The position numbers and the translations under genes were made by a program. Positions 1 through 64,000 of a DNA stretch of 64,000 nucleotides are shown here, in pieces; positions within the stretch are counted from its first letter, which is position 1; each line of letters opens with the position of its first letter. The DNA is from Psilocybe cubensis (Eukaryota), in the NCBI GenBank assembly GCA_017499595.2, contig CM038998.1, positions 2,790,001-2,854,000 on the forward strand, written 5' to 3'. The notes under the pieces are model-generated. The model saw only the letters and a list, made by a program, of their open reading frames with translations, was not told where the DNA came from and did not search any database.

Positions 1-1031
1 CTAACCTCTTTAGCGGTGAACGCTTCTGAAATCGGACCATCGCAATCCAATCAGAAGCGGAAGGCGCGAAAAGGTCCTTCATATTCGAGTGGCAAAGCTA
101 AAGCATCATTGCAAACGCAGCGGGTGACGCAATACATCACCCGTCGACTTCGAGGCGAGGCTGCTTCCCCGGCCCAGATTGGCGTACCCATCAACCCCAC
201 AGCTTACCGCGCACTATTGCCAACAATATGGGCGTTGATCGGTAGTGCAGGCACAAGCACAGATGAATCCAACGAGGTGATCCTCACCACGCTTGACCAT
301 GCGCTCAAGGTGTCATCCAAGTCCGCGTGTAAGCGGCTGACGGTAGAATTTGTCGGCCGTCTCATGTTGGTACGTTCTGAAGGATGCTTCAGAAGTCACA
401 TATTGGTGTTCTGAACGTCATTGCATTCGCGTTTTTTTTTTCGTCTAGTTGGGACTTGAGCCGCACTATCACGGTTCCTTGAGTGCGGACAGGAATCCAA
501 GTTTGAAGTCAAAATTTGACGCATGGTTGGTGCACTTGCCGCAGGTCCTCTGGGAGCTCGGGAATTCAAACTTGGCTTGCACAGAGGTAAGTATATTAAT
601 TTACAATATGGGACGCTGAATGTCAATCCAATCCAGACCATCTTACGTGTGGTTCTCCGCGTATTGCAACGCCGGTCGAAAGGAGCGCAAACAGAGGTCG
701 GATTTCTAGTTGCTATTTCAAGTCCGCACTACTGACAGAGGCCCCCATACAGACAATCACTATGCTTCAATCAAGGCTCGTTCCTTACTTCTACATGGAG
801 CATCCAAGCCGCGGAGCTCTACCAGGACCATACCGAAAACTACCACCTTCCTCTGCGTCACACGTGAGGCTTCTCGTCCTCGATGTGGTGTACACCATCA
901 TGGCACTAGGTAGACAGGAGGGTCATGAGTTTGAGGGTCTCTCAAAGGCAGTTGGATTGGCGGTCTCTGGAGAAGATGAGCAAGGCTATTGGGGTCATAT
1001 AGCCTCCTTTCCTTCTATGAATAAAAAATAA
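1..1031 (+). CDS. 3' part of a multi-exon helical-repeat protein, possibly Ipi1/TEX10 (Rix1 complex); 5' end lies outside the window
   Basis: ORFs 16-414, 523-735 and 762-1031 are linked by GT-AG introns (e.g. 370-450). Spliced text includes LLPTIWALI, WLVHLPQVLWELG and RLVPYF..HPSRGALPGPY. Family call is from recalled resemblance only. Confidence 0.4.
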
Positions 1032-1512
1032 AACCTTTCTTGAAAAGGGAAATGGTTGTAAGTAACATTGACCGGATGCAATACCCCTGGGCCTGAATGG
1101 GGTTGACATTATCACTCTATCTCATCAACGCAACAAGTTTGCATTTGTCGATTTGTTTATTTCCTTGTAACTACGCCTTGGCCGACTTGCGGGTGCAAGG
1201 GCGTAGCAAGATTTAAAGAGCAATATACATGACCAGAGCAAGTATGATAAAAAAGAGCGAGCAAGCTCGATATCTAATTAACTATAAAAAGAGGAAAGCA
1301 AATATGAGGGCAGCAATGGATGCATAGCATACAAGCTTCTAATCCAGCCTTTTCCGAGTCGAGATTGGCTTGCAAATGGAAACGGAAAGGAAAAGAAACG
1401 CCGCGGGCGTCGCGCGCATCGGCAAGTGGGAATAAAGAAGGACAGTTAAAAAGAATGGAGAGGCCGATGGCCCCACTTGAAATGAATCGAATGTTCAAAA
1501 AAGAACGTGCGT

Positions 1513-2452
1513 CTAGTCGTTCCACACCCAGGTCATGCCGGAAATGCGACCGACAGCAAAGTCTGCGAGTTGGTTGAACGCAGAGGGCGAAAAGTCAAGA
1601 TCGGTGATGGCGCAGCCTGTGCATCTGTCTGTGAGAGTGACGACGACGCTCTTTCCTTGATCTGGATCAAGGCGGCTATTAATACGAATGAACAAAGGAA
1701 CAGGGTGAGAACATACAGGTAGCTGTGACCGTGCGACCGCACATGGGGTTGTTATTGGGGTTCACACCATTGTAACCACTGATCAATGATTGCGGTTAGA
1801 GTTGAGGATTTTCGTCGGAAACGCGGTGCAACATGACCGCAAAAAAGCAACGTACGGGAAACTGTCGAAAAGCAAATGGGAGACTGCGGCGATATGGTCG
1901 GTATCCTTGTTCGTGATACCACACGCGCCCAGACCGGCTAAGAAACGGGTGTTCAACGGTGGGCCGCATAGAGAGAGAGAAACACGCACTGGAATAGAAA
2001 GTTCCTTGCCCAGTTTGAGTGCCTACCAGGAAACTTGGGAGGTTGCCAGTGACAGGGGCAGGGGCTTTGGTGGTCTTTGCTGGGGGTGGGGCCTTGGAGG
2101 TTGACGGGACCTGGACGGGAGGGGGAGTGGTGGATTCCTTCTTCGGGGTGGGAGTTGTGGTCGGCGCGGCCTTGGTTGTCACGGGAGGAGGGGCGACGGA
2201 GGAGGAGGGTACCTGGACGACGAGGGGGGACGTGGAAGCATGGGCTGCGGAAGACGAGGGACGCTGCTTGCACCGCCTGTTGTTCTGACGCTTCTGGAGA
2301 GGAAGAGCGGGGACGTCTAGGGGCTCTGGGACTGCGACGCGGGCTGCGAGTGCGCGGTGGTGGGCTGAATGGCGGACGGCATGGGGGGTGGCGAGGGCGT
2401 TGGCGGCGACAAAGAGGGAGAGGAGGACGACGAGGACGTTCTTTGAAGACAT
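1513..2452 (-). CDS. Secreted expansin-like/loosenin-like protein with RlpA-like double-psi beta-barrel domain
   Basis: Signal peptide MSSKNVLVVLLSLFVAANALA, Kex2-like LQKR, long Pro/Thr/Ser linker, then GQGTFY..GLGACG...HIAAVS and VTLTDRCTGC..DLDFSPSAF..LA. Split by short introns. Confidence 0.85.
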
Positions 2453-2637
2453 GCTAAGGACAGTGAGGGACAAGGAGCGAACAGCAAGGTCTTATAGAAA
2501 GAAGGAGACTCGATTAATTTTTGACGCATCTCCGTTGTTGGTCCTTGTTTGGTTCCTCCCCTGCTTATATCCATGTGTCCAACATGCCTTCATTCACATT
2601 TATTATGCTCAATATCTATCTATCGGTTTACAGGCAA

Positions 2638-3992
2638 TCATATCTCTGAACCGGCGTGTGTTGCGTACATCTTTACCAGCCCCGTGCTCGCACTTCCTGC
2701 AAGGCTCTTTCCATACGCGTCAATTTGTCCCAGCAGCAGCAGGCTCTCAAGGCGGCTCGGTTCTGCCGGAATCTTGAACAGTCGTGATACATCCTCCTCA
2801 GGCAGCGGCGCCAGGCCTTGCGCGACCCGGGCCTGGTTCTCTTCTTTGCGTTTCGCAACATAGTTCTCCGCCTTGGCGCGTTCTCGTGCAATTTGGCGGC
2901 TCAGATACGACAGATTGCCTTCCTCTGTTCGATAGTTGTCTACTGCTTCCACGATTTGCTCCAGGTTCCGTGTCACTCCTCCTGTTCCGAGATCAAGTAC
3001 CGAGAATGTCGGTTCCAATGCCGACCCTGTTGTGCTCCCTCCAGCGGCGCTTGGAAGGGCTCCTGCCCTGGTCTCCGTCAGCGTTCCGAGGAATGCACTC
3101 AGTAGAGGGTTCGTTCGGATTTTGAGAGGCACTTCTTCAAGTATCGATGAAAACGTTAGGCGATGGCTCATCAAACTGGTTCAGCACCCCATTAATAAGC
3201 TGCGGTGCCCACATGTGTCTATACGGGATTGTCCTCACCTTGATGTGCTAAAGTTTGATTTTTTGTACGCATCCAAAAAGGCTGCCGTCAACCGGTAGGC
3301 TCGGAATGAGGCGTTTCCTCTTGCGGTTTGTGAAAGATCTGCAAAAATATTACAGTCATATCCCCACTTGACCTTTGAACGTGCTAACCATGGACGATAA
3401 CAATGCCTCCGTGGCGAAGTTTTTCTTGATGAATCGCCTGGGTGTCCACCAATGTCTGGTTGAAGAATGCACCGAGTGTGGTTGCTTGATAGAAACCAAT
3501 CACACTGTCATCAGCTTGGACCTCCTTGAGAGAGCGTAGCATAGATGCCTGATGACGGGCTGTATGTTTTCATTGTTGAGACTAATGCTCTGGATATGAA
3601 TGAGCTGCAGACAGACCACTAGCTTTTGCAGACTTTTCATCCTCTTCTCCGGCATGGTGGGGTAATGGGAACGAGTTGGAGACCTCGAGAATACCATCGA
3701 GATCGAGGCCTAACAATAAACCATGGGCCGTAGCACCAACAGCTTCGCGTGCATGTTTAATGATTTTGGTTACGACCTGCGGGAGCGATTGAGAGCTTGG
3801 CAACAGGAAAAGACAAAGAAAACATACCAGTCCGTCGAGCTGGACGCAGGTGAGAGGGATGTCTGCCTCGATGTCGATGACCTTGGCCATGGACGCAGGA
3901 ATGGCCTCATAGGTAGGCGCTGGGGCTGCTGAGACGGCGGAGGGAGCGGGGAGCGAGGCAGCGAGCGCTGCCGCCATAGATGTTGCAGCCAT
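2638..3992 (-). CDS. eIF3h: Eukaryotic translation initiation factor 3 subunit H (MPN domain)
   Basis: VQLDGLVVTKIIKH, GLLLGLD..LEVSNSFPLP, and C-terminal RVAQGLAPLPEED..LFKIPAEPSRLESLL. Multi-exon. Confidence 0.9.
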
Positions 3993-4336
3993 TTTTGTGG
4001 ATAATGTGGAGGACTCTGCGCTCGTCTTTGGCAGCGACCAAAAAAGAGATGGGATTGGACAACAGAGACAAACAAAAGAGATGGACTTGTATTCCGGCTA
4101 CAAAACAAGCTGGCTGCTATGGATAATATATTTCTTAGCGCTGGTGATAGCTGTCGACTGGGCATCGTTATTGTTGCTAATGCATGGTCGCATATGTATT
4201 CGTATGGCGCAAAAAGTGGCAATCGTATGGGTTCTGGCAGATAACATGGGCCGCTTAATAATCATGTGGCATCGCTATGCTCCAGAGCAGTGTGGCAATT
4301 CTTCAGGCCGAGTCTGCTTTTCCTCTCTCCACCACC

Positions 4337-6314
4337 ATGCCCTTGTCGCGTTCGGCCAGGATTATACTCCTGCTCATAATAGATGTCTGTTTCTTTCTTG
4401 TCGAACTCGTTGTTGGTATGTTTTCTAGGCCACGCCTATTCCACGCATTCCGCACAGTTTATTCTATTATCCAGGTTACGCCGTTGGCTCCCTTGCTCTC
4501 GTAGCAGACAGCTTTCATATGCTCAAGTGCGTGTCTCTCCTCGCTCATTATCGTTCTGCATCCTAATCCATTTATCTTGCACAGTGATGTTATGAGCTTG
4601 CTCGTTGCTCTCTATGCCATCAAGGTCCTTGAAACCCCCTTTATCCGTTCTCTCTCTTGTTTACATTCATATCCAATAGCTAACTAACGGAAACTCGCCC
4701 GATTCTCGTTATTCGTACGGTTGGCACAGAGCTGAAATCCTCGCGGCACTCATCAATGGTGTTTTCCTCCTGGCCCTCTGCTTTACCATTTCATTAGAGG
4801 CTATCGAAAGATTTTTCTCTGTACCCGGTGCGCAGGCCTCCTTTGATCCGGGTTGTCATCATACCCTGACCCATGTGGCAGATATCTCCAATCCAAAGCT
4901 TGTCGTCATTGTAGGTTCATTGGGATTGGCATCGAATATCGTTGGATTGTTCCTGTTCCATGGTAAGCTTGGTTGGAGATTCAGATATTGAATATGTCAT
5001 ATATCCATCATGGCTATCTATAGAACACGGTCATAGTCACTCGCATGCACATACACACTCCCCTGCAAGGTCCGAAACCTCTTCCAGTGCTGCCAGTGTC
5101 CACAGCGTGGAGAACACTATTAGAGGCGACACCACCCCTACAAAAAAACAACCAATCCCCGTACGCGGTCGCTCGACTTCCCGCTCGCGCCCTAGCCACA
5201 GTCATGTCCATTCCCCATCGGATTCCTTCTCTTCTCTTTATGGTCATCCTGCCGCGACTCGCGCGTCTCTTATGCAAACTGCCAATGAAATCGCGTCGGC
5301 CCGATCACCCTCACCACCCCGCCATAGCGGCAGTTATACCCATCGCCTGTCTTTCGACTCTTCTGTGGTAACATCTCCCATTGTTCCCCAGGCCACCCCC
5401 GTTACCCCAGGAGCCACGATGGGCTCTCCGGTAGAGTTTTCAAGCGAGGGAACCCCACTTCTGCACGATCCACACGAACATTCCCCGGAAGAACACGGCC
5501 ATGGTGGACCTCATACCCATGGACATTCTCATGGATCAATGAACATGCGAGCTTTGGTACTGCACGTCATCGGGGATGCATTGGGGAACGTCGGGGTCAT
5601 TTCAACGGGCCTTATCATTTGGCTCTCCACCTGGTCGTACAAATATTACTGCGATCCCGTCATCAGTCTGGTGATCACCGTGATTATCTTCTCCAGTGCT
5701 CTTCCACTAGGTATGACTTCATATTACCTATCAATTTTAGTTTTTTCTTTCTTTCTGACTTTTCTATCTCTCTTCTGTGAACATGAACAAACAAAACAGT
5801 TCGGAGCACATCGTTTATCTTGCTGCAAGGAGTTCCACCTACAGTTTCCCTGGAAGAAGTTAAAAATTCCATTCTGAACGTCGACGGCGTTCTGTCTCTC
5901 CATGAATTGCATGTTTGGCAACTGTCTGAAAGCAAGCTAGTTGCTTCTGTTCATGTTCTCGCTTCACGAAATCACGATTTCATGCCTGTCGCCGCAAAGA
6001 TCAGAAAAGTCCTTCATCATCTTGGAATACACTCTTGTACTATACAACCCGAATACTATCATCCCAATACAACAATCCCGGACGAGCATCTCAAGGTAAC
6101 TTGTCCATTTTTTTTTCTTACAAAGGCCTTCTCTAACATCGTTATTCTGATCAGACAAACGGGGAAACCAACTGTCTTATCTTATGTCCACCTGACCAAT
6201 TTTGCGACCCGGCAGAGAACGCTTGTTGTCGTAAGTTGATATTGATTCTTGTTACTCGAACGCGTCTAAATTTTCTCTTCGGCGTTTTACAGCCCCTCCA
6301 CCACCGACCACTGA
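4337..6314 (+). CDS. Cation diffusion facilitator zinc/cobalt transporter (ZRC1/COT1-like)
   Basis: SLALVADSFHML, YGWHRAEILAALING, His-rich loops, NMRALVLHVIGDALGN, LHELHVWQL, HSCTIQPE and a Cys-rich C-terminal tail. Multi-exon. Confidence 0.9.
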
Positions 6315-8531
6315 TGTCTAAAGATCTTGAACCTTGTTTTTTATTTAGTCGAAAGGACATAGTATATCCAACCTTCAGTAGTGTACCACATTCTTTCTGT
6401 AATTACATTATGTATCTTCACTTATGAATGCAGGAACACTGATTTCACTTCCCCAACAGCAGTTCACGCACAATAAGCGCTGGAGAGCGCCATCGAATCC
6501 GAAAATACACCGGAAGTGGGATCTCATTTTTGCAAACGCGTTTTTACACACCGGGTTGCCCCAGGTGTATGGCCTTGGGAGAAAACATGTAGTTGGACCC
6601 TCAAGTTGAGGGTTCATGGCGAGGATCGCCATCACAAGTTCTGGGGATGCAGTCTGTTCGGGAGGTTGTCGTATCGTGACACATTCGAAGAGCCTATGTT
6701 TCTGTGGGCACACATGCAGCCATCCAAATATCAATTGATCACTCTATTCAACGGACATCTTTCTTTTAGATCACCCAATGTGTGTCGTCGTATAAGAGGC
6801 CGTGGTATATTTTAAGGTTTCGGGGAACCCGTTGGCGAATATGCCGCTGGGTATGGACCAGTGTGGCCGGGAACTTGGCCCCTAGGATATTTATGACGTC
6901 GAAAATATATACGAAAGACAAATAGCGAAAAAAGACAAAGACTAAAAGATAGAACGTGTATCGCCTCGCCAATTATTTTACGTGTTTTCTTGACATATAA
7001 ATTGACATTATTACAGACTGTAGGCCGATCCCAACACACCAATGACTGCAAATCGTCAGTGGTTCAATTCATTGTCTCTACTCCGAGGAAGAGACCGCAA
7101 AGGGTACAAACCAAGATGGGGTGCTCCAAGCTCCGAGGCAGCGACGGGAAATGTGGGTACGAGTTCGACATTGAGTTATTCTACAAAGGTATTAAGGTTT
7201 GCAGAAGACCCTTTGTCCCCCGGAAAGGCGGACTTGGAAAGGTTGGCAATGATTTCTAGCCGTGTTCTCGAGCTCTGGCGTCACTTGCGATGGTATTCCT
7301 TAAATGAAAACCAGAGTAACGACTTCTCAGATTTATGGTAAAAAAACCCCAAACCAATAAATGCAGAATAAAGTACGCACGATGAAATCGTCTGAAAGTA
7401 GACAGTGATACATTCAGTCTAAAATATTCAACATGGTATGAAAGAATCCATCCGGGAACATGGCGCGACCTCTTAGTACTATTGGTAAGAATGGCCGAGT
7501 TGGCAAGTGACGCCTGCTGCTCAGATAAATTCAAGGGTTTCTGTATGGAGATGGGTCTGAATCGAACGGGAGGTTGTTATAGCTTGACAAATCACCCAGA
7601 GAATCACGGAGCAGGACAGAGGACGAATGGGCAAGTCCTTCCGAAAGCTCAGACGTCCCAAGTAGTATCCTGAAAGATTGTTGGAGACTGTTTGGGGCTT
7701 CTTGCGTAGCTATCATACATAGCTAATTTTTTTCGCGCGCTTATTCGAGACTCGGATTCAACTATGATGCACGGCGCCTGGTTTTCTAAAATTTGTCAGT
7801 AAAACTACGGTTGACCAACTGGGTTTTGGGTGGATGCAAATTTGGATGATCAAGCTCGGGGCTCGGCGGTGCGTAACGCGATGGGAAACCTTGGTATAGA
7901 CTATGTTGAGACCAGCAGCCCCTTATGGCATGAGGAGAGAAGCCCCTGACTGCCGTTCACAATACTTATTGTAGCAGTGAGGCGTTCCCTTTGGACGAGA
8001 GTGGCAAGCCAATGGCGATCAAACGGGGACACATTTGAGGATAACCAGTAAGGATGGGGCGGGGACTTTGAGAGAGAAGAATGGTCACAGGATTGCAGAG
8101 TAAATCAGCGGGGAAAGAAGATGAGGCATGTGCTTCCCAGTTGTCGGCACGAAAGAGATTCAAACTCAGATTGAGCTCCGCGAACTCACGATGCACCCAC
8201 AACTGGACCTTGACTTACACACGATACTGTTCTGGGTGACCCGCTGGCCAGATATTTCAATAAGCGTCAGGGCGGCTTCTCAATTTGGAACCCTCACTTC
8301 CTCTTCCAGCGACATGATCGTCTATTTATAGTCGCGCGTCAACGGTAATTTATCACTTCGCGACGGCTTGCGGAACATGTATATCCAACTGTGGGGACGT
8401 CCTTGCTATTTGCGTTTATGCCCTCCTGTATCAGATCTGCCAGCTTTCTTACTTGGGGCAAAGCCAGTCAAAACTTGATTATTTCTCTACCCACACCTTG
8501 CGACATTTTAGGGTCGAAATATACATGGTAT

Positions 8532-9797
8532 CTACAGACTGCCTCCCTCACGCTGCAATATTTCCTTGCTTAGATTGTAATACTGCGTGCCAGTTTGTAA
8601 ACTTTCTTCCCATGCATCGAAAAACGTCGATCCTGTACTTACCTTTTGCTCTTCGGCTTGCGTACGGAGGTTGAGCTTGCGAGTCGTATTTTCCATGTGC
8701 ACGAGAAGCGTCTATGGACCTGGTTGATCAAAAGTGCATCATCTGCTGAAGCAGCTTTACACCACGTACCCTGATAGACTTGCTGCTCAAGCCCTTGTAG
8801 GGAGCAACACGTTCCAAACGATCGGGAGTAACCCCAACAAGTGCAAACTGCTCGTGTAGATACATGACATACTGCTCAAGGCACTCGAGATAGTGTCGTT
8901 TCTTTTCATGCGACGAGATAATGTCACTGAAATAGTAGCCGTCAGCGAGATGTATTTATTTACAGAGAGAAAGAGGTGCCCTCACGGATCTGTGGGCGTA
9001 AACCCAATGCTCTTTGCCATCGCGCGCCTACGCGCCTTACTTGCCGATTCGACGCGTCCTTCGCTCAAGCTGTTGTCTGTAAGCTGGTACTGAGCCTGAG
9101 CTTTGGCTTCCAGCTCGGCAAGCCTCAGCTCACTGGGCGTGAGGAAGGTCTCGTGGGAGGACAAGGAATTTCCAGTTTCGTGAAAGAGGGGGAATGATTG
9201 GGAACTAGGTACACCGGGGAACCCATCTGTACAATAAAATTGGTAACCCTCAGAGCAAGAAAGACTTTCTGGCGAGGAAGAGGAGGAGCTGCTCTGTGCG
9301 TCGGTCAAGTGACCTTGGGCAGTGTAAAACACCTCTGGGAGTGCAGGGCCTGCGTTTTCGAGTTGGTAGAAGTAGTCAGGCTGCATAAATGCAGCACCGT
9401 GCGCAGGCGACGGCATGGGTGCATGAATCGGAAACTCGGCAGGAGTGTTGTCTACGGTTTCCGCTACCTAAAAACCGATTGGTTGATTTTACAGACTGAT
9501 AATGTGGATATCGATACTTACATTGGAGAAGTTGCGAGATTCAGCGCCTGGAATGAGGGCTGGCTGAGGCTCTTGCAAGCTAAGATAACTGTAATGCAAA
9601 GATAGCTGGTCCATAGGAACAAGCGGCGGTATATTGTGCACCGTTGTGTCTGGAGATATAAAAGAAAAAGCGGGAGGCGGGAGCTGGTGTCGATCTGGAT
9701 AGAGGACTGCAAAAGGAAAAGAAGACTGGAGTTGGACATGTACGCCAGCTTCATCCGCGCTTGCATTTGAACTCATTTGACCATAAAACGCAGACAT
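8532..9797 (-). CDS. Putative transcription regulator A with basic region and coiled coil (bZIP/bHLH-ZIP-like), about 344 aa; paralog of 10322-11343
   Basis: Exons 9797-9522, 9467-8986, 8926-8770, 8711-8643 and 8582-8532 splice in frame at GT-AG sites. Ser/Pro/acidic N-terminus, then KARRRAMAKSIGFTPTDPDIISSHEKKRHYLECLEQYVMYLHEQF. Confidence 0.7.
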
Positions 9798-10321
9798 CCC
9801 ACGATTTGAGCGCAAGAAGGAGGTGGAGAAGGGCGACTGAGATCTGTGGGCCCCTCTCACCTTTTATTTGCAGACAGATAATGGTGGACAGTCTGTGCCT
9901 GTAGACCGGTTTTGGCAGCTCGGCACTGCAGGAGCGGGTGCGGCCAAGATCTGCTTTTGAATCATGTGTTGCGAGCAAATCCTTGTTCGCCCGCCGTCCA
10001 ACACCAGGCGCAGGATCGAGAAAGATTTTTATGTCTGTGTCGGACACACAATTGTACTTTGGTTTCTGTTATCTTAAAAATTTGAACGCGAGATCCCAGA
10101 TCAAGGGCAGAGTTACGAGATCCAAACTGAATCTGCAAGCGCGGATCGAGTGGGATGACAGGACTACGTACAAACGTCTTTCTCTCCACCCAGATCTTGC
10201 AGTTCAACTATAGCAGTCCCATTTTTCTACTCTCTTCGCTTCTTTCCAAGTCGCCGGGTCCTCCAGGCAAATATAAAGTCTGTCCTTTACACCCAGCTCG
10301 TTTCCCATTTTTTCCTACCAG
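9798..10321. promoter_or_regulatory. Bidirectional promoter between the paralogous regulators, with a RGATC cluster
   Basis: 524 bp between divergent start codons. TATA-like AAATATAAAG near 10269. Eight GATC sites at 9841, 9948, 10014, 10092, 10099, 10119, 10144 and 10193. Confidence 0.55.
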
Positions 10322-11343
10322 ATGGCCCAACAACTCGCTCTGCAGCAGTCTCAGTACAGCAGCCCCTACCCACCTATCATGCTCCCCTGTATCCAGTACC
10401 CCCAGTCTGCCTCTCCCACCTCCTCCCAGTTCACATCAGACTCTGAGAACAATTCACCTGCTCCATCGCCCGTAGAGTACTCGTCTTCAAACGTATACTC
10501 TCAAGAGGCGCCGGTCTCGATTATTTTTAACGCGTCCGATCAACCCACTGATCATTGCGCCACTTTGCGACGCCAAGCGCTTTCGCCGCCGCCGCCATAT
10601 ACAAGCCCATACAGCACATTCCCCCTCGCGGCGCTAGATAATTCTACTATACGCTCGAGTTCAAGATCCCATTCGCGTCCCATGGACAAATCTGCCGCGG
10701 TGAAGAAAATTCAGATCGCTCATCCATACGCGCGCATTTTCGCCAAGAAGGAAGTTGAAGTCAAGCGCCGGAAGATTTGGAATCATGCTCTGGAAAAATC
10801 AATATTCACTCCATATGAGCTGTATGTTCAATAATAATGTATAAACAAACCTAGTCTTACTCAATTTCTCTGTCTCTTTTTCTTTCTTCGTAGATCAACC
10901 CTCGGCGCCCCTCAGAGACGCGCGATCTACATCTCCAGCTTGGAAGCCCACGTTGACCGCCTCCATGAGAGCCTTCTTGCGTAAATATTGTACCCCCCCG
11001 ATTCTACGCGAGCTTAAATGACGACTGATATGTTCATTCTCGCCTTCAGAATAGGATTTTGGCCCGTTCGTTTTGAGGACCTCGACCCTTTCATTGGCCT
11101 CAATTCCAAAACTGCCAAAGTAAGTTTCCGAGTATACCACTCCGGTCACACGTTAATGATCTTGCTCAGTCTATGGTTGCCGGACTTCAGTATGACGCTT
11201 CTATGTGGAAGCTGAAACTGTTAGAGCTCGAACGAGCGGTAAGAGGCTTTCCGACAGGATATCAGTGCAGTTAGACTGACGATGTACATTTTAAGAACGA
11301 TGATCTTCAAAAAATTTATGCAAAGTTGACTTCAGAGTCCTAG
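10322..11343 (+). CDS. Putative transcription regulator B with basic region and coiled coil (bZIP/bHLH-ZIP-like), about 257 aa; paralog of 8532-9797
   Basis: Exons 10322-10821, 10894-10980, 11050-11119, 11170-11238 and 11296-11343 splice in frame. Ser/Pro-rich N-terminus, then KRRKIWNHALEKSIFTPYELSTLGAPQRRAIYISSLEAHVDRLHESL. Confidence 0.7.
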
Positions 11344-11812
11344 AGCATTCATTACAGTCTAGTTTCTGGTTTTCCATTTTGGCTGCCGAAACATCTTGTT
11401 ATATTTATTCCCTTATACTCTACTTTAGTATATTGATATACAATGTAATAATCGTACTACTCGCAAGTTAAAAACTTCTCCGAGTTCAATGTGCGATCAG
11501 CCCACAAGGCGAATGACGTCGAAAGCAAAGCTGTCTTGAAGATCTTTATGACATGAGCAAACGTCAGAGGCATAGAAATTAGAGATAAGATAGACCGCGG
11601 AGATCATCAAATTAAATGGTACTCATTCTATCGCCACCCCACGACAAATCATCAATGGTGCATGTGGTCAACGAGGACGGTTTCTGCCTGAGATTGAAGA
11701 GGGTTTGGTTATTATAATAAAACAATGTAATGATAATCCGAAATTTTACACCTAAGGTTGATAGGACTAGTTAGTCGTAAACATATATGGCGAACAAAAA
11801 AAACTTACATAT

Positions 11813-12586
11813 CTATTGACCGTCGTCGTCCCGAGCCTCGAACTTGTGTTTAGTCTTCCCAGCCACCTCTGTCATACCCTTTCCGCTCCCGGTGACACCG
11901 ACTGGATTTACATGTTAGCCTGAACAGATACTTTCGAGTAAAAGATGCACACCTTTTCCGAGAGGGTTGTCCGGTGTCTTGAAGATGCTCGTCCCTGCCA
12001 CACCTGGGAGGTGCACACCCTTCTTCTCTGACTTCTTCGCAAACTTTTGCCATGTTGCCTGTTTGGCCATCTGCTCTTTGGCTTTGGCAGCTTTGTTCTC
12101 CAGTTTTTTCTCGTTTTTCTTTTTCTTCCGCTCTCTTTCCTCCTCCTCTGCCTTGGACAGCTTACGCTTGTTCGCCGATGGCGCAGTGGTATTTGCATAA
12201 TTTGGTGGTAGAGGCTTGATTTCGTTAGCCTTCACGAGTTCGGTTGAGTTGTACCCTTTGAATACGATGCTGTAGACGCGGTTTTCGGTCGCCCCACCGA
12301 CAGACGTAATCCGGGCGGGGTACCAAGCACCGTCGCCCGAGTACTTTGCAAGACAATCGTCCCCGGCTGACCATACATGCGTCGGCGTAGACGTAGCCTT
12401 CCGGCTTTCCGATTTAGAAGACGACGCAGCTGCTTCCGCTTGAGCAATAGCAGCCTGCGAGAGCTCTATCAATTCCTTCAATTCATCGCGCAAAGAAGCA
12501 AGTTCGGTGTTGGTTGGGTCGGCGGAGAGAGCTACTTCAACCTGAGATAGCTGAACCTGGTACGTCTCGAGATCTGTTCTATCCAT
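11813..12586 (-). CDS. SPF30: Tudor-domain splicing factor SPF30 (SMNDC1-like)
   Basis: LETYQVQLSQVEVALSADPTNTEL, Tudor WSAGDDCLAKYSGDGAWYPARI, WQKF, SIFKTPD..GKVGVTGSGKGMT. One intron near the 3' end. Confidence 0.85.
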
Positions 12587-12768
12587 AAAAGCAAGTTGCG
12601 GGAGGAGTACGAAGCGAAATGAGGAAGTGACAGGAGAGGCAACGAGTATATGACAACAATTGAGTATCAAGGTAAGCACAAGGCTTTCCTCGTTCGGCCA
12701 TGATGCTGCTTTCATATCCGTGAGAGATTATTCCCAATTCGGCCCGAGCGGGCCATTCAACTCTTCCT

Positions 12769-12910
12769 TGTCACGGGCAAGGACAGGATTCGAAGACAAC
12801 AGGGAAAACGTGTTGATTCGACAAGGAACAAAGGTGCGTAATCTACGAACTAAATACTAGACGGTGCTTGGACCTGTGCACGGACTAGGGTCACGGTCTA
12901 AACCGTGACA
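12769..12910 (-). repeat. 3' LTR (142 bp)
   Basis: TGTCACGG...CCGTGACA 8-bp terminal inverted repeats; identical by eye to 18318-18459. Confidence 0.95.
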
Positions 12911-12924
12911 TCATCTCCCCTTTT
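12911..12924 (-). other. Polypurine tract (AAAAGGGGAGATGA)
   Basis: Purine run abutting the 3' LTR on the element's sense strand; overlaps the pol stop codon. Confidence 0.9.
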
Positions 12925-15900
12925 ATGCGGCATCTGGGGAAGGTCGAGGACGAGATATACGACCAGAACGAAGGGTGGTAAAAGGAGGGGGTACATAAGA
13001 ACTACGGAGGTTGTTACGAACAGGAGGAGGGGTAGTCGGACGGATGTGTGAAATAGAATCAGAAGGAATGGAAGGGTTTGAATTGTTTTCCTCGGGTACC
13101 GTCGGATTGTCCATGTTGTGGAGGTTACGGTCGAAATCGAAAGTATGAGGGTGTGGTGCACGAGGATGCCGACGGTGGAATCGAGTTAAAAGTTCGTTAT
13201 AAGATGTAGGAATATCAGAAAGTGGAATCCAAGAATCTTCGGAGTCAGAAGAATTTTGCCATCGCACGAGATACTCGTAACGATGACCTACTTTACGACA
13301 ATCAAGGAAGGAAGAAATAGATAATGCGGGGTCATCCGCGAGAACAAAAGGGTCAGGCGAAGCATGGGGGTGGAATTCAGAAGGGTCAGAGTAAGGTTCA
13401 AGAAGCGAAGTATGAAAAACGGGATGTAAACGCGAAAGATAGGGCGGAAGTTTTAAAAGATAAGAATCATTTCCTATTTCTCGAATAACGGGATACGGTC
13501 CCAGGCGACGGTGATCGAGCTTCAACGAAGGGCGCGTGGTACGGATGTTACGACGAAGGAGCCAAACGAGCTGATCAGGGGCGTACTTTGGCGAAGGGAG
13601 AACTTTACGATCAAAAGTTTCCTTCTGACGTTCCTGAGCAAACTGAAGTTCGGCCTTGAGTTCTTGATGAATAACGTCGAGACGTTTGGCTAAGTCTTCA
13701 GCAGCTGGCACCGTAGAAATCTCTGCAATTTGAGGAGAAAAGGTGGGATGATAAGCATAGTTGGCATAAAAAGGTGTTTGTTTGGTCGAAGAATTAACTG
13801 TGTTGTTGAAAACGAACTCGGCGAGTGGTAAGTAATCAACCCAATCATCTTGTTGATAGGAGCAGTATGCACGAAGGTATGTCTCGAGTGACTGATTCGT
13901 CCGTTCAGTAAGACCGTCTGTACGGGGATGATAGGCAGTGGAATGACGAGTTTTAATGTCAAGACGAGACATCAGAGCTTTCCAGAAGTTTGAGACAAAC
14001 AGTGAACCTCGATCCGAGATGATTGAGTCCGGCAGACCATGATAACGAAGTATGCGATCGACAAATAACCACGCAAGATCAGGGGCGGAAATTGTTTCAT
14101 TGCATGGTATGAAATGAGCGGCACGGGTAAGACGATCGCAAACAACCCAAATCGAGTCATAATTGTGGGATTTGGGTAATTTGACGATGAAATCCATCGA
14201 AATAGACTTCCATGGACGCGTAGGAATGTCGAGGGGTTTCAAGAGACCGTAAGGCTTGTGGCGTGGAATCTTGATACGATTACATACGTCGCACGCTTGA
14301 ACATAGCGGCGGATATATGTCTGGACTCCAGGCCAATTGTAGTCACGAAGGACATTACTGGCAGTCAGGGTGCGACCGGGATGACCACTAAGCACACAAT
14401 CATGGCGCTGGTAGAGGATTTCAGCACGCAAGGACTGTGGAACAAAGACACGACCTTTATAAAAAATGATATCATCCTTGACAGAGAAATCCGGGTTTCC
14501 ATGAACGAGTGCTTCGCGCCATTCTGTATCCTCTCGATAGGCCGCCTGGAAACGCTGTAAAAGTTCGGAATTGTCAATAGAAAGGGTTGTAATTGTGGAA
14601 CTAGTAGCAGAAATTGAAATTGTAGGGGTAGGACGAGGAATGGGTGAAGAAAAAGAATGAATGCGTTGAAGATGGTAGGGTGTGAGAAGTGTTTTATTCT
14701 GGGCGACAGAGACGTCATCTCCCCTTTTGGGCTCAAAATCGGGTCGTCGAGAAGGTCCATCGGCTGGATTTTGTAAACCTGGTTTCCAGTCGAGTTGAAA
14801 ATCGAATTCCGAGAGAAACATTGACCAGCGGGCTTGGCGACGATTCAGAACATGGGTATTCATGAAGTATTCCAGATTTTTGTGGTCGCAAAATACTGAA
14901 ATTGGATGAGTAGTACCCATGAGCCAAGCGCGCATATCTCGGAACGAGTCGACAATGGCAAGAAGTTCTTTGTCGTGGACTTCGTAATTGATTTCCGCAG
15001 GGGAGAATTTTCTAGAATAAAAGGCCACAGGGTGGAGAAGACCATCTTTGTCAGGTTGTTGAAGAATACCAGAAAGAGCGAAGTCAGAAGCGTCGGTAGA
15101 AAGAGTGGCAGGTTTGGAAGGATCAAAATGACGTAAAACAGGGTAAGAAGTAAAAGAACGTTTCAAAGTTTCAAAAGCATTTCTTTCGACGTCGGTCCAA
15201 TGAAAAGAAACATTTTTCCGAGTCAAACGATGAAGAGGAAGGGCAATATCTGCATAATGATCAACAAAACGACGGTAAAAATTACAAAATCCAAGAAAAA
15301 CTTGCACATCATGAGTAGAACGAGGTACAGGCCACTCGGCTATCGTGGCAAGCTTCTTAGGGTTCATCTTGATGCCGTCAGCACCAATCAAATACCCCAA
15401 GTACTCAACCTCGGACTTGTCAAATTCACACTTCTTCGGATTAGCGAATAGGCGTGCATCTTTCAAGCGGTCGAGAACGAGCTTGACCTGCATATCGTGT
15501 TCCTCCTGAGTGCGAGAAAATATCAAAATATCATCAAGATAAACAACACAAAATACACCTATAAAATCGCGAAGGGTGTCTTGAATAAAAGCTTGAAAAA
15601 CGGATGGAGCATTGGTAAGACCAAAAGGCATGACAAGGTACTCGTAAAGGCCGAGAGCTGTCCGAAATGCAGTCTTCCACTCATCACCTTCCTTAATGCG
15701 AATCAGATTGAATGCATTTTTAAGGTCGATGACAGTGAATAATTTGCAACCTTGAGTACGATCGAGGAGGTCGTCAATGTGAGGAAGAGGGTAGCGGTTC
15801 TTTTTGGTGATCGCATTCAGCCCGCGGTAATCTACACATAAGCGTAAATCACCCGTCTTCTTGCGAACAAAAAGAATAGGAGAGGCGGCGGAGGATGTAG

Positions 15901-17119
15901 ATCGACGAATAAAGCCTTTTTTGAGATTGTCTTCGATGTACATCGACAAGGCTTTTTGTTCATCCTGGGTTAAACGATACATTGGGCCAAATGGAGGTTC
16001 CTTTCCTTCTTCAATCTCGATTGCACAGTCGTAAGGACGATGAGGAGGTAATTCGTCTACGGCTGTTGGTGAAAAGACTGAATTGGCCCAGGGAAAGTAC
16101 TTTGCAGGAAGTGGTGAGTCGGCTGGAATGGGAGGCGGTTCGGAAATGTCGTCGATAGAAGGTGAAGGTGAGAGGTTAGTAGCGGCAATGTAGGCGGGAG
16201 AATCGGGGGAATGAACACGGAGGAGGCAGACTTGTTGATTTTTTGAATACTTTTTGAAGCGGTTGATGTTGAGGAGTTTGATTTTTGGTTTCGGGTTCAT
16301 GGTGATGTCATCGAGGTTGGAGCGACCGTAGCCAGTCCATCGGGTCATGAAGCTGAGGAACGAAGGTGCGGGAGGGTTACTGGGTGTGGAAGAGGAAGAG
16401 GATTGGGGAGGTGGTGATGGTGATAAGACAGAGGAAAACCAAGGTGAGTCGGCGCGTAGACCAAGGCCTAGCCCTACTCGGGATACAGAACAAGCTTGAA
16501 CAAAACTAGAACTAGAATGACTGTCGAGACCAAAGCCTCTAGGTCGAACTGAAACTCTGTTACTACGAGAAAGATTGCAACAAGATAAAGAAATAAGTGG
16601 ATCAGACCAGTCGACTGCAGGGTTATGACGACGCAGCCAATCTAGTCCTAGAATAATGGGAAATGCTACAGATACTACTGAAAGTGCAATGTTCTCAGAA
16701 TGTTTATCAACAGAAAGATTTGTGAATACATCTTGTGTGACTAGACCCGAAGCAATTGGGCGGTCGTCAACAGCAAGTATTGGAACAGGAACAGGTTTTA
16801 AACGGCGTGGAAGAGAATAACGAGTGGCAAAACGGTCAGAAATACACGAATCTGTGCAACCAGAATCGATTAAGGCATAAGTATGAATGGGTTTGTGATT
16901 CGGAAAAGATAAAGTAACGTTAATAAAGAAATGAGCAGGCGAAATTGAAGCAGAAGAATGGGCAGAAGAGAAAACATAAACAGGAGCAGGAAGACGAACT
17001 GGTAACCAGCGTCCGTCAGAACAACGAACGTGGCTGGCCGCCGAAATGGTCTGATGGGCCCTCTCATCTTTTTCCGGCAGCTCAAGGGCCAACGAAGAAC
17101 TACCGGTCAGGCTTTTCCC
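12923..17119 (-). CDS. pol: Retrotransposon Pol (protease, reverse transcriptase, RNase H, integrase, chromodomain), expressed by -1 frameshift from gag
   Basis: ALIDSGCT (PR); LRLCVDYRGLN, MPFGLTNAP, VYLDDILIFS (RT); TDASDF, DHKNL (RH); H..GH..C..C, SDRG, TERTN (IN); GPY; YEYLVRW..DSW (chromodomain). ORF 12923-17218 has no internal stop. Confidence 0.95.
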   Translation of the reverse strand, partial: GKSLTGSSSLALELPEKDERAHQTISAASHVRCSDGRWLPVRLPAPVYVFSSAHSSASISPAHFFINVTLSFPNHKPIHTYALIDSGCTDSCISDRFATRYSLPRRLKPVPVPILAVDDRPIASGLVTQDVFTNLSVDKHSENIALSVVSVAFPIILGLDWLRRHNPAVDWSDPLISLSCCNLSRSNRVSVRPRGFGLDSHSSSSFVQACSVSRVGLGLGLRADSPWFSSVLSPSPPPQSSSSSTPSNPPAPSFLSFMTRWTGYGRSNLDDITMNPKPKIKLLNINRFKKYSKNQQVCLLRVHSPDSPAYIAATNLSPSPSIDDISEPPPIPADSPLPAKYFPWANSVFSPTAVDELPPHRPYDCAIEIEEGKEPPFGPMYRLTQDEQKALSMYIEDNLKKGFIRRSTSSAASPILFVRKKTGDLRLCVDYRGLNAITKKNRYPLPHIDDLLDRTQGCKLFTVIDLKNAFNLIRIKEGDEWKTAFRTALGLYEYLVMPFGLTNAPSVFQAFIQDTLRDFIGVFCVVYLDDILIFSRTQEEHDMQVKLVLDRLKDARLFANPKKCEFDKSEVEYLGYLIGADGIKMNPKKLATIAEWPVPRSTHDVQVFLGFCNFYRRFVDHYADIALPLHRLTRKNVSFHWTDVERNAFETLKRSFTSYPVLRHFDPSKPATLSTDASDFALSGILQQPDKDGLLHPVAFYSRKFSPAEINYEVHDKELLAIVDSFRDMRAWLMGTTHPISVFCDHKNLEYFMNTHVLNRRQARWSMFLSEFDFQLDWKPGLQNPADGPSRRPDFEPKRGDDVSVAQNKTLLTPYHLQRIHSFSSPIPRPTPTISISATSSTITTLSIDNSELLQRFQAAYREDTEWREALVHGNPDFSVKDDIIFYKGRVFVPQSLRAEILYQRHDCVLSGHPGRTLTASNVLRDYNWPGVQTYIRRYVQACDVCNRIKIPRHKPYGLLKPLDIPTRPWKSISMDFIVKLPKSHNYDSIWVVCDRLTRAAHFIPCNETISAPDLAWLFVDRILRYHGLPDSIISDRGSLFVSNFWKALMSRLDIKTRHSTAYHPRTDGLTERTNQSLETYLRAYCSYQQDDWVDYLPLAEFVFNNTVNSSTKQTPFYANYAYHPTFSPQIAEISTVPAAEDLAKRLDVIHQELKAELQFAQERQKETFDRKVLPSPKYAPDQLVWLLRRNIRTTRPSLKLDHRRLGPYPVIREIGNDSYLLKLPPYLSRLHPVFHTSLLEPYSDPSEFHPHASPDPFVLADDPALSISSFLDCRKVGHRYEYLVRWQNSSDSEDSWIPLSDIPTSYNELLTRFHRRHPRAPHPHTFDFDRNLHNMDNPTVPEENNSNPSIPSDSISHIRPTTPPPVRNNLRSSYVPPPFTTLRSGRISRPRPSPDAA
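17057..17119 (-). promoter_or_regulatory. -1 ribosomal frameshift signal: slippery G GGA AAA plus H-type pseudoknot
   Basis: Heptamer at 17119-17113 in the gag frame, 6-nt spacer, stem 1 CCGGUAGUUC/GAGCUGCCGG, stem 2 GGCCCU/AGGGCC. Pol is in the -1 frame relative to gag. Confidence 0.8.
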
Positions 17120-18201
17120 GACGAGGGAGCAGCCTTTCTCTTCTCCTTCGACTTTGCTTTTGCTGATTTGTTGGGACAATTTGCAGCCAAATGTTGTCCT
17201 TGTCCGCAATACAAACAAAGATGCTCGTTAAGACGACGTTGACGTTCTTCGGACGTAATGCCTCGACGCATAGCATCAACTTCCATGGGCACAACATCCG
17301 GGTTGCTAGACGTAGATGCATGTTGAGGAGGAGCGATGATGGAATGGTTTGAGAAGGAATTTCTTTTGGGTACAAAGGACGAGTTTGCTCTGCGATTAAG
17401 TGAGAGTTCATGAAGTTCATTGTCGATAACAATACATAGCTTGTAAAACTCCACAAATTTCTCCGTAAAATATCGCCCTTTGCGATTTACCAAGGTATCC
17501 TGCACCGTATCCTTCAATCCATCGAAGTAGTGCTGAATTTTCGTCTGATCGGTCCAGTTAAGCTCACTGACAAGTTCGAGAAAGCGCGAAGTGTAATCGG
17601 CGGCGGAACCGGTTTGTCGAAGCTTGCGCAACTTGCGTAAAGCTTTAGCATAACGATCCGGCTCGTCGAAGTGTTCAATAAAGTCCTTGACAAGTAACTC
17701 GAAGTTGTCAAGGAGTCCACGTTTCTCAGGCGAGCGTTCGACCGTAGTGTACCAGCTTGTCGGAGTGCCATCTGCAAGGTACAATGCAAAATATTGACAC
17801 TTCGCAAGTTCGGTCGAGAACGCATTAGCTTGGAGGTTGAGTGCGTAACGAATCTCGCGCAGGAAAGGTTCGACTTCATCAGCCTTCCCGTTAAATTTGC
17901 GCGGTTCACGGAACTTGGGTACACTCGAACTGGCCGCGGCTGGGCGTGAAAGCGTCAAGCGTTCCATCATTGCATTGAGAACGGCATTGGTAGCAGCCGT
18001 GCTTTCGGTTTGATGTCGCACGAAACTGTCCATGTTTGTTCCCAAAGCAAAGATGCTTCGATACAACACATCTCGCTCATGATCGACGGAAGAGAATGGT
18101 GATTGGTTGGAGGTTTGTTGACTTTCTGAGGGTTGTTGAGGGTTGAGAGTTGGATATTCAAAGGGAGGGAGTGAAGAGGATGACTGGGGATTCTGAGACA
18201 T
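17107..18201 (-). CDS. gag: Retrotransposon Gag with CCHC zinc knuckle
   Basis: PRKFNG, LRQTGSAADYTSRF, VPMEVD and CLYCGQGQHLAANC; 364-aa intact ORF. Confidence 0.93.
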   Translation of the reverse strand: MSQNPQSSSSLPPFEYPTLNPQQPSESQQTSNQSPFSSVDHERDVLYRSIFALGTNMDSFVRHQTESTAATNAVLNAMMERLTLSRPAAASSSVPKFREPRKFNGKADEVEPFLREIRYALNLQANAFSTELAKCQYFALYLADGTPTSWYTTVERSPEKRGLLDNFELLVKDFIEHFDEPDRYAKALRKLRKLRQTGSAADYTSRFLELVSELNWTDQTKIQHYFDGLKDTVQDTLVNRKGRYFTEKFVEFYKLCIVIDNELHELSLNRRANSSFVPKRNSFSNHSIIAPPQHASTSSNPDVVPMEVDAMRRGITSEERQRRLNEHLCLYCGQGQHLAANCPNKSAKAKSKEKRKAAPSSGKA

Positions 18202-18305
18202 TGTTGATTGTACACGGTTGGGCAGGTTTTCGTGGGAAAGAAGATAATATAAACTGGGGTAAGTTAAATTAGACTGAATACAAAGTTGTCAAGAATATGT
18301 TAGTG

Positions 18306-18315
18306 GTCGAATCAA
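18306..18315 (-). other. Non-tRNA primer-binding site complementary to the LTR (self-priming)
   Basis: Sense TTGATTCGAC starts 2 nt after the 5' LTR, lacks the TGG of tRNA PBSs and is the exact complement of LTR GTCGAATCAA (18371-18362). Confidence 0.7.
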
Positions 18316-18317
18316 AC

Positions 18318-18459
18318 TGTCACGGGCAAGGACAGGATTCGAAGACAACAGGGAAAACGTGTTGATTCGACAAGGAACAAAGGTGCGTAATCTACGAACT
18401 AAATACTAGACGGTGCTTGGACCTGTGCACGGACTAGGGTCACGGTCTAAACCGTGACA
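18318..18459 (-). repeat. 5' LTR (142 bp)
   Basis: Identical to 12769-12910; flanked by TSD TTCCT. Confidence 0.95.
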
Positions 18460-18645
18460 TTCCTCTAATCCATCGGGAGATCTAACTACTCGAAAAATTT
18501 ATCAATTTTACATCGGAAACCCCTGCCATGTCGTGGCGGAGCTGCCCCCTTTACAAGAGGTCTCAAGATTATCGGTAACGCTTTGAAGAGCTCAACTGTA
18601 ATCCCAAATTGAATACAAGTGTCTACGGATGTACAATACTCACAC

Positions 18646-20580
<1,935 letters not shown>

Positions 20581-20801
20581 GATGGGCGAACTGTTTTGGA
20601 GGAATCCAAGAGGAAGTTGAAGAGACAGGCGATGAGCAAAAAGTGATCGGGCACCAATCACTATGAATTACTTTAAAACACCGGAAGCTAGCCGGAAGGG
20701 GCAAGTAGCCGGTAATTACACTCATTTCATAGTCGATCCTCCATGGTTGGACTTCTACCTCATAACCTCTGCATTTTGGAATCCTAGTACCCTTGTTCGA
20801 T

Positions 20802-21763
20802 ATGCTCACCTCTTCGCCAGCAGTTAAATCTGCCAACAAAGTATACATCTTCTGTGCAATTGACCCCCAGTATTGACTTCGGCGCGTCTATCAGGCTTCT
20901 ACATCTACACTTGCTCGCTCAGTTAGCGCCTCATACGATATCCCATCTCTGTATGACCGTGCATTCTCGTACCTGGACACACCTTATTTTGCTTCCGTAC
21001 AGTTCTCCATTGCTCCAAGTTCTCCACTCGAGTCATCTTAACCAAAATCAGCGGGATTCGGTATGGAGGGTGTTTGAAGATAATATGTATTCATTGTATG
21101 TCCACAATGGGGTTTTAACGTTTTGGTTCAATTTACATGGCTTTAAGATACGAAAACTCCTCTTTTGGCTGGGATCCCGATTCGAAACGTAAAGAGCTAT
21201 TCGACAAGCTTTCCCGTTTCATTCTTGTCTACAAGGAAGGCAGCACTGAGCTTCTGGCCTTCGTCATGTTTCGATTTGAGTTTGAGGTGGACGAAGATGT
21301 AATATACTGGCAAGTGCTTATACTTTGCGCGCATAAGAAATATTCCAACCTCAAAGGTTATTTAGCTATGACATACAGGTTGCATCCTCTGCTCAAGGAG
21401 TGAGCCTCGGTCGACGACTCATAGGCGAGCTAGAGACACTGTGCAGAATGTACAAGATGAAGAAGATCATGCTTACTGTGTTGAAGGGTGAGCATTCAAT
21501 GTCTGCAATGCTTATGCATTTGTCTAATTTAAGTGCCAACACGATTGTAGCAAATTCCAGAGCGTTGGAATTTTACAAAGCCGTGGGGTATGTAGTCAAA
21601 GTGTTCTGTGAATGTGAACATATATCTAAGCCTGCCTCCAAGTTTTACTATGGATCCCACCTCACCTGGTTATGTGGACAGTGATGCAGAGGAAGAGTCA
21701 GAATCTGGGTCAGAGCAAGAAATTGTTGACTATGAGATATTGTCTAAATTGATCCTTCCTTGA
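20802..21763 (+). CDS. NAT4: N-alpha-acetyltransferase 40 (histone H4/H2A Nat4-like GNAT)
   Basis: SSFGWDP..KRKEL, FVMFRFEFE, VIYCYDIQV (via GC-AG intron 21310-21365), MLTVLK, FYKAVG, DPTSP, YEILSK. Start approximate. Confidence 0.8.
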
Positions 21764-21975
21764 CATAAATTGAGACTTGAAGGCATCAAGTTTATGTATT
21801 CTAAATTTAGTCACAATGTAATTTCGTTGAGGCTGTTTGGTGTTGCTTGGCTGGGGCGTTAGGCAGAGCCCGGGACTGGGATGGACAGAGTCATTGCTTG
21901 AAACAGTGATAGCACTCGCTATTTAAACGACTTTGACTTCTCTCCAATCCTCCTCATTTCATTCCCGTCGCGCTC

Positions 21976-22429
21976 ATGCTGTCATCCTCGTCACTGGTGC
22001 GAGGACTTCGTGCAAGTTCATCTCGCATACAATGCAAACGATTTGCGTCGCATGAGGCTCCGCAATACAATGAACCTTCAGGATGGCTTTTTGGGGAGAA
22101 GGTAATTGTAGCATCTTGTATTCGACATATCAAACGTCTCTGACAGTCTTTCACCACAGCCTCCACCACCCGGGCAGAAGAGAGTGAAGGAGGACTGGGA
22201 AAATGTGTGGTATATTGGGATGTTCGGCACCATGGCGTTCGCCACTGTTATGCTTTACTACAAGCCTGACACCAGGTATGTGCTCATTATTATTCTTGTC
22301 CGACTATCAGCTCAAGATATCCATTATAGCGTGCAGTCATGGGCGCTCCAAGAAGCCAAAGAAAGAATGGAGGCTCGCGGCGAGAAATACCAATACGAAC
22401 CTCAGCCGTCACCGCCTTCTACATCTTAA
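21976..22429 (+). CDS. NADH:ubiquinone oxidoreductase ESSS subunit (NDUFB11-like)
   Basis: Mitochondrial presequence, YNEPSGWLFGEKPPPPGQKRVKEDWE, one TM helix, YKPDT, WALQEAKERME. Confidence 0.85.
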
Positions 22430-22558
22430 TTTCCGACCGTTTCTTAGATTATGCATGAAAGATAGAATGGCCAGAACCACCATCAATTGAAGTTTTATCT
22501 ACACATCTATACTGTCTATATTGGAACCCGGTTGTTAACAACCTCATGCAAGAAGCAA

Positions 22559-23313
22559 TCAATCCTCGTAGGTCGACTTGTATTCTTCGAAGGTCATCAG
22601 CTTGTCCAGCTGCACGAAAATCTGAGCTACAAATCAAGTGATAGAAAGGGAGCGACTTACCTCAGATGGGTCGGAGAGTTTCATTTTGACGAGCCATCCT
22701 ACCTCTATTCAGCACATGCCTAAGAGGTTGTTTGTACCATATGCTCACCTTTATCTTCAGGTGACTTGTTAAGGAGTCCCGGTTGGCCAGAGAGTTCTTC
22801 ATTGATTTCCTCGACGGTCCCGGAAACGGGAGCGTACTTCATATGCGGAATAAGTAGCGCGTGATATTATACAAACGGGATACTGACGATATCTGAAGCG
22901 GCTTTTACGCTTTCAACGGCTCCAAGCTGGTCTGTTTTTTGTCAGTGGACTGAAAGAGTTACAGAAGACAGCTTAATTCTTACCTCCTTGAGAAAATGAA
23001 GTGCCAACAGGAGGCAATTCAACGAACACAACATCCCCTAGAACCGATTGAGCGTGGTCCGTGATGGACACAATGCCAACACCTGTCGCGTCATCATAGT
23101 TCACGACTTCATGTTCCTCAGTATACTTTTTAACTGAGCATGTATGAATGAGAAATTGCATGTATCATCACAACAACGCCAAAAAAACAGACTGTGGAGA
23201 TTTCGGGAATGCATCACTCCGGCACGGAAAGCTTGAGAGGTGGGCAACGCACTCGGCCTGTAAGGCCTCATTGGCACTTTGGCGCGGAGCATAGTTCGCA
23301 GAGCGGATTGCAT
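22559..23313 (-). CDS. GCV3: Glycine cleavage system H protein
   Basis: [26 protein letters not shown], lipoyl motif [27 protein letters not shown]. Confidence 0.92.
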
Positions 23314-23755
23314 CTTGAACGAAAGAGGGTTAAGGTTCAGAGAGCAGTCGTTGGTAGCAGTGAGAGTGGGATGTCCTTCAGGTGGTGCCAAAAGGAAAGT
23401 TGTGGTGCCGCATTGTTCACCGTCGGGTCACCGAGCCAAGATTTCTAGGCCCATTTCGGCAATCGCGGTTCGCATCAAAACCTGCATTAATGGCTCTGGA
23501 AGCACAATGGCTTTGAAAAATTTGCACTCTCAAAACTCTATTGCAGTTTATTGTTCACGTTTGCTCTAAGCAAAGGAAGACTTCAAGGTATACATAAATT
23601 ATATAATTATGGGGAGGGTGAGTAATTATAGGTTGGTATCCTCTCCCAGGCAGAGCAGTCACAGGGCGCCATCGACTCAGAATGAGTACATTATCTACGA
23701 TGTGGGAGTGGGGGCTGCAAATTTATAGGTTGGGATATGTACATATTTTGTTGCT

Positions 23756-25766
23756 TTACGCGTATTCGAGGATTTCGGTGACAAGGCCAGTTCCGACTAA
23801 ATTATAATTCAGTATACACAACAGTGCTAAAAAGGAAACAAACGTACTGGTCTTGTTAGCCTCACGCAGGGTGAATCTACAGATTGAATATGAGAGTATG
23901 AACACCAGACATAGCGATATATACTGACCGGGTACCAACTTCAAGTGCAACGTCGAAGACAAGGTTGCAAACCATCTCAACGTTGTCACCGGGCATTACC
24001 TATGAAAGAATGAAAAACACTGCGGAAGCCAAAACGAGGATATACATACCATCTTCTCATCGGCATCAGGGGTGCCTTCAGGGAAGGTAAGGGAAGCAGT
24101 GATATCGGCGGTACGGATGAAGCACTGGGGCCTGTAGTTAGCCATGAAAGGAGTGTAGCGACCACCTGGTTAACTAGTTAGCACATCCATTCCGTGAGGC
24201 CATGGGTTGTCAGCGAACCTTCATCCTTGGTGAGGATCTATTTGGCAGTCAGTGAGCAGTACTACAACTGGGGAAATCAACTTACATAGAGCTGTGCCTT
24301 GAACTTCTTAGCAGCCTTGATGGTTCCAGCAACAGCGAGGACTTGTCCACGACGGATTTGCTCACGCTTGATACCACGGAGTAAAGCACCCATGTTATCA
24401 CCAGCCTCGGCCTAAAATCGTTGAGGAGATTTTCAGTATTCAATAAAACATCAACATACACGGTCGAGTTCCTTGTGGAACATTTCTGTTGTACGAAAAT
24501 ATTGTTAGAAAAGAAGATAAATCAGCACTATACATAACTAACCAATGCCAGTAAGAGTTGTCTTGAGGTTAGAACCAAATCCAATAATTTCAACGTCAGA
24601 TCCCTTTGCAGCAACACCACGCTCGACCTGGAAAATGTATTGAAAAAACAGAACACGAGGACAGAAAATATCATCTTACGCGTCCAGTGGCAACAGTTCC
24701 ACGACCAGAGATGGAGAAAACATCTTCGATAGGCATCAAGAAAGGCTTCTCAAGGTCACCTGTAAACAAAAAAAAACATCAATTTGTTCCTCTTACGTTG
24801 ATTATATGCCTAACTTACGTGCAGGTTGGTCAAGCCATTCATCGCAGGCCTTGGTGAGCTCAAGAATCTTGTTCATGCCACGTTCATCATCGCGTCCCTC
24901 GAGAGCTGCAAGAGCAGATCCCATAATGATGGGGGTGTTTTCGCCATCGAAATCATAGGTAGTCAAGAGTTCACGCATTTCCATGTCCACGAGTTCCAGC
25001 ATTTCAGGGTCCGAGATTTGGTCAACCTTGTTGATGAAAACCACAAGTTTCTTGATACCGACTTGACGAGCGAGGAGCAAATGTTCACGAGTTTGGGGCA
25101 TTTGACCATCCGTAGCAGATACGACAATAATGGCGCCGTCCATTTGGGCGGCACCGGTGATCATGTTTTTAATGTCTGTAAAAACATTGAGAAAGAGAAT
25201 ACAGTGTCTAAAAGGAAAACCACTGACAATCAGCGTGTCCCGGGCAGTCAATGTGACCATAGTGGCGATTAGCAGTTTCATATTCGACGTGTGACGAGTT
25301 GATAGTGATACCACGAGCCTTTTCTTCAGGTGCCTTGTCAATTTGGTTGTAGTCGGTGAACTTGGCGCCTCCCTGGGCAGCAAGAACCTTGGTGATAGCA
25401 GCAGTCAAGGTGGTTTTACCGTGGTCGACGTGACCTGGATTCAGAGGTCAACAACGGGCGCGAGTGGGTCGAACCGGAAAGCATACCAATGGTTCCAATG
25501 TTCATGTGAGGCTTGCTTCGCGAGAATTGCTCAGCGTATCCTCTTTTTGAGACTACCAAGAAAATGTTAAAGCAATTTCAACATTGAAAAGCGTCGCGAC
25601 AGACCTGTGTTGACAGTCGAGGGCATGCGTTGGCGAACGCATGCGGAGACAAGTGAGGCTAGAAAGCGCGTAAGATTACTTGTTGATTTGGGACCTAACA
25701 CTGGAACTTACAGCGTGCAGAGAATAGCGCACGGGAAACAGCTCTACACGAAGTGAGCGGAATCAT
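23756..25766 (-). CDS. TUF1: Mitochondrial elongation factor Tu
   Basis: [67 protein letters not shown]. Many short introns. Confidence 0.95.
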
Positions 25767-25907
25767 GGTGTCGACTGGCGAACGAGAGGGTTCCTTTGCA
25801 ATTTTTGTTTCCTCACTTATGAGCGGCAAACCGCGGCAAATTCCGGCTTCATACGGACACCGAGCTTATGGTTAGGGTTTCCGACTACTTCTCTTTCTCC
25901 GGCTACT

Positions 25908-26995
25908 ATGTCTACCCCAGATCGTCAAGAACTTATCAACAATGCGGTAGCCTTTCTTGCAGACCCAAAGGCTCGTTTTCTGTTCTCTTGGTGTACCCGT
26001 GTGCTAACTTTTGGCCGCAGACCCAAGCATCGCCTGTAACCCAAAGAATACAGTTCTTGGAGGCAAAGGGGCTATCACCACAAGAAATTGACCTGGCCAT
26101 GAAGCAGGCTGCTTTTGCAGGCTCGAGTCGTGTCCAATACGCAAACCAATACTCTCCCAATCCATATGCTGTTGCACCTTTGCCACGACAGCGTTGGGAT
26201 TGGAGAGACTACTTCGTAAGTGTCCTGCCGGTGAATAACACGTGCATGCATAGCTCAACGAGAAACAGATCACTGCTGTGGTTTCTGGAGCAGTGACATA
26301 CAGCGCAGTGACATTATTTAAGGTGCGTGGATGGCTACGGTATAACCTTCCCAATTAACACTTCTAGCAGAAGTACCTGCTGCCCCATCTCCAACCTCCA
26401 ACCTCTACCGCTTATGAAGAAGACCGGGACGCGCTTACAGCTCAGTTCGATGCAGCGGAAGCCCTACTGAAAGAGATTCAAAACGAAACCGCGGCTGTTC
26501 GAGCTGCAGTTGAAGAACAAAAGGACCGGATTGATCAGACTACTGAAGATGTCAAGGCGGTTGTAGTGGAGTTAAGAGACGGTGAAAGCAAGACGCGTGA
26601 CGAAATGCGCGAAATACGCGAAGAAGTCAATAACATCCGCGAGATGCTGCCCAAGGTACGCTGTTGTTTCGTTGGTCGCTGTACTTCTGACTGAACACGA
26701 TGATGTGCATCAGATGATAGAAAAGAATAAAGAGTCCCAGAATCAATCGCTGGCCGAACTGCAACAGGAGCTCAAGTCTCTGAAAGCTCTGCTGCTAAGT
26801 CGTGCGCCAACATCAGCCACAAGCACGCCTTCATCTCCATTGCCCTTGTTGGGAAGACCGTCAATACCAGCTTGGCAATTAGCTACTTCTCCTCAGCCCG
26901 GTGGAAATGAAACATCTGTATCGACATCTGCCTCTTCCTCTTCAACCACTCCTTTTGCATCTAATACCAACGGCAAAGGCAAGGAGGCAGAGTAG
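25908..26995 (+). CDS. PEX14: Peroxisomal membrane docking protein Pex14
   Basis: RQELINNAVAFLADP..SPVTQRIQFLEAKGLSPQEI, WDWRDYF, coiled coil LQQELKSLKALL, SIPAWQL. Confidence 0.9.
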
Positions 26996-27161
26996 AGTGC
27001 GGATTGGTGTATCTACTCTTCATATATCGTGTTTTAATGTACATCTTATAACATTGTACTATTCAGCACTCATGTAAACCAGAGGTCAATTAAAGGAACT
27101 CACACGTGGGAAATCATGTTGATGGGGTCAATACTTCGGCGATAATAGAATATGATGTACA

Positions 27162-27508
27162 CACGCCGGACAAAAATGCTGACCAGTTAGCCTGGGTGTT
27201 GTCCTGACCAGTGACGTGACTAGTACCGTGACCAATTACATAGTGTCACACATATGTTGTCACGCTAATTCATTATTAGTAGGCTCGACAATAAATGGCA
27301 AATTACTTGATTGTCTTGCGTTGTAATTCAGTGCTGAGTAAGAAGAAATATTAAACAATCAAGTAATATGTCATTTACTATTGATCCTACTAATAATGAA
27401 TTAGCGTGACAACATAATGTGTGACACCATGAAATTGGTCACGGTACTAGTCACGTCACTGGTCAGGACAACACCCAGGCTAACTGGTCAGCATTTTTGT
27501 CCGGCGTG
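27162..27508. mobile_element. 347-bp foldback MITE (non-autonomous DNA transposon; CACG termini, 3-bp TSD, CACTA/CMC-like)
   Basis: Inverted arms of about 153 bp (27162-27314 and 27356-27508), outer 76 bp perfect. ACA duplicated at 27159-27161 and 27509-27511. No ORF. Confidence 0.85.
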
Positions 27509-27597
27509 ACAGGGTAACGCAACGCCAGTGCTGCGTTTACCAACGCGCTATAACCTTTTCTTCACCCCTTCAGCAGGATCCGACCTAAGTTGAGGCC

Positions 27598-30500
27598 ATG
27601 TTCAGCCAATTTCGAAATGCCGTCGAACAGCTTGCACAGCAGCCAATTCGTGTCTTGGAGGGCTCGTCACCTGAAAGCACTCCCGCCGAGCATACCACGC
27701 CGTCCCGCTCTCAGTCACTAGACATTCAAGCCAACCGATCTGCTTCCCCTTTATCTTCTACCCAGCTAGCTGAATCTGCGATTTCATCTCTGCGTAAATC
27801 ATTTGCCTCACAAAGAATTGGTGGTGCGAGTTCATCACCATCTCCCAAAGCAAACACACCGGAGCCTGCAGCGCCCGCTCCGAGAAAGTCTAATTTAGAG
27901 GAGCGCCTGCGTCGTGCTACATTTGCTATTGGCGAAGCGTCCGGATCTTCTACACCTCAGCACCCAAGCCGAGTCGCTTCCCCTTCTCCGATGGGTAGAA
28001 ACCGCAAACCCAAGCCTGAACAATCCGCTTCGTCGACACCACCTTCTGCCTCTCCGTCTGTCACTACAGCACTCGAAGCCGAAAAGAAACTCGACCAATC
28101 ATCTGACATACCTGTAGGAGATACGGAGGTCTCTACTGCTCAACCACCTTCTGACGCTAAAGAGGCTGCAACTGACTCCAAGCCTAGCAACATTGAAAAA
28201 CCTGTCGCAACTGAAACTATTGCAACACAAACTACTGCTGAAACTGCTGCGACCACCACAAATGTTATCGAATCTTCTGAGGATCCTTTGGGCATAGCAA
28301 AACCAGACGAATCTATTCCTTGCCCTCCAGAGGAAACTCCGGCAATATCCAACCTAGAGAGCAAAGAAGAAACGAGTGTGTCGAATATAGATGACAACGT
28401 ACCACCGACACCCGCGACTACTCTCACAGTGGAAACCTCGGCCTCTCTGGAACCTGACGAAGGGGTTAGCATTGAAGTCGCCTCAGAAGAGACAAAGGGT
28501 AAAGAGATTACCGCGGAATCTACATCTGTGGTAACTGCACAGCATGAAGGAACGTCCAAATCTGCGGACGCAGATGACACGAAGGAAGTAACACCAACAG
28601 TAGACTCTGGCCTTCCAGAGAATTCAAAATCCACACCTGAAATTGCAGCTGAAGACCGAAAGGAGGTTAAAACTTTAGACGATTCGTCTGAAATAGTTAC
28701 CATTCCCGCAGCAGTCGACTCTCCGTTGGAGGATTTGTCTTCCCCTCCCCAACCTGAAGCTACCAATGTTGTCGCCGCTGAAACCCGCGGTGAAGAAGCT
28801 TCATCACCTTCAGCAGAGCAGTCATCCACAGTTCCCCCGGTCGTTGATCGCACTGCCGAAGTTGAGAGTTTACAGGCTAGACTGGTCTTAATTGAACAGC
28901 GTTTCTCAGGTATGTCATTTATCCTTTAGGGAAAACATATGACTGGAGCTTCGATGTAGATGTTTCTGCTTCATTTAAGCGCCTTCAGGCCGAAAAAGTG
29001 GCTGCAGATGCGATCCTGAGAGAGTCATCCCCTTTGGAAAGTATAAATGATGCAAATGCTCTTCGAGAGTTTTTCGATAACCTTAAAATAAAAGACGAGG
29101 TAGGCCAGAAAAAGCTTCGGCTCACTTTCGATTCTGAACCTTTTACGATAGGTTTACCAAGAGGAACTCAAGCGCTTGAATCAAAAGCTCGAAGGTGAGT
29201 CATTGGTAAATGATTTTCCAGAAGACTCAATGAATCTCGATGTAGTTCAAGAGGCGCGATTTGCAGAAGTGCGCGAAATACACAAATTAGAGACACATTC
29301 TCTCACAGATGAGGTGAAAAAAATTCGCAACCAACTCGATGAAACCGAAGCCCTCTTTCAAGCTGCCCAGAGAGCCACGAGCCATGCAGAAGAAGCCGTC
29401 GATAAGCAAAAGGAGGACTTTGCCCGTCTACAGAAGGAAGTTGAAGCGGCGAAAAACACGGCCAAAGAAGAGGAAGAAAAGCGCGTGAAGGCCATCAGTT
29501 TGCTAAAAACTGTCAGGCAGAAGCTCGTCAAAGCTGAAAAGGACAAAGAGGATGCTATGAAAGAGATTGCGGCCATCAAGGAGCGAGAAAAAAACGAGAA
29601 GAATCAAGAGCAGATTGACAGGTTGAATTTCCAACAAGAGCTGGAGGCCGTGCAAACTAAACATGACGAAGCTGTTGCCAACCTGAAAGCACAGTTTGCA
29701 AAAGAGATGACAAGTACGAAGGAACGTTATGAACAAGAGATAAACGCTTTACGAGGTCAGATGGAGTTGGATGTGGCATCTTCAAAAGTAAATATCAAGT
29801 CAGATATTCACTTTCCTTGCTTATTTATGTTGCATCTTCCAGGCAACTCATATCAAAGAAATTGGTACCAAAAACTCTCAAATTACAACCCTTGAGACTT
29901 CTCTTAACAACGTCACCCGTGATAAAAATGCGTTCTTCGATCAGTTACAACTTCGACAGGCAGAATTAGAGTCTGCACAAGGACATCTTGAATCATTACA
30001 ACACGAAAATGCCGAACTTCAGTTCCAACTTAGGGAATCGACAGACCGTCTTTCTCTTCTGAAGGAAGAGTACTCGGAACTCCTCCGCGAACACGACTCT
30101 CGTTCCCGCGATCCCGTTACCTCTGCGGACGAGGTCGCCCGAATGGTATCAGCCACTGAAGTCAAGTACGAGGCAAAACTTGCCGAGATGAAGAGGAACA
30201 TCGCTATTCTCGAGAAAGAACGTGCGGAAGGTGAAGCTGACTGGAGCAAGAAGCTGAAAGAGAAAGTTAAGGAATTGGAGGATACAAAACGAATTCTTGG
30301 CTCTGCAGCCAGAAACCGAGAGGCAGATGAAAATGCTGTTGCTGTTCTCAGAGCAGACCTTGCACATGCCCATGAAATGAACCAAAAACTTCAAAAGCAG
30401 GTGTCTGAGCTCCCTCATTTGCAAGAGCAGATCCAAGAACTTCAAGTGTGTATTTAATCTGAGTTTTCGTTTTCCTTTGTTGCTTATCTCACGGTTTCAG

Positions 30501-31072
30501 AAAGCTGCTAAGGACCAGGAGGAAGAAATCAGTGTCAAGATCTCTGTCCTTGAGAAACAGATCGAGGAGAGCAAATCGCGTGAAGCACAGCTAAAACAAG
30601 CAAATAAGGTGTGTAAGCATGTGTAACTGTTTAAAACTTTATATTTATTTACCTATCAATGATAGACTCTTCGGGAAGAGCTACGCAAAGTGCAGTCCTC
30701 AGCTGCGTTGTTGGAACGTCAGCGCAATCCAGGTGTTGGGTACTGGACTACTCGAGCACCGGAGAACGGTGGTTCTGCTGACGGTCGCCGGCCATCTGTG
30801 TCAACACCTCCCCCAGAGACGCCAGCGCGAGTATCATCTCCTGCCCCTAGCACGACTTCTAATAAGAACGAAGAGGAAGTCAATTTGGAATATCTCAGGA
30901 ACGTCATTCTTCAATTCTTGGAGCACAAGGAAATGAGAGTAAGTAAAAGTAACAGCCTCCAAAACATTACAGCGTGATTTAACTATTTTCTTAGCCGAAC
31001 CTTGTCAAAGTTCTGTCTATTATATTGCATTTCACGCCTCAAGAAACTCGCAGGCTAATTGCCAAGGTGTAA
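27598..31072 (+). CDS. GRIP-domain golgin (Imh1-like)
   Basis: Acidic low-complexity N-terminus, long coiled coil, C-terminal GRIP motif NLEYLRNVILQFLE..LVKVLSIILHFTPQE. Confidence 0.85.
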
Positions 31073-31305
31073 CTATGCAGTCGACTTCATCGCTTCCGAA
31101 ATTCAAGTGTGATAGATAGCATTTGGTTTACTATAGCATATATATACCCCTGTACGCATTCATTCATCTGTCCACTAATCATAGTTTAAATCGTAATTAC
31201 ATATATTACACAGATTCTTCTTTTTGTGTCATCACGACCTAATTAAATTCCAGAGATGGTAGGGTGTTTGTGAAGTGGCCAAGATTAATCGCAGCCAATG
31301 GAAGA

Positions 31306-33054
31306 TCAAACGCCCGGCTCTTGGTAAGGAGGAAGGTCGCTGTCGTCCCCTTTGTCCTTAGGGGGGACGGCTGGACCAGAGCCTCCAGCATGAAGAAGAC
31401 GCTCCCGTTCTTCGCGTTCAAGTCTCTTTTTTTCCTCTTCCGCGGTTTCCTGGTGAGGTGCCTGCGCAGGCGCAACTGAAGGTATAGGCATGTTCGTTGG
31501 ATTGGAATTCGTGCCACCTGGTGCTTGGGAGTACGCAGCAGCAAGACGTCTCTTCTCTTCTTCCGCAGATTCATGCCTAGGAATCGGTGAAGCGACGGGA
31601 TGCTGGCCGTAAGGGGGTACGATGCTTTCGTTCCCTGGTAATCCACCGGACCGAGGGCCAGCATCTGAGGATGCATGCTTGATATCATGAAGAGACCCAC
31701 TCGCAGGTCCAGGACCTTCGGGGCCAGCTGATAGCGGCATTCCGGTTTCGGCTACTGTTGGAAGAGGCGCGACGGGACCGTCAGACGAGGTTGGTGCTGC
31801 TAACGGAGGCGAAACCGATGTGATGGGAGCAGGAGCCTGGTTAAGAGCATGTGGATTGATTGGAGGGGGTGAACTTGACTGTGACGCAGAACCAGTAGAT
31901 TTGTTCGGTGAATGAGACACTGAAGGGACATCAGAATGAATCCTGGATAGTTCCTTTGCATGGCTTTCGCCAAAGCTGCGAGTATCTGATCTGCTTAGAT
32001 CCGATGCGGTAGTTTGAGCGGGAAGATTAATATGTCCAGTCTTGTAGTTGTCCAAAGCACGTTGGAGAGACGCGCGAATAGCACCTGTAGTTTGGGCACC
32101 ACTGTAAGGTAAAGTGGGGCTGGGAGGAATCGTTGGTAACACGGCGATAATGGGGGAGGCTGCTTGAGAGAGGAGCACAAGTTTCTCTCCATACTATACG
32201 GAAAACCGAAAGTTAATGTAGCATAGGCCAAACAAGTCAATCAGACTTTACCTCTCTGATCGCATCCCACTTGATTTGTTCGCTTTCCCTGACAGCCTTC
32301 CGTTTTAAGAGTTCGACCTCTTTTTCTAGTGGCTGATCGTCCAACTCGGCTTTGCGTAGCTGGTCGCGAACCTCCGCGATTCGCTTGTCGCCCCCTTTCT
32401 GTTGTTCGTGTTCTAAACGAGCGATCTGAGTCTGGAAGCCTGCGCGTATGTTTCTACGGGGTTGCAGACTCGCTTCCGCGTCTCGAAGAGCCTTCAAAGG
32501 GGCGCGAGCGGCATCAAGCTTAGCTGACAGAGAGCTAGCGAGAGAACCTTGGACAAAGTTGAGATAAGCAAGCCTGTCAGTTACTGTGTGCGATCGCAAT
32601 CAGATAAACGACAACTAAATAGTCGGTGATGTACGTACCATCTTTGAGATCTTCGGCCTCCGATTGACCCCAAGTATAGAGTTCTTTGCTTTGCGCCTTG
32701 GAATTGCGCGATACACTGTCGAAATCGATAGCCAGACCCTTTTCAACTGTGATGATCTTCTGGACAGGGGTTGTGGTGCTGTGGTGTGTTGGTGAGCATA
32801 TCCATCTGAACAGACGCGGAGAACACGCACGAATACTGTTGCTGAAAAGATCTGAGCTGATACTGGAGGCTCTCGAGAGTGTGCGATTTGGCTCCACCCT
32901 GAGCTGCGGCATCGTTTGCACTGGGCTGGGTGGCAGGATCTGGACTAGATGCGCGATGCTGGAGACTGGCTGGGATGTGGGCGGCGAGGGGGGTGGCATT
33001 TATGGCATTCTGAGCCTTGTCTGCAAAGGAGGCAAGGAAACCGGGGACTGGCAT
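31306..33054 (-). CDS. Eisosome Pil1/Lsp1-like BAR-domain protein with Pro-rich tail
   Basis: QKIITVEK, SKELYTWGQSEAEDLKDVTDRLAYL, LKALRDAEASLQPRR, KRKAVRES; C-terminal LPPY. Confidence 0.7.
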
Positions 33055-33181
33055 GGTTGCGAGGGGACTGGGAGATGGATGAGATTGTAAGGTAAATGGA
33101 GGATTATATAGTGCAGACTACTAGTCACGACGTCATAATCTTGGTAGGTACAGCAATGATAAACATATGTAAACACAGCCT

Positions 33182-34305
33182 CTAGACAATCAATTTCTTT
33201 GGTTTGCCCTTTTTCTCAGAGTCTTTGTGCGACAGAAATTCAACTTCAGTCGCAAGTGGTCCTGCAAGTCGTGCGCCTTCAGGATATCCGAGCACACTCG
33301 TCTTGAAGTGCTTTCCTACGCCCTCAATGCGTTCTCGTAGAATAGTGTTCGCCTCGTCGTCCGAGGCAGACGGCGCCAAGCGCGTCCATATCGAAAGTCG
33401 GTAGAACTGCGGTCGTGTCGATACGATGACTCCCGTGATTAACGACGCAGAACTACTGCCATCCGCAGGTGCGGGTGACGGGTCAAAGGTCTCGCCAATC
33501 GCAGCGAGCATCTGCGAACAGCATGAGGACATATTATGATGGGGCTGTGCTGGGACTAGTCCGTACCGTATACAGCCACATTTTATCAACTTGGCCGCGA
33601 TTTTTATCTTTTGGCAGCTGAATACTCCATTTGCCACCGTTCTTGTTTGCTTCGTCCTCCCAGGCAGGGATGATACCATCCTAGGAGGGGGTTGTCAGCC
33701 TGTGCGCTGGACAGCAACATCGATGTCGATTCACCTTGAACAGATAATAATTGGCCTTTTGAGGAAGTTGCGAAGGTGGTATGATATTGTTGTACAAGCT
33801 AAGGTGATGTCATTAGTCAACAACCCGTTAGGCAAAGGAAATCACAGATGATGCCCACCCCCAAAATTCCTCTACACTATCAAAACTGATTACGCGCTTG
33901 ATATCCTCCATCCAGCCCTGTGCAGCAGCAACGCCGGGGGTCTGGGGGATGACAGGGGTCTGTGGAAACGCTGACACAGGTGTTTGTGGCATGTTGCGAC
34001 CTTTAGTTGCGGGTGAGTCAAACCAGAGGGTCCATGGAGAGTACAAAGGGTGCTGCATGATGCGACTGAGTAACAAAGCGGGCAGTAGCACCAAGAAAAC
34101 AGTCTACCTTGACGTTGAAGTTGGAAGGATCGCTGAAAACGGTTCTGATTCCCTCAGCCTGGGCCTGCATATCGACTTCTTGGATCTCCCCGGATTCCAA
34201 ATCATCATTCTCAGAGGTGACAGGAGGGTGGTCAGCAAGCGCGGCAGAGAGCGCAGCTCTCGACGCTTGGAGTGCGGGGCCGGTCAGAGTGGAAGTTGCG
34301 CTCAT
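33182..34305 (-). CDS. eIF4E: Cap-binding translation initiation factor eIF4E
   Basis: HPLYSPWTLWFD, FDSVEEFWG, NYYLFK..IIPAWED..NKNGGKW, MLAAIGETF, GVIVSTR..YRLSIWT. Confidence 0.92.
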
Positions 34306-34675
34306 GATGATATTCTATGCAAAAAGAAAAGACAAAAAAGGGACAGTGATGCAATAAGACGGAAGATAGTAGAATTCGCTGTCGCGATAAGAAGACGATG
34401 TGTGCGAATTACAGATATTAAAGATACGGAGGGGATTTTGGGCAGATATGGGAAAGTTGGAGAAATAAAGGCGCTGGTCGCGGTTTCGTGGTTTTGGTGA
34501 GAGTGAACAGATCCAATGATTTTTGTTTAGCAAGTGCACGTGATGGTTGCGGCATTTCGGAGATTATATTTATCAGATAAGCAACTCCACATTTACAGCT
34601 TCCGACTTTGCCGTCCCGTCTCGCATGCCACCCTCTTTCTCTTCCACCATTCTCTTCTGAATTTTTTCCTGTTGA

Positions 34676-35848
34676 ATGGATGCCTTCCAGGCGAAGCTCG
34701 TCGCAGCGGCGACTGGCTCGACCTTGACTGCATTAACCAGTCCGTGCTTCCTTGTTTTCGCCCTTTTTTTACTGACAACCACCCAGTGACCCCATTCGAC
34801 CTGGTAAAGACCCGGCTGCAGACCCAGCCCCCCGAGACACGTCCTCTCTTCCCTCGTCCACCCGTTAACACCTGTTGCCAACCAAACAATGCAGCTTCGT
34901 GTGTTAGAAACATGTCCTCGATGGCCAGAACGTTACCCGCAGAGGTCGTCTGCGTGTGGGAAGGCGGTCTGTTCAAGACCGAGCGTGTAAACGGCTTTTT
35001 CGATGCATTCAAACATGTCGCTAGGGCAGAAGGCGTACGAGGTCTCTGGAAGGGCGCCGGCACGACTCTGTACGCTTCGTAACCATTTTTTCGCTCTCAA
35101 GGTTTCTGATCCGGCCTATTTTTATGTTCCAGTGTCATTGGTGTTCCCTCTTCCTCGGCTTACATTCTCACATATGACCATCTCCTGAATGTCATGCTAC
35201 CACCTCTAATACCCTCGCAGACCATGGTACCTCTTTTCGCTGGTGTTATAGCTCGATCTGCTATAACTTCAATAATGTCGCCGTTGGAACTTCTCCGTAC
35301 CAACTTGCAGTCAACTCCTCTCTCGGCAGACAACCCGCACACCGTGCGCTCAGTGCTGAATTCATTTCGCACTCTGGTCCAGCAACAAGGTTTTACTAGT
35401 TTATGGCGCGGCCTCGGTCCTACATTATGGCGAGACGTCCCGTTTTCTGGTTTCTATTGGGCGAGCTACGAAACATGGAAGCGCAATTTTGGAAAATATG
35501 GTTACTCTGGAGCTTGGGTTGCTTTCCTTAGTGGTGCTATTAGTGGAACTTCTGCAGCATTGATTACTTCGCCCTTCGATGTGCTCAAGACGCGGAGACA
35601 GGCTCTCATAATGTCATCCTCTAACCACCATGTTACGCGCACATTGCCACTTCTTGTTCAGCTTATTCGTGCCGAGGGAACATCAGCCTTGTTTACTGGT
35701 CTCACCCCGCGCATTGCCAAAATTGCCCCTGCCTGTGGCATCATGATTGCCTGCTTCGAGGTGTGTTTAATCTACTCTACAATCTTTCTACGCATCGCTC
35801 ACCTGTCGTGGATAGGGCGTCGGTAAATTCCTCACAAAACCGTCATAA
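34676..35848 (+). CDS. Mitochondrial carrier, MTM1/SLC25A39-40-like
   Basis: Three carrier signatures PFDLVKTRLQ, PLELLRTNLQ and PFDVLKTRRQ; Cys-containing first matrix loop; RDVPFSG; KIAPAC. Confidence 0.88.
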
Positions 35849-35982
35849 CGTTGACTCTACTCCTACGCCCCCATCTTGTTGTTATATAGACTACACTAAA
35901 TGATCCACCCTGTAATATTAACCTGTTCTGTAGAGCACGACTAACTACATACACATTACACCCATCCTCTGTACATACATCC

Positions 35983-37068
35983 TCATGATAATTTGTTCAT
36001 CTGCTTGCTCGCAGAGTGCAGTTTGCCTCCAACTCTGTCCACCTCACCTGATAGATCGTCTAGCATCTCTATCTGCAAAGCAATCTCACTTCCAATAGCT
36101 TCCCCAAGGTGTCTTTGCCGCTGCAGGATTGTTGTCAGTTGTGAGAGTTGGTTATCCTGTTGTTGAATCTGGGTTTGCTGCATGCTAAGCAGGCCGACGT
36201 TGTCCAGTGGACGCGTAACCTCCGTTTCCTGAGGCGGGGCACCGAAGACGCGTCTGGCTGGCTTGGTCGCTGCGGGACCCAGCAACGCTTCTCTATCCGC
36301 TTCTGCCGGCCTCGTTGACGAAACTGCAGCCGCAGCAGAAGAGGTGGTCCCCCCGGGTCTCATGCCTGTCTGGCGGGCAACCGACACAACGCGACTCAGC
36401 TTCTCGCAGTCATCCTGCAAGCGCGCGACCATATCCGTACGCCGCTGCAGTTCACCCTCGCTCATACCACCCATTCCTAGCTCCTGCAGCCCGCGTCCAA
36501 GCGTACCAATCCGGGATAGCACACCAGCCAGTTTGGATTTTGCCCCGACGTTGCTCTTGTGTGCCGAGACGACATCCCCACGATCGGAGAGCGCATCGCG
36601 TCTGTTGATATCCGCCCACACGTCCCGCAGGCGCGCCTGCAGCTCTGCGTGTTCGTCAAGCCATGACGCAGACGTGAACTGGGTCGGCGCAGCAGCCCCG
36701 TCGTTGCCCAGTTTCCCAATGGGCACCCCCAGAAACTCTTTGAACGCATATGTTTCTCGCCATTTGTCCTCCTTTGCACTGACGATGGCCCGTAGATAGG
36801 CTTCTAGTCCCACGCGTCGCTCCTCCAAGGCCTTGTTATTGGTGTGGGAACGCAGGATGGAAAACTTGTGTTTGGGTGGAAGCGTGCACGGTGGGGGCAC
36901 CCCTGTTGCTTTGGTGAGCTCGGCGTGGAGGTCATCGAACTCGGAATAGCGGCGCCACATTTGCCATGATCGGACGTGAGCTTGGATGTCGATGCGATAA
37001 ACTATGTGTGGTTTGGGGGACGTACGCTCTTCGTAGCCTCGAATAAAGACAGCTTGGATGGCGGTCAT
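35983..37068 (-). CDS. VAM7: PX-domain Qc-SNARE Vam7-like
   Basis: Intronless 361 aa: PX motif RRYSEFDDLH..LPPK..ERR and C-terminal SNARE QDNQLSQL..IGSEIALQIEMLDDL; no TM anchor. Confidence 0.85.
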   Translation of the reverse strand: MTAIQAVFIRGYEERTSPKPHIVYRIDIQAHVRSWQMWRRYSEFDDLHAELTKATGVPPPCTLPPKHKFSILRSHTNNKALEERRVGLEAYLRAIVSAKEDKWRETYAFKEFLGVPIGKLGNDGAAAPTQFTSASWLDEHAELQARLRDVWADINRRDALSDRGDVVSAHKSNVGAKSKLAGVLSRIGTLGRGLQELGMGGMSEGELQRRTDMVARLQDDCEKLSRVVSVARQTGMRPGGTTSSAAAAVSSTRPAEADREALLGPAATKPARRVFGAPPQETEVTRPLDNVGLLSMQQTQIQQQDNQLSQLTTILQRQRHLGEAIGSEIALQIEMLDDLSGEVDRVGGKLHSASKQMNKLS

Positions 37069-37504
37069 GATCTAAGTTGCGATACTGCATTGACCACATG
37101 TGAGTTATCATGTTATGAAGAGAGCCGGCATACTGCTAGTACATATTAATACAACTTATGACGCATGATGCTGATGTCGATGAACCACAATTACCAGGAT
37201 CCTGTAAATTCGTTCATAATTTATGTGGTATATCTTTCTGTGCGATAATGTGCTTTTTCCTTTGCTCGAGATGATATTCCATGTGATATATGTAATATAA
37301 TACAGTCTATACTGTATGCAAACGATTGTATAAAATCCAAGAGAGCGAAACAAAACAGCCAAGGTGCAAGAAAAAAGAAACGAGAGTGAGATTAAGATTA
37401 ACGACAAGGGTATAATTTGGTCTGTGTCCGTATATCATCGAAAGCCAACGAAAGAATAGAAAAGAACACGAAAACAATGTAAAACGCTCTTGGAGATGTG
37501 ACCA

Positions 37505-39172
37505 CTATCGATTGTTGTGCAAGATATGGCTCAACCCTAGAAGAGAAGATGGAGTTTGAGCTTCTGCTTGACTATGGGATTTCTGTCCCTGCCTTTCACC
37601 ACCGCGGTTAGAAATCGATCCTGAATGCGAGCCTACTGGCGGCTGCGATCGTACGTCACTGGAAGAGTGTAGCCAGAACCGCGATGGGTCCGCTGGCGCA
37701 CCTAGATCCGACGACGACGATGAGACAGGCCGAAAAGTGGGCGACGTGCTTATTTGCAAGAGCAATGATGCTGCCGACTCATCCTCCGGTGTCCGGATGC
37801 TGGTCGATTCCGACCTGGAGCGGGCGACGGATGCGTTACTGTCGATCCCTGTGCTCGAAAATCCGGATCCAACAGTGGACCCAACCATTGAGGAGGTGGC
37901 AACGGGACCGAGATTTAACTGCGGTGGGATTGTAGATGAACGAACGGTATCAAAGTGGATAGATGCAGGCGGAGAGGGCAGATATGACTTTGGGACGGGG
38001 GATGGGTGGAGAGTGAGTGGAGAAGCCGACGAGGAGTGCGAACGAGTACGAGGTGGGAATAGCTGCGGATCTATACTAGCGTTGTTGGGGACTATGTCAG
38101 GCATCCATGAGGAGATAGGAGGGAGGCGTTCGGAAGATTCATTGGGGGGCAAAAAGCGGTTGTCCGAGTGGGATCGATGGTGTGGGCTGTACTCGGCTGA
38201 AGATGGCCCAGAAGCCCCAGGATCAGCGATGGCCACAGAGACAGAGACAGGAATAAAGTCATCTGGCTCTCTACAAGGTGATGAGACAGACGGATTATCA
38301 TCAGCAGCTGTCCCCGAGTCTGACCGACGAGGGATTTTAGACTGTCGAATGGACTTGTCGGAATCATATTGTTGCTCAGGCTGACTTGGTCGGCATGAAT
38401 CATGAGCAACCTCTTCGTCGTCGATGTGAAGACCTTTCCGTTTCTTGGGCTGAGATACAGAGCCAAGTCCAGTCCCACATTTTGGACATGCGGGCCAAAG
38501 GTTTGTCATGTTTGGAGAGACTGACCGAGCTGGCGCTGGGGGCGAAGGCATGGGCATTGGTGTAGAAGTTGCAGTCATGGCTGAGGCTTCCAAGGCAGCA
38601 ACGCGCCCAAGAAGATCCTGGAGGAAAGCCACGGTCCTCACAAGGATCTCGAGCTTGAATTCCTTCTCTTCCTTCTTTCCCGAGGGTTTGGGTTCGTTGT
38701 TTTTGCCCCTAGATTTTGCCTTGGCAGTGCCACCCTCGTACTCGTCGTCGTCGTCTCCCTCTTCGTCAGAAGCCACTGTCGGTTTCTGAAGCTGCCCGTA
38801 ATTTATTGGCACCAGCTGCTTGAGAGTGGCTAAAGCATCATTAATTTTTGTGCGCCTGGCTTTCTCGATTATAGAATGATTGAGCCGGCGTTGTGCTTCT
38901 CGAGCAGAGCGAGAAAGGGGCCCTGGCTTACGACCACGTTTGGCAGGTGGGGGAGGAGGCTCGAGCGATTCCTTTGTTGCACTTTCCCTAGGGGTGTAAG
39001 GCTTCATCGGAAGAATAGCACGAAGCTGTGAATGAGAAGAGTTTGCCGGCTGAGACTCTCCGTCACTGGCAGTAGCGGTGGCTTTGGAAGAGACAGTAGG
39101 TACGTTACTGCGCTTTGCGCGTCTAGGGGGGTTGCAACTGGCAGTGTAAATGTCTCTGGGCGCTTCCGGCAT
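37505..39172 (-). CDS. bHLH transcription factor
   Basis: Intronless 555 aa: RRLNHSIIEKARRTKINDALATLKQLVP, acidic loop, FKLEILVRTVAFLQDL; KRGRKP motif upstream. Confidence 0.88.
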   Translation of the reverse strand: MPEAPRDIYTASCNPPRRAKRSNVPTVSSKATATASDGESQPANSSHSQLRAILPMKPYTPRESATKESLEPPPPPAKRGRKPGPLSRSAREAQRRLNHSIIEKARRTKINDALATLKQLVPINYGQLQKPTVASDEEGDDDDEYEGGTAKAKSRGKNNEPKPSGKKEEKEFKLEILVRTVAFLQDLLGRVAALEASAMTATSTPMPMPSPPAPARSVSPNMTNLWPACPKCGTGLGSVSQPKKRKGLHIDDEEVAHDSCRPSQPEQQYDSDKSIRQSKIPRRSDSGTAADDNPSVSSPCREPDDFIPVSVSVAIADPGASGPSSAEYSPHHRSHSDNRFLPPNESSERLPPISSWMPDIVPNNASIDPQLFPPRTRSHSSSASPLTLHPSPVPKSYLPSPPASIHFDTVRSSTIPPQLNLGPVATSSMVGSTVGSGFSSTGIDSNASVARSRSESTSIRTPEDESAASLLLQISTSPTFRPVSSSSSDLGAPADPSRFWLHSSSDVRSQPPVGSHSGSISNRGGERQGQKSHSQAEAQTPSSLLGLSHILHNNR

Positions 39173-40044
39173 TGGAGAGTTGGCGGCGGCGGGGGAGTGA
39201 AGGGAGTGACGTTAGCGAAAGGACATTAGGAAGGAGACTTTATTGGCGTTGTAAGACTCAAGTAGCAATCGTTCCATAGTCGGGTGGTAGGAGCTATCCT
39301 GGGCTATCTAGGAGTGATTTAGTTTGCTCGTGTGCCCAAGAAACGTGCAAGAGATATCTCGCCGGCACACGACCACGAAAGCCATCTCGTGATTGGCTGG
39401 CTACAACACACGTTCGCCAGCGAAAGTCCCGCAGAGAGATCCTTGATCCTTTCCAATGCCCCAAGCGGGGCTCCTGACATGCCTAAATTTGCTTGGGCCC
39501 CTTCAGCAATCCATAAGCCAGGGCACGTTTATTGATGACCGCCAGAGTCCTCAAATAAATCCTGTGAAATCGTGTACAGTTCTCGAGTGTACGAGGAAAA
39601 AACCATGTTTACTTACGCTATATCCGCGTCCTTATCTTGACAAGAAGATGGTTTCTCGTGGATTCCATTCAACGTTGGTATTGAGTGAAGAGTGGTGGGT
39701 GGTACTGAATCCACAATCAATCAATGAATAGCTTGTTTTCACCGGACTGTCGCAGCTTCTCAATCTTGGTCCTTGGTCCTTGACGGATCAGCGAGTATGT
39801 AACTTGGACTATGAGATTCCAAGCACCATCTTTCTCTTGGTTGGATAAATAAGACCCGCCGCACGCTAAACGAAGTAACAACAGGTCGAAAAGCGAGCAA
39901 CGGCCCGGAGCAGCACCTTGGGGGCTGTGCACCTGCGTCCATTTATGGTTATCGCGACGCGACCCAACACAGCGGGCCAGTTACAACCTGGTTAATCTGT
40001 AATTACGGACTCCAGATGGGTGGATCTTCCATATTTTTCTTCAG

Positions 40045-41144
40045 TTATTCAGCGTCTACGGTATCTACCTTGCCACTGACAATCACAAACCTCGCGCCTG
40101 CAGAGGCATACCAATCTATTACTTTCCCAAGGACCCACCATCCCCACCCTTGTGTCTTCAGGAATCTCGAAAAACTGGGAAATACGTCGTCTGTGATATC
40201 TTCTAGAACCACATCACTATACCCAATACGTTTCATTTGCGCAACATAGTCTTCCTTGGAAATCACATTATGCCGGGGCATAAGCCGCAGCACCGACACC
40301 AAGAACTGGGTCCGACGCGTCTTTAACGCGTCAGAAGAAAAACATATGTCGGCCAGGGCGACAGTGCCGCCCCGTTCGAGCTTAGTGTATGCCTGCTCCA
40401 GAAACAGACGGCGGGTGTTAAAGTGGTACGCACAGTCCAGCGCTAGAATCACGTCAAACGTCTCGTTGGAGAGGGTGCTGAGCGGGTGAGCTGGGTTCGC
40501 GCGGTCGGTGCATATCGCGTCTGCATGGTACAAGTCCACGATGGTGTCTATGTCGCGGAGCGCCTGCAGCTTGTGGACGCGGTCGACAGAGCGTTCGTGG
40601 TGCACTTCTAGACTTGTGATGCCCACGAGATGGGATATTCGCGGCAACGACGGCTCGGAAAGAAGGAACAAAAGAGACTCTCCTGTGCCGTGCCCGACAT
40701 CTGGTAAAGAGTCAACTAATTGGTTTGGTTGGGTGGTGGTGGAAGGTAATAACCTAACACTCTTGCCCCTGTGCGCAGTTTGCCAGCCGCGATTAATTTT
40801 AGCGCGAGAGCTACGTAGCCACAACGGTATAAACTCTTTTCTTTGCCCAAGAAAGCAATTGACACCAACCTCGACATGCTTCTGGAAAGCTTTTGGTGTT
40901 CTGAACGGCGCAATTCCATGAATTAGAATGCTTCAAATACACCAAGTCGTACCTTCCAATACCCCATATTGAGCCATTCGGTGGCAGGGGGTAAATTTGG
41001 ATCTTGAGAAGGCGCCTTGTTCAACGTGAGATGAAAAAGCCCGTATGGATCGTTGGAGCGCATTCTTGTCGATGATAATACGAGAAGAGCAATGAAAAGG
41101 AGGACGCCAGAAGCAAGGAAAACATTTATGCCAACGTCGCTCAT
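40045..41144 (-). CDS. Membrane-anchored class I SAM-dependent methyltransferase
   Basis: N-terminal hydrophobic helix, WLNMGYW, spliced motif I VLDVGHGTG, FDVILALDCAYHF, LERGG. Confidence 0.8.
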
Positions 41145-41297
41145 CGTGGTTGTAGTCGGGGAAGATGCACCCGGTTCAAAACAAGTTGTACATAGATAGT
41201 ATTAAGCTAAGTGAACAAATTTGGTTGACAGCCGTGGGCTTCTGCGCATCAGTCAGGGCACAGATTTTCATTAATAATGAACTCACTTCTCTACTTG

Positions 41298-41788
41298 TCA
41301 AGTACATTTGGCAGTGAGGGCGTCAAGAATAGCATAATGAGCCTGCTTCATAGTCGATGCAATATATGGCATCAAAAGCACAAACCCCTAAACCATGGTC
41401 AGAGTGTGATCCATCGGAAGAGGGCAGGCTGACTTGCTTTCAAAACTACGACCTCTGTATATTTGGTACCCTCATTGACTTCTTCTACTCGTACAGTGGA
41501 ATCCATGTGCGTTCCTAACCCAGCAAATACTTCTGTGTATCTCCCATCTTTATCGTTTTCGAAGCCGCATCTAATTGTAGTCTTTGATTCGAGCAGACCA
41601 CCCAATAGTGGCAACATTTCTGTAACGGTGAACCACTTTGGATCGTTGGGATCTGCTTTGGCATCTTGGCACAGAGGACTGAGTTGAATGGATTGAATCG
41701 GGTCGTGAACGATTTGCAAAATCTCTTCCTTTGAAGCTGGTAAAACCTTTGAAAACACGTAGGTGCGGGTGATTATAAAGGGCCACAT
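41298..41788 (-). CDS. Hypothetical protein, tandem copy 1 (possible SRPBCC/START-like fold)
   Basis: Exons 41788-41438 and 41387-41298 joined by a GC-AG intron; close paralog of 42044-42545. Confidence 0.7.
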
Positions 41789-42043
41789 AGGGAGAATATA
41801 TTATGGGGAAAAAATATACAGCTAACATTGCCTTATTTACGGTTTGACGGGGGGTGGTATAACGTTTGAAAATCTCACGAATTCCAGTATTTGGACAAGT
41901 AGGTTCATGCCTCATTGACATTCATCCCTTCATGGACTCTGATGCCCCCGCCGAGCTAAACCACTTTTGCACGGACGACTTTCGGCATGCTCAGCATTCA
42001 CTTGACAGTGAGCGGTGAGTAATTCAATGTAAAACTCACTTTT

Positions 42044-42545
42044 CTACTTGCTGCATTTGGAAGTGAGGGCGTCAAGAATGGCGTAATGAGCCTGCTTCAT
42101 AGTCGATACAATATACGGCATCAGAAGCACAAATCCCTGAATACAACACCATAGTTAGACTGTGATTCATCGGAGGAGGGCAGGCTTGACTTGCTTTCAA
42201 AACTATGACCTCTGTAAATCTGGTACCCTCATTGACCACTTCCACTCGTACAGTGCAATCCATGTGCGTTCCAAACCCGGCAAACACTTCTGTATATCTC
42301 CCATCTTTATCGTTCTCAAAGCTGCATCTAAAAGTGGTCTTTGATTCGAGCAGGCCGCCTAATACTGGTAATCTTTCTGTAACAGTATACCACTTTGGAT
42401 CGTTGGGATCTGCTTCGGCATGTTTGTACAGAGGACTGAGTTGAATGGATTGAAGTGGATCGTGAACAATACGCAAAAGTTCTTCCTTTGAAGTTGGTAA
42501 AACCTTTGAAAACACGTAGGTTCGGGTGATTATAAAGGGCCACAT
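42044..42545 (-). CDS. Hypothetical protein, tandem copy 2 (possible SRPBCC/START-like fold)
   Basis: Exons 42545-42195 and 42136-42044 joined by a GC-AG intron; same MWPFIITRTYVFSKVLP start as copy 1. Confidence 0.7.
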
Positions 42546-42783
42546 GAAAAGGTTATGTTGTTGGGAAAAACATACGGATTGACGGGTCGGTGATATAGGG
42601 GTTGAAAAATCTCACGATTTCCAGTATGACAAACAGGTATAGATGATTGTAGAGATACACGAAAACAAAGTACATTGTGTGAAAAAGATGATGAGAAACA
42701 CACCAGGGGCATTAAGGCAAGAGAGTCAATGTTACAATCCGTAGATATATGGTTTGCGGTGAGTAGAGGAAGAAAAAAAAAGG

Positions 42784-44196
42784 TCATGTTCTTGAGCTGG
42801 AAGGTTTTGCAGATTTAGAATCTTCTTCAGGTTCGAGACCCTCGCCAATGCCGACTTTGCCGATGACATAGCGAAGGACGTCACTGAGGGTGATGATTCC
42901 CAGCAGACGGCCTTTCTTGCCGCCGCGTTTCTCTTCCTCCTGCAGAAAATATATATATTAGAGGTGAAAAATAGAGGAAAAGTGGGAGCGTACATCTCCC
43001 TCGACGACGACAAGTCTGTGTACTCTGCGCTTTTTAATTAATTGCAAGAGGGTGCCGAGGGAGTCTGAAGCGGTGCAGATAACGACGCCAGGAAAATCTG
43101 GTGATCTCTGATTGAGAGCCTCTGATATTTTGAGGTCGAGGGACTGGTATGCACCGAGTCGAACGAGAGTCTGGGAATGGATGTGAGATGGGTTGCGGGG
43201 AGAGGAGATGAAACATACGATGACATCAACGGTCTCATAGAGATTGACGACGATGCCCTCTTCGTTGATGATGGGGACGGCGGAAATAGACCGTTCTGAG
43301 AACATGTGTACGACATCAAAGACGGGGGTGTTGAGAGTGGCAGTTGCGATTGGATAATAGGGGTTTTGGCCCTCTGGGACATCTTGGGGGAGCTGGGCGA
43401 CATAGGTACCTATTTTGAGCCTGCGCAGGGACTGATTGAGCTGCTGGATCTCCTTGCTGCACTGATGGAGATGGATGAGCATAGGAACTGAGAGAGAGAG
43501 AGGGGAGAATGACGGACATTTATGGCGATAAACTTGAGAAGACGGTACTGGGTGAGAACAGAGACGATAACCTCGTGGCCTGTCTCTGTGTCATTGTCGA
43601 GAAGAGGGAGTCTACGAGCATGGGTCTGGATGAGAAGCTTTGCTGCATCGTAGAGGGAGCTGGAGGGATGCTCGCGATGGAGGGGCGGCTGGGCTACACC
43701 GAGCTCATTTTCGATATCTAGGGCGAGAGATGGGCGGCGATGGCAAGAAATAGCAGAGAGAAAATACCTCGGAGAGACTCGAGACGAAAGGTCTCTACAT
43801 CTGCGGCAGCATAGTCGTAGGAGGCGGTGCGATAGTAGTACTGGATGAGATGGATGATATCGAGGACTGTGAGCATGCCTGCGAACCTAGAACGGTCGCT
43901 GTTCCAGAGGGGTGCAGATACGACGCCTGGGGGAGATGAGCAGGGATGACAAGAGAGAAAAGGAACAGACCATTGAGGAGGAGACATTGGAGAGCCTTCT
44001 TGACATTGAGCTTTGTGTCGAGGACGATGAGACGGAAGCTGACGGGGAAAGCGTCGTAGGAGGAGTGGCCCTTGAGAAAGGAGCGGATGGCGGCGAGGGC
44101 GGCGTCGTGTGCCTCCTGGAGAGGGAAGGGCGCGTGCGAGCCAGCCCTGCGTCTTGTGGATGGCTTGCGACGGGCCTTGGGGGAGAGAGTGGCCAT
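42784..44196 (-). CDS. SNF4: AMPK/SNF1 gamma subunit (CBS domains)
   Basis: SYDAFPVSFRLIVLDTKLNVKKAL, SAPLW, VLTQYRLLKFI, ISAVPI, VHRLVVV, GIITLSDVL. Confidence 0.93.
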
Positions 44197-44250
44197 GACT
44201 GATCCTGGGAGAGATGTGATAATCACAACACAACTCTTTCCTCAACCTCC

Positions 44251-46052
44251 ATGTCCGCTCAATTCCCCGCCGCTGCCCCACAGCCACCCTCGGACCCTCT
44301 GCTCGTCCTTCTTCCTCTCCTCATCGTCCTCTCCACCTTTCTCCTCCTTCTCCTCACTTTTCTCATATGCGCCATCATCGTCCGCCGCCGTCGCGCCATC
44401 ATTCTCAGCGACTCGGACGGCCCAGTAGACCTTTCCAGGGAGCACCTTCTCGAGGCAGACGGTGGCTTTGACAACCTCGAGGCCCGTTTTCTAGAGGACG
44501 CCTCCGACTCTGCCCGCAGGGCATATCTCCGTGCCAAAGGTCCGTCAATCTCTCCCATTCACCTTGCTACTGGTTCTCATCTTTCTCTCCAGAGTATCAG
44601 CTTCAGTATCCCCCAAATTCCCTCCCAACAGACATAACCCTCTCCCAGTTTCTCTCAATACAGGAAAAGGGCGTCTCTGCCTGGTGTTTCGAACCAGACT
44701 ATGAGACAGTCAACTCCCTCCTCGTTCATGCCAGGACTGAAATCACCTTCCTCCCAGACCCCGCCTCTTCCTCTTGCGTCCAGTCAAATCTCCCCCTCCC
44801 AAAACTAAACGAGGTCTACTACTGGGAAGTAAAGATGTTTGACCTTCCCCAGTCCACCACCGTCGCTGTCGGTCTCGCCACAAAACCATATCCTCCCTTT
44901 CGTCTCCCAGGTCTCAATCGCTACTCCGTAGCATACCATTCAAACGGTGACAAGTCACACAACTATCCCTTTACCGCAACGCCATTTGGACCTCCTCTCA
45001 AAGAGGGCGATGTCCTCGGCGTAGGCTATCGTCCCAGAACAGGCACCGTTTTCTATACCCGCAACGGTCGCAAGACAGAGGATGCCTTCATTGGCCTCAG
45101 CAGGTGGAACCTCTTTCCCACAATCGGCGCAGATGGTCCTTGCAGCGTACACGTTAATCTTGGCCAGGCTGGTTTTGTCTTTATCGAGGCCAATGTAAAG
45201 AAATGGGGTCTAGCTCCCAGTGTTGGCACTCTCGCACCGCCACCAGCATATGGCAGTGAGCGTGGTAGCATCCTTCTTGATGTTGGTGGTCGCATACGAA
45301 CAAATCCTGATGGCACCCCATCTACCTCTTCCTCTCCATCATCTCCTCACCGTCATAGGTCTCGTCGACCAAGACAATCCTCAGCGCCTGGCGTCGCATC
45401 ACCCTTGCGCAGTTCTCTCCTTTCAGAACCTCCACCCATGACCCCTCCGCCTCCAATTACACCCATAGACGAAGCAGTCGAAGATGACTCTTCATCAGAC
45501 GATCCGTCTGCCCCTTTGCTTAATAGAGACCCCGGCAGTGAAGGTGTATCTCGTTCACCTTCTCCGCCAATTTCTCGTCCTCCCGACGCAGGTGCGCGTA
45601 ACCCATTTACCAATCATCGCCATCGCATATCCTCATCCCTCTCTCATTTCGCCACCTCTCTCTCAGCTCCCTCTTCCGACTTGACGGTACATCTCCATCC
45701 TCCTCCAGATTCACCAATGAGCCCTAACATCAATCCTCCCACCCCCGGTGTTCGTGATATTCATCTCCAGGCAATCTCTCCTGGCCATCGACGCGCAGGC
45801 AGCTCTGGCAGCTCTAACAACAACCCTTCTTCTACCCCGACCGACCGTCTCACCCCCTCCAGTCCCTTGACCAGACGGGATCCTCCCGCATACTCGCCTT
45901 TGGACGCATACACTTATGCAGAGGGAGTTCATATTGATCTTCCAGCTGAAGTTATCGCTGCTGCCTTGGAAGGAAACAGCGTCCCCGCCGCGTCTATTGG
46001 ACAGTCAAATTCTTCCCAACCCTCAGATAGACGTCGGTCTAGAAGGAGATGA
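44251..46052 (+). CDS. Single-pass SPRY-domain Rsp5 adaptor, Ssh4/Ear1-like
   Basis: N-terminal TM helix, IQEKGVSAW.FEPD, VQSNLPLPK.NEVYYWEVK, GLATKPYP.FRLPG, VNLGQAGFVFIEANVKKWGLAP; PY motifs PPAY. Confidence 0.88.
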
Positions 46053-46549
46053 TTTACTACACCCGTCAGTTTCTCAAATCAAGTTTTTTTTTGTGAAATT
46101 GACTACCTTGTATGAACACTGACTTGTACTCTAAGCCATCTGATTTTCCCTGTAGCATTTTCTTATCATTTTTTAATTAGATCGCTGCACACACTTTTTT
46201 TACGCTTTTCTAACTGTCCTTGGAGTGCACACTACAACTTGTTTTACTACCTGCCTTTGGAAACATTTCCTCCCACATTGTTCCTCTAGTATTTATGATA
46301 TGCAAAAAGTCGTTCAAATCAATTCATGATCATCGTCTCTGGGAGCGTGAAGAAGAGAAGTAAAAAAATGCGGGGTGAACGAAGAAAAAAAAATAGCTAT
46401 GGTACATAAACTAGTGTGGTGGGGTTTGAATAATTTAGTGAGCGCCTCTTTCCTTCTCCGAGTCCCGAAGCGGCTTTGATGGTGTTCGTACAGCAATCAT
46501 GCTTGATCGTTTTCCGCTTCTCGTATGTTAGAAGCAACTAGCAATGGGA

Positions 46550-47255
46550 CTACGTCGTCGTCGGTCTAGGCGGCGGTGGACTCCTCACTGAATGGCGATG
46601 TGACCGGGATGACCTGGCCTGTCATTCGCGAAATGGAATCAGCATGGACGTTACGCGTGCATGTGGTACCCCCTCATCGAAAAAACTTTGAAGCTAAAAC
46701 GACTCTCACCTCGAACCTGACACCGTCAACATGCTCGAATTCCCAACCGACGGGATACCGGTCTTTCCCCGGAAGCAGCGCTGCCCTCGGCGCTTCTGTA
46801 AACATCACCACACCACCCGACACTTCCTTCACCAGTCCGCGTGGCTCTGATTGTAGCAGCACAGACGACCGCCGCTGGTCCTTTTCAGACACCACAGGCG
46901 TCACAGGCCGCACATTCGACGCGTCCGAGCCAGACGTCTTTGAGGAATTACCACCACCCCTCCTCGGCCCGCAGCAGCACAACATTGCGCGGGCGCTTGC
47001 CCCCCACGACTCCTTCCTCGTCCGCTTGATGTAGCACAGCCAGCTCACAAAGGCGACGACGAGCAGCACGATGACCATCGCGATCCCGATGAACCGGTGC
47101 ATCCCTGGCTTGTTGGCGTAGGTCGTGTTTCCGCTCCCTGAATCCGAGTCTCCTGACTGGTTGCCGACTATCGCCGCTGTGCCGCTTGGAGGCGCACAGT
47201 ATACGTGCCCCGATGGACACCCGTCGCTCTCTCCGTCTGCTCTTGGGAGGAACAT
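46550..47255 (-). CDS. Hypothetical single-pass membrane protein
   Basis: ORF 46674-47255 with TM helix FIGIAMVIVLLVVAFVSWLCY followed by basic residues and CCC; probable terminal intron. 3' end approximate. Confidence 0.55.
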
Positions 47256-47651
47256 TTGCTCTCGCGCGCAACGAGGGGCCTAGATTTTACAGAGGGAGGA
47301 GGAGGAGGAGGGGTGGCGTACTAGCGAAGGGACGGGGATGGTTCGAAGCCACTTTTCGGTAGTAGGCCTGGAGTATTAGTAGTAACCTGCATACTTCTAC
47401 GCTAACCGCTTTGGTGCGATGATGATTCCATGGCGGCTGACGATTGTTATCATCATCAGCTAAATTATTATAAACGCAGGATCTTTGCTTCTCTTCGGAC
47501 GGCTGACTCGCCGCCAAACTTCCGAGTTTCGAGTTCTTTCACACACTAAAAACATTTATGGAACGAAAAAAGAAGCTTGCGTATTCAACGGCCTAATTAC
47601 AAACTACGTAACCAACTCGTTTCTTGGTCCTTAAGTCCACTGGTTGGAAAC

Positions 47652-49660
47652 CTAGGGTTCAAGTCTCTTGGGATCTCTCGGGAACAGAGATGCCCGTCTT
47701 ATGTTATTGAGTTTGAGGAAAAGCATCAGCACGCGCTCCAAACCAATTCCTCCTCCACCATGAGGAGGGCAGCCCATGCGGAAAGCATCAACATAGGGTT
47801 TCATCGATTCAGGATCGACTCCTTTGCTGAGCATCTTTTCCGAAAGAACTTTAGGGTCATGGATACGCTGCGCTCCAGAAAGAATCTCCTCGCCCCGCAT
47901 GAAGAAATCGTACGAATTCGACAATGTCTGCCACGGGTATAAGCGCTCCACAGCATTAAAATCATAGCATAAACACTTACGGGATCTTCTGGATCAGGCA
48001 TAGTGTAGAATGGGCGCAGCGCCATAGGGAACTTGTCAATAATATAATAGTCGGTGTCATACTTGGCCTTGATGAGCCTGCCTAGTCTCTTCTCATTTTC
48101 TGTGCTGGAGAATATCATGTGTGAGTATTTTTTCCTAACCCTGCAAAGATAACAAAAAGGTACCTAAAGTCATCCAGGTCTTCTCTGGGAACTCCGTCTT
48201 CAACGAGGATTTCAACAGCTTCTTTGAACGAAAGAACCAAGGTACCCTCAGGTCCTTCCCTCCACTTGAAGTCATCTGCTGGGAACTGCTTCTGGACAAC
48301 GTCTATTTCTTTTCTATACTTGTCACGGAGGCCGCTGAAAATGTGTTTGAGCATTCCATCAAGCATTTCCATGACTTCATGGTAATGCTCCTCAATGGCC
48401 ATCTCGAGATCAAGACCGATAAACTCTGTCATATGGCGGTGAGTGTTGGAATCCTCAGCACGGAACACCGGTCCAATTTCGTAGACTCGCTCAAAATCTG
48501 CGGCAATAGCCATTTGTTTCGCGAGTTGTGGAGATTGAGCCAAGAAGGCGTTACCTATTAAGTGTCAAATGAGATACATGAACAATTATCTATATTGAAT
48601 CTGATCTTACCCTTGAAGTAACTGACTTTGAAGACAGATGCTCCTGACTCTGTTGCAGCTCCTTGAAGTTTTGGACTGTGGATCTCCATGAAACCATTGG
48701 CGCTTAGGTATTCACGGAAGAGGTCTCCAATGGCGCCCTGCAGCCTAAATACGGCTTGATTGGTTTGCGTCTATGCGATCCTGTTTAGAATATATTTTAA
48801 GACTTGCGATTTTACTTACTCGAAGGTCGATAACCCGATTATTTAAGCGCGTCTCGAGGAGAACACGGTTGTACTGGACCTCAGCATTGGCATCTTGTTC
48901 CGGACGATTAGCATCCTCGACGGTGAATGGCAATCGAGAGTCCAATCCTGCAATCAAATGAATCTACGACAAATTAAGAAGATGCAACGAGTCGCGTTTT
49001 GATTCATCTTACCTTGGAGATATGGATTTCTACATCGGAGACGGACGCGCTTTTGATTGGCTCGGAAGTTTTCTCTGCGACTCCTTCAATGAGCACTATA
49101 CTCTCATCGGCCAAACCTGCAGCCCATTTGACCATCTGCTTTGAAACTTTCTCAGGAGTCACCACTAGAAGACCTTGAATGGAATCGGTGCGTTGGCGCA
49201 AATTGAGAAAGACCATTTTGTTTCCCTGGGCTCGTGAGGTCTGCACACGAGCACGAATAAGCACAGGTTGGCCGACGCGGTTGGATAGCGATGCAATCTG
49301 ATCTCTCGCACGTCGTGGACGTGACTGAGATTGATTCAGCGGAAGAGCGCCGTAGAATTCTTTAGCATAATCCTGTGTCGCAAAAGATGTGAATCAAGGA
49401 ATCTAGAGATTAGATATTGGACTGACGACTTCTGCATCCGCCTTCTGCTGAGCCAACTCTTGTTGTTTTGCAGCCTTTTCAGCAGCCTTTGCGGCCTTCT
49501 CAGCGGCTTTGGCAGCCTTCTTGAGCGCACTTTTGGTGGGTGCGCCTTCGTCGTTCCTGGAAATAAGTATTATGAGACTGATCTTGGGGTGAAGAAGTCA
49601 TACATACTGATTTGGTTGCTCTGGAGGAGGAGTCTGGTTTGGTTGTTCGGCGCTGGCCAT
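47652..49660 (-). CDS. DPS1: Cytoplasmic aspartyl-tRNA synthetase
   Basis: OB fold, [20 protein letters not shown], motif 2 [15 protein letters not shown], motif 3 [19 protein letters not shown]. Confidence 0.96.
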
Positions 49661-49958
49661 TGTATATGAAGAATAAAAAGATGGAGAAAAGATTAGTTTG
49701 AAAAAAGAGAACTGGAGTCACTGACGTTTTTATGCTGGAGTCATGGAGGATGTGACTGATTCTGGACCGATAAAGTGCAGATAAGATTAGATTGGCGGAA
49801 GGAATCGGCTAACGGTCTAGGTTGACATGGCCGCACAAGGTCCGAAGGCCGGTGCAGTATTTCCGCCATCAATAGCATGAACGATCCTCCATTGCGCTCC
49901 TTTAAGCCCCGTTTCTTTTTTTCTCTCTTCCCTGAACACCCCGACTTTCTTGTATATC

Positions 49959-51514
<1,556 letters not shown>

Positions 51515-51872
51515 AAAAGGTTTCTCTTCCTGGAGCATACCCCCACGAACAAGCTATCTTCAATTAATACCTCTACTTACATAAAGGATGTTACTCTAGA
51601 GTCTACGCATTTTAGAATCTTAGATGTTCTTTCTATCTTACGTCGCAAGAGTTTTTACTCTGAGCTCAGGATTCATATTCAGGGCTCATCCACGTGATCG
51701 TGCTGGAGAGATGCTATGGGAGGTTAGAGTTAAATTCAGGACGCTAACGCCAGGCATTGTTCCATTCCCTTTAAAACCTATCTATCACCAATAAGCGAGC
51801 CTCCACTTTCTCTTTCTTTCTTTCTTTCTTTATTGCCCTCTTTCTTTCTCAACCTCTCCTTTCTTTATGGTT

Positions 51873-53743
51873 ATGAATCCTCGACCTCCCTCTCCTACTC
51901 TTCCAGGCGCTTGGGCTTCCGCTTGGAGTCTGAGAAAGATCTTCAAATCCCAGGAAGGAACAAGTCCGAAATTCTCAGAGTCCGCCAAGCTGTGTTCCGT
52001 CGTTTGCGATACCGAAAATCCCCCCGCCGCCATTCCAAGATCGCCTGGTGTTGGGGGGTCGAACAGCTCAAACACATACGACGACGACAAAGCGTCTCTC
52101 TCCGCCTCTCACGACGACGACGAGTCCATCACTTCTGACGATTTCCACAGCTTCACTTCTGATGAGGTAGGCATTTCTCCATCTGCGCAGATATTAATTA
52201 CGTTAATAGATGTCGTACTCTTTAGGACATCACGCTACTGCCGGTTATATCAAATGCACGTATCGGTGTGGCGCACTGTTCTTGTCGATTTATTAACCGA
52301 TGGCTTTTACAGGTCTTCAACAGTGAAGGGGAGCAGAACAAAGAGGGAGAAACGACTCTTCCCGAGACACCACAGTCTAAAATTTTCTCTTCCGATATCA
52401 GCTCGACCCTGCATGATTCGGCCTCTCGGGAAGACGTCACCTTGTCGGATACAGTTCCTTCGAAAGTTTGTAGCACAAGTCCTACACGTCCTTCAACGAA
52501 ACTACCCGATCCCGCTCTGAATGATGACCTTGCCAACTCTTCATCGGATTCTAGGCTGTCTGAGGCCAGTTCTGGTACCCGTCCCCCTTCCACTGTGTCT
52601 CGGAGGACCTCTTCTTCAAGCAGTTGCAGCGATCGCTCTGTTGCTTTTAGGAGAATTGAAAATGAGTACGATGGCGAGTCTACGTATTCGAATTATTCTG
52701 GATTAAACTATCCACGCATGTGCACGTTAATTACAAGGCTCGGAAATGGAATCACCTCCGAACAGAGCCTTACCGCGAGTCATCCCCAAAACGTCTCGCC
52801 GGTCAGTCCAAGGCAGATACTACGAAGACGTTTTGAAAACGAATATCATGACCAACGAAATAACGATTTTTCGCTTTCTCAGCCTGACGGAAATGACCCA
52901 TGGACGCTTTCGCTCGAACCTACTTTGACTTCAGCAGAACCTTCGATATCGCAAACCTCTACTTCCTCATCCAGCGGGACTTCCAATACCTCAGAAGACG
53001 AGGATGCTCCCCGGCGATTCTTTCCAGCAGCGTATCCCTCCCGATCCCAGTCGTTCTTTCAACAGAGTTCTTCCAATCCTTCGCGTGTACGTGCAACATA
53101 TGACACAGAAGTTAGTACAACTAGGCGCGGCTCAGAGAACTCCGTGTATGCACTTTCGCGTGAAGAGATATATGCTCCTGAGTCGGCAAGCCCACCGCGT
53201 CCTATAGGAGAAGATGCTCCACGACCACGGAATGTTGTTCAGAAGACCAAGGAATTCTGCAGCAAATTCAAGAAACTCCTTGTCCCCAAAAAGGCACCCA
53301 AACCGAAGGATGTCAAAGGCCTCTTACACGATTATCCGCTGTCCGACCACATATTCAGCAGTAATGCCCCCGTGCAACCAATTATTCCGCACCTTCTTCC
53401 CCCTTCTCCGCGAGAGGTATCACCCTGGTCGTTCGTTCGTCGTCGGGGAATGCAACGGGAACCCAAAATGTCTTTGCCAACCATGCCAAATCCCGAACAT
53501 CGATCTCAACGCATAGTTCAGTCTTCCACCACGAGCGTGGATAAGCATTCTTACGAATACCATGCAAGACCCAAAACTCTGGAGGAAATAAGATCCAAAA
53601 GGCGATTTTCTTTGCCTGTATTTTCTGGACCGCCTGCTGGCCAGCCCAGCGGCTCGATAGGCCACTCACATTTGGCCTACTCTTACCAAAGACGTCCTAT
53701 GGCAAGCTCAATTCACTCTGCTAGTCAGACAACAGCTTCTTGA
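51873..53743 (+). CDS. Hypothetical Ser/Pro-rich, probably disordered protein
   Basis: ORFs 51867-52520 and 52268-53743 can be joined by an intron of about 52168-52312; no recognisable domain. Confidence 0.55.
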
Positions 53744-53865
53744 CGCAACCAATATCACTTAATGCGACACATTATTCTCACCAAAGTAAAACTGTACCAC
53801 ATTACAACTTGTATATTTCTATTATTTGCCCCCCTGAGTTCTTTATTTTTATGTAGATTATTCGA

Positions 53866-55153
53866 TCATATATCAAGATCTTCGTCTGGGTCGTCGTCGT
53901 CGATATCATCTGCAGAGTCTGGATCGTAGAATATCGCGGCTGGAGCACTACTTGTCATAGGTTTTCCTGCGTTTGACTTTGTGTGAAAAAAGAAACTTAA
54001 TAACTAAAAAAAGTAATATTTCACCTTCATGAGCGTACGGCAAAGGCACCTTGGCTCGGGATTCCTGCTGGGAAGATGTCAAGCTAAGATTGAATGGCAA
54101 ATTTTGCGTAGGATCCGGTGCTGTGGGTTGTGCGTGCTGTTCGCGTATTAGTGGAGAAATGCGGATGGGATTTAGAAGATTTACACATACTTCTTTTTGT
54201 TTTTTTGTTAGGTCCATTATGCTTTCCAAGTCGGATAGAGCGCACGGTCCCCCTAGAGCAAGCGACCATCCCTCCAAGACGCGTTCTACGCCGCGCTTTC
54301 TACCCGCGCCTTCTCTTACAATAAGCTCAACGACAAGCTCCAACGTGCTTCCACTGCCCTGTCCTGCCGGTCCAAAAACGATACGTTCTGTGTCATGCAC
54401 CCTTTCGCTGACCGGAATAAACACACTCCAGAACTTGGGCAAGGGCGAGATGGGAGGTGGAGGCAACAAGAACTCTGTCGTTAGATGGGCGATGAGTGCC
54501 GGTGGGTGGACAATGGCATGTGAAAGAGAAGGTGAAAACGTTGTTTGTGTTATCAACGGCAGCAGAGGCGAGGGTGATTGGGAGTGTAGAATAATGCGTA
54601 TGTCTATATTTGTAGGATGATAACTTTTTTGAAGATGCCTAACCAGATCGAGAAAAACATACCAGAATGAACTTTCGCGACCGCATAAAGCTTGGAAAGA
54701 GATCTGTACGTCTCTGAAACAGATCCTATGTCTTCCAACAGAGTATCGACCGAGTCGACAATGATGTTAATCGGTCCCGAGTGGCTTTCTACCGCTAAAT
54801 CGAATGAAAGGATCAGGATCGGTTAAATTTGACAAAGCCGATTCAATTGACGCACCTTTCGTCACAATCGCCAGCAGTTCGGTCTGTAAGTCTGCTTCAT
54901 TGTAACCTGAGACTCGATCTGTCCAATCATAGACATTCAGCGAGGTCGTCGTTTTCTCATCGACGAGACTAGAAGGCGGATAGAGCAGACAGAACAAGAG
55001 GTTTTCACGATCGATCTGTTTGCCTTTGGCGCCGACATTATTGGTCAGTATAGACCTTAGGACAGGCAACCCGCTCTGCGCCAAAGACGACTGGACGATA
55101 AGTAGTGGATGCCTATGGGCCTCATCGTTCAGGATCGAAGAAAAGAGTGACAT
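53866..55153 (-). CDS. ELP5: Elongator complex subunit 5 (Iki1/Elp5)
   Basis: C-terminal NLPFNLSLTSSQQESRAKVPLPY and IFYDPDSADDIDDDDPDEDL signature. Confidence 0.8.
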
Positions 55154-55290
55154 CTTTGAAAGAGTTGGTCATGGTTTGATCTAAAATTGGGAGCCCTTTG
55201 CTGAACATTTTGGTTTACATCATCAAAAGTACTGGGTTTCCTCCACAAAATGGTATTGTGCATGCACTAAACGCGATACATGTAAATAAG

Positions 55291-56140
55291 CTAATTAGCC
55301 TTTTTAGACCATGTTTCTCTATCCAAGTAGCGCACTCCGAGATTCCACTGCAATATACCAACCTTTTTGGTGTGATGGTCAAGCTCGAAACCTGCTGACC
55401 GTAAGCAAGGACGAAGGTAGGAAACTAAAGGTGAGTCCGACGCTTCAATGCGCTCAAGTTTTGGATCATTGTTGAAAGCATGATCCACTGCATATTTTAG
55501 TAGATCGTCTTGGATTTTAGAGGGCCGGAACTGTTCTTCGACGTAGAAGTGCCGGATGACCGCCGTCTTAGGCTGCTTTTCGATTTTCTTTGTCTTTCCA
55601 GATGGTGTTGCCGCGTCCATGGCAATAAGTCCAACAAATGTCTGACCATATTCGAGCAGCCAAAGCCCCGAAGATGGTTGTTGAAAATAATACTTGGATA
55701 TATCGGCGAGGTCGGGATAACGGAGTATTTCTTGGGTCATCTCTTCAAAAAATGGTCGATTTATCCTAGCGAAAGATTGAGTAGCTACTTTTTAAGCAAT
55801 ATCAAGACACACACCAGTCAATGAAAAACATTATAGGGACTGCTATAGACGCTAGTGCCGGCAAAGGTTTCAGGTACTCCATCCAACCGTGTTGGTCTGC
55901 AGGCCACCACTTCAACCAGTATATCATCAAAGATGAGAGGCCTGCCCAGATAGCAATTGTCAAAGGGTGTGCGTACGCTGTTTACTTGATAAGACGCGTG
56001 TCGAACTACATCAACGAAATATAGCTACCCTTGTTGTTTGCGACAGCCAGAGCCTGAAGGTTGGCCTTGGAGACCATAAATTGTACCAATTTTCTATCCT
56101 CCGGAGAATAAGGTCGAATCTGCGCGACGGGGTCTGCCAT
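55291..56140 (-). CDS. GNAT-like acetyltransferase with N-terminal membrane segments
   Basis: IRPYSPEDRK start, hydrophobic middle exon, DLADISKYY, LWLLEY..FVGLIA, IRHFYVEEQFR, AGF. Confidence 0.6.
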
Positions 56141-56308
56141 GATGAGAGACGGAAGACAAGCTTAGGCCGGACATGATGATTTGAGTTCGGTAGAGCGCCC
56201 TGAAAGTGAAAAACGCGGGTTGAGAACGCACGTGGGTGGCTGATCTAATTTTGGCTGAAGCGTAATCTTATCAGCTTGCGAGTTGCTCTCCTATTCCACA
56301 ACCAGACC

Positions 56309-57833
56309 ATGCTCATCAACAAGACCTTTCATGATATCCCTACCAAGCTCCACCCAAACGGGAGGCCTATACGTATCTTTGTGATAGCTCCAGTCATTCC
56401 AGATTACCCCGATGCCAAGTTCCCTGGTATGTGCTTGCTTTGATTGGGCCGCATTTCATTTGAACTGATTCCTGGTGATATCTAGGCGTTGTTGTTTTCA
56501 GGTTTGTGTTCTTGTATCTATTACGGGTTATAGTAAGCTCAGAAAGGTGACTCGATAGTGAAATATATCAAGTAACAGGCCCTGTCGAACGATTTGCAGG
56601 CCAGATTGCAAGCCAAGGATTCGTTGTCGGTCAGTAACATCAAATCCATACGACCCCATATTCAGCGTAACAAAATTAGCATGCCCATCTGTATACCACG
56701 AGTTTGAAGGACCAGAGCCGATCCCCTACGATACTGAAGGTATTTGCATTGTGAACCATAATCATCGCTACGTCTAACATGCATAAGGCACGGACAGAGG
56801 AAACAACTACAAGGTCAGTGCCTAGCACTTTTTTTGCTCGCTTTTTGGATACCATGCATCTTTTAGATTGAAAAAGAGCTCGCCGCCTACGACGAAGTGC
56901 GTCAATACATGATTTTTCAGTTATGACCTTGACAGGATACTGTTGTATTTATCAAGGATGCAACACTCGCGATTGATTTGCTAACTTCGCTAAAAAATTG
57001 CAACGGAAGGATAGCAGGTACGGAACATCCACCAGCCTTTGTCTCCCTCGTGAATTGATGACCCGCATTCAGCGACTGGCATGTGCCTAGGTGGGCATTT
57101 GGTGCGCCCACAATCTCTTCTCACTGCACACTCGGAACCGAATAACCAGTAATAACCTTAATATGCAATCAGGCATTCCGTGTATGTCGTCATTTCTTTA
57201 GCGCCCATACTCTTTTCATCTTAGCTTGATACCTAAATAATGTCTCTTGTGATAGGCGGCGTTCGACCCACGAGTTCTTGCGTCTGTCTGCTTCTTTGCA
57301 ACAGATATCCACAGCGCTTCTCTAGGAAAAGGAAAGAACGACGACTCTTTAATCAAAGTTCAAAAGGGTGACTTGAAAGGCAAGGGTGAACTAGTCGTGC
57401 GTCATTTCTTGTCTTGAACGGACATATCATCACATTGACAAACTGCGCACAGATGATCTTTGGCAAACAGGTACGTCGTTGAAATTATACTCCAAATGTT
57501 CCTGCTGGGCTTCAATATTCTGAGCCAGGACACCCATGTTCCTCGCCAAGGAAGAGATTTGATCCGTAAAACCCTGGAAGATGCGAATGTACCGGTTTCA
57601 GTGAGTCTTTGACACACATCTATGCGTCTGAATCTGAGAGAGAGATTTGGCAATAGTTCTTGGAGGTACAAGCCCAGCATGCCTTCATTAGAGACGAACA
57701 TTCAAAGGGCAGATGGGACGCAGCATTGACCAGGTCTCTATTCACGTTCATGATGGAAGTATTTGAAAGAACAGTAGGAAGAGACCTCGGTCGAAGGGTC
57801 GTTCAGAGTACTGAGCCTGAACATGTGTGTTAA
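56309..57833 (+). CDS. Dienelactone hydrolase family protein
   Basis: 13 exons splice to GVVVFSEIYQVTG, nucleophile elbow GMCLGG, FGKQDTHVP and HAFIRDE. Confidence 0.88.
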
Positions 57834-58144
57834 CTTTGTGCAACCAAGAGCAAGTTTGTCGCAGGCAATAAATTCCCATAAAGCTTGATGTTTATTTTTT
57901 GGACGACGACCAGCTTACACAGAACAGTGTAACGCTATCCCTAGGACTACAAGAAATACAAGACGCAGAGAGCTTTTACGGACATCGATAGAGGGCATGT
58001 GGCGAAAATTTGACGCCAGGCTTCGTTATCATGAATACAGATGTTAAGGAGCAGGAAAAACACGTTGCAAATATGAGTACTTGTGAAGAAAAGAAAAAGA
58101 AACTAGCGAGATGAAAGAAATGATACAATGATTCTACATCTAGT

Positions 58145-59944
<1,800 letters not shown>

Positions 59945-60384
59945 TTTGAGTTAGTTCTGGAGGAGATGAATGTGAGTACTTGATCTGGAAGAAAACAACG
60001 AGCAAGGGGAAAAGGAGGACATCTGGCTGGGGGCGATGGGATCCATCGGTAGACAGCGAGGGGGGCTGTCGGGGACGACGAGGAGAGGGAAAAAAAGAAA
60101 AAAGGACGTACTTTTTGTGTGAGTGTGAAGGAGGGAGAGAGGAAGATGGTGGTTAAGAGAAAAAAAGGACAGCGGAGTGTGTGCTAGTTATACTGCCTCC
60201 CAATCCAAATTTTTTTTATCGATAGATCTGATTGATCAGGTAATCGATGACTCGGTGCTTGTCGGCGGCTCCGGCTGATCTGATCCGGGGGCCGCGTGTT
60301 ATTTTTGGATCATGTTTGATTCTGTAATATTTCTACAAGCATTGTATCCTACGCTAATTGTACAAGTCACTCCAGTTGCTCATC

Positions 60385-62155
60385 CTATGTCCACCCTCCA
60401 TCGCCTGCCAGAAAGCGACACTGTAGGATTCTCTCAAATGTAGGCCGCGCGCTTATATCTACCTGCAGGCATGCTCGCACAAGCGCCGCCGCGTCGCCAA
60501 GCGCCCCTCCGCCATCTTGTTCCTCACCGTCTTTTTCTTTGCCCTCGGCGCATCGTTCATCCAGTGAGATCGCCGCGTTCGCAAATGGCGACGCAAGTCC
60601 CTCCTGCGCCTCAGCCGCCGTCATGAACGGGCATTCTCCTACCAGCAGCACATATGCAACCACCCCAAATGCCCAGACATCTTGCTCTTTCCCGTAGTAT
60701 CGCTCGCCCCGTAGAATTTCGGGTCCAGCGTAGTCCAAGCTGCGCGATCGAATTAGCATGTGCATTTGGGAGACAACGTGGCCACTGACGTTCCGCTGAA
60801 TGTATCCCATCCGCTCTTCTTCACAAGCCCAGAGCTTCCAAAGTCTATCAATATACATTTGCCATTAGGGCCTAAAACTACATTTTCATCTTTGATATCG
60901 CGGTGGACTGTATGGTTGTTAGCTATGTTCGATGAGGAGAACAGAATTTGTTTACCAATTCCATGCATGTGAAGAAAGCAGACAGCGTCCGCAATTTGGC
61001 CCAGGTACGTCCGGATAAGCGATGGAGGCAGGCCTTGCGGATAAGATTCGACCAGATCGAACAGGTCAGACGGCGGTGATGGGTCATTTGGCTTTCGTTC
61101 TGGCGTCGTGGACGGCAGAACCAGATAATAGTAATGACTATCCTCAAAGAAGTCGAGAAGCGGGCAGATATTGGGGTGGCCTTTCACCACCTGACCGTCT
61201 TGCCAATCGAGCTGCTCGGACTGTGTGTTGTCACGCACTGTTGATTTAGAGAATCGCGCTGGATCCCATGGTCGGCGTGGGGGTAACACATAGGTTGTAT
61301 TGGAGATAGCAGACATGACATATATTTCGATCGGGATAGTGCCATGTTTAGGGTGTTTTTTCCAGCAATCCGCTAGGATGCGCGACTTGATTACTTGTTT
61401 GATAACCAAAGGGGGCTATACGACGTGTGGTGAAATGTGTCCCGAGGAAGTACAGGTATTGGAATACTTACACCAAGCGATCCGTCTGCTTGCACCTCTC
61501 GTGCTCGTTTGACCAGCCCGTACGCACCCCTACCGATTTCTCCCTCGATGACGAATTCTGATATATTTCTACCACCCAAGAAAGACTGCTCCGCCGATGG
61601 CGATGGTGCACGGGTGCTGACGTTACTGAGGATGCTCCCGGAACTCGGAGTGCGACGCAAGTTGTCTGAAAGCATGGGAGGAGGAGAGGGCGGCTCGATG
61701 GGGGCGATGGATACACGTCCGGCGATCAGAGAAACTCTTTGCTGCGAGGATCTTCTTCGAGGACGCGGAGACGACGGCGAACGAGCCAACGGAGGAATAT
61801 TAGGCGTTGTAGGACGACATGATAATGGCTGTGGAATGGATTGCGGAGAAGAAGTCATAACAAGGTTGATAACAGGGGACTTGTCTTGAAATGAATTATG
61901 GTGCTTGCGGCCATGTGAGGTTTGAGGCTCGGGCACCGGATCCGCGTTATTTTCCTCTAGTTCCTCACTTGGCGTAGACAGCGTCCCCGACGCCTTTGAC
62001 CGCTCTGGCCTTTCATTCCAGTCGAACCCACGACCAATGGAGGTTACACCCCAGCTGCCGACGCTCGCTGTCCGATACAGTCTTGGTGCACTGAGTGGAG
62101 TGGAGTTCCAGTCGTCGTCATCAAAGGTAATTCCAACAGCGGAGGCCGAAAGCAT
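60385..62155 (-). CDS. Ser/Thr protein kinase, PAS-kinase/PIM-like (CAMKL); 5' end uncertain
   Basis: GRGAYGLV, VIKQVIKSRILAD, GTIPIEI, HPNI, HRDIKDENV, DFG, YAGPE, DVWAFG. Confidence 0.85.
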
Positions 62156-62771
62156 ATATTAGAACAAGGACGATTCTAGTATACTCACTGTTCTCTATGG
62201 GACAGATGAGCGTAAGTAGAGAAAGAAATCAAGACCCGTTCTCGGCGACATCACTAGTCCAGAGAGGTCTCAGGTCACACAGGACCCCGTGCCCATTCAC
62301 TGCCCCACACGTGCGCTGACAGTGGACTTGGGGTAATGCAGCGCTGAGGTAGGGTAATTAGTCTACTTTTGCCAATAAACTTTCATTATAAACCTCTGCT
62401 CGGCGTACCAGCGCCTTAAGTGTCGTTTCCGCGCAACAAAGGGCATTCCGTCAATTGAATACGTTCCGGGGTTGGCGGTGTTCGGGGTACTAAATTATGT
62501 AAGCAGCTTCCGGTCCACCCACCGCCAAAGTTAGCCATCGTCAACGCCGTCTCCCTCAAGCCCAACAACTGTGAGTATGCCTCCCAAACTTCTGTCTTTT
62601 GTCCCCAGGCCGCCGTATGCATGCTATTCGACTCCTCTCGTCCAGGCAGAATCGCTGGAATCCGTGGATTTGGGCTGGATGGCTGCATAGCATGTTGGAT
62701 AACGTCTTGGCCATGTTGGGACTCCGACCACTACAAATTTCGTTCTGACACCCTCTTTCTTCCAGTTCGCC

Positions 62772-63366
62772 ATGGCCATCAAAATCGTCAAGAAGCGCAC
62801 CAACAAATTCAAGTTTGTTCCTTTCTCGTGGATTCTCAAGTCGTTGCTCTGACTCTGCAATAATTAGGCGCCATCAATCCGACCGCTACCATGGAGTGAA
62901 GGAGTCATGGAGAAAGCCTAAGGGTATTGACAACAGGGTCAGGCGCCGCTTCAAGGGTCAAACCCCCATGCCCAAGGTGCGCGTTTTCGTCTCATATATG
63001 CCTCTGGAGTGTACTCAGAAATTTCGCAGATTGGATACGGATCCAACAAAAAGGTTTGCCTGCATTTCAAGCTACCCCAAGTTCCACCCATTCATTAGTT
63101 CCCGCCTAGACCCGCCACCTTCTCCCCAACGGCCTCAAGAAGTTCCTTGTGAGCAATGTCCGAGAAGTCGACCTTCTCCTCATGCACAACAAGTCTTTCT
63201 CTGCTGAGATCGCCCACAACGTCAGCAGCCGAAACCGCGCTACCATCCTCGAGCGGTACGTATCCTATTTGGACTTGTATAATTTGGTGCTCATATTTCG
63301 CATAGTGCCAAGGTTTTGGGCATCAAAGTCACCAACGCCGAGGCTCGTCTGCGGTCAGAGGAGTAG
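62772..63366 (+). CDS. RPL32: 60S ribosomal protein eL32
   Basis: [60 protein letters not shown]. 5'-UTR intron 62571-62765. Confidence 0.95.
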
Positions 63367-63652
63367 ATTTTCGGTGGTTCATTTATTCCAGTCCTCTTCA
63401 TGTATCATCACGTATGCTGTTAATCCACATGCGCCCATGCAACCCACATTATGCAAGCTATCTCTACGATTCTTTCCCAACCCAAAAACAGTAGAAAATC
63501 AGTGCAATCTGCTTGAGTCTGTCACGTCGTCACTTAGTATAACGCTTCCTGATTAGATTATCTACATGTACAGTGAACTCTCTTGAGTTGCTACTAATAT
63601 CCATCACCTAGGTGTTCACATTCTTCTGACTACGCCGCAGGTTGAAAAGACG

Positions 63653-64000
63653 ATGCGAGTTCTTCTAACTCGTTAACTGCGGCGTATTGGCACCACTGAC
63701 TGTGATTTGACGATAAGCAGGGCTACAAGGAATGCATCACACGCCGGATCTTGGTACACTGCAGATGGTGATAGACAACCTCAGACAATGTGCTATGGAC
63801 TAATCCCATTGCAGGCAAAACCCTTGATGCTGAGTTGACCCAATGGCTCAAGGAAGTAGGAGAGACACAGGAACCGTACCCTATCAAAGGGTGCAAAGCT
63901 ATCATCGCACCGTCAGTCTGATTTCCCTGGACTGCGCCTCATAGCTAACTGTAAACTGATGGTAATAGGCACGCTGGGTATTCCTACTCTGGACCCACCG
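63653..64000 (+). CDS. MEMO1/Mho1 family protein, 5' part (runs off the window)
   Basis: ATRNASHAGSWY, KAIIAPHAGYSYSGPT. Confidence 0.85.

Follow-up and report, generated by a model that had tools for sequence, protein, structure and literature searches.

The closest described systems to the gene pair considered here are dimeric regulators of the bHLH and bHLH-Zip type (Pfam PF00010, PROSITE PS50888), such as Myc/Max, SREBP/Sre1, and yeast Ino2/Ino4. The bHLH signature is a Glu-x2-Arg basic region that is continuous with helix 1, E-box (CANNTG) binding is a further mark of the family, and bHLH-Zip dimers form a parallel four-helix bundle with a zipper. As far as gene layout is concerned, the nearest counterpart is the HD1/HD2 pair of basidiomycetes; mating-type HD alleles are highly divergent. 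In the 64,000-nt window (i.e., the whole stretch of DNA that was analysed), gene A on the minus strand and gene B on the plus strand lie head-to-head. With a probability of roughly one half, their products are partner subunits of one dimeric regulator that is specific to mushroom-forming fungi and has an HLH-then-zipper dimerisation core. Paralogy, conserved adjacency, and predicted binding make it probable that A and B work jointly as a gene switch. The original prediction, which described anciently diverged paralogs encoding a candidate heterodimeric regulator, is supported in part: the old paralogy, the conserved linkage, the promoter block, and the predicted A:B binding speak for it, but the statement that A lacks E-x2-R was wrong.

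Gene models and common origin of A and B

The coding region of gene A (8532-9797, minus strand) runs from the ATG at 9797 to the stop codon at 8532-8534 and encodes 344 aa, as judged from the open frame and spliced contigs; its exons (9522-9797, 8986-9467, 8770-8926, 8643-8711, and 8532-8582) are separated by introns at 9468-9521, 8927-8985, 8712-8769, and 8583-8642. Gene B (10322-11343, plus strand), for which an open frame and a spliced contig are likewise available, extends from the ATG at 10322 to the stop codon at 11341-11343 and encodes 257 aa, with exons at 10322-10821, 10894-10980, 11050-11119, 11170-11238, and 11296-11343 and introns at 10822-10893, 10981-11049, 11120-11169, and 11239-11295. 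All eight introns are of the GT..AG type and are skipped in contigs of sequencing runs X1 and X2; runs X3 and X4 continue uninterrupted across all eight stretches. Record 1 of X1 spans 8490-9843, i.e., gene A, and record 2 is the spliced gene B contig; spliced contigs of both genes are present in the same two runs. The 'RNA?' label of X1 and X2 is an automatic guess, and the sole ground on which both runs are treated as RNA-derived is that their contigs lack the introns. The predicted splice models are thus backed at all eight introns, with both frames open, and required correction only at the exon ends of gene B, where exon 1 ends at 10821 rather than at 10823 and exon 3 is 11050-11119. The bins 9965-10186 are without cover in X1 and X2, and no inference is drawn from this.

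A and B are paralogs. After the exons were joined by script, the intron phases are 0, 2, 0, 0 in gene A and 2, 2, 0, 0 in gene B; three introns are common to both genes at the same position and phase, as had been proposed (before the core, phase 2; after 157 nt, phase 0; and after 69 nt, phase 0), and gene B has one additional intron relative to A. The 157-nt exon of A (8770-8926) equals two exons of B (10894-10980, 87 nt, and 11050-11119, 70 nt), and the 69-nt exon (8643-8711) equals the 69-nt exon 11170-11238. This match of exon sizes was part of the original prediction, together with a gapless 55-aa core with 16 identities, a number that was reached in none of 20,000 shuffles. BLASTP of the spliced proteins gives 31 identities over 101 positions (E 5e-11), and profile-profile comparison with hhalign gives a probability of 97.5% (E 6.9e-12, 127 columns). 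The tree separates the A and B clades with 100/100 support and long branches. These comparisons, which also uphold the suggested ancient origin, support the view that A and B are old paralogs constituting two sister clades within a single Pfam-invisible family; the pair itself may have arisen by an ancient inverted duplication.

The two proteins share a layout. Gene A encodes a disordered N-terminus rich in S, P, Q, and Y, followed by FLTPSEL (aa 200) and the basic patch KARRRAMAKS (aa 236); the core begins with SSHEKKR (aa 257). The core exons of A (8643-8926, minus strand; 157 nt plus 69 nt, with the intron 8712-8769 between them) encode helix 1 (SSHEKKRHYLECLEQYVMYLHEQF), the Pro/Gly-Leu loop, which is conserved, and the first part of the long C-terminal helix. 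B likewise has a disordered N-terminus; IAHPYARIF lies at aa 132, the basic helix KRRKIWNHALEKS follows at aa 148, and the core runs from GAPQRR (aa 171). Helix 1 is approx. 25 residues long, and the 18 residues of the loop also show strong conservation, with Pro and Gly-Leu invariant.

Conserved linkage and the intergenic region

At E<=1e-3, the family profile matches 555 cluster representatives, of which 372 remain at <=1e-10. Among the matches listed, all named members are Agaricomycetes; those whose lineages were checked fall into Hymenochaetales, Corticiales, and Agaricales, and other member genera presumably belong to Polyporales and Boletales. The tree and the listed members indicate that both clades have been kept since before the split of Hymenochaetales. 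The A and B genes carry consecutive locus tags or accessions in nine species: Coprinopsis cinerea (CC2G_001071/72 and CC1G_06766/65, of which CC1G_06766 is the A and CC1G_06765 the B ortholog), Crassisporium (792686/87), Punctularia (EIN13687/88), Amanita phalloides (006329/28), A. muscaria (006118/19), two species of Termitomyces, Flammula alnicola (1912436/35), and Sanghuangporus (ACEPAG_606/607). In metagenome loci with A, B lies upstream on the opposite strand in 29 of 55, with one further case of this kind at a contig edge; B lies downstream on the same strand in one, and no B is found in 24, all of which have less than 1,860 nt upstream of A. Grouped into 32 locus clusters, 18 are head-to-head, one is at a contig edge, one is tandem, and 12 are not judgeable, so that the head-to-head layout accounts for 18 of the 20 judgeable clusters. 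The tandem exception is the locus pair L050/L051, with B downstream on the same strand; in Amanita polypyramis, the A and B tags share one 88-kb contig but differ by 26. The divergent layout is therefore kept across Agaricales, Corticiales, Hymenochaetales, and most metagenome relatives, in line with the original proposal that the two genes were kept linked.

A divergent basidiomycete pair that encodes predicted partners invites the thought of self/non-self recognition, in which, as in HD1/HD2, the active heterodimer would be formed from subunits of different alleles. However, Pfam finds no homeodomain in either the exon pieces or the full-length members, four runs from two studies differ at only 4 to 12 places in 3,301 nt, and core identity across orders is 65-79%, which makes this explanation extremely improbable. 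The reading of the locus as an HD1/HD2 mating-type pair was rejected on account of the missing homeodomain and the low variation among runs.

The two start codons are separated by 524 nt (9798-10321), a candidate bidirectional promoter. Within this region lies a conserved non-coding block (10088-10172, plus strand), recognised by k-mer over-representation and cross-lineage invariance: the commonest 8-mers are present in 8 of 14 between-gene regions, compared with a mean of maxima of 4.8 and a highest value of 7 in 100 shuffles. On the plus strand, the block contains AGATC-type repeats (10091-10102, 10117-10124, and 10129-10135), the 11 invariant nucleotides GCGCGGATCGA (10139-10149), with G as the next base (10150), and ATGACAGGACTACGTAC (10155-10171), within which lies the palindrome TACGTA. 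The 11-nt block is invariant in nine lineages, i.e., eight distinct locus clusters and the window. The conserved intergenic block occurs once in the 64-kb window, a count that alone is not significant because at least one match with at most one mismatch occurs in 66 of 100 shuffles. A putative TATA-like ATATAAAG, read from the sequence, is situated upstream of B (10271-10278, plus strand), and similar A/T-rich boxes come after the conserved block in loci L047, L046, and L004. The earlier idea that a single promoter supplies both genes agrees with such a block, which is compatible with a shared control region. The head-to-head layout around this region, with its conserved cis-block, would supply both subunits together, and the expression of A and B may thus be coordinated.

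A role in fruiting is suggested by Coprinopsis. In the portion of the data set covered, CC1G_06766, the A ortholog of C. cinerea, is reported to increase from 0 tags per 100,000 in mycelium to 244.6 in stage-1 primordium and to be among the most strongly primordium-induced genes (PMC3606632). CC1G_06765, the B ortholog, is absent from the main text and from 12 of the 13 supplement files of the same source. In our preferred reading, the Coprinopsis A subunit is turned on at primordium formation.

The predicted A:B dimer and possible DNA binding

The monomer models of both proteins consist of a helix, a loop, and a long helix. In the AF2 model of the A ortholog P0028, the helices span 195-219 and 238-279, with a mean pLDDT of 83 to 98 in 10-residue blocks, and the basic patch of A is non-helical and of low confidence. 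For the modelled A:B pair, ESMFold2 gives an ipSAE of 0.79 compared with 0.02 for the best of three controls; 51 of 78 solved complexes attain this mark, as do 2 of 108 mismatched pairs; in eukaryotes, the corresponding figures are 39 of 65 for solved pairs without a like older complex and 2 of 126 for unrelated pairs. However, the test, run without family alignments, may be passed through likeness to solved HLH or zipper dimers and is passed by close relatives of the true partner, too. The runs share at least 82% of contacts, with a partner pLDDT of at least 83. In the predicted interface of 242-276 contacts, A and B are parallel and in register (A206-B109, A209/210-B113, A213-B116/117, A266-B169, and A269-B172), with cross contacts between A236-248 and B110-117 and between A205 and B152; the upstream basic helix of B also touches A. 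The model thus predicts A:B binding with the topology of a parallel four-helix bundle plus zipper, and the suggested pairing of A with B passed this controlled in-silico test.

It might be argued that A and B are co-regulated paralogs that act mainly as homodimers or with other partners and that their layout is kept for the shared bidirectional promoter alone. The tolerance of the complex test for close relatives would allow this, given that the modelled pair is A:B. In addition, Asn169 of B occupies a predicted zipper core position facing Phe266 of A and is compatible with B:B pairing; in classical zippers, a core Asn is compatible with like-with-like pairing. Extra single-type copies also occur among the matches listed (Phellopilus has two proteins of the B type and Hymenopellis two of the A type). 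Nevertheless, wherever a locus has sufficient flanking sequence, A and B types are both present, the two clades have persisted over the long period mentioned above, and the high hetero-complex score and extensive predicted interface favour a mixed dimer; hence, we regard mainly separate action as unlikely.

Under the preferred reading, in which A and B are partner subunits, each would begin with a long disordered N-terminus resembling an activation domain; a basic patch, an amphipathic helix of 25 residues, the conserved loop, and a helix of at least 40 residues would make up the rest. The two cores would pack in parallel as a four-helix bundle, and the long helices would extend as a two-stranded coiled coil. 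This layout would let the N-terminal basic ends of A and B reach DNA, and the dimer may accordingly have a role as a transcription factor.

The heads of the two helices differ. In A, the polar head I-S-S-H-E-K-K-R is invariant or nearly so in 84 sequences, and its nearly invariant H-E-K-K-R contains E-x2-R. The original prediction that both proteins lack canonical signatures therefore holds for N-x7-R, which is absent from the alignments, and fails for E-x2-R in A. In B, the head, whose polar and basic residues are likewise conserved, reads A-P-x-R-R, has no Glu, and is preceded by a helix-breaking Gly-Ala-Pro; E-V-K-R-R sits in the separate upstream basic helix, which is conserved in B. Without the signature Glu, and with the Gly-Ala-Pro break, a symmetric DNA grip of the bHLH type is doubtful.

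It is conceivable that the dimer formed through the HLH/zipper core does not bind DNA at all and instead serves as a coiled-coil adaptor or co-regulator that, for example, sequesters or recruits factors, with basic patches acting only as nuclear-localisation signals. Consistent with this are the lack of any DNA-binding family detected by Pfam for A or B, the shortness of the contiguous basic stretch ahead of helix 1 (three basic residues in A and two in B in the alignments), the G-A-P break in B, and the fact that fold searches matched single long helices alone. However, the near-invariance of I-S-S-H-E-K-K-R fits a specific recognition surface better than the start of a coiled coil, the long low-complexity N-termini seem to resemble activation domains, and three members bear an automatic bHLH name in UniRef. 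On balance, a role without DNA contact has a low probability. At the other extreme, the dimer could be an obligate heterodimeric DNA-binding factor from a new Agaricomycetes-restricted HLH branch, with an asymmetric head (the I-S-S-H-E-K-K-R helix of A and the upstream basic helix of B) that binds the GATC-core and TACGTA in its own bidirectional promoter, i.e., positive autoregulation, and acts as an early switch of primordium initiation; so specific a scheme is decidedly speculative, and we would not expect it to hold in full.

Relation to known families of dimeric regulators

Pfam HLH or bZIP matches none of 14 full-length family members, even at E<=10; single exon translations yield sub-threshold noise alone (e.g., DUF6851 and DUF4078), and the homologs among the matches listed carry no precomputed Pfam domains. 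A PDB sequence search with the A and B family profiles returns chance matches alone (E>=0.2), and Foldseek finds no match at E<=0.001 for either monomer model. With the same kind of models, the best VIA-align scores (Z 4.6 and 5.3) correspond to single long helices, including those of Max and SREBP. In ESM Atlas, B matches unnamed Basidiomycota clusters alone, and A has no usable named match. The UniRef name 'BHLH domain-containing protein', found on three A-type members among the 120 matches listed, is automatic and, we assume, derives from PROSITE. Because of these three, the family is not wholly unlabelled; the claim that it belongs to no named family thus stands for curated Pfam names and not for automatic UniRef ones. 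The parallel four-helix-bundle dimer of two amphipathic helices, a bHLH feature, is seen in silico in the ESMFold2 model; nevertheless, bHLH membership is unproven. An alternative mapping, which assigned both the bHLH basic region and helix 1 to the upstream basic patch and equated helix 2 with the 25-residue helix, was dropped because the three BHLH-named members lack the A basic patch and the predicted bundle consists of the 25-residue helix and the long helix. The bZIP reading was also rejected (no Pfam bZIP match, no N-x7-R, and a helix broken by the 18-residue Pro/Gly loop).

Literature searches found no description of the pair or family, and the terms bHLH, helix-loop-helix, head-to-head, divergently, and bidirectional promoter are all absent from the first 300,000 characters of PMC10282164. 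Since Pfam PF00010 misses the family, bHLH surveys of mushroom genomes can miss A/B genes; one such survey, in the part of the source covered, searched with PF00010 (PMC11855202). The family is large and, among the matches listed, spans several mushroom orders. Two conserved paralogs that share a conserved promoter block constitute a compact, testable module of two genes and one cis-element, which could be used to study both the switching-on of fruiting and the upkeep of bidirectional gene pairs for partner proteins.

The likeness to bHLH-Zip proteins comprises basic residues, an amphipathic helix, a loop, and a long second helix running on as a zipper, along with the parallel four-helix-bundle dimer (predicted for A/B) and E-x2-R in A; moreover, bHLH proteins are often heterodimers of paralogs, as is predicted here. 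In contrast, Pfam PF00010 does not recognise A/B, their helix 1 has approx. 25 residues, their 18-residue loop is conserved, and their genes are kept as a divergent pair; B, in addition, has no Glu, carries G-A-P before helix 1, and possesses an extra conserved upstream basic helix. A basic patch, predicted dimerisation, and a coiled coil rich in leucine, which in B has a core Asn, link A and B to bZIP proteins, but instead of a continuous basic-zipper helix they have a helix after the basic head, then a Pro/Gly loop, and only then the coiled coil. Finally, like HD1/HD2 (bE/bW) of basidiomycetes, A and B are divergent neighbours with partner products (predicted to bind) and a layout conserved in Agaricomycetes, whereas, unlike HD1/HD2, they have no homeodomain, are clear mutual paralogs, vary little among strains, and are highly conserved across orders.

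Gene models and surroundings of the divergent pair

The region contains two spliced, divergently transcribed genes, as read from the window sequence and its reading frames. When contigs of four sequencing runs were compared with the window, eight stretches proved to be missing from runs X1 and X2, all with GT..AG ends on the coding strand; the same eight are read through by X3 and X4, which are runs of the same organism, and X1 and X2 are therefore taken to represent spliced, RNA-derived forms. X1 has spliced contigs of both genes, X2 partly. These contigs place the introns of gene A (minus strand) at 9468-9521, 8927-8985, 8712-8769 and 8583-8642, and those of gene B (plus strand) at 10822-10893, 10981-11049, 11120-11169 and 11239-11295. 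Exons joined by coordinates give open frames of 344 aa for A (ATG at 9797, stop at 8532-8534) and 257 aa for B (ATG at 10322, stop at 11341-11343), with intron phases of 0,2,0,0 and 2,2,0,0, respectively. As originally predicted, three introns agree in both position and phase, the 157 nt of A exon 8770-8926 equal the 87 + 70 nt of B (10894-10980, 11050-11119), and A exon 8643-8711 and B exon 11170-11238 both measure 69 nt; two of the predicted B exon borders were wrong by one or two bases.

On the minus strand at 11915-12727, a 270-aa frame that combines a Tudor-like segment with a lysine-rich tail looks SMN/SPF30-like by eye, and the X1 contig over B (2,011 nt) extends past 11600 towards it. 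Such a coding stretch also adjoins the pair in metagenome loci L010/L011, but on the side of A, not of B. About 1.6 kb from the B stop codon, 12923-18288 (minus) appears by eye to be a Ty3/gypsy-type retrotransposon, with a 1434-aa frame carrying protease, reverse-transcriptase, RNase H, integrase and chromodomain-like motifs and a Gag-like 393-aa frame with a zinc knuckle. At 4915-6239 (plus), His-rich frames followed by hydrophobic segments resemble, by eye, a cation-diffusion-facilitator (zinc) transporter.

Paralogy, distribution and linkage

That A and B are old paralogs, as had been proposed, is borne out by several comparisons. The gapless 55-aa core contains 16 identities, a number reached in 0 of 20,000 shuffles, and BLASTP of spliced A against spliced B finds 31/101 identities (E 5e-11). 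When a profile of 84 A-type sequences was compared with one of 56 B-type sequences, the probability was 97.5% (E 6.9e-12, 127 columns); smaller alignments yield 93.5% (E 2.3e-7). In a core tree of 72 sequences (46 A, 26 B), the types separate at 100/100 support on long branches, which indicates an old duplication; one sequence labelled B by regular expression falls in the A clade.

With the A core exon as query, 37 proteins were found among 41 candidates (core identity 65-79%), all of them "hypothetical" or unnamed and none with a Pfam domain; the best named match is Phlegmacium glaucopus, an agaric, and the named genera presumably belong to Agaricales and Boletales. As a query, the conserved end of exon 1 from B retrieved 38 proteins, likewise unnamed and Pfam-free. 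With a joint A+B profile, 555 cluster representatives scored E<=1e-3 (372 at <=1e-10, 148 at <=1e-30), and all sequences inspected among the best 150 of the 555 were A-like or B-like. Among 120 listed matches of the 146 from a word-based profile search, every named organism is, we assume, an Agaricomycete, the orders being taken as Agaricales, Boletales, Polyporales, Russulales, Gloeophyllales, Atheliales, Corticiales and Hymenochaetales; lineage was checked for Sanghuangporus, Punctularia and Phlegmacium. Both types occur in Hymenochaetales (Sanghuangporus ACEPAG_606 and 607).

B intron content differs among lineages: the A-shared intron is absent in metagenome locus L049 (5473-5802, minus), where the YEL motif runs unbroken into STLGAP, and is retained in L044 (3257-3615, minus), while the extra B-specific intron is found in both. 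Many A- and B-type members (alignments A4, A5) carry R-R-H-S after the coiled coil, aligned between families by hhalign, which could be a basophilic-kinase site; A-type proteins have a conserved F-P-T-P-S-E-L-L motif upstream. The C. cinerea A ortholog CC2G_001071 has two annotated isoforms, P0027 and P0028, the shorter of which (P0027) stops right after the SIR motif, reading into the intron corresponding to window 8712-8769, and would be without the long C-terminal helix.

The divergent arrangement is itself conserved, with consecutive tags or accessions in nine species and 18 head-to-head metagenome clusters. The consecutive A/B pairs are those of C. cinerea AmutBmut (CC2G_001071/72) and Okayama (CC1G_06766/65), Crassisporium funariophilum (792686/87), Punctularia strigosozonata (EIN13687/88), Amanita phalloides (006329/28), A. 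muscaria (006118/19), Termitomyces Mi166 (010076/77) and T159 (007565/64), Flammula alnicola (1912436/35) and Sanghuangporus baumii (606/607). Both genes lie on one contig in four more species (Hebeloma, Galerina, Pluteus and Amanita polypyramis, the last with tags 26 apart). As an independent test, metagenome contigs were scanned with the A alignment, giving 55 loci that were then searched for B by tblastn: 29 carry a B relative on the strand opposite to A and upstream of it, one has a partial B at the contig edge, and in one (L050) B follows A on the same strand. No B was found in the other 24, in all of which the A match has <1,860 nt of sequence upstream; positives needed 593-2,590 nt. Clustering at 93% DNA identity leaves 32 clusters (18 head-to-head, one contig edge, one tandem and 12 not judgeable), and the tandem case closely copies head-to-head locus L009 of the same assembly. 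The related copies L050 5658-8398 and L009 4283-6655 could differ through recent duplication with rearrangement, as two haplotypes or by misassembly.

Shared intergenic region, expression and variation

The start codons are separated by 524 nt. Several 8-mers recur in 8 of 14 between-gene regions (13 distinct loci and the window), whereas 100 shuffles gave a mean of maxima of 4.8 and a highest value of 7. When eight distinct locus clusters are aligned with the window, GCGCGGATCGA stands out as 11 invariant bases (10139-10149), preceded by AGATC-type repeats and followed in 5/9 sequences by a TACGTA-containing stretch. This block lies upstream of both start codons, 172 nt from the B ATG and 342 nt from that of A; it is single-copy in the window, which is not significant on that count alone. 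One conserved bidirectional control region might supply both subunits of a dimer.

The C. cinerea A ortholog, CC1G_06766, ranks in the top 15 of the genes that PMC3606632 lists as induced in stage-1 primordia: its count climbs from 0 to 244.6 tags per 100,000, with no BLASTX homolog given for it; the B ortholog CC1G_06765 was not found in the main text and 12 of the 13 supplement files of that study. An A/B dimer may be a candidate for a role early in fruiting. A mating-type-like pair, which would be polymorphic, is very improbable, since variation is low: compared with the window, the four runs show only 4 to 12 differences in 3,301 nt.

Predicted dimer and relation to bHLH proteins

AF2 models of C. 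cinerea A and B are disordered at the N-terminus and helical in the C-terminal part. Helices of B (P0052, mean pLDDT 64.6) are predicted at 70-87 (basic), 90-95, 98-122, 130-136 and 141-180, and those of A (P0028) at 128-141, 195-219 and 238-279, the latter two with mean pLDDT of 83 to 98 in their 10-residue blocks; the basic patch of A is unstructured in this model. Fold searches with the monomer models matched single long helices only. For A residues 160-285 with B residues 55-181, ESMFold2, run without the family alignments, gave an ipSAE of 0.79 versus 0.02 for the best of three controls, and its runs share at least 82% of contacts, with partner pLDDT of at least 83. The mark applied was reached by 51/78 solved complexes and 2/108 mismatched pairs, and in a eukaryote calibration by 39/65 solved pairs without a like older complex and 2/126 unrelated pairs; the A:B pass may also stem from similarity to dimers of known structure or to a protein closely related to the true partner. 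The model supports binding of A to B but does not show it, and it is rather unlikely that the two are co-regulated paralogs forming mainly homodimers.

The predicted contacts pair the helices in parallel and in register (A206-B109, A209/210-B113, A213-B116/117, A266-B169, A269-B172). The start of the long A helix (236-248) packs on B helix 1 (110-117), A205 contacts B152, and the conserved upstream segment of B (57-62, 81-88) also contacts A. In the model, this pattern is a parallel four-helix bundle running on as a zipper.

Against bHLH membership, Pfam gave no HLH match in any of 14 full-length family members at thresholds as loose as E<=10. In its favour, three A-type members bear the UniRef name "BHLH domain-containing protein"; they are without the upstream basic patch, so it must be the core (helix, loop, long helix) that triggered the automatic name. 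Also in its favour, helix 1 of A opens with a nearly invariant I-S-S-H-E-K-K-R, which contains an E-x2-R (H-E-K-K-R) overlooked in the original prediction. B has G-A-P-x-R-R instead. Taken together, these features leave bHLH membership unproven, and the pair is classed as HLH-like, not bHLH. We give a probability of about 0.5 to a dimeric HLH-zipper-type regulator with putative DNA binding, its subunits supplied by one conserved bidirectional control region, that would act early in fruiting; the same dimer without DNA binding seems a doubtful alternative.

Literature searches found no description of the family or its pairing. One fungal bHLH survey (PMC11855202) searched with PF00010, a model that does not pick up these proteins. 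As far as searched, the family is undescribed, and its architecture resembles a known class: bHLH-Zip dimers form a parallel four-helix bundle extended by a zipper, the same architecture as that predicted for A:B.
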